Source: Candidatus Hadarchaeota archaeon | GTDB taxonomy: Archaea; Hadarchaeota; Hadarchaeia; Hadarchaeales; Hadarchaeaceae | Reading direction: 5' to 3' | Assembly (NCBI GenBank): GCA_964561735.1 | Contig: CAZLQN010000005.1 | Span: 1-23,120 of the forward strand | Length of the DNA stretch: 23,120 nucleotides | Part shown: positions 1 to 23,120 of the stretch, piece by piece | Layout of the letters: every line of letters begins with the position of its first letter | Numbering within the stretch: the stretch's first letter is position 1 | Translations under genes and position numbers: made by a program | The notes under the pieces: model-generated | Databases searched by the model: none | What the model was told of the DNA's origin: nothing | The model's input: only the letters and a program-made list of their open reading frames with translations

Positions 1-504
1 CCTCAGTATGTCGATGTGTTTCCCCCTTAACGTGGCGAGCGTAGCCTCCCGCCTGTCGAGCGTGACGAAGCCGATCGTTTCCTTGACCTGTAGTATCTCT
101 CGCAAAGGTTGAAGCACGAATTCTTGGTCGCAACGATACATGCGCACGGTTATCGGTTCTGGCGGCTCTATCCAGTAGAGCTGTATGTCCGAGATATCTT
201 CCCGCCCGGCGACGTTTCCGCAGAAGATCGCCATGCCGTGCTCAGGTGGATACCTATGTTTGGCGGTGTAGACGCGGAGGAACTGTATCACACGTTCGAG
301 TGCCCCCACCACGTTTTTGCGTGTCGTTTTAGATTTTATGTTGGAAGCAGTGCCCTGTTCATCGCGTAGCTGTTGCATCACCTTCGTGAGATCGAAATCT
401 GGAGTAACGTAGACCGAGATCAACTCGGTCCCGCGCCCACGCTTGTCTGCAAGATCGTCGAGCAATCGCTTGAACTGGTAGCGCTTGCGACTTTCGTCCG
501 TCAT
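1..504 (-). CDS. prf1: Peptide chain release factor aRF1, N-terminal 168 codons (gene continues beyond window start)
   Basis: Not in the ORF track because it is open-ended. The reverse strand from the ATG at 504..502 reads MTDESRKRYQFKRLLDDLADKRGRGTELISVYVTPDFDL...LRDEQGTASNIKSKTTRKNV. GRGTELIS and the NIKS motif are diagnostic of eRF1/aRF1. The listed + ORF 109..369 is its antisense shadow. Confidence 0.9.
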   Translation of the reverse strand, partial: MTDESRKRYQFKRLLDDLADKRGRGTELISVYVTPDFDLTKVMQQLRDEQGTASNIKSKTTRKNVVGALERVIQFLRVYTAKHRYPPEHGMAIFCGNVAGREDISDIQLYWIEPPEPITVRMYRCDQEFVLQPLREILQVKETIGFVTLDRREATLATLRGKHIDILR

Positions 505-573
505 TTGACTCACAAGTAATCTTCTTACCGCGAGCGTTAATAGCATGTTGTCACAATAATTTTTGGCGATAGC

Positions 574-1281
574 ATGAGGGCCACGATATGTTTTGGGGGA
601 TCGATAATGATCCCAGGACAGCCCGATGTGGACACGATTCGTACAGCGACCAATGTTTTGCGGGACCTCAAGAGGAAGGGCTACGAACTTCTGGTCGTGG
701 TCGGCGGAGGCAAGGTGGCGCGGATGTACATCGACGTCGCACGTGAGTTCAAGGCGACGAACGCGTATTGCGATGTGGTTGGGGTGGATGTGACCCGATT
801 GAACGCACGTTTGCTCATCGCAGCTCTGGGTGAAGTTGCGGAACAAAATCCGATAACGACTTTCGATGCCGCAGTCCGAGCGATGTTGCGGGGCAAGATC
901 CCAGTCATGGGTGGCACGGTGCCTGGCCACACGACCGATGCGGTCGCGGCTGAGCTTGCCGATTCCAGCAGGTCAGATCTGTTGGTCTTTTTCACGAATA
1001 TCGATGGCGTCTACACGGCGGATCCGAAGGTCAATCCTCGTGCAAGGAAATTGGGTACGATGGATTCGCATCAGCTGTTGGAACTTGTCAGAAGTGTAAA
1101 GATGGAGCCAGGCATCCAAGCGATAGTGGACCCTGTTGGAGCGAAGATAATTGACCGCGCAGGGATCAAGACTTTGGTGCTGGGAAAACACGAGATCCCA
1201 CGCTTACAAAAGATTTTAGAAGGCGCGGAACACAGTGGTACCACAATAATGCCGAGGGAGAAACGTGGTCGAAGATCATAA
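574..1281 (+). CDS. pyrH: Uridylate (UMP) kinase, archaeal type
   Basis: 235 aa. Contains FGGS..., VVVGGGKVARMYIDVAR and GHTTDAVAAELA, typical of the archaeal PyrH amino-acid-kinase fold. Confidence 0.9.
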   Translation: MRATICFGGSIMIPGQPDVDTIRTATNVLRDLKRKGYELLVVVGGGKVARMYIDVAREFKATNAYCDVVGVDVTRLNARLLIAALGEVAEQNPITTFDAAVRAMLRGKIPVMGGTVPGHTTDAVAAELADSSRSDLLVFFTNIDGVYTADPKVNPRARKLGTMDSHQLLELVRSVKMEPGIQAIVDPVGAKIIDRAGIKTLVLGKHEIPRLQKILEGAEHSGTTIMPREKRGRRS

Positions 1282-1459
1282 GCATTGCGTGGTCTGCGGC
1301 AGGGCGATTGAGCCGGATAAATTTATCTGCTCTCCCGCCTGCGAAGAGGTGATGAAAAGATCCCAGAAGCAGGCGGCGCGGATGAGATTTCTGATGATAG
1401 GGATGTTTGTGGCGCTTTTCGTCGTACTAATGGTCGTGAGCTATTTGAGACAAAGTTAG
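1265..1459 (+). CDS. Small Zn-ribbon plus C-terminal transmembrane helix protein (DUF2116-like)
   Basis: 64 aa with CVVCG...CSPAC, then the hydrophobic stretch FLMIGMFVALFVVLMVV. Overlaps the pyrH stop, which suggests translational coupling. Confidence 0.6.
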   Translation: MVEDHKHCVVCGRAIEPDKFICSPACEEVMKRSQKQAARMRFLMIGMFVALFVVLMVVSYLRQS

Positions 1460-4177
1460 GACATCCCTATCAAAATTTTTAGTGCTGGTTCAGAGATATC
1501 AATTATTTCCACTTTATGTCCAGCGCTCGCCGTCTCTCTCACCACTCTGACGTCTTCTTTGTCGATGGTGAATTTTTTCCCGTTCACGGCGATAGTTAGA
1601 TCTCCAATCTCTAGTTTTCTTGCAACATCTTCTGGGTCGGCTTCTGAAATGGCGCGCAGCACAGCTTTCGCGTCGGAACGCAAGCGTGGCCCAATTTTAG
1701 CAAAGTTTGGTTCAATCGATAGGACTCGCTCGACAACCTTTGGTTTTTCCGTCGTCACCAGAAGTTCTCGAATCTTCATTGTGCCTCGTATGTCGTCTAT
1801 GGCTTGCTCGAGAAGTTTCGCATTTTTTTCATCTGCAGCATATATCTCGACAGAAGGCAACTCGGCGCTGAGCGCTATCCCTTTCTCCGACTTGAATTGA
1901 CGGATGGTGCTGACAACTAAATTTATGAGTTCTCCCAGCTTTTCTGCGGCTTCATCTATGAATCTATCGTCCGCGACGGGCCACTCGGAGAGGTGTATGC
2001 TTGGTTGAGTGTAATTCGAGGCAAAATAATTGTGATATATCTCTTCTGCGAAATGTGGAACGAATGGTGCGAGCAACTTTGCCGCCGTCAAGATAATTTT
2101 GTAGAGCGTGAATTTTGATGCTTCCGCGGTCAAGTCCTCGCCATAGAGGCGATGTTTTACCTCTTCGATGTACATGTCGCAGAACTCATGCCAGATAAAA
2201 GTTTGTACGGCGATCAACGCGCGGTTGAATTGAAAATCCTCCAAATATGCGGTGACTTCTTTGACCAGGCGATTCATCCTGCTCAATATCCATCTATCTG
2301 TCGGTCTAAACTCAAGTTTTGATGGATCGGCGGTTGTGATGTTTACACTTTCGAAATATGGACTAGCGAATCGCGCGGCGTTCCAAAACTTGCGCATGAA
2401 TTTGTAACCGAACTCGACGTCCTTCCAAGCGAATGGAATGTCGGAGCCAGTGGAAGCGCCTATCGCGGCCCACTGCCTCAATGCGTCGGCCCCGTATCTT
2501 TCTCGAGCTTTCGTGGTGTCGACGTAGTTGCCAAGAGATTTGTGCATCGCCCTTCCGTCCGCCCCCAAGACCATGCCATTGACCAGCACGGTTTTGTATG
2601 GAACCTCGCCGACCAACGCCAGAGTGCGGACGAGCAAGTAGTAATCCCAAGTTCTAATTATGTCGGTGCCGTTCGGTTGAAGATCGGCGGGAAAGAGTCG
2701 TTTGTCTAAATTTGGCCATCCAGCGTGCGCAAGTATTGTTAGAGAGCTGTCCATCCAAGTGTCGAGCACATCCATCTCTGGGACAAATTTATCGCCACTA
2801 CATTTTTGGCATTTTTTATGAGGTTCATCTTTCGATGGGTTCACCGGTAACTGATTTTCGTCTGCGACCACTGGAGAGCCGCACTTTGAACAATACCATA
2901 CAGGGATAGGGGTCGCAAAAATGCGCTGTCTCGATATCACCCAGTCCCAGTCCATCGCCTCGGCCCACGCTATGAGGCGGGCGCGCATGTGATCGGGGAC
3001 CCAGCGCGCGCGCATGGCGCCTTCTATCACATCCTCCTTGAGATCGAGGACGCGCATGAACCACTGCTTTTTTGTTAATATTTCGACAGGCGTCTTGCAG
3101 CGCCAGCATACGCCGACGCTCTGTTTGAGTTTTTCCTGTCCACTCAACAGCCCACTTGTCTTGATTTTTTTGAGCACGAGTTCTTTGCACTCGGCAAGCG
3201 AGAGCCCCACGTACTCTCCAGCGGCCTCGCTCATGCGGCCACGCTCGTCGATGGCTTTTATGACGGGCAGCTTGTAGCGCATGGCCCAGCGGACATCCGT
3301 CTTGTCGCCGTAGGTGCATATCATCACCACGCCGGTGCCGAACTGCGGGTCGACCTCGCGATCCTCTATGATTTCTACGATTCGACCGAATACCGGAACT
3401 TCGAGTTTTTTCCCGACATATTTTTTGTAGCGTTCGTCATCGGGGTGGACGGCCACTACGACGCAGGCGTGAAGATACTCCGGGCGCGTCGTTGCGATGG
3501 TCAGAAAATCGTCTTTTCCAACAATTTTGAACTTGATATAGTTCAGCGAGCTATCGCGGTCGTCGTACTCGACTTCGGCGTCGGCTATCGCCGTCTCACA
3601 TCTCGGGCACCAGTTGACCGGATGCTCGCCGCGGTAGATCAAGCCCTTGTTGTAGAGCTGAACGAATGAGAGTTGCGTCTTGCTGTAGTAGCTGGGGTCC
3701 ATCGTGCGGTATTCTGTCGACCAGTCCATCGAGAAGCCCAGCGAGTTCATCTCCTCGCGCATGTGGGCGATGTTCTCCTCGGTGAGCTTGATGCAGAGCT
3801 CGCGGAATTTTTCAGGAGGGAGGTCGCCTTTGCGGATGCCGTAGCGCTTCTCTACTTGTACTTCCGTCGGTAGACCGTGACAGTCCCATGCAGGCCCCAT
3901 GAAATATTTTCACAGAGTTCCCTGGGGAAACAACACGTTGAAGCCGCGCATCCGCTTGTAGCGTGCGACGATATCGAAGTATGTCCAGTTGAACGCCGTC
4001 CCCATGTGAAATTCTCCGCTCGGTTCCACCCTATTAGGAATATGGCGGCGGAGTGTCGATCACATAGGTTGGTGTTTTTGCATCTTCTTTCTTGAATCTA
4101 TATATGTCTAGCTCGCTCCATCGTTGTTGCCATTTTGGCTCTACTTCGAGCGGGTTGTAATCTTTCGGAACTTCCAT
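1456..4177 (-). CDS. valS: Valyl-tRNA synthetase, split into three exons 4177..4040, 4023..3919, 3888..1456 (46+35+810 = 891 aa after removal of two BHB mini-introns)
   Basis: Exon 1 reads [20 protein letters not shown]...[10 protein letters not shown]. Exon 2 reads [35 protein letters not shown]. Exon 3 reads [14 protein letters not shown]...TTRPEYLH...WVISRQR...MHKSLGN. The joined sequence matches the archaeal ValRS N-terminal pattern PPPYP(S/T)G.LH.G...[30 protein letters not shown] as I recall it. A GGAGGTG SD lies 8 nt upstream of the ATG at 4177..4175. Read unspliced, the frame hits TAA TAG at 4036..4031 and TGA inside 3889..3918. Confidence 0.85.
3889..3918 (-). other. Putative BHB mini-intron 2 of valS (30 nt)
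   Basis: All helices are read on the minus strand. Outer helix UCCC(3928-3925)/GGGA(3887-3884). Central 4-bp helix CAGG(3924-3921)/CCUG(3894-3891). 3-nt bulges GAA(3920-3918) and CAU(3890-3888). Inner 10-bp stem CUCUGUGAAA(3917-3908)/UUUCAUGGGG(3904-3895) with an AUA loop. Cutting after the second nt of each bulge joins ...CAG GGA|UGG GAC (QG|WD). The insert contains an in-frame TGA. Confidence 0.8.
4024..4039 (-). other. Putative BHB mini-intron 1 of valS (16 nt)
   Basis: Minus strand. Outer helix CUCCGC-CG(4053-4046)/CG-A-GCGGAG(4022-4014), 8 bp with one bulged A. Central helix CCAU(4045-4042)/GUGG(4029-4026). 3-nt bulges AUU(4041-4039) and AAC(4025-4023). Inner stem CCU/AGG with an AAU loop. 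Cutting after the second bulge nt removes UCCUAAUAGGGUGGAA (includes TAA TAG), corrects the +1 frame offset and gives PPPY|PSGEFHMG. Confidence 0.8.
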
Positions 4178-4180
4178 TTA
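4130..4180 (-). repeat. Direct repeat copy A: valS start region (TAA-ATG plus codons 1-16), attached to the valS body
   Basis: 51 nt, 45/51 identical to 6231..6281. 4130-4153 is a 24-nt perfectly identical core (codons 9-16, PLEVEPKW). 4171-4180 is also identical. The 6 mismatches all lie in 4154-4170. Confidence 0.9.
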
Positions 4181-6254
4181 TGCATACACCTCCTTGTTAG
4201 TTTTTACAGGTTATCTTATATCTCTGTATCCCATTTTAGTAATAACATATTTTGACAATATTGATTCTTTCGATTTTTTGATATATCGCCCTCTACTAAT
4301 TTTATGAATATATCCCCGGTCAGACATTTCTCGCAAAGCCACGATCGCTGGCATTGTCACTCGATTTGAATTAGGAACTTGGCTGCCACCTAGCCTCGTG
4401 GATATCATTGCCGCATCAACATACCCATGCTTTAGTTGAAGGTCATTAAGAATTGGCAGAATATATCGTTCATAGCGTAAGCATTGCTCAGCTGCTTTGT
4501 TGAGTGCGGCAGATTTTCTCGCGATTCGGAACCCAACTTTTCTGTTGTATTTAATCAAATTATCTGGACCACTAATACGGAGTTGCCATTTAGCCCGTAA
4601 TTTTCCATTAAGAGTTTGATAAATCTCTAGCGGGTGAACTGTAGAAGTTATGTTTAGCCTACTGAGAATCTTTTGTTCGTCGAGGATTATTTTTGGTGGA
4701 TGATCCGTGGCATATTTTTGAACACTGTCTTGCAAACGACTGAAGGTAATCCTTTCATTAGCTTCAAGCTCGATTTTGGGTAGAAGTCCAGTAATGTCAG
4801 TAGAGCGTCGCCAATAAATGCCGTATAAATTATGCTGTGGATGATAAACAACGTGCCCTTCATCATCTCCTGTTTGTTGGAGCCAAGCGATCCATATAGT
4901 TTCTTTTTCACTTTTCATCACAAACTCGGGAATGCCGTGATAACTCTCAGCTTTGGGGCTAGTCATCACTCCTACGATTAACAAAATATCACGCACAACA
5001 GTGGGATAAATCAGATAAGTGTCTTTGCTGAAATTAACTCTATATGTTTGAGCATTTCCTCCAAAAGCAGCGATTGCATCATCGATAGCGTTCTGTATTT
5101 GTTCTGGATCTTCTTTGGCAAAATAGATTAGCGATCCATAACCATGACGAGGCCCATAGCTTCTAGTTAGAATATCATCTCCACAGGCTCTAGCGGCTGT
5201 TCGCACGAATGCAGGGTGGTAAATGTCAACAGGCAGGTGAGGGTTATGTATCCCTCGCCCATGTTTTGGGCCTATCCATATCATGTGTTTTTGGGCAGCA
5301 TCCAGAGAAAACATTGGATTATACGTGTTCAAAAAATTTAACAATTTAATCAGTTTGTCTATTCTGATACGCCTACAATATTTGAGGTGATAGAAAATAC
5401 TTTTTGGATTGCCACATAATCTAGCGGCTTTGGTGAAATTATTACTCACCAGATTTTTTATTACATTACAGATCAATTGTACATATTGCTCTGATAATAC
5501 AACAAATGTTTGTTTCGGAGGCAGATCCCAGAAATTTATTGTGTGTAACAAACTTATCCCGCGTGGTCCTGTTAGACTGTATTTAAGCGTCTTTGGGGGA
5601 GGGAGAGGTCAGTGAAAGTAATATTTAAAATATCTTCTTTAGTACTTGTGGTAACTCAGTAAAACTATGAATTTCAAAATCAAAGTCATCGTTTGATTTT
5701 TCTCGAGCAAATTTAATTGTTTTGATACCTATCTCAGATGCCGGGCGAAGATTTTTTGACCTGTCGTCTACAAAAACACAGTCTAAAGGAGATGATTGGA
5801 TTCTATTTAACAGAACATTGTAAATTCTTTTGTCAGGTTTACGATATCCGACTTCTCCACTTACAACAACGATTTTGAATAGCCTGTTTAAACCGAATTT
5901 GGTGCATAGATAGTTAGACCATTCTTTCACATCATTACTCAATATCGCTAGAAAATAATTTTTTGTCAATGGTTTTGCAACCCCAATAAAATCAGGATCT
6001 ATCTCCAAGCACGTATCGAGATACTCTCTCTCAATTTCTAGATATTCGTCACCAAAGCCCAATTCTTTCCAGAAATCGAATGATGAAATCTCTCCTAAAC
6101 TTGCCCTTAAATACATTTCATTGATTTTCTCTGCAGAGATCATTTCATTTCTTTTTTGAATATATGGCACGAGTAAATCATTCACATCATCTGTAACTTT
6201 GAAAATGACGCCCATCATATCTAGAATAACCCATTTTGGCTCTACTTCGAGCGG
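4154..6254 (-). mobile_element. About 2.1-kb AT-rich insertion inside the 5' end of valS (two genes), bounded by the valS-start direct repeats; ends ambiguous within the 24-nt core
   Basis: Base composition shifts sharply to AT-rich between about 4181 and 6230. Imperfect 51-nt direct repeats with a perfect 24-nt core flank it. The cargo is unrelated to neighbouring housekeeping genes. No recognisable tyrosine or serine recombinase is present. Confidence 0.6.
4211..5551 (-). CDS. Hypothetical protein with an apparent double LAGLIDADG-like core flanked by an N-terminal HTH-like and a C-terminal winged-helix-like region (candidate homing-endonuclease relative)
   Basis: A 446-aa ORF in AT-rich DNA is unlikely to arise by chance. 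Two LAGLIDADG-position motifs are FVRTAARACGDDILT and IWIAWLQQTGDDEGHV. The second is preceded by K....GIPEFVMKSEKE. A typical post-core signature follows: LRISGPDNLIKYNRKVGFRIARKSAALNKA. The C-terminus AIVALREMSDRGYIHKISRGRYIKK looks like a winged helix. The start is TTG in the track, so the true start is uncertain. The family call comes from motif reading only. Confidence 0.45.
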   Translation of the reverse strand: MLHTINFWDLPPKQTFVVLSEQYVQLICNVIKNLVSNNFTKAARLCGNPKSIFYHLKYCRRIRIDKLIKLLNFLNTYNPMFSLDAAQKHMIWIGPKHGRGIHNPHLPVDIYHPAFVRTAARACGDDILTRSYGPRHGYGSLIYFAKEDPEQIQNAIDDAIAAFGGNAQTYRVNFSKDTYLIYPTVVRDILLIVGVMTSPKAESYHGIPEFVMKSEKETIWIAWLQQTGDDEGHVVYHPQHNLYGIYWRRSTDITGLLPKIELEANERITFSRLQDSVQKYATDHPPKIILDEQKILSRLNITSTVHPLEIYQTLNGKLRAKWQLRISGPDNLIKYNRKVGFRIARKSAALNKAAEQCLRYERYILPILNDLQLKHGYVDAAMISTRLGGSQVPNSNRVTMPAIVALREMSDRGYIHKISRGRYIKKSKESILSKYVITKMGYRDIR

Positions 6255-6278
6255 ATCGTAATCCTTTGAGACTTCCAT
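5625..6278 (-). CDS. HAD-superfamily hydrolase (subfamily IA-like) whose first 16 codons are a copy of the valS N-terminus
   Basis: Motif I ILDMMGV (nucleophile Asp present, Asp+2 replaced by Met). Motif II LAILSND. Motif III YRKPDKRIY. Motif IV VFVDDRSKNL. N-terminus [16 protein letters not shown] equals repeat copy B. Confidence 0.8.
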   Translation of the reverse strand: MEVSKDYDPLEVEPKWVILDMMGVIFKVTDDVNDLLVPYIQKRNEMISAEKINEMYLRASLGEISSFDFWKELGFGDEYLEIEREYLDTCLEIDPDFIGVAKPLTKNYFLAILSNDVKEWSNYLCTKFGLNRLFKIVVVSGEVGYRKPDKRIYNVLLNRIQSSPLDCVFVDDRSKNLRPASEIGIKTIKFAREKSNDDFDFEIHSFTELPQVLKKIF

Positions 6279-6281
6279 TTA
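6231..6281 (-). repeat. Direct repeat copy B: displaced valS start region, now the first 16 codons of the HAD ORF
   Basis: Encodes [16 protein letters not shown] versus [16 protein letters not shown] in copy A. It is followed by G+C-rich backbone sequence on its promoter side (6282-6340). Confidence 0.9.
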
Positions 6282-6340
6282 AACCAACCAAGAATCAGGG
6301 GCCGAAAGGAAAACATCGATTAGATCGCGTGGAGATTGTT

Positions 6341-7195
6341 CTATTTTTTCCTTGCCTTCTTCACGGCCCGCATGTATTTTTTTACTCTAGATATATCGAC
6401 AGGATTTTCGTTCACCCCACCTTTTTTCAGGTCCGTCCCGACGATGATCCCGTCGGCATATTTTAGAAAATCTTTGACATTTGCAGCAGTGGTGCCGCTC
6501 CCAACGAGCACCGGCGTGTCCCCAGCAAATTCTTTGGCCTTCTTGACTTTCTCCAGCTCGGGAGCCCAACCAGTCAATTTTCCGCTGACGATGAGCGCGT
6601 CGGCGAGATATCGTTCGGTCCACAGTATATGTGTTTCCAAATCGATGCCGGGGAAAGGCACTGAATGTTTTTTGTCGACATCGGCGAAGATCTTGATGTG
6701 TTCAGCCCCCAAGTGTTTTCTCAACCTCAACAGTTCTGCAGCGCAACCGTGGTCAAATTCACCCGTGTCCCAGACCCTTGCTCCCGCCAAAAGACAAATC
6801 CGAACGAATTTCGCTCCAGAAGCAACCGCGATGGATAGCGTCACCTTTCCACCGTTGTGGATGACGTTTATCCCCGTTGGAAGGTTGGTGTTTTTGATTA
6901 CTTCCCTCGCCACGACGGCTTGTGCAGTCATCTCCTCTGGTGGCACATCCTCTCCGACGTAGTACGGATGGTCCCACATGTTCTCTACCATCAGCCCGTC
7001 AACGCCGCCCTCCTCGAGATTTTTCGCGTCGGCAAGAGCTTTCTCGATGATGGTATCCATGCCATAAAAATCGTAGCCTGGTGCGCCTGGCAAGGGTATC
7101 AGGTGGACCATCCCTACTATCGGTTTATCCACCGCGAAAATTTCTTGCAAATTTTTCATTTTCACATTATCCATTTTTTCTTTCCACTCCACCAT
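6341..7195 (-). CDS. BtpA/SgcQ-family TIM-barrel protein
   Basis: 284 aa. GMVHLIPLPGAPGY near the N-terminus and an alternating beta/alpha pattern ending in VLVGSGTT...GIIVGT, as in the BtpA family. A GGGGTG SD lies upstream. Confidence 0.75.
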   Translation of the reverse strand: MVEWKEKMDNVKMKNLQEIFAVDKPIVGMVHLIPLPGAPGYDFYGMDTIIEKALADAKNLEEGGVDGLMVENMWDHPYYVGEDVPPEEMTAQAVVAREVIKNTNLPTGINVIHNGGKVTLSIAVASGAKFVRICLLAGARVWDTGEFDHGCAAELLRLRKHLGAEHIKIFADVDKKHSVPFPGIDLETHILWTERYLADALIVSGKLTGWAPELEKVKKAKEFAGDTPVLVGSGTTAANVKDFLKYADGIIVGTDLKKGGVNENPVDISRVKKYMRAVKKARKK

Positions 7196-7265
7196 GTAGA
7201 AACACCCCTTTGTTTTTCATAGTGTGATAGAGTAATAAATTTGTTGTTAGATTCAACTCGTGACT

Positions 7266-8117
7266 TCATTCAACGTTGGCGAAACTTTCTGGTTTTGGTC
7301 GCGCGAACGCCTCCAAGCCGGGCTGCTTGGCCGGGCGCTTCACCTTTATTTCTTTGTCGATGTTTACGCGCAGGCCGGCGTATCCAGGAGTCGTCTGGAC
7401 ACCGGTCTCCTCTTTTATCCGAGCCGCCTCCTTCTCAGGACTGTGCTTGAGGAAGAGCATACCCATGTGCATCATGACCGCCAGCTCCGGCTTCACCTCC
7501 TTCAAAAGCGAGATGAGGTCATCCGAGCAGAGGTGCCACTTGATGCGCATCGCCAGAGGCCTCGTGACGTTTGCTATCAGGATCCTGGAGTTTTTGAAAT
7601 TTTTCGCAAGTCCATAGAAATATTGCGTGTCTCCAGTGTAGCCGATTATCCCATCTTTCGTGTGAATCTTCAATCCAAACGCCGTCGGGTCGCTGTGTTG
7701 CGCTGGTGTAGCTTCAAGCTCGAGTTCATTGAGCTTGTAGGTTGTTCCTGGTTTCATATGGATGATCTCCGCTGGTTTTTCTTTGTGATAGTTTGAGATC
7801 GCTGGACCAAATTTTCCCATTCCTTTGAGCACGCTTTCGCTCCCCACGAATGCGCCGCGCTTCTTCGTCATGTGTTGGGTCATGGCTTCGATGAGCACCT
7901 CGGCATCGCAGTAGTGGTCGGGGTGGCAGTGGGTGACGACTACGCAATCGAGGTCAAGTGGACTCAGGCCGTGCTGGTGCGTGAGGAGGAGCGCTCCTGG
8001 GCCGGGGTCGACGTGTATCCTTGCGGTGTCATGAATTCGAAATCCTCCCGTGTTGAAAATTTGATCGATGGTCATGTAGCGCCCGCCGCCGCATCCCAGA
8101 AACACGAGTTCTACCAC
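7266..8117 (-). CDS. MBL-fold metallo-hydrolase
   Basis: 283 aa with VVVTHCHPDHYCD (the HxHxDH motif), plus downstream His/Asp ligand positions. GTG start with a GGTGA SD. Confidence 0.85.
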   Translation of the reverse strand: MVELVFLGCGGGRYMTIDQIFNTGGFRIHDTARIHVDPGPGALLLTHQHGLSPLDLDCVVVTHCHPDHYCDAEVLIEAMTQHMTKKRGAFVGSESVLKGMGKFGPAISNYHKEKPAEIIHMKPGTTYKLNELELEATPAQHSDPTAFGLKIHTKDGIIGYTGDTQYFYGLAKNFKNSRILIANVTRPLAMRIKWHLCSDDLISLLKEVKPELAVMMHMGMLFLKHSPEKEAARIKEETGVQTTPGYAGLRVNIDKEIKVKRPAKQPGLEAFARPKPESFANVE

Positions 8118-8148
8118 GTTGTCACCGCAAGAAGTTAATTGGTAATAT

Positions 8149-8883
8149 CTATCTCCGATTTTCCCTTACGTAACCGATTATTGCGTTATCAATTAATTTT
8201 GGTATAGAAGTGGTGAAATTTTCTTTATTTTTTCTTTTCCAATAAATAGTTTCAATGCGATCTACTTTTTTACAGATCAAATAGAATCCATCAAATACTT
8301 CTAAAAACATGTCTTTCTGCTTTTCTTCTGATTTTGGTATGTAGAGTTCCTTGACGAATTTTTCTTTATAAAAGAAATTTATGGTATGTCTTCTGTCTAT
8401 GGGTGGAATTAAATCAGGCAAGAGATGATGTAGTGTTTTAGAATTTCCAACTAATTTAGGTCTTTCCATTACTTCTGGATTTTTAGTTTCTTTTTTCATT
8501 ATTTCTAAATTTTCAAAGAGGTTTGATAAAGTTGGTTTTATTTTTTCCTTGTCATTATCATCTAATTCATGTAATTTAAATTTAGTTAATTTTTCTAACG
8601 TATCTATATTACTTCGGATATTTTGTTTAAAATTTTCAAAATCTTCTAATAACGCACTTTTAGTCATCCTGTGCATACCCCAAGAGGCCAAAGTAGCGTA
8701 GATACGTTCGATAAACATATCCTCTTTTTCCAATAATTCTCGATAATCTTTTGTGTTTCGAATCATGTAAAGAACTCTTCCATGAAAATAGACACTTGGA
8801 CCAGAAAAAGGATTTTTATAATATTTATCGACGAAAGACTCAAACTTCTTTGTTAATTTTTCGATTCTAGTTTCAACGTTCAT
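8149..8883 (-). CDS. Hypothetical protein (single gene of an AT-rich island)
   Basis: 244-aa ORF in strongly AT-rich DNA, Lys/Glu/Asn-rich. I cannot name a family. The conserved-looking segment is VGNSKTLHHLLPDLIPPIDRRHT. Confidence 0.65.
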   Translation of the reverse strand: MNVETRIEKLTKKFESFVDKYYKNPFSGPSVYFHGRVLYMIRNTKDYRELLEKEDMFIERIYATLASWGMHRMTKSALLEDFENFKQNIRSNIDTLEKLTKFKLHELDDNDKEKIKPTLSNLFENLEIMKKETKNPEVMERPKLVGNSKTLHHLLPDLIPPIDRRHTINFFYKEKFVKELYIPKSEEKQKDMFLEVFDGFYLICKKVDRIETIYWKRKNKENFTTSIPKLIDNAIIGYVRENRR

Positions 8884-8958
8884 AATTCTCGTTCATAACT
8901 ATAGACTCACAACCTTAAGTTAATTTTAATCCTGCGTTTTTTGTGCACAAAGTTCAAA

Positions 8959-9969
8959 CTAACGCCTGAGCTTCGGCAAGGGTTGGTCGAGCTTTTTTAG
9001 ACCCTTCTTCGCGTCGACGATGAGCTTCTTCAGGACCTCCTTCGCTTTCTCGTCCTTCGTCACCTTCAGCGAGTTCCTGGCAAATTTTACCACATCCTCC
9101 AAGTGGCGCTCGGGCTTGAAATTGCGGTCCCCCCAGTCGAAGATCGCGCAGATGTTGCCGGGCAGGAAGCCTGTATCGTAGTCGCCGTATGTCATGGTGA
9201 CGCGCTTTTTTGTCTCCTCGGGCAACATCGCTTCGCCAGCCTTTCTGAAGAGTAGATCGGTGCCGTTGTCCGCCAGACCGAAGAGGCCCTCGGCGACGAA
9301 GAGGTGGATGTCGAAATCCGGCCACCACTCGCGGAACCGTTTCTCCCACTCGAGCAGCTTGGTGCAGCCCTTGTAAGAGGCGGCGATGCTGAAGACGAGC
9401 AATTTTTGAACATCGTAGTCCCGTTCCCTGAGCTCGCTGCGCGTCGCTGCCAACGTCTGACTGAGCGAAACGCCTGTGGCTATTGTGTCGCCCGTGAAAA
9501 GGACGCCGTGTTCTGGGAGCGCATCGAAATTCGTGTAGAAGATGTAGGCGCCGAACTCGCCCCCGGAGATCCTGAATCGCCTAGCGCCGACGAAGCAGCG
9601 GGGCAGGTAACTGTTGAAGAGCTGCTCGAACGCCTGATCGAAGCCGTAGCCCAAGCTCCCGCGCAACACCACGATTTCGCTGATGTCGCGGGTGCTCAGC
9701 TTCTTCAGCCCAGGCAAGGTGTTCCAAGCAACCTTCAAAAAAGTCTTGCTGCATTCGAGCGCGAGGTCCCGAAGTTCCATGCCGCAGACCGTCGGATCGT
9801 ACAAAATTTTTCTGGCCGGGGGCATGCACACGATGTGGGTGTTCTTCGGCAATTGGAGATGTTCGACCTTGTAAATGCTGGAGCCGGCCACCGTCCCGAT
9901 CTTTTTTGGATTGGTCACGCGAGCACCGTTGAATTTTCTCATCACATCTATTAAAGTTCGCCAGCTCAC
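8959..9969 (-). CDS. Uracil-phosphoribosyltransferase-like (type I PRT fold) protein, divergent
   Basis: 336 aa. VVLRGSLGYG, ARRFRI, a PRPP-loop-like VLFTGDTIATGVSLSQTL, and C-terminal LPGNICAIFDWGDRNF parallel the UPRTase blocks ILRAG / RDE / DPMLATGGS / PGLGDAGDR. It is longer than canonical Upp. Confidence 0.55.
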   Translation of the reverse strand: MSWRTLIDVMRKFNGARVTNPKKIGTVAGSSIYKVEHLQLPKNTHIVCMPPARKILYDPTVCGMELRDLALECSKTFLKVAWNTLPGLKKLSTRDISEIVVLRGSLGYGFDQAFEQLFNSYLPRCFVGARRFRISGGEFGAYIFYTNFDALPEHGVLFTGDTIATGVSLSQTLAATRSELRERDYDVQKLLVFSIAASYKGCTKLLEWEKRFREWWPDFDIHLFVAEGLFGLADNGTDLLFRKAGEAMLPEETKKRVTMTYGDYDTGFLPGNICAIFDWGDRNFKPERHLEDVVKFARNSLKVTKDEKAKEVLKKLIVDAKKGLKKLDQPLPKLRR

Positions 9970-10193
9970 GCAACTATCATAGATGTTTCCGTGTTTCTGA
10001 TTCCGGGAATGGCTTGGATCTTGCCGACGACCTTATCGCCTATATCCTTCAGATCGGCCGCTTCGACCCTCACGACTATGTCAAATCTTCCCGTTGTCGC
10101 GGCGGCGAATTTTACCCCAGGTAGCTTTTTGACCTCATCTAAAATCTTTAGCGCCTTACCAGGGTCGGTGCGGATGTACACGATTGCTTGCAT
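9966..10193 (-). CDS. Stand-alone Lrp/AsnC-type ligand-binding (RAM) domain protein
   Basis: 75 aa. MQAIVYIRT...VKKLPGVKFAAATTGRFDIVVRVEA.DLKDIGDKV..KIQAIPGIRNTETSMIV matches the beta-alpha-beta-beta-alpha-beta RAM domain pattern. No HTH is present. Its stop overlaps the start of 8959..9969 by 4 nt. Confidence 0.75.
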   Translation of the reverse strand: MQAIVYIRTDPGKALKILDEVKKLPGVKFAAATTGRFDIVVRVEAADLKDIGDKVVGKIQAIPGIRNTETSMIVA

Positions 10194-10212
10194 TTTCCAG
10201 CCTCCTCAGTTT

Positions 10213-10288
10213 TGGTGGACCGGGCGGGATTTGAACCCGCGACCTCTCGCTTGCGAAGCGAGCGTTCATGCCACTGAACTACCGGCCC
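10213..10288 (-). tRNA. tRNA-Ala (anticodon CGC), genome-encoded CCA
   Basis: Reverse strand: GGGCCGG UA GUUC AGUGGCAU GAAC G CUCGC UUCGCAA GCGAG AGGUC GCGGG UUCAAAU CCCGC CCGGUCC A CCA. Full cloverleaf of 76 nt. The G3:U70 alanine identity pair is present. Confidence 0.95.
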
Positions 10289-10317
10289 CAAGCTAATGTT
10301 TGTTTTTCAGTTAAAAA

Positions 10318-11373
10318 CTACTCCTTCCACTTGAATAATAGAAATCCAAGGATGAGGAAAAACAGAGCGAAGCCGGCCAAAACTGCGAGCGAGGGCACTA
10401 TATCGAGTAGACCTTTGCCACGGACAATCACGTCTTGGAAGGCGTTCATGGCGTGGGTGGTTGGGAATATCCGTGCGACGCTCTGCATAAATCCTGGCAT
10501 GATTTCGATCGGGAACCATAGCCCTCCAAGCGCGGCGGCTGGAAATGTGAAGGCCTGCACAGCCCCGCTGGCTGCGTCCGGGGAGCGCGCGAACGTCGAT
10601 ATCAGGAGCCCGAGTCCAACGCCAAATACGATCACGATGGCGCTGATCAATGCTAAAAGTAGATAGCTACCTGCCACTGGCATGCCGAACACGAGGATTC
10701 CGACCCCGAAGAACACCATCGTCTGCATACATCCGATGGCAAATCCACTCAGGAGCTCCCCGCCCAGAAAACTCGGCTTGCTGATCGGCGTGAGGAGGTT
10801 GCGTTTGAACGTGCCAGTTTTTCGCTCTAGGACGATCCTAGTCGATGCGCCTATCCCACCTACCATCAATATCATCATTATCCCCATCCCAGGGACGTAC
10901 TGTTGGGCCGCGTTCCATTCCTTGTACCCGCCCCGGACGCTCTCTGTGGTGATTGGCGCCCCCATTCCGAAAAATTGTTGGGTGACTCCTTCGACTATTT
11001 GCACGGCCGTGGTCGCCAACTCCCCGCGGGTTTCATCGTAGATGAACCGTGCATTTTCGGCGCCAGCGCTAAATCCGCTCGGGACGATCAGCACGCCCAC
11101 ATCTTTGCCATCTAGCACCCTAGCCTCGGCCTCCGCGACGTTTTCGAGCTTCTCAATATTGAAGACGTTTTCAAGCACGGATATGTAGGTGTTGGCCAGC
11201 TGGCCGTTGTCCTGCTGAACTGCGAGTATATTTATCCGAACGCTACCTCGACCACTGAACGCCAAGCTGAAGACCATGATGAGCAGTAGAGGAAACGCGA
11301 ATGTCCAGAACAGACCCATCCGATCCCTAAAGAAGAGGCGCAAGTTTTTGTCCGCGATCGTCAAGGACTTCAT
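10318..11373 (-). CDS. ABC-2 type transporter permease
   Basis: 351 aa. An N-terminal TM helix, a large extracytoplasmic loop, then 5 C-terminal TM helices. Lies immediately downstream of the ATPase gene (1-nt gap). Confidence 0.85.
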   Translation of the reverse strand: MKSLTIADKNLRLFFRDRMGLFWTFAFPLLLIMVFSLAFSGRGSVRINILAVQQDNGQLANTYISVLENVFNIEKLENVAEAEARVLDGKDVGVLIVPSGFSAGAENARFIYDETRGELATTAVQIVEGVTQQFFGMGAPITTESVRGGYKEWNAAQQYVPGMGIMMILMVGGIGASTRIVLERKTGTFKRNLLTPISKPSFLGGELLSGFAIGCMQTMVFFGVGILVFGMPVAGSYLLLALISAIVIVFGVGLGLLISTFARSPDAASGAVQAFTFPAAALGGLWFPIEIMPGFMQSVARIFPTTHAMNAFQDVIVRGKGLLDIVPSLAVLAGFALFFLILGFLLFKWKE

Positions 11374-11374
11374 C

Positions 11375-12310
11375 CTAATCCCTCAGAGTTTTACCAGTCA
11401 ATTTTATGAACACGTCCTCGAGCGTCGGTTGAGCGATGTGTAGCGAGTCTATCGAAACGCCAACATCGGTCACCGCCCTGACGACTTGGCTGAGCACGCT
11501 ATCGGCGGATGGCGTGAACAATCTCAAGCCCTCCGGCGAGCGAACCACTTTCTTGACGCCCCGAAGCTTTTTCAGCTCGACCATCAGCTTGCGCGGAACT
11601 TTCACGGCCTTGAGCTCGATAGTTTCGAGCTTGCCCATGGAATGCTTGAGCGCATCCGGCTTGTCGAGGGCAATGATCTTGCCGTTATCCATGACGGCGA
11701 CTCGGTCGCAGAGATAATCTGCTTCGTCCATGTAATGCGTGGTCAGCAAAATCGTAACTCCCTTCGATTGGAACCGCTTGATGATTTCCCAAACGGCTAG
11801 CCGCGCTTGAGGGTCGAAGCCGGTCGTCGGCTCGTCCAGAAAGAGCACCTTTGGCATGTGGACAAGTCCGACAGCCAGGTTGAGGCGGCGTTTCATGCCA
11901 CCAGAGAAGGTCTTGACGCGGTCGTTTGCTCTATCTTTGATCTGCACCATCACAAGTAGCTCATCGATCCACTTTCGAAGTTTTTTACCCTCTACACCTT
12001 GAAGCTTCCCGAAGTATGCCAGGTTCTCCGCGGCGGTCAGATCGTCATATACCCCAGCCTCCTGAGTCACGACCCCAATTATCTGACGAACCTCCTTGGG
12101 CTGTTTCTTTATGTCGTATCCGCCGACGATTGCTGTGCCTTCGGTTGGGGGCAGAATTGTTGAGAGCATGGCCACCGTCGTGCTCTTGCCGGCTCCATTT
12201 GGGCCAAGTAGGCCGAAGAGCTCGCCCTCTTCGATGGTCAAGTTCATGTTGTTGACGGCTTTTCTACCATCGAACATTTTCGACAGGCTTCTGGTTTCAA
12301 CTATGGACAT
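11375..12310 (-). CDS. ABC transporter ATP-binding protein (ABC-2/DrrA-like exporter subunit)
   Basis: Walker A GPNGAGKST, Q-loop, signature FSGGMKRRL, Walker B VLFLDEPTTGFD, H-loop TTHYMDEA. Confidence 0.9.
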   Translation of the reverse strand: MSIVETRSLSKMFDGRKAVNNMNLTIEEGELFGLLGPNGAGKSTTVAMLSTILPPTEGTAIVGGYDIKKQPKEVRQIIGVVTQEAGVYDDLTAAENLAYFGKLQGVEGKKLRKWIDELLVMVQIKDRANDRVKTFSGGMKRRLNLAVGLVHMPKVLFLDEPTTGFDPQARLAVWEIIKRFQSKGVTILLTTHYMDEADYLCDRVAVMDNGKIIALDKPDALKHSMGKLETIELKAVKVPRKLMVELKKLRGVKKVVRSPEGLRLFTPSADSVLSQVVRAVTDVGVSIDSLHIAQPTLEDVFIKLTGKTLRD

Positions 12311-12511
12311 AACAATCTACTCGCAGATTTACTGTACATGCTCTTAAAAATTTAACCATAGCCAAGCCTTCGCTGGGCAGGTGAACCGTTTGGCATATAA
12401 ACCCCCTCGTTCAGATAAAATAGGATACTGAGAGGCTTCAACGGAAGCCGTTCAAGAGGGGCAGCCAAGCTGTTTCTTTTGAGATGTATCCTAAAAATAG
12501 GAGTGTATAAA

Positions 12512-12682
12512 ATGGAACCAAGACGTTTCGGCCGCAGGGAAGGCTTCCAGCGCGAGATGCATAAGGCTACCTGCTCCGACTGTGGAGCGGAGACGGAAGT
12601 CCCCTTCAAGCCGACCGAAGGAAGACCTATATATTGTAGGGAATGCTTCCAGAAGCGCAGACCCGCGAGACCCCGATACTGA
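12512..12682 (+). CDS. Small Arg-rich CxxC...CxxC zinc-ribbon protein
   Basis: MEPRRFGRREGFQREMHKATCSDCGAETEVPFKPTEGRPIYCRECFQKRRPARPRY. ATG at 12512 lies 8 nt after GGAG (12500-12503). The longer track start at 12479 lacks an SD. Confidence 0.7.
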   Translation: MEPRRFGRREGFQREMHKATCSDCGAETEVPFKPTEGRPIYCRECFQKRRPARPRY

Positions 12683-12783
12683 AGGCTTTTAATTGGGCCT
12701 AATTCTGGGCTGTTCGCTCGGGCTAGCGGTAGCTTTCTTGCGGCCTCAGAAAAAATTCAAGTGTGGTAGTCAATTCATAGCGG

Positions 12784-12802
12784 GGGCTCGTAGCTCAGCT
12801 TG
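12784..12802 (+). repeat. Orphan copy of the first 19 nt of tRNA-Ile (acceptor 5' strand plus D-arm start)
   Basis: GGGCTCGTAGCTCAGCTTG versus GGGCCCGTAGCTCAGCTTG at 13724-13742 (18/19). Same orientation. Similarity stops abruptly on both sides. The AT-rich sequence begins at 12803. Confidence 0.75.
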
Positions 12803-13723
12803 TTTTTTCTTTAAGCAGACAATTTCCTGTAGAATGATGGTTTTACAAATTGCCGAGCCCAACGTTGCCCTCCGTATATCAATAAGTAAAGATCAACTAT
12901 TGATGGTTTCAAGTTTCTGTTAACACAATATTTCTGTATGATTTTAACTACCTTCAAAAGATTCCGTTCACCTTTTTTCGATTCTACTATCCCAATCTCT
13001 TTTGAAACTTTCATGACTATTGTATCTGGTTTTATACAATCGTACCCGATATGCAAAAGGAAATGTAGTAAACTTGTCGTGTTACTAAAAAAGGCATGTC
13101 CATATTTATTAGTTCCTTTTTCAGATAGTTGAATCCTTGCCAGAAATTTTCAATATCAGATTCCTCTTTTAGGATAGTTGGTATTTTTGAAGTTTTGAGT
13201 AAATTTAGAAAAGAACCGTATTTTGATTTGATTAGCTGAAGTGTTTTTGCGCAGTAAACAATAGATTCAAGTTTTCGCGGAAATCTAATAGCTTTGATTT
13301 CTTCCCAATGAAGATTCTTTAGCTCATCAGGATCCAGTTGAGCAACTCTATCGACTTGAAAACCATGAAAAATGCGTTCAAATATTCCTTTGTTGAGCAT
13401 ATTAGATATCAAGTCAGATCGTGTATTTTGGCTGAATGCTATCAATCTAGCAAGTCGCCTTAAGACATCATCATCGTTTCGAATCACGTTGGGGGTTCTT
13501 TTCATACGCTCCTTAATTTCCTCTGAAAATTCTGGCTCTCTTCTTAAGGGATTAACTTTTTCAATGATTTGATCTATTGAACTAAATATTCGTTCAATTT
13601 CCATAGAGATGTATCCTCCCCAATTTTGGCATTTTATCCAACCACCACTTGAATTACACACCGCAGAATTTGAACTTGATTGTTGAGGGAGTATCATTTA
13701 AATTTCTGAGGACATGTTTAGTT
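12803..13723. mobile_element. About 0.9-kb AT-rich cassette inserted at the 5' end of tRNA-Ile, bounded by 19-nt direct repeats (no recombinase; probably a remnant)
   Basis: Composition shift, flanking direct repeats 12784-12802 and 13724-13742, and a single frameshifted cargo gene. A TTTAAAT TATA-like box at about 13697-13703 inside the cassette sits about 24 nt upstream of tRNA position 1. Confidence 0.55.
12811..13604 (-). pseudogene. DNA-3-methyladenine glycosylase I (Tag)-like HhH protein, interrupted by a frameshift (ORFs 13032..13697 and 12811..13056)
   Basis: Block-wise resemblance to E. coli Tag, recalled from memory. DDDVLRRLARLIAFSQ..., FHGFQVDRVAQLDPDELKNL...IKAIRFPRKLESIVYCAKTLQLIKSKYGSFLNLL is in one frame. 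GHAFFSNTTSLLHFLLHIGYDCIKPD is in the -1 frame (compare Tag GFKFVGTTICYSFMQACGLVNDH). The second frame opens only after the TGA at 13152-13150. The likely true start is the ATG at 13604, preceded by GGAGGAT. Confidence 0.5.
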
Positions 13724-13816
13724 GGGCCCGTAGCTCAGCTTGGCTGGAGCGCTCGGCTGATAACCAGTTGGGCAGCCACCGGGAGGTCCTGGGTTCAAAT
13801 CCCAGCGGGCCCACCA
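13724..13816 (+). tRNA. tRNA-Ile (anticodon GAU) with a 15-nt intron at canonical position 37/38 (13763..13777); genome-encoded CCA
   Basis: GGGCCCG UA GCUC AGCUUGGCUG GAGC G CUCGG CUGAUA[ACCAGUUGGGCAGCC]A CCGGG AGGUC CUGGG UUCAAAU CCCAG CGGGCCC A CCA. The intron forms a relaxed BHB: CUG/CAG pairing of the anticodon region with the intron, and bulges UAA and CCA. Confidence 0.9.
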
Positions 13817-13847
13817 TTAAAAACTTTTGAGGTTAGTCAAACAATCT

Positions 13848-14681
13848 ATGTGTGATAAGATGATCGATGAAAAGCTCTCGCGAATGAAGTCCGCGATCGG
13901 CGAATGTGGTAGCGCCGTGATAGCGTTCTCTGGCGGAGTAGATTCGTCGCTAGTTTGCGCTGTTGCCCATGAAGTTTTGGGTGGCAATGTTGTTGCAGTC
14001 ACAGCTATCTCTCCAACATATCCTTCTGGAGAAATTGAGGTCGCAAAAAAAGTCGCTGGACAGATAGGCATCAAGCACATGGTCATAACCACGAATGAGC
14101 TCAGGGACAAGAACTTCACAAAGAATCCCGCCGAGCGATGTTACTACTGTAAGAGTGAACTTCTGAGAAAGCTCGATGGTGTGCGAAAAAAACTGAGATT
14201 TAAAAAGATCTTCGATGGGACAAATCGCGATGATTTTTTGGATTTCCGACCGGGGTTGCGCGCGGTGGAAGAATTCAACGTTTTAAGCCCCCTAGCGCTC
14301 GCTGGGATGACGAAGGAGGATGTGAGGAAGCTCGCCGTGCGGCTCGGCCTGCCGAGCGCCGACAAGCCCGCGACCCCATGTCTTGCATCGAGGATACCGT
14401 TCGGTCAAAAAATTACGCGAAGAAAGTTGCAGCGTATAGCAAAGGGCGAGGAGTTCATGCGCTCTTTGGGATTTCGAGTCGTGCGGGTGCGTGACCACGG
14501 CGATCTTGCGAGGGTGGAAGTTGGAAAGGATGAGCTGAAAAAAGCTAAAAAGCTCGAGGATAAAATTTGTGCAGCTTTGAAAAAGATAGGTTACATTCGG
14601 GTAGAACTAGATCCTCGTGGCTACCGCATGGGTGGCGCAAATCGACTGGAGTCAAGTAGATTCAACTTGGTTCGAGCATGA
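13848..14681 (+). CDS. larE: LarE-like PP-loop ATP-dependent sulfur transferase (COG1606 family)
   Basis: PP-loop AFSGGVDSS, CYYCK, and the PCLASRIPFG motif containing the LarE sacrificial-Cys position. The start is uncertain: TTG 13827, ATG 13848 or ATG 13860. Confidence 0.75.
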   Translation: MCDKMIDEKLSRMKSAIGECGSAVIAFSGGVDSSLVCAVAHEVLGGNVVAVTAISPTYPSGEIEVAKKVAGQIGIKHMVITTNELRDKNFTKNPAERCYYCKSELLRKLDGVRKKLRFKKIFDGTNRDDFLDFRPGLRAVEEFNVLSPLALAGMTKEDVRKLAVRLGLPSADKPATPCLASRIPFGQKITRRKLQRIAKGEEFMRSLGFRVVRVRDHGDLARVEVGKDELKKAKKLEDKICAALKKIGYIRVELDPRGYRMGGANRLESSRFNLVRA

Positions 14682-15468
14682 GATTTGCCGCTTCCTCTAT
14701 CGTTGAAACTTCTTGGATTTGGAGCCCCCATCCCTGCTGTTGAGCGTAATCTTGCAAGTAAGAAATTGGCTTGTACTCCGTCAAAGCCCAAGGCCCTACT
14801 TGCTTGTAAACTTCGACATATTGACCTTTTGGGACTAGAAAAAGCGTCGCACTATTATCGTGTGCGGCCTTCGCCTTCGCATAGACGCCGCCGATCAGCC
14901 CGATGGTGTGGTCCGCCTGAACTGTGCCAGTAATTATCACATCGCTTCTGACTCTGCGATTTTCGATTGCTGCTATCGTCAAAACTGTTGTCGCCGCTCC
15001 TGCGCTCGGCCCATCGACGGCTTGGATCTCAATTGTTTGCTCTGTCGGTACAGATATTAAGAAAAGGACATCAACTCCTTTTAATCCTACTCCATCGTCA
15101 TCCAACGCGACGCCCGTGATTTCCGCCGCTACTTTTACAGCGGTTCGTTCTGCATACTGAAAATCAAATCCTACTAGCGGGTGGGTGTCAACAAGGATGC
15201 GACCACTGCCTTTCTCTAGCTCCACCATTAGTTCAGAAATTACCCCAGTGCCGTCCGAACGCACCGCGGCCATTTTGGTAGAAAGTGTCTTGTTCTCGCC
15301 CTCCGCGAGCAAAAGTTGTTGCCCCTGAGATTGTGTCTGGCGAAAAGCAATTGAGTAGATTACCGCTCCAGAAAGCACGCCTGCTATAAATGCCGCCGTA
15401 ACCGCTACAAATAGGAAACGTTTGTCAAGAAATCTTCGCCTAATCCTAGAACGTTTTGATTTAGCCAT
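14662..15468 (-). CDS. Membrane-anchored Lon-protease-like (S16 proteolytic domain) serine peptidase
   Basis: N-terminal basic stretch plus a TM helix (FLFVAVTAAFIAGVLSGAVIY). C-terminal VDGPSAGAATTV...ITGTV...G.IGLIGGVYAKAKAA matches the Lon C-terminal Ser-Lys dyad region. GGTGA SD. Confidence 0.7.
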   Translation of the reverse strand: MAKSKRSRIRRRFLDKRFLFVAVTAAFIAGVLSGAVIYSIAFRQTQSQGQQLLLAEGENKTLSTKMAAVRSDGTGVISELMVELEKGSGRILVDTHPLVGFDFQYAERTAVKVAAEITGVALDDDGVGLKGVDVLFLISVPTEQTIEIQAVDGPSAGAATTVLTIAAIENRRVRSDVIITGTVQADHTIGLIGGVYAKAKAAHDNSATLFLVPKGQYVEVYKQVGPWALTEYKPISYLQDYAQQQGWGLQIQEVSTIEEAANLMLEPS

Positions 15469-15498
15469 CGATTCACCTTTTGGACTCTCGATCCAAGT

Positions 15499-17646
15499 TT
15501 ACACGTTTAACCTTTTTAACAGTAGCGAGTTCCCGACGACCGTGATATCGCTCAGCACCATCGCGATCGCAGCTACCATCGGCGAGATCACAACGATACC
15601 GAGGAACGGGTACAGGACACCAGCCGCCACAGGTATCGCCGCCACGTTGTAGAAGAACGCGAAGAAGAGGTTCTGTTTGATTTTGTTCATGGTCTTCCTG
15701 CTCAACTCCATGAAGTGCGCGACGTCCGTCAGGTCGTTTTTCATCAGCACGACTTCTCCCGCTTCCATCGCGACGTCCGTGCCCGCGCCTATGGCTATTC
15801 CGACATCGGCTTGGGTCAGGGCAGGCGCGTCGTTGATGCCGTCTCCGACCATCCCGACGACTTCGCCCCTTCTCTGCAATTTCTTGATCTCGTTCACCTT
15901 GTCCTTCGGTAGGACATCAGCTATGACTTGATCGATTCCAGCTTTCTTCGCTATCGCCTTCGCGACTCGCTCGTTGTCCCCGGTGAGCATCGCCACCTTC
16001 ACGCCGGATTTCTTGAGTTCGTTCACTGTTTTCACTGATTGTTTTCTCAGCACATCGGCCACGGCGATGAGCCCAACAGCTTTTTTATTGATCACCAAAA
16101 TCATCGTCGTCTTACCTTCACCCTCAAGTTCATCGATTCGTGAGTCCAAGTGCGCAGTGCTCACTCGCTTGGTCGACATCAATTTTCTGCTTCCGAGCAG
16201 GATCTCTTTTCCTCCGTAGTTTGCCACAACGCCAGCCCCAGGGAGTGCTTTGAACCACTTTGCGTCGGGTATTTTTTTCAACTTTTTATTAGCCTCGCCA
16301 ACTATCGCGTTCGCTAGCGGATGTTCAGAATTTTTTTCAGCGATGGCGGCGAGCCGCAGGATTTCTTTATTGTTTCCCTGTGCGATGACATCCGTCACCC
16401 GTGGTTCCCCTACCGTCAGCGTACGAGTCTTATCGAAGACGATTGTGGTCATTTTGCGGGCCCGTTCGAGCGCGCCCCCGTTTTTTATCAGGATTCCATG
16501 CTCAGCGCCTTTTCCCAGCCCAACCATCACGGCAGTTGGGGTCGCAATTCCAAGGGCGCACGGACAGGCAACAACTAAAACCGATACGAAGATGGTCAGG
16601 GCGAACAGGAACGATGAGCTGGCCAACCAATACCACACGGCGAAGCTCGCCAAGGCTATCGCTAGGACCGTTGGGACAAAATAGTTCACGACCGAGTCGG
16701 CGATCCTTTGTATTGGCGCTTTGGAGGCGTGGGCTTCCTCGACCAGCCTTATTATTTGCGCCAATGTCGTGTCTTTGCCGACCCTTGTGGCCTTGAACCT
16801 CAGTGCGCCGGTTTTGTTTATGGTGGCGCTGATCACTTTGTCTCCCGCTCTCTTCTCTACGGGCAGGGATTCGCCGGTGACGAGCGACTCATCCACAGAC
16901 GAGCGTCCGCCGATGACCGCACCGTCGACGGGTATCCGCTCGCCAGGTCTGACAAGAACGATGTCGCCAGCTTTTATCTCCTCGACTGAAATCAAGATCT
17001 CCTTACCACGAAGAACAGTCGCGGTCTTTGGTTGGAGCATGATGAGTTTCTTGATCGCCTCCCCAGTCCGACCTTTCGCCAGCTCTTCGAGGAACATGCC
17101 GATTGAGATTGTGATAAGAATCGTGGTCGAAGCCTCGTAGAAGGTTGCTCCAGTTATGAAGAATGTCGCGGCCACGCTGTAGACGTAAGCAGTCGACGTG
17201 CTCAGCGAGACCAGGACATCCATGTTCGCGAACCTGCTTTTCAACGAGTAGTATGCGCCCTTGTAGAAGCGCCAGCCAACGATGAACTGAACTGGCGTCG
17301 CGAGGGCGAAGAGCAAGAGTTTCTTCTGGGGAAGATCGGTGAATAGCTCAACGAGCAACACTGGCACGGTGAGGGCCAAGCCGAGAGCGATGACGGCCGC
17401 GCGCCGCTGCAGTCGCTTTTTTTCAATTGGTTTTTCTCTGACTTTGTAGCCAGCGTCTACCACGGCTTGCTTTATTTTTTCTATGCTCACACGTTGCGCA
17501 TCGTACTCTACGATCGCCTTCTCGGTTGCGAAGCTGACGCTTGCTTCGATGACACCTTCCAACTTGCCCAGCGATTTTTCGATGGCGATGGCGCAGTGAG
17601 CGCAGTCCATACCCTCTATTTCTAGCGTAACGCTTCTTTTTACCAC
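15499..17646 (-). CDS. copA: Copper(I)/heavy-metal translocating P1B-type ATPase
   Basis: N-terminal HMA domain GMDCAHC, TGES, CPC (VACPCALG), phosphorylation site region [25 protein letters not shown] start with a GGTGA SD. Confidence 0.9.
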
Positions 17647-17682
17647 ATTTTCACCAGTTTCTAATAAGGCCGTTAATTACAC

Positions 17683-17994
17683 CTAAACTTTGTGGTGAAT
17701 TCCAAAGGAGTCCAGCAATTTATTTGTTTCATCTGTGGCCTTTTCTCGTGCGGCCGTTTCATTGATGCCAAAGTCGAGAAAGTTTTGTACCAGAATATCT
17801 CGATACAACGCTACGTTGGCCAAGAAATCTTTTAGACTAAGCTTGCCTATCACAATGCCCGCGTGGACCATGACCAAGTCATTTGGCGAGATCTTCTTTG
17901 TGGCGACCATGACCTCCTTCCTGACGCCGCCGAAATCCACGATGGCTGTGTGACCACTGATATCTATCACTTTTCCCGGCACACCCCAACACAT
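17683..17994 (-). CDS. hypC: Hydrogenase maturation chaperone HypC/HupF family
   Basis: Starts MCWGVPGKVIDI (essential Cys2). The ATG lies 1 nt after the hypD stop. Its 103 aa is longer than a minimal HypC. Confidence 0.85.
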   Translation of the reverse strand: MCWGVPGKVIDISGHTAIVDFGGVRKEVMVATKKISPNDLVMVHAGIVIGKLSLKDFLANVALYRDILVQNFLDFGINETAAREKATDETNKLLDSFGIHHKV

Positions 17995-17995
17995 G

Positions 17996-19195
17996 CTAGC
18001 CGCCTCCAGTGTGCCCTTCGGGCGGAACAGGACTTCCGCCGCCGTACCTTGCCCACACGTTGCATGTCCCCTCGAAGGACACCATGCATGGACCCCATGG
18101 CTTCGTGGGTGAACAGTCCTTCATAAAAAGGGGACAATCAGTCGGTTTCGCTATGCCGACAACGACTTCGCCGCACCTACATTTGGGGGGAAGATCGTGC
18201 TTCCACTCCTTCGGCGTCAAATCTGGCATGCCAAAGTGTGCCAAAGCATCGTACTTCTTGAAGAATTTTCCTTTGAGTTTGAGCCCGCTCTTGGGGATAA
18301 ATCCGATCCCTCTCCAAGCTGCGTTTGTCCTCTCGAAGACTTCTTCGATCAACCCCTTTGCGTAGGTATTTCCATCCCAACTGACGAGCCTATTGTACTC
18401 TATCTTGATTGCTGCTTTGTTGTTTTTCAACATCAAGAGTATCTGGGCAACTGCCATCAGGACATCGATCGGTTCGAACCCAGCGACCACGGTCGGCAAA
18501 TTGTGTTCTCGCGGAAGGAACTCCCACTCGACCGCTCCAGTTATGGTCGAAACGTGCCCTGGGGCTATGACCCCTTTTATCGGCAGCAGCCCGCGTTCTT
18601 GGTAAAACTTTATGGTATACTTCATCGCGGGCGGAGTCAACCTCACCGTGCTTAGGAACTTGAGATTTTCTGGAACCATTCCTTCCTTGATTGCCAACGC
18701 GTAGCTCGGGGCCGTCGTCTCGAACCCTATCCCTAGAAAAACACTTTCTTTGCCGTCCGCGGAGTCCTTCGCCGCGTCCAAGAAACTGTAAACGACTTTA
18801 ACGTCGCCCCCGTTCGCCTTAGCTTCCTCTAAGTTGCTCGGATAGTTTAACCGGATGCTACGCAGCCTCAGTGAATCGCCATATGTGTATATCCTGACAC
18901 CTTTTGACGCCAGTTTCATGACGACATCGACGTAGTAAGCCGGGGTCACGCACACTGGACAGCCGGGCCCGGCAACCAAGTCCAAAAATGGAGGTAACAG
19001 GTTCCTCAAGCCATAGTACGTCGTCGTCCACTCGTGGGTGCCGCAAAAGTTCATTATCTTGATCGAATCACATTTCTCCCTCTCCTTGATCGCGTTGGCG
19101 TATCTCCAGATGGTTTTTTTAAGATCCAACGCCAAGGGGAGGTTCTGCCTGAAAATCTGTTTCAGAACATCTGGATCCTTAAGCCAGCTCTTCAT
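17996..19195 (-). CDS. hypD: [NiFe]-hydrogenase maturation protein HypD
   Basis: FCGTHEW, GPGCPVCVTP, and the C-terminal Cys cluster PPKCRCGEV...CPLF...PCMVSFEGTC. Confidence 0.92.
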   Translation of the reverse strand: MKSWLKDPDVLKQIFRQNLPLALDLKKTIWRYANAIKEREKCDSIKIMNFCGTHEWTTTYYGLRNLLPPFLDLVAGPGCPVCVTPAYYVDVVMKLASKGVRIYTYGDSLRLRSIRLNYPSNLEEAKANGGDVKVVYSFLDAAKDSADGKESVFLGIGFETTAPSYALAIKEGMVPENLKFLSTVRLTPPAMKYTIKFYQERGLLPIKGVIAPGHVSTITGAVEWEFLPREHNLPTVVAGFEPIDVLMAVAQILLMLKNNKAAIKIEYNRLVSWDGNTYAKGLIEEVFERTNAAWRGIGFIPKSGLKLKGKFFKKYDALAHFGMPDLTPKEWKHDLPPKCRCGEVVVGIAKPTDCPLFMKDCSPTKPWGPCMVSFEGTCNVWARYGGGSPVPPEGHTGGG

Positions 19196-19342
19196 GGAAT
19201 TGCACCACTCCGCTATCGCCTCAAGTTCTTCTTTAACATTTTGGAGCTAGTTAGTTCGTATCAGCATGTAACAAGTTAGAAGGAGAGCGAAAAGTACGTG
19301 TTTAGTTGTTTAGGTTCAACTTAGTATTACGCCGCTGAGGTG

Positions 19343-19356
19343 TGCACGGCCGTGCA
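19343..19356. promoter_or_regulatory. Palindromic site 1: TGCACGGCCGTGCA (perfect 14-bp palindrome)
   Basis: Read directly. Lies 4 nt beyond the stop of the small ORF and about 150 nt upstream of the hypD start. Confidence 0.6.
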
Positions 19357-19359
19357 GTA

Positions 19360-19617
19360 TCAAGGTGGCTGGCGTCGTGCCCCGATTCTGAATTCGTACC
19401 ACTTCAACTCTGGCCCTTCGAAGTGTTTTAGGAGTTTTCTGAACTCACGCGAGTGTCTTTCGTCAACGAGATAAACCGAGCCGCCGACCTTGCTCCAGCT
19501 TTTCGGCGAGAGCCCTTCGAGGGTTCGCTTCAAGTTGATGTAAAACCACCGCTTTCGCCTCGCCTTGTCGCGGAGTTCCCACGTGAACAAAACCGATTTC
19601 TCTCGCTTGCTGTGCAC
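19360..19617 (-). CDS. Small basic hypothetical protein (85 aa), candidate DNA-binding/regulatory protein
   Basis: GTG start preceded by GGGGAG 9 nt upstream, with a TTTATAAA box at about 19656-19663. The pattern VLFTWEL / RRKRWFYINLKRTL / GGSVYLV / SREFRKLLKHF / WYEFRI suggests a beta-alpha-beta-beta-alpha-beta (ferredoxin/Cas2-like) fold. The gene is exactly bracketed by two copies of the palindrome. Confidence 0.5.
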   Translation of the reverse strand: MHSKREKSVLFTWELRDKARRKRWFYINLKRTLEGLSPKSWSKVGGSVYLVDERHSREFRKLLKHFEGPELKWYEFRIGARRQPP

Positions 19618-19626
19618 GGCCGTGAA
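19613..19626. promoter_or_regulatory. Palindromic site 2: TGCACGGCCGTGAA (13/14)
   Basis: Overlaps the GTG start codon (19617..19615) and the SD spacer of the small ORF. Confidence 0.6.
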
Positions 19627-19655
19627 CTCCCCGCCGATGCTTTGGTCGAAGGGTG

Positions 19656-19663
19656 TTTATAAA
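19656..19663 (-). promoter_or_regulatory. TATA box (TTTATAAA) for the small ORF / hyp operon direction
   Basis: About 40 nt upstream of the GTG at 19617 on the minus strand. Located between palindrome sites 2 and 3. Confidence 0.45.
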
Positions 19664-19679
19664 GACAGAACAAACACCG

Positions 19680-19693
19680 TGCACGGCCGTGCA
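19680..19693. promoter_or_regulatory. Palindromic site 3: TGCACGGCCGTGCA (perfect)
   Basis: Sits between the two divergent TATA boxes. It ends 4 nt upstream of TTATATA, which is the BRE position of the flavodiiron promoter. Confidence 0.6.
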
Positions 19694-19697
19694 TTCG

Positions 19698-19704
19698 TTA
19701 TATA
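19698..19704 (+). promoter_or_regulatory. TATA box (TTATATA) of the flavodiiron protein gene
   Basis: Consensus-like archaeal TATA element about 100 nt upstream of the ATG at 19804. Flanked by palindrome sites 3 and 4. Confidence 0.5.
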
Positions 19705-19731
19705 GGCGTTTGCCAAACGAGATGAAAATTG

Positions 19732-19745
19732 TGCACGGCCGTGAA
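19732..19745. promoter_or_regulatory. Palindromic site 4: TGCACGGCCGTGAA (13/14)
   Basis: Starts about 28 nt downstream of the TATA box 19698-19704, which is the expected transcription start of the flavodiiron gene. Confidence 0.6.
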
Positions 19746-19803
19746 GTTAGCAGGGACAGATCGGCTAAATAGATACGAGCGAAATAACTTTTGTTGGGTT
19801 AAA

Positions 19804-21000
19804 ATGGTCAAGGTCGTCGAGATTTCCAAAGGCATTTTCTGGGTTGGGGTTGAGGACAAGCATCGTAGGATATTTGACAGTCTAATAACTCTGCCGTATG
19901 GGACGTCTTACAATTCATATTTAGTGGTCGGGAAGGACAAGACCGCACTGATCGACACAGTCAATCCAGGATTCGAGAAAGAATTTTTTAAAAAAATTGG
20001 CAAAGTTGTGAATCCAGAAAAGATAGATTATTTGATAATGAACCACGCTGAACCCGACCACGCTGGCGGGATATCAGAGGTTTTGTCGAAAGCTAGATAC
20101 GCGAAACTTGTTGCCACTCAGAAGGGTGCAGAGATGGCGGGGGTTTTCCACGGTGTGCCACCCGAGCGGACGATGGTCGTCAGAGATGGGGATACTTTGG
20201 ACTTGGGTGGAAAGACGTTGAAGTTCATCGAGGCCCCATGGTTGCACTGGCCAGAGACGATGTTCACATATTGCGAAGAGGATGGAGTTCTATTCTCATG
20301 TGATTTCTTCGGTTCACACATCGCTTCCAATCGACTTTTCGACGATGAGTTTGGGGATATCCTTCACATAGAGGCCAAACGGTACTATTCAGAAATCATG
20401 ATGCCGTTCAACAAGTTCGTGTCGAATGGTTTGGATAAGGTCAAGGAAATCGATGTCAGGATGGTTGCGCCTAGTCATGGCCCAATCTACAAAAATCCAA
20501 GGAGAATAATCGATGCTTACGAGAAATGGGCTCGTGGACCGCTCGAGCAAAAGGTGGTAGTAGTCTACGTTTCGATGTGGGGAAATACCGAGGCGATGGC
20601 GAAAATCATCACAGATGCAATATTGAAAGAGGGCGTGGAAGCTGTATCGTACAACGCGTTTGCAACTGATGTTTCTTACATCGCCAGGGATTTGGTGGAT
20701 GCGAGCGCGGTGGTAGTGGGTTCTCCGACATTGCTGGGTGGAGTGCATCCGGTCGTCGGTTTGGTTGTGAGTCTAATAAAAGCGTTGAGGCCGCGCTTGA
20801 AGTATGCGGCGATCTTCGGTTCCTACGGCTGGGGCGGTGGGGCTGTGGATCGAATAAAAACCACATTGCAATCTGCCGGGCTTGAGATAATGGATGTTTC
20901 AAGTGTGAGGGGAAAACCCAAGAAAGAAGATTTTGAGAAGGCAGAAAATCTTGGTAAACTTGTTGCACAAAAAGTTAAAGAAATCGTAAAAATTTCCTAA
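19804..21000 (+). CDS. Flavodiiron protein (FprA/ROO-type O2 or NO reductase)
   Basis: MVKVVEISKGIFWVG..., a metallo-beta-lactamase-like diiron domain (NHAEPDHAG) followed by a flavodoxin-like domain (VVVVYVSMWGNTE). The track ORF start at 19729 lies inside the promoter and operator, so it is rejected. Confidence 0.9.
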   Translation: MVKVVEISKGIFWVGVEDKHRRIFDSLITLPYGTSYNSYLVVGKDKTALIDTVNPGFEKEFFKKIGKVVNPEKIDYLIMNHAEPDHAGGISEVLSKARYAKLVATQKGAEMAGVFHGVPPERTMVVRDGDTLDLGGKTLKFIEAPWLHWPETMFTYCEEDGVLFSCDFFGSHIASNRLFDDEFGDILHIEAKRYYSEIMMPFNKFVSNGLDKVKEIDVRMVAPSHGPIYKNPRRIIDAYEKWARGPLEQKVVVVYVSMWGNTEAMAKIITDAILKEGVEAVSYNAFATDVSYIARDLVDASAVVVGSPTLLGGVHPVVGLVVSLIKALRPRLKYAAIFGSYGWGGGAVDRIKTTLQSAGLEIMDVSSVRGKPKKEDFEKAENLGKLVAQKVKEIVKIS

Positions 21001-22220
21001 ATGGCGGCGGCAGTCGTAGTATCGACCATTCGTTTGATCTCAGTTTCCAACGCTTTTGGCAACCCGAAGATGCTCACGTCCATAAATCCCCTGACGATCA
21101 GCGACTGAGCTTCGAGTTCCGAAAATCCTCTTGCCATCAAGTATTGGATTTGCTCTTCCGCTATCTTGCCGACCGCAGCTTCGTGTGAGAGCTCGGTGCC
21201 CTTTACCTTCGCGGTGAGTTCAGGAATAGCGTGAATGAGTGCATCGTCTGAAAGCAAAAGACCTCTGCACTCAAGGTGCGCTTTAGTATCTTCTTTTTCT
21301 CCGACCAGAAGGCCACGGCTATATATTTTCGCGCGGTCGATAGCGATGGCGCGGGCGATGACTTCCGCTCTGCTCCCGGTTCCTTGGAGGATTGCTTTAG
21401 AGCCGACATCTAGGTATGAATCTCCAGATCCATATAGAATAGAGGTAAATCTGGCTCTCGAATTTTTTCCCTTGCAATAAGCGACTGGATACATCTGGAG
21501 GCTCTTCACAGGGTTCAGGCAAATGTAGTTGGTCACGAACGTGGCGTTATCTTCAACGAGCGCCCCAGTTCGGGGGCGGACATCAAAATTTTGTGCCCAG
21601 TTATGAATCATGGTGAAAGTGAGTTTTGCCCCTTCTTTTATGAAAAATTCTGAAATCCCCACATGCAGCCCGCGCCGGACGTTTGGATGGACGGTGCAGC
21701 CAGTTATTATCTGAACCTCTGAATTCGGCTCGGCTATTATGACGTTGTGGACGTTCTGATCCAGGTTATCCTTCGAGATGAAAAGGCACGCCTGCAGCGG
21801 CAATGTAATTTTTTGCCCCTCCAGCGCCCTGATGAAATAGCCTCTGTCCCACTCCAGCTCGGCCAAGGCGGTGTATTTGTCTGCATCAGCGGAAACGACT
21901 TTCCACCAGTAATCCTCCATCCAGTCATATTTTTCAAACGCGTCTTTGGTGCTCATTATCTCTGCTTTTCCTTCGAACATTTTTTGAACTTTTTGGAAAA
22001 CTGTTGAATGGTCTACTTGGAAATACGTGCCAGCTCTTTCCCCCTCATCTGTTCTAACACCAACGGTCAGCGCTCTCCGCGCGAGGTCTTCTGGGAGGGA
22101 AGCAACTGGGCAGCAGGACCAAGGTTTGGCTTCCCTCGTGAATCCTTTAACGTCGATATCCGGGCCGATGGCTGCTGGCTTTTCCTTTGCCTTTAGTGCG
22201 GCATCTTTGCTTTTGGACAT
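20997..22220 (-). CDS. sufB: SufB/SufD-family Fe-S cluster assembly scaffold protein
   Basis: 407 aa. The C-terminal region ...GTELSHEAAVGKIAEEQIQYLMARGFSELEAQSLIVRGF is the SufB/D signature. Overlaps the sufC 3' end by 28 nt. The two-gene sufCB layout resembles archaeal minimal SUF-like systems. Confidence 0.85.
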   Translation of the reverse strand: MSKSKDAALKAKEKPAAIGPDIDVKGFTREAKPWSCCPVASLPEDLARRALTVGVRTDEGERAGTYFQVDHSTVFQKVQKMFEGKAEIMSTKDAFEKYDWMEDYWWKVVSADADKYTALAELEWDRGYFIRALEGQKITLPLQACLFISKDNLDQNVHNVIIAEPNSEVQIITGCTVHPNVRRGLHVGISEFFIKEGAKLTFTMIHNWAQNFDVRPRTGALVEDNATFVTNYICLNPVKSLQMYPVAYCKGKNSRARFTSILYGSGDSYLDVGSKAILQGTGSRAEVIARAIAIDRAKIYSRGLLVGEKEDTKAHLECRGLLLSDDALIHAIPELTAKVKGTELSHEAAVGKIAEEQIQYLMARGFSELEAQSLIVRGFMDVSIFGLPKALETEIKRMVDTTTAAAI

Positions 22221-22936
22221 CTTTCACACCACTTGTAACCTTTCTTCATTATTTGGCCGAGAACTTTGGCTGGTTTCCCCCAGCAGGCGATTCTTCCCTT
22301 GATCATTACGTGTGCTTTGTCAGCTTCAACATACTGCAAGATGTGACCGAGGTGCGTTATCAAAAGCCCAGACCTTTTTTTGAGCAAGTCGTTGATTGCA
22401 CGACCGACAACCTCTATATTCTCAACATCCACCCCAGAATCAGGCTCGTCGAATATCGCGAAGCTTGGCCTCTGGACGAGCAACTGCAAAATCTCCGATC
22501 GCTTGAGCTCGCCTCCAGAAAATCCGACGTTTAAATCTCTGCTCAAAAACTCTGTGCCGAGGTTGATGGCCTTGGTCATTTTTGCCTCGTCAATTTTGCC
22601 CCTGGCTAGATGATGTAAAATATCGCCTAATTTAACGCCTCTTATTGCAGGCGGGGTTTGAAAAGCTATGCCGATTCCATGTTTCACGCGCTCGCTCGTT
22701 GGCATGTTTGTGATGTCGGTACCGTTAAGCAGAATTTCTCCCGATACAACGCGGTAGCTTGGGAAACCCAATATAGACATCATCAAAGTTGTTTTTCCGG
22801 ACCCGTTTGGGCCGAACAGGATGTGAGTTTCTCCTTTTGGTATCTCTATGTTTACACCATTCAGCACTTTTTTGCCTGCGATTTCAACGGCTAAATTTTT
22901 TATTCTTAAAGCAGCGGAGCCGCGTGGTTTCGCCAT
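22193..22936 (-). CDS. sufC: Fe-S cluster assembly ATPase SufC
   Basis: Walker A GPNGSGKTT, signature FSGGELKR, Walker B AIFDEPDSGVD. The ATG at 22936 lies 4 nt after a GGGTGA that also holds the upstream gene stop. The track start at 22948 is TTG. Confidence 0.9.
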   Translation of the reverse strand: MAKPRGSAALRIKNLAVEIAGKKVLNGVNIEIPKGETHILFGPNGSGKTTLMMSILGFPSYRVVSGEILLNGTDITNMPTSERVKHGIGIAFQTPPAIRGVKLGDILHHLARGKIDEAKMTKAINLGTEFLSRDLNVGFSGGELKRSEILQLLVQRPSFAIFDEPDSGVDVENIEVVGRAINDLLKKRSGLLITHLGHILQYVEADKAHVMIKGRIACWGKPAKVLGQIMKKGYKWCERCPKAKMPH

Positions 22937-22940
22937 TGGC

Positions 22941-23120
<180 letters not shown>

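Follow-up and report, generated by a model that had tools for sequence, protein, structure and literature searches.

Two putative EndA-spliced BHB introns in the valS gene of a Hadarchaeota archaeon, next to a LAGLIDADG-like gene

The valS gene and its two inserts

The window, a 23,120-nt stretch of a contig from a metagenome-assembled genome of the Hadesarchaea / Hadarchaeota, contains a single visible valS in the conserved neighbourhood valS-DUF2116-pyrH-eRF1. The gene spans 4177..1456 of the minus strand with GGAGGTG located 8 nt upstream of its ATG, and its product matches PF00133 and PF08264. We identified two inserts, of 16 and 30 nt, that divide the coding sequence into three exons:

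4040..4177, minus strand: valS exon 1, M1..Y46, ending at the PPPY junction and aligning with residues 1-46 of intact Hadarchaeota ValRS
4024..4039, minus strand: intron 1, 16 nt, UCCUAAUAGGGUGGAA, with in-frame TAA TAG
3919..4023, minus strand: valS exon 2, 35 codons, PSGEFHMGT...NVLFPQG, the HIGH-motif region
3889..3918, minus strand: intron 2, 30 nt, ACUCUGUGAAAAUAUUUCAUGGGGCCUGCA, with in-frame TGA
1456..3888, minus strand: valS exon 3, WDCHGLPTE... through the stop codon

Read colinearly on the minus strand, ATC GAC ACT CCG CCG CCA TAT is followed by TCC TAA TAG (TAA at 4036-4034, TAG at 4033-4031), and after TTT CCC CAG GGA the gene continues as ACT CTG TGA. The sequence-only reading had described precisely these breaks, together with the artefactual restart at MGPA. 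Gene callers accordingly give exon 3 as an 814-aa ORF (1456..3900) with a false start at ATG 3900 (MGPAWDCHG), and this truncated ValRS from the contig is present in public protein collections. Annotation as N-terminally truncated affected approximately 10% of the Hadarchaeota valS hits retrieved.

Excision of 4039..4024 (TCCTAATAGGGTGGAA, 16 nt) and 3918..3889 (ACTCTGTGAAAATATTTCATGGGGCCTGCA, 30 nt) produces a 2676-nt ORF encoding 891 aa. Aligned with archaeal homologues, as had been suggested, this conceptual protein shows 93%, 91% and 80% identity to intact ValRS and is colinear with about 90 further Hadarchaeota sequences. The segments PPPY/PSGEFHMGT and FPQG/WDCHGLPTE are uninterrupted in every intact Hadarchaeota ValRS retrieved, and because a 1-base shift of either junction alters the encoded residues, each junction is uniquely set by homology. 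Among the 15 billion proteins of one collection there was no exact match to the spliced 891-aa ValRS, and hence no sign of an assembled spliced transcript.

BHB motifs and predicted splicing

In the valS pre-mRNA, each intron is predicted to pair with its flanking exon to form a strict BHB motif. Both sites have the hBHBh' form, namely helix / 3-nt bulge / 4-bp helix / 3-nt bulge / helix:

4014..4053, minus strand: BHB motif 1, outer helix 4053-4046 with 4022-4021 and 4019-4014, A4020 bulged
BHB motif 1 core, minus strand: central helix 4045-4042 with 4029-4026; bulges 4041-4039 and 4025-4023; inner hairpin 4038-4030
BHB motif 1 predicted cuts, minus strand: 4040/4039 and 4024/4023
3884..3928, minus strand: BHB motif 2, outer helix 3928-3925 with 3887-3884; central helix 3924-3921 with 3894-3891
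BHB motif 2 remainder, minus strand: bulges 3920-3918 and 3890-3888; inner stem 3917-3908 with 3904-3895; loop 3907-3905
BHB motif 2 predicted cuts, minus strand: 3919/3918 and 3889/3888

BHB1 combines the central helix CCAU/GUGG with bulges AUU and AAC and the inner hairpin CCU-AAU-AGG. Its outer helix, CUCCGCCG/CG(A)GCGGAG, contains the 8 bp of exon-exon pairing claimed earlier, although the helix is not continuous and the bulged A at 4020 had gone unmentioned. In BHB2, the outer helix UCCC/GGGA and the central helix CAGG/CCUG enclose bulges GAA and CAU and an inner stem of 10 bp, three of them G-U, that is capped by the loop AUA. The canonical geometry proposed for both sites was recovered in the ViennaRNA MFE folds of all 53-, 55-, 86-, 91- and 216-nt contexts, and the RNAalifold consensus gave the same structures.

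We placed the cuts after the second bulge nucleotide because the BHB has been described with tRNA positions 34-35 in the central helix and cleavage after position 37 (PMC4090602). This rule yields exactly the homology-required junctions, 16 and 30 nt apart, and holds for all variant lengths in relatives too; the earlier statement that it removes 4039..4024 and 3918..3889 and restores an 891-aa ValRS was thus confirmed to the nucleotide.

In stability the folds are unremarkable: the minimal hairpins score z = -2.0 and -1.2, and BHB1 in its 86-nt context z = -3.7. A permissive BHB scanner found 103 and 157 motifs on the two strands of the window compared with 105-142 in shuffled sequence. The same scanner gives a chance rate of ~4e-5 per fixed position-and-length combination, and for two pre-specified, homology-defined junction pairs that both fit the motif the joint chance is roughly 1e-9. 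This figure and the conservation of the motif in relatives bear out the earlier view that the agreement of the junctions is unlikely to be coincidence. The significance of the motifs rests on these two pre-set junction pairs and on that conservation, not on stability.

Splicing of the pre-mRNA by EndA and RtcB is the most likely interpretation of this geometry. EndA would cut each bulge between its second and third nucleotides, at the four positions listed above, and an RtcB-type ligase would join the valS exons, with the introns presumably freed as small circles. The spliced mRNA would encode the complete 891-aa ValRS, whereas unspliced RNA would give only a 47-residue peptide. A regulatory effect is conceivable, in that ValRS supply may be coupled to tRNA-splicing capacity. 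Neither EndA nor RtcB was found in the 23-kb window; indirect indication that the EndA/ligase pathway is in use comes from a tRNA gene on the same contig:

13724..13816, plus strand: tRNA-Ile(GAU) with a 15-nt intron at canonical 37/38

Rfam at gathering thresholds found only the two tRNAs in the window. A self-splicing group I or group II intron was rejected on the same search and on size, the inserts measuring 16 and 30 nt versus a ribozyme core of hundreds.

We also considered that ribosomes might recode the message without RNA splicing, through +1 frameshifting, stop-codon readthrough or bypassing of the gene-60 type. The inserts are short, form hairpins and begin with stop codons, which loosely resembles the coding gap of T4 gene 60. 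Nevertheless, neither site has matched take-off and landing codons in the correct frame: the TAT has no downstream TAT, and landing on GGA within UGGGAC gives the wrong frame. Intron lengths moreover vary among alleles (16/19 and 30-42 nt) through every phase while the BHB geometry is the conserved part, and the conserved exon-exon helices would have no role in bypassing. We therefore regard recoding as extremely improbable.

The same introns in related genomes

A metagenome search was run with a codon-degenerate pattern built from exon sequence only, leaving an 8-38-nt gap unconstrained. Every contig recovered (15/15) has a member of the same intron-1 family, always at the same junction, and intron 2 is present in 13/15 (one contig ends inside the intron) and absent in 2/15. 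The contigs behind N-terminally truncated homologues added 5 more intron-bearing loci (Logan, JGI, ENA), and NCBI MAG GCA_046761105.1 carries both introns. Through the exon-only search and these look-ups, both introns were found in >25 independent contigs. An assembly or sequencing artefact might be suspected in a metagenome-assembled genome, but the occurrence of the same inserts in >25 independently assembled contigs (JGI, ENA, NCBI, Logan), with natural variation that preserves structure, makes it scarcely credible. Assembly error, which the sequence-only reading had already doubted, is excluded by these assemblies from many samples.

Intron 1 is 16 or 19 nt long, the 19-nt versions (UCCUCGCAAGAGGGUGGAA and variants) occurring at the identical codon junction in >20 contigs, and intron 2 homologues at the same junction measure 30, 37, 38, 39, 41 and 42 nt; the spacing between the two introns is 105 nt in all loci. 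Across alleles whose ValRS is 67-72% identical to that of the window, the BHB cores, including the central-helix pairs, are invariant, whereas the intron interiors vary in length and sequence, with 3-4 bp in the inner helix of BHB1 and 7-14 bp in the inner stem of BHB2. Paired cells amount to 98.1% in BHB1 versus 43-53% with partners slid, and to 98.9% in BHB2 versus 31-52%. Pairing is thus retained in the relatives' insertions, one of the points on which the earlier reading had made its proposal depend.

Compensatory changes comprise a U-A to C-G replacement in the BHB1 outer helix, at two synonymous third positions, and double changes in 3 pairs of the intron 2 inner stem. With the BHB cores invariant, covariation supports the structure only at this single outer-helix pair and within the intron 2 inner stem, and for intron 1 the shuffle controls were not significant (84/500).

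Codon usage at the junctions provides a further line of evidence. In 16 distinct intron-1 alleles, each residue of P-P-Y/P-S is encoded by a single codon (CCG CCA TAT/CCG AGC), compared with 3-4 codons used at other four-fold codons of the same alleles and 2-4 at these sites in intron-less alleles. Similarly, the P-Q-G ahead of intron 2 is CCC CAG GGA only in alleles with intron 2. The synonymous sites that form the BHB are under extra constraint, judging from these alignments, and only in intron-bearing alleles.

These observations bear on the suggestion that valS is a decaying pseudogene with two small insertions and that functional ValRS is encoded elsewhere. Stop codons and a frameshift do interrupt the colinear reading, and the 23 kb are all of the genome in view. 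Decay is nonetheless very improbable, since the same insertions persist at identical codon junctions in alleles down to 67-72% protein identity, with exons that are fully conserved and free of any other lesion. The locus also retains the orthologous synteny of the relatives' intact valS, and extra constraint on BHB-building synonymous sites is not expected of a dead gene.

In very close relatives one or both introns are missing, and the closest (93% amino-acid identity) have neither, a fact absent from the earlier reading; this indicates that the introns are dispensable. Both exon 1 and exon 2 have a mosaic make-up whose breakpoints coincide with the intron sites; exon 1 of the window is 83% identical to that of locus L098, yet their exon 3 sequences are 100% identical.

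The upstream LAGLIDADG-like gene and relation to known introns

Directly upstream of valS, two features that the sequence-only reading had overlooked point to an inserted segment:

4211..5551, minus strand: free-standing gene for a 446-aa protein resembling LAGLIDADG homing endonucleases; it stops 33 nt short of the valS ATG
6231..6278, minus strand: remnant duplicate of the first 16 valS codons, retaining the original BtpA-valS spacer

The duplicate now forms the N-terminus of a HAD hydrolase ORF (5625..6278) and sits at the left boundary of a low-GC cassette of ~2.1 kb, consisting of the HAD gene, the LAGLIDADG gene and a replacement valS 5' end. The GC content of the cassette is 35-41%, versus 48-56% in the flanks. 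In the closest intron-less relative, L103, BtpA lies directly upstream of valS, and comparison between loci reveals presence or absence of a clean 1.25-2.1-kb low-GC insertion at this position.

In the product of 4211..5551, an HTH-like N-terminal part precedes a double LAGLIDADG core, whose fold is predicted by an AF2 model (pLDDT 78, pTM 0.77); as a long-type protein it carries an extra C-terminal winged-helix-like extension. A Foldseek search of the PDB with this model identified the TliVMA intein endonuclease (E 1.9e-7), followed by PI-SceI, WhiA, I-OnuI and I-CreI, and also I-SceI; a PDB sequence search with the protein found nothing. All 13 members of the family match PF14528 below the gathering threshold (best E 4e-4), with E 0.18 and 12.5 bits against a cut-off of 22.5 for the window protein. 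Residues D125 and D229-D230-E231 are invariant in both subfamilies, their presumed match to catalytic residues being drawn from motif position only.

The gene is present upstream of valS in ~14 loci, all with at least one intron, and in 0/10 distinct intron-less loci, an association (Fisher p ~0.003) that is confounded by shared ancestry and locus sampling. The 3/3 loci picked via the endonuclease gene alone carried introns, and 7 or 8 intron-bearing alleles are without the gene. Its two subfamilies, of 446 aa (long) and 352 aa (short), occur with intron 2 in 8/8 long-type loci and with intron 1 in 7/7 short-type loci, a type-to-intron pairing that the only single-intron alleles also follow and that rests on no more than four discriminating alleles.

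Based on this arrangement, the inserts might primarily be DNA-level elements, that is, target-site disruptions that travel with the adjoining LAGLIDADG endonuclease or protect against it, and that BHB splicing renders harmless. Such collaborative or trans homing, with an endonuclease gene and ORF-less introns, would extend rather than exclude splicing, and the concept is documented for phage group I introns (PMC3984707, PMC2790892). It agrees with the predicted fold and conserved acidic motif residues, the clean upstream insertion, the confinement of the gene to intron-bearing loci, the outcome at the loci picked via the gene and the subfamily pairing. Exon mosaics with breakpoints at intron sites are what co-conversion tracts predict, and both introns lie in the most conserved coding stretches, as is typical for homing targets. 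On the other side stand the presence of WhiA, a non-nuclease relative, among the fold matches, the intron-bearing alleles without the gene, the confounded association and the four alleles behind the pairing. Hitch-hiking on co-conversion tracts begun in the upstream spacer also explains most of the pattern, and the introns need not be the target. Overall, we give this reading a real but minority chance.

A more specific form of it, which we put forward tentatively and hold somewhat less likely still, would have the valS introns and the free-standing gene constitute a composite mobile system, the 446-aa type belonging with intron 2 and the 352-aa type with intron 1. Each endonuclease would cut intron-less valS at or near one insertion site, with predicted targets in the conserved coding stretches that hold the HIGH motif and WDCHG. 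An intron there would divide the site and thereby shield its carrier. Repair of the break would then transfer the endonuclease gene to the recipient, along with exon 1 and the intron(s).

The precedents combine some of these features. The valS locus resembles archaeal rRNA BHB introns with LAGLIDADG homing-endonuclease genes inside them, and phage collaborative homing of ORF-less group I introns by free-standing endonucleases, in having introns at highly conserved sites linked to a LAGLIDADG-type (or other) homing endonuclease, in valS a putative one, presence/absence polymorphism and co-conversion of flanking exons (PMC3984707, PMC2790892, PMC6083498). It differs in that the endonuclease-like gene lies outside the introns, ~170 and ~290 nt upstream of them, that the introns are BHB mini-introns of a protein-coding gene rather than group I or rRNA introns, and that the nuclease role is a prediction only.

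Taking the locus as a whole, we consider it highly probable that valS is interrupted by two BHB introns of 16 and 30 nt that are cut out by EndA, the exons being joined by an RtcB-type enzyme. At the DNA level, the introns are, on this view, gained and lost between very close lineages through recombination of the valS 5' end, probably driven or helped by the adjoining LAGLIDADG endonuclease gene; homing-endonuclease-aided spread of the introns themselves is possible.

The BHB intron in the cbf5 pre-mRNA of Crenarchaeota was reportedly described by Watanabe in 2002 and Yoshinari in 2006 and was treated by Yokobori in 2009 (PMC2738675), and to our knowledge cbf5 has for >20 years been the sole archaeal protein-coding sequence known to require the tRNA-splicing endonuclease. 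The available text of the relevant papers documents EndA-spliced archaeal mRNAs only for cbf5 (coding sequence) and HVO_1309 (5' UTR) (PMC10485636, PMC7714728, PMC2738675), in line with the earlier claim that an aminoacyl-tRNA synthetase with two such introns would be new. A 2023 review puts the number of spliced archaeal mRNAs at two and anticipates further cases (PMC10485636). In the crenarchaeal case, EndA excises introns of 16-44 nt and ligation of the exons follows (PMC2738675, PMC10485636).

The valS pair is most likely a new case of this cbf5-type intron class. Both involve short ORF-less introns in a housekeeping coding sequence, at 16-44 nt in cbf5 (PMC2738675) and 16-42 nt in valS. 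They also share a disrupted reading frame, a BHB-type structure at the exon-intron junctions, a patchy distribution with inferred gains and losses, and EndA plus ligase as the expected removal pathway. In contrast to cbf5, whose introns occur in Desulfurococcales/Sulfolobales, the valS host is in Hadarchaeota; it has two introns 105 nt apart in one gene, and both motifs are strict canonical hBHBh', whereas the cbf5 motif is relaxed and linked to heteromeric EndA. Presence or absence of the valS introns varies between near-identical genomes, and a LAGLIDADG endonuclease-like gene adjoins valS; the cbf5 intron has no room for a nuclease gene, and the available part of its description reports no linked one (PMC2738675).

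Archaeal tRNA introns at 37/38 share with the valS introns the 4-bp helix, two 3-nt bulges, flanking helices and predicted cut positions, and have a similar size range (11-129 nt, median 12-25; PMC4090602). The valS substrate differs in being an mRNA whose exon half of the BHB also encodes PPPY/PSG and FPQG/WD, so the synonymous codons are frozen. HVO_1309 of Haloferax volcanii is likewise an EndA mRNA substrate outside Crenarchaeota, with a strict-specificity enzyme (PMC7714728, PMC10485636); its intron, however, is in the 5' UTR rather than in coding sequence, so splicing is not required to restore a reading frame.

If the splicing interpretation is true, an essential translation enzyme can depend on two BHB splicing events, and BHB splicing of coding mRNAs is not limited to Crenarchaeota with broad-specificity EndA but extends, with textbook-strict motifs, to a euryarchaeal-grade phylum. 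Standard gene callers would then misannotate such genes as N-terminally truncated, and BHB-aware annotation of archaeal MAGs would be needed. The existence of alleles with and without the introns in near-identical genomes, combined with the linked LAGLIDADG gene, would offer a testable system for the long-open question of DNA-level BHB intron mobility. Should the introns and the gene indeed form a composite mobile system, this would be the first collaborative-homing arrangement for archaeal BHB introns; it would account for the exon mosaics and for introns that one genome has and a near-identical one lacks, and would supply the DNA-level route, so far missing, by which ORF-less archaeal BHB introns may enter genes and spread.

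Reading frame and BHB structures of valS

The valS gene of Candidatus Hadarchaeota archaeon is divided into three coding segments by two short inserts, arranged as follows.

4177..4040, minus strand: exon 1; start codon ATG at 4177, preceded by GGAGGTG
4039..4024, minus strand: intron 1 (BHB1)
4023..3919, minus strand: exon 2
3918..3889, minus strand: intron 2 (BHB2)
3888..1456, minus strand: exon 3

The sequence-only reading had described valS as broken twice when read colinearly, and we confirmed both interruptions. The frame runs through ATC GAC ACT CCG CCG CCA TAT at the first site and then enters TCC TAA TAG, with the downstream coding sequence shifted by one base (CCG AGC GGA GAA TTT CAC ATG GGG); at the second site, TTT CCC CAG GGA is followed by ACT CTG TGA. 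The 814-aa product called by the ORF finder (1456..3900) starts at a fortuitous ATG (3900) within intron 2, which makes its MGPA|WDCHG beginning the artefact it had been suspected to be. Deletion of the 16 nt at 4039..4024 and the 30 nt at 3918..3889 produces a 2676-nt ORF encoding a single ValRS of 891 aa. The closest database proteins to this product are Hadarchaeota/Hadesarchaea ValRS of 887–897 aa (93%, 91%, 80% identity downwards), in which both junction stretches (PPPY|PSG and FPQG|WDC) are uninterrupted. Because a one-base shift of either junction alters the encoded residues, both junctions are uniquely fixed by homology.

ViennaRNA minimum-energy folds were computed in contexts of 53, 55, 86, 91 and 216 nt, and all five gave helix / 3-nt bulge / 4-bp helix / 3-nt bulge / helix at both sites. 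The helices and bulges originally proposed as strict BHB geometry were reproduced, with one bulged residue (A4020) added to the outer helix of BHB1.

BHB1 outer helix: CUCCGCCG / CG(A)GCGGAG, 8 bp, A4020 bulged out
BHB1 core: central helix CCAU/GUGG; bulges AUU and AAC; inner hairpin CCU-AAU-AGG
BHB2: outer helix UCCC/GGGA; central helix CAGG/CCUG; bulges GAA and CAU; inner stem of 10 bp

Strand arrangement and cut positions were assigned according to a published BHB description (PMC4090602). The strand layout of the valS motifs is pre-tRNA-like, with the 5' strand of the central helix supplied by the exon, and the first bulge of each motif comprises the last two exon nucleotides and the first intron nucleotide. 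Cuts placed behind nucleotide 2 of every bulge excise exactly the 16 and 30 nt required by homology, as had been claimed. Fold stability by itself is not convincing as evidence for the introns (minimal-hairpin z = -2.0 for BHB1 and -1.2 for BHB2). The motif count of a permissive BHB scanner was no higher for the window than for shuffled sequence, corresponding to ~4e-5 per fixed position-and-length combination, and the chance of both homology-predefined junction pairs meeting a BHB motif is roughly 1e-9 jointly. This double match and the conservation of the motif in relatives are not accounted for by coincidence. Since the generic scan of the whole window returned candidate numbers equal to those of shuffled sequence, and an "ORF-restoring" filter left only implausible alternative-frame matches, we claim no further mRNA introns in the window. 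The scan output also contained a near-palindromic sequence, GTGCACGGCCGTG, present in two intergenic copies (~19654..19794, plus strand) upstream of a flavodiiron-protein gene (19729..21000); this pair could be an operator.

Conservation in relatives and codon usage at the junctions

In the databases, a number of Hadarchaeota valS products lack their N-terminal part, and one begins with the same MGPAWDCHG. Among the contigs behind these truncated homologues, L001, L004, L005 and L006 carry both introns and L002 carries intron 1 only. Mis-called start codons led us to discard the truncated homologue L003 as an intron-bearing locus, and likewise protein entry P0090, whose gene is without intron, as an interrupted allele. 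Metagenome contigs were searched with an exon-only, codon-degenerate pattern (PPPY, an open gap of 8–38 nt, PSGEFHMG). The gap in all 15 contigs returned corresponds to one intron-1 family, UCCU...AGGGUGGAA, of 19 or 16 nt; a second-site intron of 30–42 nt is present in 13 of the 15 (one contig ends inside the intron) and absent in two. Additional intron-bearing loci, including one NCBI Hadarchaeaceae MAG, were identified on contigs found through the neighbouring gene. The search of genome contigs with the spliced protein returned only intron-less Hadarchaeota species representatives and many distant ValRS, with no intron-bearing genome; these species representatives served as the intron-less control set.

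The compared intron-bearing alleles encode ValRS with identities to the window protein down to 67%. BHB pairing is conserved at their orthologous insertions, with 98–99% of cells paired: standard pairs account for 98.1% of cells in intron 1 and 98.9% in intron 2, versus 31–53% when partners are slid. The outer and central helices are constant across alleles, bar one BHB1 outer pair, and the intron interiors differ in both length and sequence. Compensatory changes are present: a BHB1 outer-helix pair changes from U-A to C-G via two synonymous third positions, and the inner stem of intron 2 shows double changes at three pairs. RNAalifold recovered the same consensus structures for both introns unprompted.

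All 16 distinct intron-1 alleles use a single codon per junction position (CCG CCA TAT | CCG AGC); three or four codons are used at other four-fold-degenerate codons of these alleles, and two to four by intron-less alleles at the junction positions themselves. Similarly, CCC CAG GGA upstream of intron 2 is fixed only in alleles with intron 2. Because the junction codons are frozen solely in intron-bearing alleles, the exon half of the BHB is under RNA-level selection only when the intron is present. We regard this codon usage as the strongest single argument for BHB introns in valS. Three intron-less loci (L010, L012 and L103) keep the intron-type exon codons CCGAGCGGGG at the intron-1 site (~2621–2660 in each), and L012 also keeps CCGCCATAT; such codons are compatible both with an intron that was precisely lost and with a site pre-adapted to insertion.

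Other explanations of the interrupted frame were rejected. A valS pseudogene does not agree with identical junctions and an otherwise perfect syntenic ORF kept across divergence, nor with the frozen synonymous sites. Assembly error, already discounted in the sequence-only reading, is ruled out by more than 25 independent assemblies that carry the inserts. Translational bypassing or frameshifting finds no support, since the inserts lack a matching pair of take-off and landing codons and intron lengths occur in every phase. As for ribozyme introns, the inserts are far too small, and the Rfam matches in the window are two tRNAs only.

Patchy distribution and the upstream LAGLIDADG-like gene

In an exon-3 neighbour-joining tree, intron-bearing alleles are scattered in one large Hadarchaeota subclade, among intron-less alleles at very short distances. 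The nearest relatives of the window ValRS (protein entry P0001, 93%) are without introns and show the same synteny on long genomic contigs. We considered whether such intact relatives represent spliced transcripts; the P0001 contigs are 17–113 kb, genomic and of full synteny, and exon 1 of the intron-less locus L102 is strongly divergent from that of L002, its twin with an intron. Based on this genomic synteny and divergent exon 1, P0001 and L102 are DNA-level intron-less alleles, not cDNA.

The window and contig L098 (Ga0315282_10069647) are 99.2% identical upstream and 100% identical over 2.1 kb of exon 3, with only 83% identity in exon 1, and their intron 1 versions measure 16 and 19 nt, respectively. 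Comparison of the window with L098, L089 and L103 marks exon 1 (4040..4177) as a recombination patch. L002 (intron 1) and L102 (none) share 98–99.7% identity in exon 3 and 72% in exon 1, and L095 (both introns) and L007 (none) are mosaic in the same manner, breaking at intron 2; the mosaic breakpoints of both pairs are localised at intron sites. Intron 1 occurs alone in L002, L092/L097 and L117, and intron 2 alone in L109 (L109–L112; ~3995–4140 in L109), whose intron-1 site, CCGCCGCCATAC|CCGAGCGGAG, looks like precise intron loss. We read these patterns as marking the valS 5' end as a recombination hot spot, where introns enter and leave with exchanged 5' segments.

Upstream of valS we identified the following features, the first of them directly adjacent.

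4211..5551, minus strand: LAGLIDADG-like ORF, 446 aa (PIU14340.1, annotated hypothetical), ending 33 nt upstream of valS
6231..6278, minus strand: old valS 5' duplicate, first 16 codons, fused as the start of the HAD ORF 5625..6278

The 446-aa ORF has no Pfam match at threshold, and every family member matched LAGLIDADG_3 (PF14528) below threshold. PDB sequence and profile searches with this ORF gave no real matches. Its alignment-based AlphaFold model (pLDDT 78) adopts a double LAGLIDADG fold, for which Foldseek against the PDB retrieved the TliVMA intein endonuclease (E 1.9e-7), then PI-SceI, I-OnuI and I-CreI, as well as WhiA, which is not a nuclease. Residues D125 and D229-D230-E231 do not vary in the family. 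A second subfamily (352 aa, 31% identical; short type, the 446-aa form being the long type) takes this place in other Hadarchaeota lineages, for example at 1661..2719 of L002. The ORF upstream of the intron-less valS in L003 was considered as a further homologue and proved unrelated.

Compared with intron-less relatives, the LAGLIDADG-like gene is a clean insertion of 1.25–1.5 kb into the spacer that precedes valS. The window copy lies within a ~2.1-kb cassette that includes the HAD hydrolase, has a GC content of 35–41% versus 48–56% in the flanks, and is missing in L103, the closest relative. The valS 5' duplicate is preceded by the original BtpA-valS spacer and marks the left edge of the cassette. 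A second low-GC island (8001..9000, 31–36% GC) includes a 244-aa ORF without Pfam match (8149..8883, minus strand), adjoined by a 336-aa ORF (8959..9969, minus strand), likewise without match.

At least one valS intron is present at every locus found with the LAGLIDADG gene (about 14 distinct loci). The gene occurs at none of 10 distinct intron-less loci and is absent from seven or eight intron-bearing ones (Fisher p ~0.003, kinship ignored; a single locus seems to deviate, and its contig is truncated). Intron 2 is found in 8/8 long-type loci and intron 1 in 7/7 short-type loci; among single-intron alleles, the one with intron 2 is accompanied by the long type and those with intron 1 by the short type. 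By this co-occurrence, the homing-endonuclease-like gene is linked to the intron-bearing state of valS. The data fit two possible readings. In one, the empty spacer would be the target of the putative endonuclease, and the introns would be carried along passively on co-conversion tracts. The other, held with rather low confidence, is collaborative homing, as described in phages for free-standing endonucleases and group I introns that lack an ORF (PMC3984707, PMC2790892); here the putative endonuclease would target the intron-insertion sites and the introns would protect their carrier.

Splicing of valS and relation to known cases

The tRNA-Ile(GAU) gene (13724..13816, plus strand) has a 15-nt intron at 37/38, which argues that the host uses the endonuclease/ligase pathway. 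Read by hand, the BHB of this tRNA shows less regularity than those of valS, with one of four central pairs being A·G and a marginal or very short inner helix; because of this irregularity, the tRNA intron was taken as evidence of tRNA splicing only, not as a structural comparator. The interruption of valS by BHB introns is well supported. That the transcript is spliced we infer, if strongly, from sequence, as neither EndA (the archaeal tRNA-splicing endonuclease) nor RtcB (RNA ligase) is encoded in the 23-kb window and an exact-sequence look-up of the spliced 891-aa protein found it absent from a 15-billion-protein collection.

The literature searched documents EndA-dependent archaeal mRNA splicing in two cases, cbf5 and HVO_1309. 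The cbf5 introns of Desulfurococcales and Sulfolobales are 16–44 nt long and EndA-dependent, have a relaxed BHB and are linked to heteromeric EndA (PMC2738675); in Haloferax HVO_1309, EndA-dependent splicing takes place in the 5' UTR (PMC7714728). Searching this literature for Hadarchaeota introns, BHB introns in protein-coding genes and synthetase genes brought up nothing on valS, so the valS introns join the cbf5-type class as a new case, and the suggestion that BHB splicing of an aminoacyl-tRNA synthetase gene would be new holds for this literature. In comparison with cbf5, valS adds a further gene and phylum to the class; its two introns lie in a single gene, and each motif is strictly canonical instead of relaxed. 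The valS introns enlarge a very small known class, with immediate consequences for the annotation of archaeal MAGs, and the locus offers an unusually tractable lead on BHB intron movement.

Follow-up and report, generated by a model that had tools for sequence, protein, structure and literature searches.

A repeated valS start in a Hadarchaeote: probable remnant of gene-front replacement by a mobile homing-endonuclease cassette

Homing-endonuclease ORFs of fungal mitochondria insert at the end of a gene, bring a replacement for that end and leave the displaced original behind. In phages, collaborative or trans homing is represented by the free-standing F-CphI, which lies beside an ORF-less psbA intron in cyanophage S-PM2, and by T4 mobE, which adjoins the nrdB intron (PMC2790892, PMC6083498). 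In archaea, reviews report tRNA-type splicing of mRNAs for only two genes (PMC10485636, PMC7714728), and bulge-helix-bulge introns have been described in cbf5 of Crenarchaeota and in the 5′ UTR of HVO_1309 of Haloferax (PMC2738675, PMC7714728, PMC10485636). This literature offers no explanation of how such introns enter protein-coding genes (PMC10485636, PMC7714728).

Here we analysed a 23,120-nt stretch of an uncultured Candidatus Hadarchaeota archaeon (contig CAZLQN010000005.1, positions 1 to 23,120), referred to as the window. Its sole long two-copy direct repeat, returned by a repeat finder at 4130-4180 and 6231-6281 (51 nt, 88% identity), is the duplicated valS start region noted in a preliminary description of this DNA. 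The two copies are in direct orientation, match at 45 of 51 positions, and each comprise TAA-ATG and 16 valS codons on the minus strand. As described before, the six mismatches all fall within codons 3-8, and the junction-side 24 nt are identical. Between the copies lies AT-rich DNA (GC 0.33-0.41, compared with 0.50-0.56, about 0.52, in the flanks), which carries two minus-strand ORFs, encoding a HAD hydrolase (5625-6278) and a 446-aa protein (4211-5551), again in agreement with the earlier account. The features of the locus are as follows, with the basis of each assignment in brackets.

1456-3888, minus strand: valS exon 3, the resident host-type part (profile match, sister-pair identity)
3889-3918, minus strand: intron 2, predicted 30-nt bulge-helix-bulge intron between FPQG and WDCHG (motif, intron-less relatives)
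3919-4023, minus strand: valS exon 2, 35 codons (restored ORF, identity pattern)
4024-4039, minus strand: intron 1, predicted 16-nt bulge-helix-bulge intron between PPPY and PSGEFHMG (motif, intron-less relatives)
4040-4177, minus strand: valS exon 1, 46 codons, module-imported (identity in three sister pairs, L091 tract)
4130-4180, minus strand: repeat copy B, with which the valS exon 1 of the module begins (repeat, lineage comparison)
4181-4210, minus strand: spacer between the endonuclease gene and valS, with GGAGGTG (read directly from the sequence)
4211-5551, minus strand: homologue of LAGLIDADG homing endonucleases, free-standing, with two motifs, 446 aa and a TTG start (profiles, motifs, predicted structure)
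5605-5624, minus strand: conserved box ATATTACTTTCACTGACCTCTC, which includes a TATA-like element and bounds the endonuclease module on the left (18 matching loci)
5625-6278, minus strand: fusion ORF of the valS leader and HAD, 217 aa (Pfam Hydrolase and HAD_2)
6231-6281, minus strand: repeat copy A, the displaced native valS start with TAA, ATG at 6278 and codons 1-16 (repeat, comparison with L079)
6282-6340, minus strand: native btpA-valS spacer, which once preceded valS and today precedes the HAD fusion ORF (comparison with L079)

As DNA, valS is not intact. It is broken at 4024-4039 and 3889-3918, both missed by the preliminary description, and an uninterrupted 891-aa ValRS ORF is restored once the two inserts are removed. 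All 19 endonuclease-free relatives with the region assembled read through both sites, with FPQGWDCHG intact; in a 20th endonuclease-free locus, L020, the second site is uninterrupted and the contig begins after the first site. The insert between FPQG and WDCHG is found in 7/7 endonuclease-bearing lineages and in 0/20 endonuclease-free loci. The insert between PPPY and PSGEFHMG is found in six of the seven endonuclease-bearing lineages; L079 carries the endonuclease gene, yet lacks intron 1. Across lineages, the inserts are 16-44 nt long, structured, located at the same positions and about 70% identical.

Both inserts exhibit the exact succession of helix, 3-nt bulge, 4-bp helix, 3-nt bulge and helix, with the cuts at the insert boundaries. 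In intron 1, the central helix is CCAU/GUGG, the bulges are AU-U and AA-C, the inner helix is CCU/AGG and the outer helix comprises 2+6 bp. In intron 2, the central helix CAGG/CCUG is flanked by the bulges GA-A and CA-U, an inner helix of 10 bp and an outer helix of 4 bp. A bulge-helix-bulge motif of at least this quality occurs in about 1.5e-4 of predetermined site-and-length combinations, and intron 2 is the sole match of its strength on both strands of the window. The pairing is retained across lineages in 99.1% and 100% of cells for the two introns, as compared to 32-54% when the partners are slid. Covariation is thin, with one compensatory pair per intron, and does not exceed the shuffle controls for either intron, because most intron pairs never vary. 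None of the 8 intron-bearing loci shown departs from the exon flank TTTCCCCAGGGA, while its synonymous sites vary in the intron-less loci. Structure and reading frame together suggest that both inserts are removed from the valS RNA by splicing.

The absence of a recognisable integrase, mentioned in the preliminary description, still holds: the window ORFs that were scanned with Pfam and NCBIfam include no integrase, recombinase or transposase, and the precomputed Pfam annotation of the genes called in related loci contains no integrase or recombinase. The homing-endonuclease homology of the second ORF had, however, been overlooked. The window protein itself scores 12.5 bits with Pfam LAGLIDADG_3, below the 22.5-bit cutoff. 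All 10 close homologues match this profile at E <= 1 (best 4e-4), as do 17 of the 45 members of the wider family at E <= 0.01 (best 3e-10), and the distant members P0140 and P0147 reach 26.1 and 24.4 bits against the same cutoff. The motifs AARACGDG (D125, G126) and LQQTGDDEG (D230, E231, G232) are invariant among the 10 close homologues. Among the 45 family members, conservation is complete for D230 and reaches at least 90% for D125, G126 and G232. Both LAGLIDADG motifs retain their metal-binding acidic residues across this family, in which identity is about 22%.

The AlphaFold model of the protein (pLDDT 89, pTM 0.85) contains a double alpha-beta-beta-alpha-beta-beta-alpha core, with a Cro/C1-type HTH at the N-terminus and a winged HTH at the C-terminus of the protein. 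The Foldseek probability is 1.00 to TliVMA, PI-TkoII, PI-PfuI, PI-SceI, WhiA and E-DreI, and 0.99 to I-DmoI. The best PDB matches are the intein homing endonucleases 7qss (6e-7), 2cw7, PI-PfuI and PI-SceI, together with WhiA, I-DmoI and I-OnuI. The modelled fold and the motifs identify the 446-aa protein as a homologue of LAGLIDADG homing endonucleases, and it would cleave DNA at the putative site considered below. The gene has a dN/dS of 0.12-0.19 and lies directly 5′ of valS in every locus recovered, in seven lineages; the L087 copy is broken into two ORFs. The box pattern ATTACTTTCNNNGANCTCTC is located 5′ of the endonuclease gene in all 18 matching loci and is found in 0/87 of the other loci fetched, and L087 bears a variant copy. 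The layout of the GGAGGTG spacer at 4181-4210 is the same in all endonuclease-bearing loci, and this spacer presumably has a role.

In the ValRS tree, the endonuclease-bearing loci are scattered and stand beside near-identical endonuclease-free sisters. In three sister pairs of carrier and endonuclease-free loci, exon 1 is 64-70%, exon 2 82-89% and exon 3 94-99% identical, and exon 2 is 92-95% identical between carriers from different clades. Judged by these identities, only the 5′ end of valS is foreign in the sister pairs. The elevated valS divergence stops 0-150 nt beyond intron 2, an indirect hint of cutting near the intron site. Between the window and L020, 14 of 89 nt are mismatched in exon 2 and 35 of 600 nt in exon 3, and strain L091 is 99.8% identical to the window apart from 34 differences in 3982-4186, a replaced tract. 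The preliminary description had valS preceded solely by AT-rich element DNA, and our comparison bears out that only imported DNA precedes it. The import does not stop at 4130: it takes in exons 1 and 2 with both introns, down to about 3889, and reaches about 290 nt into valS, past the repeat. A foreign valS 5′ end with the endonuclease gene recurs in four other clades, adjoining intact endonuclease-free sisters. Between clades, dS is 0.62 for the endonuclease gene and 2.6 for valS, and in the window-L079 pair the two are equal (0.35); as the endonuclease gene has a lower G+C, this dS comparison may carry a bias. In the sister pairs, L091 and the dS values, the endonuclease gene displays a presence/absence polymorphism with co-conversion of its flanks.

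A parallel is seen in L079, where an unrelated LAGLIDADG_3 gene adjoins a tRNA-Ala gene of 87 nt. By eye, a 14-nt intron can be read from the sequence of this tRNA-Ala. The tRNA-Ala gene of the window has neither an adjoining LAGLIDADG_3 gene nor an intron.

The left junction of the module varies among lineages. In the sister lineage (L079, L095, L096), a native-type start (MEVSKDYDPLEIEPKW...) follows btpA and a MEVP-type start follows the 446-aa gene, in support of the earlier proposal that the valS-side copy was imported and the far copy is the displaced native start. The window is colinear with L079 across btpA, the spacer and the remnant start, with 87% identity. The window junction follows valS codon 16, whereas the L079 remnant retains 27 codons of the native-type start (an 81-nt duplication) with another junction and without a perfect core, the L087 remnant ends after codon 7 at an ATTAC microhomology, and L008 has no remnant, its junction lying in the upstream spacer. 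A shared att core at the junctions was consequently rejected. With junctions as variable as these, the 51-nt repeat is probably a scar particular to one lineage, containing the displaced native start. The lack of mismatches in the junction-side 24 nt may reflect chance, gene conversion between the copies or drift of the L079 remnant.

The far repeat copy is joined in frame to HAD, as the preliminary description had read from the sequence. The HAD body (5625-6230) has a GC of 0.335 and is foreign. Free-standing HAD homologues are 207-209 aa long and start with MSTKW followed by VILD; their native genes start ATGTCAACAAAATGGGTTATT and were found in a genome of 33% GC. The native 5′ end of these genes has 8 nt in common with the end of the far copy, 6231-6238 (CAAAATGG). 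The 51 nt described before therefore need a correction, and the part of unambiguous valS origin amounts to 43-51 nt. On the sequence comparison, the codon-16 junction is explained by this 8-nt microhomology, and the HAD gene probably came from an AT-rich donor and was joined there. HAD is also the sole non-homologous block between the window and L079, which has an M48 peptidase in its place. What had been described as one 2.1-kb element is not a single unit: by these comparisons, HAD and the 446-aa gene each have a history of their own. The spacer at 6282-6340 presumably now serves as the promoter of the HAD fusion ORF.

We consider it fairly likely that a homing-endonuclease module carrying its own valS 5′ end replaced the resident one, in the ancestor of the window Hadarchaeote and its sister lineage. 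The module would consist of the free-standing LAGLIDADG gene followed by exon 1, the 16-nt intron, exon 2 and the 30-nt intron. The endonuclease would cut intron-less valS alleles in the highly conserved coding sequence of the HIGH region, and the mini-introns would split this target, so that carrier alleles are protected. A carrier allele would then template the repair of the break, with a homologous right crossover at or just 3′ of intron 2 and an illegitimate left join where the upstream neighbour differs. That join would strand the native valS start and first codons behind btpA, creating the copy at 6231-6281. Later, HAD from an AT-rich donor would have entered between the endonuclease gene and the stranded start. 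Its 5′ join at CAAAATGG would have cost it only Met-Ser-Thr and given it the start codon, the ribosome-binding site and the upstream region that valS once used. Production of ValRS would require both introns to be cut from the mRNA by the tRNA-splicing endonuclease, followed by exon ligation. The comparison with empty sites suggested earlier provides filled/empty pairs in other lineages; for the window lineage, an empty btpA-valS site was searched for among relatives and not found, and the order of events there is therefore a reconstruction, which we infer from the comparisons above.

The preliminary description had instead proposed that a 2.1-kb element carrying a mimic of the gene start integrated into an att site in the first valS codons, by site-specific or homologous crossover in the 24-nt core. 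A direct repeat does flank AT-rich DNA, every mismatch lies outside the junction-side 24 nt, and the valS-proximal copy is indeed imported. Nevertheless, no integrase, recombinase or transposase was found among the ORFs scanned in the window or the annotated genes of its relatives, the sister lineage has an 81-nt duplication with another junction and no perfect core, and other lineages retain a 7-codon remnant or none. Moreover, the codon-16 junction coincides with the HAD microhomology, foreign DNA extends beyond the repeat, and HAD and the 446-aa gene arrived separately, leaving such integration highly improbable. If the valS 5′ region had been duplicated locally in tandem, with insertions between the copies and no foreign 5′ end, this would account for two copies in direct orientation with 88% identity, and their divergence (12%) is only slightly above that between the window and L079 over the same stretch. 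Such a duplication is very unlikely, given that the valS-side 5′ end has introns absent from the closest endonuclease-free relatives, that mismatches to L020 are concentrated in exon 2 relative to exon 3, and that the same foreign 5′ end and endonuclease occur in four other clades beside intact sisters. An assembly or sequencing artefact, such as a chimeric join or frameshift errors in valS, might be suspected in a metagenome-assembled genome, all the more as the contig of the close relative L020 ends within the locus. However, the identical 217-aa fusion protein and gene order recur in two ENA, one JGI and two Logan assemblies, which are independent of one another, so the arrangement is not an artefact of assembly, and the structured, position-conserved inserts of 16-44 nt, about 70% identical across lineages, leave next to no room for such errors.

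The 446-aa protein might also be a domesticated WhiA-like DNA-binding protein or an RNA helper of valS expression without an active nuclease, with ordinary lateral transfer and introns that are independent of it. Homologous and illegitimate recombination would then cover the mosaic valS fronts and the start left behind. The best structural matches include WhiA, a DNA-binding protein of LAGLIDADG descent without catalytic activity, and the extra HTH and winged-HTH domains, the strong purifying selection, the fixed adjacency to valS and an upstream box that could be an operator are all compatible with domestication. On the other hand, WhiA is not known to retain the metal-binding acidic residues of the LAGLIDADG motifs, which this family conserves in both motifs at about 22% identity. 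Presence or absence in near-identical sisters, with a dS below that of the host gene, is the pattern of a selfish mobile gene, the co-occurrence with the second-site intron is perfect in carrier lineages and endonuclease-free loci alike, and the split L087 copy is as expected of endonuclease-gene decay. We therefore regard domestication as unlikely and retain the replacement of the valS front by a homing-endonuclease module.

If the predicted splicing occurs, valS would be the third archaeal gene with tRNA-type introns in its mRNA, with two in one coding sequence, both within those motifs of this essential aminoacyl-tRNA synthetase that are conserved best. Natural filled/empty allele pairs tie intron presence to a mobile endonuclease gene and thereby render the origin and spread of the introns directly testable. 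Gene callers split or drop valS at endonuclease-bearing loci, and essential genes can consequently look broken in archaeal metagenome-assembled genomes. The HAD fusion suggests that a stranded start codon can be reused for a laterally acquired gene through a microhomology join. More tentatively, there may be an archaeal class of chromosomal gene-front replacement cassettes, in which a box-marked LAGLIDADG gene accompanies a mini-intron-immunised copy of an adjacent essential translation gene; valS, tRNA-Ala and possibly leuS are candidates, although we hold the existence of this class to be doubtful. If it were real, homing endonucleases would seed bulge-helix-bulge introns into archaeal protein-coding genes, and stranded gene starts would serve as ready-made expression sites capturing foreign genes.

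Among the known systems, the valS locus shares with SSV-type and pNOB8-type archaeal elements the host-gene direct repeats flanking AT-rich foreign DNA and the restoration of the gene by element sequence, but it has no integrase, its junctions vary and the foreign DNA extends past the repeat. As in the fungal mitochondrial cases, the element brings a gene terminus and the original persists nearby as a remnant, seen as a short coding direct repeat; there the 3′ end of the gene is concerned, whereas at valS the 5′ end is, start codon included, and another gene reuses the remnant. The protein has the two-motif LAGLIDADG fold and conserved acidic residues of I-DmoI (PDB 1b24), PI-PfuI and PI-SceI, and is similarly tied to archaeal bulge-helix-bulge introns and to conserved sites of essential genes. 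Unlike I-DmoI and the intein endonucleases, its gene resides outside the intron and the host gene, and encodes about 440 aa with an N-terminal HTH and a C-terminal winged HTH. The valS inserts resemble the cbf5 and HVO_1309 introns in placing a tRNA-type splicing motif in an mRNA and in their patchy occurrence among relatives, which indicates gain and loss; they differ in the gene, in belonging to Hadarchaeota, in the two introns per coding sequence, in the link to a homing endonuclease and in that their splicing is predicted. As in phage collaborative homing, a free-standing endonuclease gene lies beside a gene with an ORF-less intron in a conserved site, gene and intron co-occur, and the flanking sequence is co-converted; at valS, both the adjacency and the co-occurrence are observed. 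In contrast to the phage systems, however, the host is an archaeal chromosome with two introns, these are bulge-helix-bulge introns of 16-44 nt predicted to be cut by a cellular enzyme rather than self-splicing group I introns, and the linked enzyme is of the LAGLIDADG type with extra HTH domains.

The preliminary description had reported a 51-nt direct repeat carrying the valS start on either side of an AT-rich interior, and each of these features was recovered. A repeat finder returned the copies at 4130-4180 and 6231-6281 with 88% identity, both containing TAA-ATG and 16 valS codons on the minus strand, and the GC content drops from 0.50-0.56 to 0.33-0.41 between them. The proposed in-frame fusion, in which the ATG at 6278 and 16 valS codons are joined to a HAD hydrolase gene, was also confirmed. 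The 217-aa fusion protein occurs, identical and with the same neighbours, in five independent assemblies, and the arrangement is therefore real. The window derives from an uncultured Hadarchaeote, its best ValRS matches being Hadarchaeota metagenome-assembled genomes with 61-95% identity. The segment is organized as follows:

6341-7195, minus strand: btpA, with backbone-like GC
59 nt, minus strand: spacer from btpA to the fusion
5625-6278, minus strand: valS-leader::HAD fusion (ATG at 6278, 16 valS codons, then the HAD hydrolase)
4211-5551, minus strand: 446-aa ORF
30 nt, minus strand: spacer between the 446-aa ORF and valS, containing GGAGGTG
4177, minus strand: start of valS

When valS is translated from 4177, stop codons are reached after codon 47, and the long valS ORF (1456-3900) begins at an internal ATG. 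The reading frame is interrupted by two inserts, both of which contain stop codons:

4024-4039, minus strand: intron 1, 16 extra nt between PPPY and PSGEFHMG
3889-3918, minus strand: intron 2, 30 extra nt between FPQG and WDCHG

Removal of both yields an uninterrupted ValRS of 891 aa, and such an uninterrupted ValRS reads through both sites in all 19 endonuclease-free Hadarchaeota relatives in which the region is assembled. In the twentieth, L020, the second site is uninterrupted and the contig begins past the first. This contig (JBGPSS010000034.1, 1-90) belongs to the closest relative, whose ValRS is 95% identical and lacks intron 2; its end, 16 nt beyond the intron-1 site, would fit an assembly break from mixed alleles in the population.

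Each insert lies within an exact bulge-helix-bulge motif, and the cuts predicted from the motif coincide with the ends of the insert. Intron 1 has the outer helix CUCCGC-CG/CG-A-GCGGAG, the bulges AU|U and AA|C, the central helix CCAU/GUGG and the inner hairpin CCU-AAU-AGG, while intron 2 has the outer helix UCCC/GGGA, the bulges GA|A and CA|U, the central helix CAGG/CCUG and a 10-bp inner hairpin. Since a first, permissive scan gave hundreds of chance matches, the motif alone is no evidence; the evidence is its coincidence with the insert boundaries. Motifs of minimum quality occur at about 1.5e-4 of site-and-length combinations, and at the strength of intron 2 the only match on both strands of the whole window is intron 2 itself. 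Six other lineages carry homologous inserts at these sites, with lengths of 19 nt and 41-44 nt. Across the intron-bearing lineages, the proposed pairs are kept at 99-100%, as compared to 32-54% when the partners are slid, with one compensatory change per intron; the pairing does not exceed shuffle controls, because most pairs never vary. The exon flank on which the pairing depends, TTTCCCCAGGGA, does not vary among the eight intron-bearing loci shown, whereas its synonymous positions vary in intron-less alleles. We conclude that the inserts are tRNA-type introns and that the valS mRNA is predicted to require splicing at both sites.

A search of the window with Rfam detected two tRNAs and nothing else. 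The whole 2.1-kb segment, considered as one giant bulge-helix-bulge intron spanning both repeat copies, gave only chance-level motifs with helices of 2-5 bp, and this reading was rejected. Automatic gene calling finds no valS in the intron-bearing loci L083 (3550-6318) and L087 (6744-9497), and breaks that of L079 into two pieces of 83 and 814 aa. In genome annotations, essential genes bearing such introns will appear missing or broken.

Twelve close homologues share at least 67% identity with the 446-aa ORF; all those with a source name are from Hadarchaeota, and in every recovered contig the gene is the immediate upstream neighbour of valS. An exhaustive profile search found about 200 relatives, and 17 of the 45 sampled match the Pfam family LAGLIDADG_3 (best E-value 3e-10). 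The homologues P0140 and P0147 score over its cutoff of 22.5 bits, and the window's own protein scores 12.5 bits. Two LAGLIDADG-type motifs, including their acidic residues, are conserved in alignments of both the close homologues and the 45 family members. Sequence searches of the PDB returned no match for either the protein or its profile, and a profile comparison revealed no similarity between this family and the other LAGLIDADG_3 protein of L079. A structure model from 10 close homologues was poor (pLDDT 53) and its fold search meaningless, while that from the 45-sequence alignment was confident (pLDDT 89). Compared with solved structures, it most closely matches intein homing endonucleases, WhiA, I-DmoI and I-OnuI-type meganucleases. 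The main rival to a homing endonuclease is a domesticated, WhiA-like DNA-binding protein, which we regard as improbable. The gene has a dN/dS of 0.12-0.19, and in L087 it is split in two ORFs.

Among distant homologues (L097-L099, JGI metagenome contigs), the gene of P0133 (E = 3e-50) lies tail-to-tail, with a slight overlap, with a 937-aa class I aminoacyl-tRNA synthetase gene, leuS-like and with a leucyl-type editing domain. That of P0146 adjoins an Nre gene in a toxin-antitoxin-rich region with no synthetase gene nearby, and two further members are on short contigs; these settings do not establish a general tie between the family and synthetase genes for aminoacyl-tRNA.

The ancestral Hadarchaeota gene order is p336-MBL-valS (a 336-aa gene, an MBL-fold gene and valS). 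Among the loci examined, btpA lies within the MBL-valS interval only in the window's lineage and the sister lineage (L079, L095 and L096); since the interval lacks it in all others, btpA is itself an older insertion. The endonuclease-bearing loci are scattered in the ValRS tree, and each carrier has a very close endonuclease-free sister (L088/L010, L087/L004 and L008/L005). Nucleotide identities along valS are mosaic:

Carrier versus its own endonuclease-free sister: exon 1 64-70%, exon 2 82-89%, exon 3 94-99%
Carrier versus carrier of another clade: exon 1 about 75%, exon 2 92-95%, exon 3 75-82%

The excess divergence ends 0-150 nt beyond the intron-2 site. Between clades, synonymous divergence is 0.62 for the endonuclease gene as compared to 2.6 for valS exon 3, and in the window-L079 pair it is equal, at 0.35. 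The strain L091, of the window's species, differs by 0.2% overall, with 34 differences clustered in 3982-4186, a tract that takes in exon 1 and intron 1 and reaches 40 nt into exon 2. Together, the tree scatter, the exon mosaic, the contrast in synonymous divergence and the L091 tract show that the endonuclease gene travels from genome to genome together with the intron-bearing 5′ end of valS, as one unit that recombines into the resident valS.

The left junction of this unit differs between lineages:

Window: after valS codon 16
L079, L095 and L096: after valS codon 27
L087: at an ATTAC microhomology that follows codon 7 of the resident valS; the flank shares 98.6% identity with the empty sister L004
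L008: in the spacer between MBL and valS, where no remnant is left

In both the window and L079, the copy far from valS is of the same native type (MEVSKDYDPLE...), and the valS-proximal copies are of a common imported type. Given these types and the varying junctions, the 51-nt repeat is a stranded native start, left behind when the incoming unit joined homologously on the right and illegitimately on the left. An attachment site, as suggested in the preliminary description, is contradicted by the lineage-specific left junctions, and family scans of the window ORFs detected neither an integrase, whose absence that description had noted, nor a transposase. The perfect 24-nt core, on which that suggestion drew, is real but only partly explained. 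The far copies of the window and L079 have three differences, all making the window's far copy resemble its own near copy; these would fit gene conversion between the copies, and drift in the untranslated remnant of L079 would be expected to leave the same three. A metagenome scan with a native-start-specific 23-mer yielded no empty site for the window's lineage; the two matching contigs were both of the sister lineage and both filled.

The sole non-homologous block between the window and L079 sets HAD (window 5630-6230) against valS codons 17-27 and an M48 peptidase gene, the latter on the other strand. Free-standing HAD homologues have 207-209 aa and start MSTKW|VILDVMGV; one such gene, from a genome of 33% GC, begins ATGTCAACAAAATGGGTTATT, and the valS leader ends GAGCCAAAATGG. 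The two have 8 nt in common, CAAAATGG, which places the join within these 8 nt, and the fusion is therefore in frame. At its other end, HAD runs to its native final codon, directly before the conserved box marking the start of the endonuclease module.

This box of about 20 nt, ATTACTTTCNNNGANCTCTC, lies beside a TATA-like element at 5605-5624. It recurs at a distance of 75-160 nt ahead of the LAGLIDADG genes in L008, L079-L086, L088, L090-L096 and L100, which extend to another subfamily and, in an unrelated sample, to a member of only 23% identity; none of the 87 other loci fetched has it. The box may serve as a promoter or leader or as an operator, or may mark the end of the module. In L079, a box AAATATTACTTTCGGCGACCTCTC, the same as that of the valS-linked gene, precedes a 257-aa LAGLIDADG_3 gene directly upstream of tRNA-Ala(CGC) (L079 161-1070). 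This tRNA gene is 87 nt long, with a 14-nt anticodon-loop intron read by eye, and is inverted relative to the window copy (10213-10288), which has 76 nt and neither intron nor endonuclease gene.

A second AT-rich islet of the window (12803-13723, GC about 0.33) is laid out like the valS case, with a stranded 5′ fragment, cargo and an intron-bearing gene. On its left is a 19-nt copy of the tRNA-Ile 5′ end (12784-12802, 18/19 identical), on its right the full intron-containing tRNA-Ile(GAU) (13724-13816), and its sole ORF (13032-13697, minus) weakly matches 3-methyladenine glycosylase. Neither an endonuclease gene nor the conserved box is present in 12784-13816. A third islet (8120-8950, GC 0.27-0.33), between the MBL-fold and 336-aa genes, holds a 244-aa ORF (8149-8883, minus) with no family match; L095 encodes a homologue of 54% identity in this position, where a 170-aa ORF is called in L079, and in most Hadarchaeota p336 adjoins MBL or valS. 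Elsewhere, four copies of an 18-nt near-palindrome, TGTGCACGGCCGTGCAGT, in 19341-19747 lie within 400 nt upstream of, and overlap, the start of a flavodiiron-type gene (19729-21000), and may be operator sites.

Our model takes collaborative homing in phages as its analogue (PMC2790892, PMC6083498): the endonuclease would cut intron-less valS in the conserved coding sequence of the HIGH region. The introns would split this site and thereby protect carriers, and repair of the cut allele would copy the module in. A 2020 study and a 2023 review (PMC7714728, PMC10485636; also PMC2738675) give cbf5 and HVO_1309 as the only archaeal genes with established tRNA-type splicing of the mRNA. Our literature search, outside which most subscription-journal papers lay, found no report of such introns in Hadarchaeota or in valS. 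The locus is thus a new combination of known kinds: a LAGLIDADG homing system is found together with bulge-helix-bulge introns that interrupt a protein-coding gene, a gene start left stranded and a captured foreign gene.

Follow-up and report, generated by a model that had tools for sequence, protein, structure and literature searches.

Two AT-rich segments of one hadarchaeal genome lie between an intact gene and a displaced copy of that gene's 5' end, which raises the question of whether a single kind of element put them there. Both are found in the window (the whole 23,120-nt stretch of DNA that was analysed), one at valS (island 1) and one at the tRNA-Ile gene (island 3). The answer that appears moderately probable is that two different mobile-DNA mechanisms left the same scar, consisting of a native 5' stub, foreign DNA, and an intact gene. 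The shared "5'-end capture" would be a common outcome, not the mark of one new element family.

At valS, a 51-nt direct repeat, D1 (4130-4180 and 6231-6281, 88% identity), spans codons 1 to 16 and 3 nt upstream. At the tRNA-Ile gene, the 19-nt repeat D10 (12784-12802 and 13724-13742, 18/19 identity) covers the 5' end and scores 30.2 bits, compared with at most 22.3 bits in shuffled sequences. The GC content between the repeats is 0.30 to 0.42, against a genome mean of 0.51. Both sites are empty in the sister genome G001, whose nucleotide identity to this genome is ~90 to 95%: BtpA and valS are contiguous on its contig C55, and an intact, intronless tRNA-Ile occupies exactly the position of the 19-nt stub in the window. 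The distal valS copy, like the tRNA-Ile stub, keeps its native upstream DNA. Both insertions are thus real and recent. A sequence-only reading had described AT-rich DNA bracketed by 5'-end duplications, with the old 5' fragments left on native upstream DNA, and had called for a search for presence/absence polymorphism; the first two descriptions hold, and the polymorphism is seen among relatives.

A third AT-rich segment was considered as a member of the pattern and rejected:

8128..8950, minus strand: island 2, AT-rich, with a single orphan ORF (8149-8883)

No flanking repeat exceeds the shuffle level, in line with the earlier remark that a convincing duplication was lacking, and no endonuclease remnant is present. 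The related strain L034 shares this island at ~78% identity.

Island 1 and valS comprise the following parts:

6295..6310, minus strand: deletion site where ~26 nt with the native valS TATA region were lost, a region present in G001 and L034 in the alignment
6231..6281, minus strand: displaced native valS 5' stub (distal D1 copy), fused in frame to the HAD-family ORF
5625..6278, minus strand: cargo ORF for a HAD-family hydrolase of 217 aa, its start codon being that of the valS stub
5599..5630, minus strand: promoter-like module, TTTAAAT plus ATTACTTTCNNTGNCCTCTC..., 47 nt before the endonuclease start
4211..5551, minus strand: free-standing LAGLIDADG_3-type homing-endonuclease-like gene, 446 aa
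4130..4180, minus strand: functional valS 5' end (proximal D1 copy)
1456..4177, minus strand: valS, three exons
4024..4039, minus strand: BHB mini-intron 1, 16 nt, inside the PPPY/PSGEF coding stretch
3889..3918, minus strand: BHB mini-intron 2, 30 nt, inside the FPQG/WDCHG coding stretch

The 446-aa protein contains an N-terminal HTH, two LAGLIDADG domains that keep the acidic residues D125 and E231, and a C-terminal winged helix. The consensus of its family carries ...DG.I and FDDEG motifs, 19 of the 42 members match PF14528, and the family profile matches the intein endonucleases 7qsu, 1dq3, and 2cw7. The best Foldseek matches of its AlphaFold2 model (pLDDT 89.5) include the TliVMA intein endonuclease, PI-PkoII, PI-PfuI, and PI-SceI. 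However, the third match is WhiA, a regulator that is not a nuclease and has the same LAGLIDADG-plus-HTH build, which counts against the nuclease reading. Overall, the ORF is a free-standing gene of the LAGLIDADG homing-endonuclease type, with predicted DNA cleavage at putative target sites. Domain searches found no integrase in island 1 or island 3, as the sequence-only reading had it for both elements, but island 1 does encode a mobility gene of its own. Homologues of this gene are found in 10 of the 46 family genomes. The 1.08-Mb genome studied here encodes at least 9 LAGLIDADG-type endonucleases, each behind the conserved promoter-like module, which is present in 21 copies, 9 of them before such genes. 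The HAD-family ORF, whose motif I reads D-M-M-G-V, is replaced in L034 by an M48 peptidase gene.

Across the genome, 5 of the 8 complete cassettes have an intact gene end on one side and the displaced stub belonging to it on the other; no stub was detectable at the other three (C23, C158, and C33). In C41 and C152, a full tRNA gene is followed by the module, the endonuclease gene, and a 3' stub of 17 or 36 nt, and C7 and C19 have protein-level 3' stubs. In G001 and/or G002, the corresponding sites lack these four cassettes. The C7 stub is identical to G001 at 129 of 142 positions (90.8%) and the end now within the gene at only 91 of 142 (64.1%), so that the displaced end is the native one. Gene-end duplications around integrase-less cargo, whose recurrence had been put forward as a check, are found repeatedly. 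The proposed preference for 5' ends does not survive: the endonuclease cassettes have four 3' stubs for one 5' stub, so 5' ends are not the rule.

The valS gene itself is a mosaic. In G000, 59 sites match the endonuclease-bearing alleles but not G001, and 16 of these fall within nt 99 to 243 of the spliced gene, a tract that spans both BHB intron sites and resembles the endonuclease-bearing alleles rather than G001. Within nt 1 to 87, neither the stub nor the functional copy is clearly G001-like, and the apparent foreign signal rests on nt 99 to 243. Both inserts fold as canonical hBHBh' motifs, and their excision restores the reading frame. Every valS that adjoins a family endonuclease has at least one BHB intron (G000, G016, G050, G039, and L034); none was found in the valS genes of nine uninterrupted relatives that were inspected. 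The coupling is loose in detail, as L034 has only intron 2 and G039 only intron 1, which counts against a strict link. A degenerate valS stub lies between an MBL gene and the endonuclease gene in G050. In the window, valS starts 33 nt behind the endonuclease stop codon, with a Shine-Dalgarno-like GGAGGTG at ~4186-4192 and no T-run in between.

Island 3 is of a different make:

12784..12802, plus strand: native tRNA-Ile 5' stub, 19 nt, with native upstream DNA attached and a T-run (12803-12809) behind it
12803..13723, minus strand: island 3, 921 nt
13724..13816, plus strand: functional tRNA-Ile(GAU), with a 16-nt intron at ~13766-13781

It carries a Tag-like (Adenine_glyco) gene of bacterial type that is truncated and probably frameshifted (13032-13697 plus 12811-13056). 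No homologue of this cargo was found in 45 family genomes, and its nearest relatives sit in bacterial-looking gene contexts. A TTTAAAT box lies about 19 to 27 nt before the tRNA-Ile gene. Integrase-borne integrative elements occur at tRNA genes in archaea and bacteria, as do integrase-less remnants of them such as tycheposon-type islands. Island 3 resembles them in having foreign cargo bracketed by a short repeat of part of a tRNA gene, integrases adjoin tRNA genes in this genome, and the cargo-only form is consistent with decay. It differs in repeating the 5' 19 to 20 nt instead of the usual 3' half and in having no integrase inside. Other parts of the genome encode two tyrosine integrases. 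One of them, of 466 aa (C178), is divergent from, and abuts, the 5' end of a tRNA-Pro gene, and C109 has a 20-nt tRNA-Pro 5' stub whose end point in the D-loop is that of the tRNA-Ile stub, which together make an integrase-type origin likelier; no connection was found that would make the C109 stub and the C178 integrase two ends of one element. Relatives of this integrase abut tRNA genes, including tRNA-Ile, in G041 and G037. However, they usually lie on the 3' side of the tRNA, which counts against such an origin. Most likely, island 3 is a remnant of a tyrosine-integrase element, or a satellite mobilised in trans, with the first 19 to 20 nt of the tRNA gene as the putative attachment site and the Tag glycosylase gene now decaying. 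The idea of a shared recombinase acting in trans would accordingly serve well for island 3 only; island 1, with its own nuclease, does not need it. Conversely, the tRNA integrative-element model cannot account for island 1.

Homing endonucleases might instead have made both islands, with the endonuclease of island 3 lost, replaced, or supplied in trans by another of the ~9, and with the intron-bearing tRNA-Ile as an immune allele. G033 encodes an intron-bearing tRNA-Ile followed by a family endonuclease gene and a 31-nt 3' stub, and L034 has, in place of the native tRNA-Ala, an inverted unit made up of a LAGLIDADG gene and an intron-bearing tRNA-Ala. The tRNA-Ile intron has a patchy distribution in the family, and the tRNA-Ile gene in the window combines its intron with a T-stem that differs from that of G001 in two compensatory pairs. 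As cargo fits between stub and endonuclease gene, loss of the latter would leave a scar like island 3. Nonetheless, this alternative is unlikely: island 3 contains neither an endonuclease remnant nor the promoter-like module, G002 has the intron without any island, a stub of 19 nt offers little sequence for homology-driven repair, and the D-loop end point shared with the tRNA-Pro stub points to a site-specific enzyme.

The original proposal attributes both islands to a single family of small elements, or to a single trans-acting recombinase or endonuclease, aimed at the 5' ends of translation genes, and treats promoter dependence as an evolved addiction; it is improbable. It could draw on the common topology of two islands only 7 kb apart, on the lack of an integrase in either and the presence of two elsewhere, on the loss of the native valS TATA region, and on further 5' duplications at an RPA gene (C31), a glycosyltransferase gene (C63), and an OTCase-like gene (C20). 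However, the islands have no protein, module, or end sequence in common, and only island 1 has a nuclease. The repeats of 19, 51, and 90 nt, with scattered mismatches, lack a single identical core, and 3' stubs are at least as frequent as 5' stubs. The valS junction is not a fixed att-like site, since it falls after nt 48 here and after ~nt 81 to 87 in L034, where the cargo is different and the stub is a 90-nt match to the valS 5' end. In L034, moreover, the native TATA region is still in place, which makes promoter loss a secondary event.

Even less credit is due to the absence of any dedicated enzyme, i.e., homology-facilitated illegitimate recombination anchored in conserved genes, with stubs as by-products and the endonuclease as mere cargo. 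The mixed cargo of such duplications (HAD, M48, Tag, Fic, AbiE, and ATPase genes), the variable stub lengths, and the mosaic valS would suit it. The stubs at five of the eight complete cassettes, where the module abuts the end of the intact tRNA or other gene, the strict co-occurrence of endonuclease genes and introns in valS, and a genome scan for AT-rich islands that found no further repeat-flanked ones without endonuclease genes argue against it. Finally, although the source is an incomplete metagenome assembly of 195 contigs with 6.4% contamination, an artefact or a chimera of co-assembled strains is extremely improbable: the same order of stub, cargo, endonuclease gene, and valS in the independently assembled L034 excludes mis-assembly, the topology is seen in an independent 67.5-kb ENA contig and three Logan contigs, repeats of just 88% identity should not collapse or be mis-joined, and the flanks of the insertions are collinear with G001 and G002.

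Under the favoured reading, with two mechanisms, the closest parallels of island 1 are the fungal mitochondrial mORFs that create "gene hybrids", e.g., in Glomus atp6, atp9, cox2, and nad3 (PMC3630166) and, as cited there, in Allomyces macrogynus atp6 (Paquin et al. 1994). In both systems an endonuclease ORF sits within the terminal portion of a gene and brings with it a foreign gene end that becomes the expressed one, the native end is left as a stub resembling a close relative (as at C7), and relatives have empty sites. In contrast to the fungal mORFs, the cassettes described here reside in an archaeal chromosome rather than an organelle. The endonuclease has HTH and winged-helix domains and is preceded by a conserved promoter-like module, additional cargo genes are carried along, and BHB introns lie within the imported segment. 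The targets also include tRNA genes and the 5' end of valS, so that at valS the cassette takes over transcription and translation initiation as well.

Collaborative (trans) homing in phages, known for T4 mobE with the nrdB intron (PMC2790892) and F-CphI with the cyanophage psbA intron (PMC6083498), likewise involves a free-standing endonuclease next to a gene whose intron has no endonuclease of its own, intron-less alleles without the endonuclease gene, and co-conversion of the flanking exon. The introns here are protein-spliced BHB mini-introns of 16 to 41 nt, not group I ribozymes, and the enzyme belongs to the LAGLIDADG rather than the HNH or Endo VII type, with putative cleavage at the intron site. 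A BHB intron within a coding sequence, with patchy gain and loss, is also found in the cbf5 pre-mRNA of Crenarchaeota (PMC2738675); here the gene is valS, with two introns, in Hadarchaeaceae, and with a physical link to an endonuclease gene.

Cassettes like island 1 would spread by gene-end replacement, in which the endonuclease gene moves together with a foreign version of the neighbouring gene's end. A break in the resident gene would be repaired by copying in the cassette and the foreign end, and the resident end would be pushed aside as a dead stub. At valS, the import would be the 5' end, with its ribosome-binding site and two BHB mini-introns, which probably interrupt the recognition sites of the endonuclease and confer immunity, as in collaborative homing. 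Extra cargo is carried between stub and endonuclease gene.

The valS gene would then be placed behind the endonuclease gene and its module. Element DNA does lie directly upstream of both valS, module included, and tRNA-Ile, as previously noted, and takeover of host genes by element promoters is plausible. At valS, the native TATA region upstream of the stub was lost afterwards, a deletion that amounts to lock-in. The addiction-like stabilisation suggested earlier thus exists as lock-in, but as a ratchet driven by decay rather than a designed addiction: with this region gone, a simple crossover between the repeats would not bring back a valS gene with normal expression.

The window is contig C5 of a 1.08-Mb archaeal genome assembled from a metagenome in 195 contigs, incomplete and with a contamination of 6.4%; the sources of its close protein homologues point to Hadarchaeaceae. 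It contains three AT-rich islands (genome GC content, 0.51), the first and third of which are bracketed by direct repeats:

about 4190-6230, island 1, AT-rich, inserted at valS
8128-8950, island 2, AT-rich
12803-13723, island 3, AT-rich, inserted at tRNA-Ile
4130-4180 and 6231-6281, direct repeat of 51 nt, 88% identical, spanning valS codons 1 to 16
12784-12802 and 13724-13742, direct repeat of 19 nt at tRNA-Ile, identical at 18 of 19 positions

The 19-nt repeat beats all shuffled sequences, and both repeats are present as described in the sequence-only reading, which also correctly left island 2 without a convincing duplication: the repeat in its flanks is no better than chance in the shuffle comparison. 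The AT-rich insertions themselves are borne out by the sister genome G001, whose flanks are about 90-95% identical to the window. There, BtpA is directly followed by the valS start (contig C55), with neither the island nor the two inserts that interrupt valS in the window, and an intact, intron-less tRNA-Ile (contig C131) lies at the exact place of the window's 19-nt stub, the displaced copy of the gene end. An independent ENA contig of a related strain (L034, k141_584584; 87-91% identical to the window) has the same valS layout of stub, cargo, endonuclease gene, and valS, which rules out mis-assembly. Its stub matches the valS 5' end over 90 nt, and its cargo is an M48 peptidase gene in place of the window's HAD-family gene. 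The junction within valS falls after nt 48 in the window and after about nt 81-87 in L034, so its position is not fixed. Both insertions, at valS and at tRNA-Ile, are real and recent. A transposon or insertion sequence with target-site duplication was rejected, as all three islands lack terminal inverted repeats, no transposase domain is present, and the repeats (19, 51, and 90 nt) are too long and imperfect.

Island 1 and its edge contain the following features:

4211-5551, minus strand, free-standing LAGLIDADG-type gene, 446 aa
5599-5630, minus strand, conserved promoter-like module
5625-6278, minus strand, HAD-family cargo gene

The 446-aa protein alone has no match in Pfam. Its family comprises about 120 cluster representatives, with two LAGLIDADG-type motifs in the consensus, and the window protein retains the acidic residues D125 (motif 1, ...CGDD) and E231 (motif 2, GDDEG). 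In a 42-sequence family alignment, D125, D230, and G232 show little or no variation, and 19 of the 42 members, the window protein not among them, match PF14528. The family profile matches intein endonucleases (7qsu, E value of 1.3e-7). Foldseek searches with the AlphaFold2 model (pLDDT 89.5) retrieve the TliVMA intein endonuclease, PI-PkoII, PI-PfuI, and PI-SceI with a probability of 1.00 and I-DmoI with 0.99; the model and these matches identify the LAGLIDADG fold, with its pseudo-dimeric alpha-beta-beta-alpha-beta-beta-alpha core, within a domain order of HTH, double LAGLIDADG domain, and winged helix. Another Foldseek match is WhiA, a non-nuclease relative of LAGLIDADG build. Homologues are encoded in 10 of the 46 family genomes, with sporadic presence and absence at the same locus among close relatives. 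The protein may make site-specific double-strand cuts in endonuclease-less alleles; WhiA-like relatives that are not nucleases exist. The island at valS is read as a homing-endonuclease cassette that replaces a gene end, its nuclease being putative, with hitch-hiking cargo. In that cargo, the HAD-family protein has D-M-M-G-V instead of the DxDG(T/V) nucleophile motif, and its gene has no start codon of its own, relying on the ATG of the valS stub; it may be inactive or decaying. Islands 1 and 3 do lack an integrase, as had been noted, but island 1 has its own LAGLIDADG-type gene. With this gene, the need for a recombinase encoded elsewhere is not supported for island 1. The genome has two tyrosine integrases, on contigs C56 and C178.

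The genome carries at least nine free-standing LAGLIDADG-type genes, with a GC content of 0.36-0.45. Five of the eight complete cassettes have an intact gene end on one side and, on the other, a displaced stub copy of it; the gene end concerned is the 3' end in four of the five cases and the 5' end at valS.

Cassettes located between an intact gene end and its stub (contig: gene, end, stub)
C5: valS, 5' end, 48-51 nt
C41: tRNA-Val, 3' end, 17 nt
C152: tRNA-Leu with intron, 3' end, 36 nt
C7: gene for 316 aa, 3' end, at least 42 codons, 76% amino acid identity
C19: gene for 344 aa, 3' end, 46 codons, 52% amino acid identity

All five sites (C5, C7, C19, C41, and C152) are empty in G001 and/or the second sister genome, G002, the kind of presence/absence pattern that the sequence-only reading had proposed to look for among relatives. 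At C7, the displaced stub is far closer to G001 (129/142 identical) than the in-gene end is (91/142), which indicates that the stub is native and the expressed end imported. This "gene hybrid" architecture, seen at C7 and in other cassettes of the genome, is that of the mobile endonuclease ORFs (mORFs) of fungal mitochondria, described for atp6, atp9, cox2, and nad3 of Glomus and for atp6 of Allomyces (PMC3630166). The duplicated gene end typical of mORFs is found at valS, at C41 and C152 as tRNA 3' stubs, and at C7 and C19 at the protein level. In L034, the place of window positions 10213-10288 (L034:161-1100) is taken not by an intron-less tRNA-Ala(CGC) but by an inverted unit in which a 257-aa LAGLIDADG gene accompanies a tRNA-Ala with an 11-nt intron; the stop codon of this endonuclease gene lies inside the first 20 nt of the tRNA-Ala. 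The family genome G033 has an intron-bearing tRNA-Ile, then a family endonuclease gene, and then a 31-nt 3' stub.

In the window, valS reads as three pieces, whereas in relatives it is uninterrupted through ...FPQGWDCHGLP. The interruptions are two short inserts:

4024-4039, valS insert 1, 16 nt
3889-3918, valS insert 2, 30 nt

The minimum free energy fold of both is a helix, a 3-nt bulge, a 4-bp helix, a 3-nt bulge, and a helix, and excision after the second bulge nucleotide restores the valS reading frame in each case; the inserts are BHB mini-introns. Every valS with a family endonuclease gene directly upstream has at least one BHB intron, at the same sites. Besides the window, these are G016 (endonuclease 73% identical to that of the window, both introns), G050 (68%, both introns), G039 (34%, intron 1 only), and L034 (87%, intron 2 only). 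The other, uninterrupted valS genes inspected (loci L003-L008 and L010-L012) have neither an intron nor an endonuclease neighbour. At five valS loci, then, the endonuclease gene adjoins an intron-bearing gene and is absent from intron-less alleles, the arrangement expected of collaborative homing. The valS of the window, spliced in silico, was compared both with the G001 gene and with the alleles that have an endonuclease gene beside them. It agrees with the latter and differs from G001 at 59 sites altogether; 16 of the 59 lie within nt 99-243, a tract spanning both intron sites, where about 3 would be expected from the overall density. Beyond nt 258, the gene is G001-like (88-98% identity per comparison window), and within nt 1-87 neither the stub nor the functional copy is clearly the native, G001-like one. 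The pattern in nt 99-243 is such as co-conversion of exon sequence with the cassette would give. The endonuclease might cut at the position where the intron is inserted, or close to it, and the intron might provide immunity.

All nine LAGLIDADG-type genes are preceded, 44-81 nt ahead of the start, by a conserved module of TTTAAAT followed by ATTACTTTCGGTGACCTCTC..., which can be written as TTTAAAT, ATTACTTTCGGTGACCTCTCTCTCC, about 5 nt, and AAATCGCTTAAAA. The genome has 21 copies, always 20-100 nt ahead of a start codon: one in the window, two on C18, and one each on C7, C11, C13, C16, C19, C23, C33, C41, C48, C56, C68, C85, C135, C137, C144, C152, C158, and C193. Several TnpB-like genes, RadA, and a few unknown genes also have it, and a TTACACGTGTAA palindrome precedes three copies. 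The module could act as an operator shared by a regulon, or it could be a promoter that is mobile. At valS, it sits upstream of the endonuclease gene; valS starts 33 nt past the endonuclease stop, and the spacer has a GGAGGTG ribosome-binding site and no T-run. At tRNA-Ile, a T-run directly follows the stub, and TTTAAAT lies about 19-27 nt ahead of the intact gene. These signals suggest that transcription of both genes may have been taken over by island promoters. Upstream of the valS stub, about 26 nt have been deleted, a stretch that in G001 and L034 contains CCTATTTTATATG, and recombination between the repeats is therefore predicted no longer to restore a normally promoted valS. L034 still has this box, so it was lost through later decay and the insertion mechanism does not account for its absence.

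Island 3 is different in content. Its only coding content is truncated fragments of an Adenine_glyco (Tag-like) gene, with no integrase. None of 45 family genomes has a homologue of the Tag-like gene; the nearest relatives share 53-62% identity with it and measure 265-283 aa, and one of them sits among YbeY, RemA, guanylate kinase, and EPSP synthase genes, a bacterial-looking context. A direct repeat overlapping a tRNA gene brackets the island, as in integrative elements. On C178, a gene for a 466-aa tyrosine integrase (459-1889) lies in divergent orientation to a tRNA-Pro whose 5' end is about 60 nt away; this is the second copy of tRNA-Pro(GGG) and is interrupted by the end of the contig. 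Relatives of this integrase adjoin tRNAs, including tRNA-Ile, in G041 and G037. On C109, a 20-nt tRNA-Pro 5' stub (41-60) is followed by AT-rich ORFs; it and the tRNA-Ile stub break off at one and the same point of the D-loop (GCTTGG). The C178 integrase and the C109 stub may be two ends of one element at a tRNA 5' end; a link of this stub to the tRNA-Pro locus on C33 was rejected, as the upstream regions do not match. The main rival explanation makes island 3 a decayed endonuclease cassette, but it contains neither an endonuclease remnant nor the module: in tblastn searches of islands 2 and 3 and the HAD segment with 11 endonuclease proteins, the best E value was 0.56. Because of these absences, the C178 integrase, the position of the C109 stub, and the tRNA-adjoining integrase relatives, an integrase-type origin is favoured, in which the integrase has been lost or works in trans, and island 3 is probably an integrase scar. 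The tRNA-Ile intron is itself patchy. G002 has the intron and not the island, and tRNA-Ile(GAU) genes across the family are 77-78, 91-94, or 108-109 nt long (loci L044-L073), three length classes that point to repeated gain or loss, or size change, of the intron.

The proposal of a single element family targeting gene 5' ends is not supported by these comparisons: one island is an endonuclease cassette and the other a probable integrase scar, and duplications occur at both gene ends. The shared order of stub, island, and gene is the outcome of any insertion that has to leave an essential gene whole. The genome has many duplicated gene ends, 5' as well as 3', with integrase-less cargo between the copies. 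Among 18 AT-rich islands scanned genome-wide, with a GC threshold that left out the left edge of island 1, a flanking repeat exceeded shuffles at tRNA-Ile only; a general repeat scan recovered additional gene-end duplications at C31, C63, C20, C89, C112, C93, and C154.

On C31 (L038:1-5200), the 5' region of an RPA gene occurs in three copies (1-199, 1938-2008, and 3140-3338), with AbiEi/AbiEii genes and a Fic gene in between; the Fic segment with an RPA fragment (about 1771-2964) is missing from G001 contig C51. C63 has a duplicated 227-nt glycosyltransferase gene 5' end (39-265 and 1008-1234) around a retropepsin-like ORF; C63 has no match in G001 or G002 and is thus uninformative on this point. 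The repeats on C20 (1575-1667 and 3407-3499; 93 nt of an OTCase-like 5' region) enclose a glutamate dehydrogenase gene, and those on C89 (1331-1454 and 3441-3564; 124-nt ilvC 3' end) a 627-aa ORF. Behind each of two tRNA genes, tRNA-Leu(CAA) on C112 (541-577 and 1728-1764) and tRNA-Glu(UUC) on C93 (578-602 and 1261-1285), come a single cargo gene and a 3' stub of the tRNA, of 37 and 25 nt, respectively; the cargo is one archaeal ATPase gene and one membrane-protein gene, and neither unit has an integrase or endonuclease gene. ARAGORN finds 29 tRNA genes in the genome and Rfam 34. At least eight extra copies of a 24-nt tRNA-Leu-like 3' end (C72, C88, C101, C105, C112, C133, C143, and C151) represent stubs or else tRNAs that have non-canonical introns and escape both tools.

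Taken together, these observations allow a joint reading, which we consider possible and somewhat less than an even bet. Hadarchaeal LAGLIDADG cassettes with their own promoter-like modules would spread through the replacement of essential gene ends, the genes being tRNAs, valS, and one that on inspection by eye looks deoxyhypusine-synthase-like. Where the 5' end is replaced, the cassette would capture the transcription of the gene, and the BHB introns, in tRNAs as well as the mini-introns of mRNA, would be an immunity device travelling with the cassette.

Annotators of such genomes should take stubs, "orphan" AT islands, and split valS frames as traces of cassettes and not as pseudogenes or errors. 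Gene-end replacement, known from fungal mitochondria, operates in archaeal chromosomes too and, at a 5' end, may rewire the expression of an essential gene. How BHB introns move between archaeal genes and genomes is a long-standing question. The intron-bearing valS, tRNA-Ala, and tRNA-Ile genes adjoin free-standing endonuclease genes and have empty sites in sister genomes, which makes a homing-type mechanism testable. If true, the joint reading would provide a mechanism, at the level of DNA, by which archaea gain BHB introns in a patchy manner, the rare introns of protein-coding genes among them.

Follow-up and report, generated by a model that had tools for sequence, protein, structure and literature searches.

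The only tRNA-Ile(GAU) gene found in this Hadarchaeota assembly has been separated from its native promoter by 921 bp of AT-rich DNA (positions 12803-13723), and this cassette is a recent, derived, lineage-specific insertion. Exactly empty and exactly occupied alleles were both found. Together they show that less than 1 kb of foreign DNA can sever a single-copy, presumably essential archaeal tRNA gene from its promoter, and that the gene can persist in that state in a natural population. The window, by which we mean the whole 23,120-nucleotide stretch that was analysed, is the complete contig C5 of an archaeal metagenome-assembled genome (MAG) of 1.08 Mb in 195 contigs, with 51% GC, 87.7% completeness and 6.4% contamination. 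This fragmented MAG contains a second, related population, to which belongs, for instance, contig C117, with 82% identity across the Zn-ribbon gene next to the insertion site. Comparisons were made with 65 other Hadarchaeota genomes, which are a sample of the group, so that absence is to be read as not found among the genomes searched.

The insert lies between two direct copies of the first 19 nt of the tRNA gene, GGGCTCGTAGCTCAGCTTG at 12784-12802 and GGGCCCGTAGCTCAGCTTG at 13724-13742. They are in the same orientation, 940 nt apart from start to start, and identical at 18 of 19 positions, exactly as the original prediction of a duplicated tRNA 5′ end had described them. The expectation for such a repeat by chance was zero matches, as estimated from 100 dinucleotide shuffles. 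With up to one mismatch allowed, the 19-mer occurred at these two sites only in the complete 1.08-Mb assembly. This genome-wide count, which had been proposed as a check, rules out the possibility that the 19-mer is a common D-arm word shared by many tRNA genes. Across 66 genomes of the phylum searched with a 20-mer pattern (up to 2 mismatches), all other matches that were inspected were whole tRNA genes. The first base of the repeat is exactly tRNA position 1, the bases 5′ of the two copies being unlike (gcgg and agtt), and its last base falls in the D-loop, with the D-stem halves GCTC and GAGC on either side of that loop. The similarity of the copies is too great to tell which one arrived with the insert.

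Evidence for an insertion event came from metagenome contig L083, which is about 88% identical to the window and contains a two-sided, perfect empty site. L083 has, in this order, the Zn-ribbon gene, the same upstream sequence, a single 19-mer, the same tRNA-Ile with its intron, and then the PP-loop gene. When L083 was aligned to the window, two blocks were obtained that overlapped by exactly the 19-mer, with the cassette exactly missing. The left side of the empty site was also recovered in G001, a member of the same genus, and in two further contigs (L084 and L085). In G005 the Zn-ribbon gene, tRNA-Ile and the PP-loop gene were contiguous, which is the ancestral order. The native left flank is a gene for a small treble-clef Zn-ribbon protein (12479-12682, plus strand; Pfam zf_Tbcl_2, E = 1.2e-21), and this gene adjoins tRNA-Ile in G001, G004, G005, G006, L083 and L085. 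The native right flank is a PP-loop ATPase family protein gene (13827-14681, plus strand; N-terminal matches to Pfam NAD_synthase, Asn_synthase and QueC), which lies directly 3′ of tRNA-Ile in G005, G009, G016, G022 and L083. Thus the empty-site alleles that had been anticipated in related genomes do exist, and relatives are polymorphic for the cassette, which answers the objection that they might not be. Classical 3′-side integration with a displaced 3′ fragment in G001 and L085 was considered separately and rejected, as no orphan 3′ fragment was found there.

The occupied allele was not confined to a single assembly. Six contigs from other samples (L034-L039) carried the cassette at the same place with 98.6-99.2% identity and the same frameshift, and the structure therefore recurs in seven independent assemblies (ENA, JGI and Logan), this one included. 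Because the cassette was found in six further assemblies at the same place, it is fixed in the species and does not represent an assembly artefact. No second copy of the cassette was found within its own genome, and no DNA or protein match was found in the 65 other Hadarchaeota genomes searched.

The limits of the insert were set by the exact gap in L083 and by a drop in GC content to 34%, compared to 53% and 50% in the flanks. It consists essentially of one minus-strand Tag-like gene, leaving 8 nt and 119 nt of non-cargo DNA. The start codon is an ATG at 13602-13604 with a GGAGG ribosome-binding site upstream, 119 nt of the insert lie upstream of this start, and the stop codon is 8 nt from the 19-nt stub. 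Intact homologues are 265-283 aa long, and the gene in the window is split by a frameshift into an N-terminal reading frame of 190 aa (13032-13604, minus strand) and a C-terminal part in the -1 frame (12811-13056, minus strand; HIGYDCIKPD ... GGQRWARQFV), which aligns with the C-termini of the intact proteins P0004-P0007. Frame comparison with P0004 to P0007 placed the shift at a T6 run on the sense strand (CCT TTT TTA; 13087-13092, minus strand), where the frame drops by one through a 1-nt loss that is the same in the seven assemblies. The N-terminal frame is 62% identical to P0004, and the 190-aa product has the same extent as that called in other assemblies.

The only Pfam match in the insert was Adenine_glyco (PF03352), with 29.7 bits against a cut-off of 25, and this match was partial, covering profile positions 49-115 of 177. 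TIGR00624 gave 17-22 bits on the cargo against a cut-off of 232, and the Tag chains of the PDB matched it with E = 0.055. Judged by these profile and sequence scores, the cargo is a distant relative of DNA-3-methyladenine glycosylase I (Tag) and not a Tag equivalog. The earlier description of 921 bp of AT-rich DNA carrying only a frameshifted Tag-like gene was thus accurate. Six-frame reading of the insert gave no integrase-like frame or remnant, and ORFs at 12693-12923 and 13649-13855 had no integrase-like content when their frames were judged by eye. Neither an integrase divided into Int(N) and Int(C) nor an ORF that crosses the att site was found in the insert. The 119-nt segment upstream of the cargo folded no better than shuffled sequences (z = 0.45 and 1.18).

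The closest intact relatives of the cargo that were found occur in bacterial contexts, namely a contig with ybeY, remA and aroA as neighbours, a Chloroflexi MAG (48% identity) and Vibrio megaplasmids (34% identity). In L040, L041, L042 and the Chloroflexi MAG the homologue forms a one-gene island of low GC, and the homologue on the Vibrio plasmid shows a small GC difference (39% and 42%). These other cargo copies did not define the cassette ends, as the homology in L040, L041 and L042 covers the CDS and the ribosome-binding site only, and neither flanking repeats nor tRNAs were found at the copies in these three contigs. Searches of IMG/VR and of phage and viral collections gave no match to the cargo or the cassette. 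A role of the cargo in anti-phage defence was also considered, and was dropped in view of the lack of a credible PADLOC match.

On the left side of the insert, comparison with G001 and L083 showed that the orphan stub (12784-12802, plus strand) is contiguous with the native flank, so that the fragment has stayed with its old upstream region as had been proposed. The orphaned native promoter is a TATA-like element, AAAAAATTCAAG, at 12750-12761 (plus strand), which corresponds to -34 to -23 of the stub. In G001, L083 and L085, which have the empty site, the native element reads AAAAAATTTAAG and directly precedes the intact tRNA-Ile; the cassette-bearing lineage has a T-to-C change at 12758. The stub itself, an att-like or target-duplication scar, has a T substitution at position 5 and no 5-nt deletion in the window, whereas in the six conspecific contigs it reads GGGCCCGTAGCTC-----G, with C5 and a 5-nt deletion. 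Loss of 5 nt in six strains together with T5 here indicates that the stub is a drifting, functionless and decaying scar. It had been pointed out that U5 would still pair with G68; C5 of the intact gene does face G68 and U5 could still pair with it, but this has no bearing on a stub that lacks a 3′ partner. The stub leads straight into TTTTTT at the left edge of the insert (12803-12808, plus strand, as the sequence itself shows). Oligo-T is a termination signal for archaeal RNA polymerase, and this T6 run is likely to act as a stop for transcripts from the orphaned promoter.

On the right side, the intact tRNA-Ile(GAU) (13724-13816, plus strand; ARAGORN, and 54.2 bits with Rfam) contains a 15-nt intron at 13763-13777 and is identical to the empty-site tRNA of L083, intron and T-arm included. 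Since the intron is also widespread in the family, import of the tRNA body with the insert is ruled out. The sequence 5′ of the intact gene is insert DNA only, and within it TTTAAAT at 13697-13703 (plus strand) is a candidate surrogate promoter. The original prediction was right about the presence of this box and about insert DNA with a TATA-like box at a usable distance before the tRNA; its estimate of about 24 nt needs a small correction, as the box occupies -27 to -21 of tRNA position 1. The first TATA-like hexamers of the other tRNA genes of the genome start between -39 and -23 (median -31), and the TTTAAAT box falls inside this range, at its near edge. Its context, gTAtCATTTAAAT, resembles the tRNA-Cys promoter, gAAaCATTTAAAT. 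From position and motif, we infer that tRNA-Ile is transcribed from this insert-borne, candidate TATA-like box. Because the box is on the near side of the range, the pre-tRNA may carry little or no leader. The locus provides a small natural system in which to study how archaeal promoters are replaced and possibly how tRNAs are transcribed without a leader. As this is the sole tRNA-Ile(GAU) of the assembly, the right end of the insert is probably indispensable, which would explain the persistence of a cassette with a broken cargo gene. This suggests that an insert placed at the start of an essential gene is guarded from deletion even after its cargo has decayed.

We propose, tentatively and with a probability of about 0.4, that the cassette entered by site-specific recombination, the integrase having been lost or having acted in trans. 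A foreign single-gene cassette would have been taken up by Campbell-type (single-crossover) recombination, the crossover segment being the first 19 nt of tRNA-Ile(GAU), up to the D-loop, and the resulting order would be native promoter, 19-nt stub, 921-bp insert and complete tRNA gene. The putative enzyme would be a tyrosine integrase that uses the tRNA gene's 5′ half, with a topology like that of pTN3, and it would either have acted in trans or have been encoded by a larger element that subsequently lost its interior. What is left would then resemble a cis-mobilisable element, as a remnant flanked by att sites and without an integrase. After such an event the native promoter would run into the T6 tract, the stub would be a dead scar, and the working first 19 nt may derive from the insert. 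The single-copy and presumably essential tRNA would have to use the TATA-like box of the insert at -27 to -21, and this need for a promoter would keep the right end of the insert in place despite the broken cargo. Of the earlier idea of an integrative element, the insertion itself stands, being real and lineage-specific according to the empty sites; the element as such was not substantiated, as no integrase, integrase remnant or other copy was found.

Several observations favour site-specific recombination. The repeat reaches from the D-loop to the end of the gene and is flanked by dyad symmetry, which makes it a 5′ mirror of classical tRNA att sites, and the 19-mer is unique in the genome apart from its duplication. 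Tyrosine integrases of the phylum adjoin tRNA genes, including tRNA-Ile in G046 and G049, and one integrase of this bin is separated by 60 nt from a tRNA-Pro gene's 5′ end. A second orphan fragment, comprising nt 1-20 of tRNA-Pro, likewise stops within the D-loop, and it has an integrase remnant beside it. Contigs C109 and C178 were considered as the two ends of a 5′-type tRNA-Pro element, and no link between them was found; since C33 is the genus's native tRNA-Pro(GGG) locus, C109 and C178 may derive from the second population in the bin. Against site-specific recombination, every integrase of the phylum whose position with respect to a tRNA could be established works on the classical 3′ side, as in G038 with its 17-nt 3′ repeat and in the layouts of G004, G024 and G050. 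The 19 nt are also far below the 41-43-bp pTN3 site, the insert with its 8 nt and 119 nt outside the cargo holds no integrase or fragment of one, and the candidate promoter box lies at the near edge of the range. Searches of the phylum (65 genomes), IMG/VR, phages and plasmids revealed no autonomous element that shares the att or the cargo, and the cassette is accordingly a putative remnant.

Precedents for this topology exist. The site of pTN3-like integrases is a tRNA gene's 5′ half, and once rebuilt the tRNA stands apart from its original promoter (PMC8371274; PMC5495485); for pTN3 of Thermococcus nautili (tRNA-Leu), 41 bp are shared with the target and the minimal site is 43 bp, reaching the anticodon (PMC5495485). 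In Caldiarchaeum subterraneum, a 5′ fragment of tRNA-Thr(GGU) comprising nt 1-27 precedes the intact gene by about 1.8 kb, insert-bearing and insert-free variants coexist in related genomes, and the insert, present in six copies, encodes a putative recombinase and introduced an intron at 24/25 (Sugahara et al. 2012, PMC3293823). The implication that duplication of the 5′ part of a tRNA gene is peculiar to this locus thus did not hold, since both cases precede it. A topology matching pTN3 and Caldiarchaeum is rare but not unprecedented, and the event described here is no new kind of event; it extends the rare use of the 5′ side of tRNA genes from Thermococcales and Caldiarchaeum to Hadarchaeota.

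As with pTN3, an SSV-type element of Thermococcales, a repeat of the tRNA 5′ end flanks the insert, a 5′ fragment remains at the old promoter, and the tRNA gene is separated from that promoter; with pTN3 it is read from element DNA, and in our case an element-borne candidate promoter is now in front of it. Unlike pTN3, which is about 18 kb long and whose integrase gene is split on integration, the insert measures 0.9 kb, has a single cargo gene of bacterial type and contains neither an integrase nor a remnant of one, and the repeat is 19 nt ending in the D-loop instead of 41 bp. The resemblance to tRNA-Thr of Caldiarchaeum lies in a 5′ tRNA fragment upstream of an intact gene with inserted DNA between them; unlike in that case, our insert is single-copy and without a recombinase, and the intron predates the insertion, being also present in L083. 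SXT/R391 elements integrate at the 5′ end of prfC and supply a new promoter and 5′ end. The same outcome is described for dusA-specific integrases (PMC4482086). The tRNA-Ile locus is like both of these in that the 5′ end of a conserved or essential gene has been duplicated and the working copy would be read from element DNA, whereas those elements are large and bacterial, have their own integrase and target protein genes. At the present locus a tRNA gene of an archaeon has been targeted, and no integrase is present. Cis-mobilisable elements, known from Streptococcus thermophilus, are att-flanked remnants of integrative elements without recombination genes, and the cassette is like them in being short, lacking an integrase and having direct att-like repeats. 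The tRNA-Ile cassette differs from the known cases in its host phylum, its very short repeat ending in the D-loop, its minimal size, the lack of a recombinase and its bacterial-type cargo.

Insertion without any recombinase, by short-homology or illegitimate recombination, is also plausible, and we rate it as well short of an even chance. DNA of a related archaeon, or a small circle, would have been anchored by homology in tRNA-Ile while its other end was joined at position 19, leaving the first 19 nt of the recipient as the orphan, and the repeat would start at +1 since donor and recipient were alike only inside the tRNA. In favour of this route, the insert has neither a recombinase nor terminal repeats, and the genome contains other integrase-less AT-rich cassettes, on this contig and on C31, whose flanking repeats are very unequal: the one at valS measures 51 nt, the one upstream of RPA about 22 nt, and others 6 or 0 nt. 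Such unequal repeats fit recombinase-independent insertion better than several different decayed integrative elements. Ends shared among the five cassettes of the genome were not found, except for one 12-mer. Compared with the single copy of L085, the gene-attached repeat copy at valS has about 7 differences and the orphan 3 (counted by eye), and the ribosome-binding-site region upstream of the gene-attached copy matches the native valS upstream region of L083. The greater divergence of the gene-attached copy and this match suggest that DNA of a donor lineage replaced the front of the gene there. In relatives, moreover, the slot upstream of tRNA-Ile is filled by other genes without a repeat, e.g. 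a radical-SAM gene in G007.

Other observations weigh against this recombinase-independent route. No donor allele was found, as the cassette, including its 88-nt promoter segment, was unmatched in the 65 Hadarchaeota genomes, and with the nearest relatives of the cargo being bacterial, a related archaeal donor must be assumed. Nineteen nucleotides are very short for homologous recombination, and an illegitimate joint, although possible, would not be expected to land in just the anchor's first 19 nt. Taken together with valS on the same contig, the tRNA-Ile locus suggests that small streamlined archaeal genomes acquire foreign genes at the starts of essential genes. A bolder generalisation, which we regard as unlikely, is that Hadarchaeota harbour minimal recombinase-less cassettes, each made of one gene, a promoter and a short copy of an essential gene's 5′ end. 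They would recombine into the genome at that short segment and could then no longer be deleted, since the essential gene would depend on them for its promoter and 5′ end, a form of promoter-capture addiction that would serve selfish or cargo DNA. If this were true, the promoter-capture cassettes at tRNA-Ile and valS would be distinct from integrons, IS elements and classical integrative elements.

Duplication of the target site is quite improbable as the origin of the repeat. A transposase, casposase or similar enzyme acting in trans would have made a staggered cut with nicks between positions 0/1 and 19/20 of the tRNA gene, and a direct target repeat flanking an insert that is missing from relatives would be its expected signature. 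Neither terminal inverted repeats nor a transposase or casposase was found in the insert, no other copy of it exists in the genome, and the repeat lengths at the other cassettes span 0 to 51 nt; an IS element, transposon or casposon was rejected on these same grounds. A start exactly at +1 would be a coincidence under this explanation, and the valS copies are only 88% alike, unlike a fresh duplication. An integron cassette was also considered and rejected, as only 8 nt follow the ORF, no attC fold or core sites are present, and there is a 19-nt duplication. Retroposition, suggested by the A-rich end of the cargo sense strand beside the repeat, was dropped because the other cassettes have no such tail.

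That the stub is functional, either as half of a split, trans-spliced tRNA or as a small regulatory RNA made from the old promoter, is very improbable, even with an intact promoter-like element upstream and a T-run downstream. A complete tRNA-Ile gene lies 940 nt away, and no sequence after the stub is able to pair with a 3′ half. The stub is not conserved, given the deletion in the six conspecific contigs and the substitution here, and it matched no Rfam family. Its fold z-scores are about -1.7 to -1.8, and the helix requires T5, which is missing in the sister strains. A chance repeat or an assembly chimera has nothing beyond the fragmented, mixed state of the MAG (195 contigs, 6.4% contamination) to recommend it and may be put aside as negligible in view of zero shuffle matches, seven independent assemblies and an overlap of exactly 19 nt at the empty site.

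The slot that precedes tRNA-Ile is a repeatedly used landing place. In G007, a Hadarchaeota genome of another genus, the position between the Zn-ribbon gene and tRNA-Ile was filled by a radical-SAM, SplB-like gene of the DNA-repair type (370 aa; contig C126, 437-1549, minus strand), without a tRNA stub. The bin to which the window belongs has another Zn-ribbon gene copy (82% identity) on contig C117 (3-313), where it stops approximately 22 nt ahead of the expected tRNA-Ile start, and that contig also carries a tRNA-Ala-like gene with an intron (2414-2542). The bin thus holds a second, related Hadarchaeal population.

Window positions 4130-6281 (valS cassette), 8140-8950 (a single-gene, AT-rich island), 10336-12347 (ABC-transporter pair) and 19293-19778 (palindrome cassette) were compared with the related metagenome contigs L085 and L083, and all four features had exact empty sites in L085. 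The 51-nt repeat of the valS cassette was present there as one copy, and the palindrome cassette showed a 6-nt repeat (GCGAAA), while the island and the ABC-transporter pair were without flanking repeats relative to their empty sites. The orphan copy of the valS repeat looks more native-like than the copy attached to the gene. Window 4204-7214 was missing from L083, although the cassette-type RBS region before valS was nonetheless common to both. In the conspecific contig L034, a DDE_Tnp_1 transposase of 501 aa (10941-12446), located beyond an AsnC-family gene, lies approximately where the window has the 8140-8950 island, and thus this neighbourhood is variable even among strains. A third AT-rich cassette was identified on contig C31 of the same MAG (1771-2964), upstream of an RPA-like gene, and was missing from G001, another Hadarchaeota genome. 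It contains a Fic-domain gene (HPFQDGNGRVGR motif) together with a 71-nt copy of RPA codons 31-54 (97% identical), and is flanked by a repeat of approximately 22 nt (CCTGAAAA..GGTGACCACAAAA).

A 12-mer, AC[AG]TGTTTAGTT, occurred at just two sites in the 1.08-Mb genome, one being the final 12 nt of the tRNA-Ile cassette (13712-13723) and the other lying in the palindrome cassette (19296-19307), where it begins 4 nt in from the left end. Because its polarity with respect to the repeat is unlike at the two sites, this sharing is probably a coincidence (rough p of 0.01-0.05).

Contig C109 of the MAG carries a second orphan tRNA 5′ fragment (41-60), identical (100%) to nt 1-20 of tRNA-Pro(GGG). It is preceded by a promoter-like TTTATT and also stops in the D-loop, after AGCTTGG. 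Downstream of it (60-230) were observed another, 9-nt copy of the tRNA start and the C-terminal ~40 aa of a tyrosine integrase, degenerate and frameshifted; a winged-helix gene is located 3′ of the orphan as well. Full-length relatives (323-328 aa) were found in two other Hadarchaeota genomes, G045 and G038. The element in G038 uses tRNA-Ser at its 3′ end, and the 17-nt repeat is located at a distance of 9.6 kb. On contig C178, an intact integrase of approximately 440 aa (456-1775, minus strand) has its start at a distance of 60 nt from a tRNA-Pro(GGG) gene (1836-1889, plus strand; cut by the contig end), on the 5′ side of that gene. The integrase is oriented away from the tRNA gene, and the TATA-like CATATAAAAG separates the two. 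This is the layout expected of an element integrated on the 5′ side; no link between C178 and C109 could be demonstrated.

Introns of tRNA-Ile(GAU), compared among the genes of L059-L068, L073-L075 and L083-L085, were polymorphic between close relatives, numbering 0, 1 or 2. A single intron follows position 37/38, and where there are two, the extra one is 16 nt long and precedes the T-arm. An intron was present in this MAG, G002 and L083, and absent in G001, L084 and L085. The T-stems of these relatives showed compensatory changes.

The cargo of the tRNA-Ile cassette is repair-related, as is that of the G007 slot. Alignment to intact homologues placed the break in its Tag-like gene at window 13086-13094 (minus strand), as a 1-base loss in CCT TTT TTA. 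In the correct frame, the site also contains T TTT TTA, a slippery heptamer of the canonical -1 type, so some full-length protein may conceivably be produced by frameshifting. The closest plasmid-borne relative of the cargo gene (34% identity) was found in Vibrio penaeicida plasmid NZ_AP025146.1 (39765-40535). It sits within a row of small hypothetical genes, of which several are co-stranded and separated by short spacers, an arrangement that resembles a cassette array. Close to it there is also a gene with a HAD domain.
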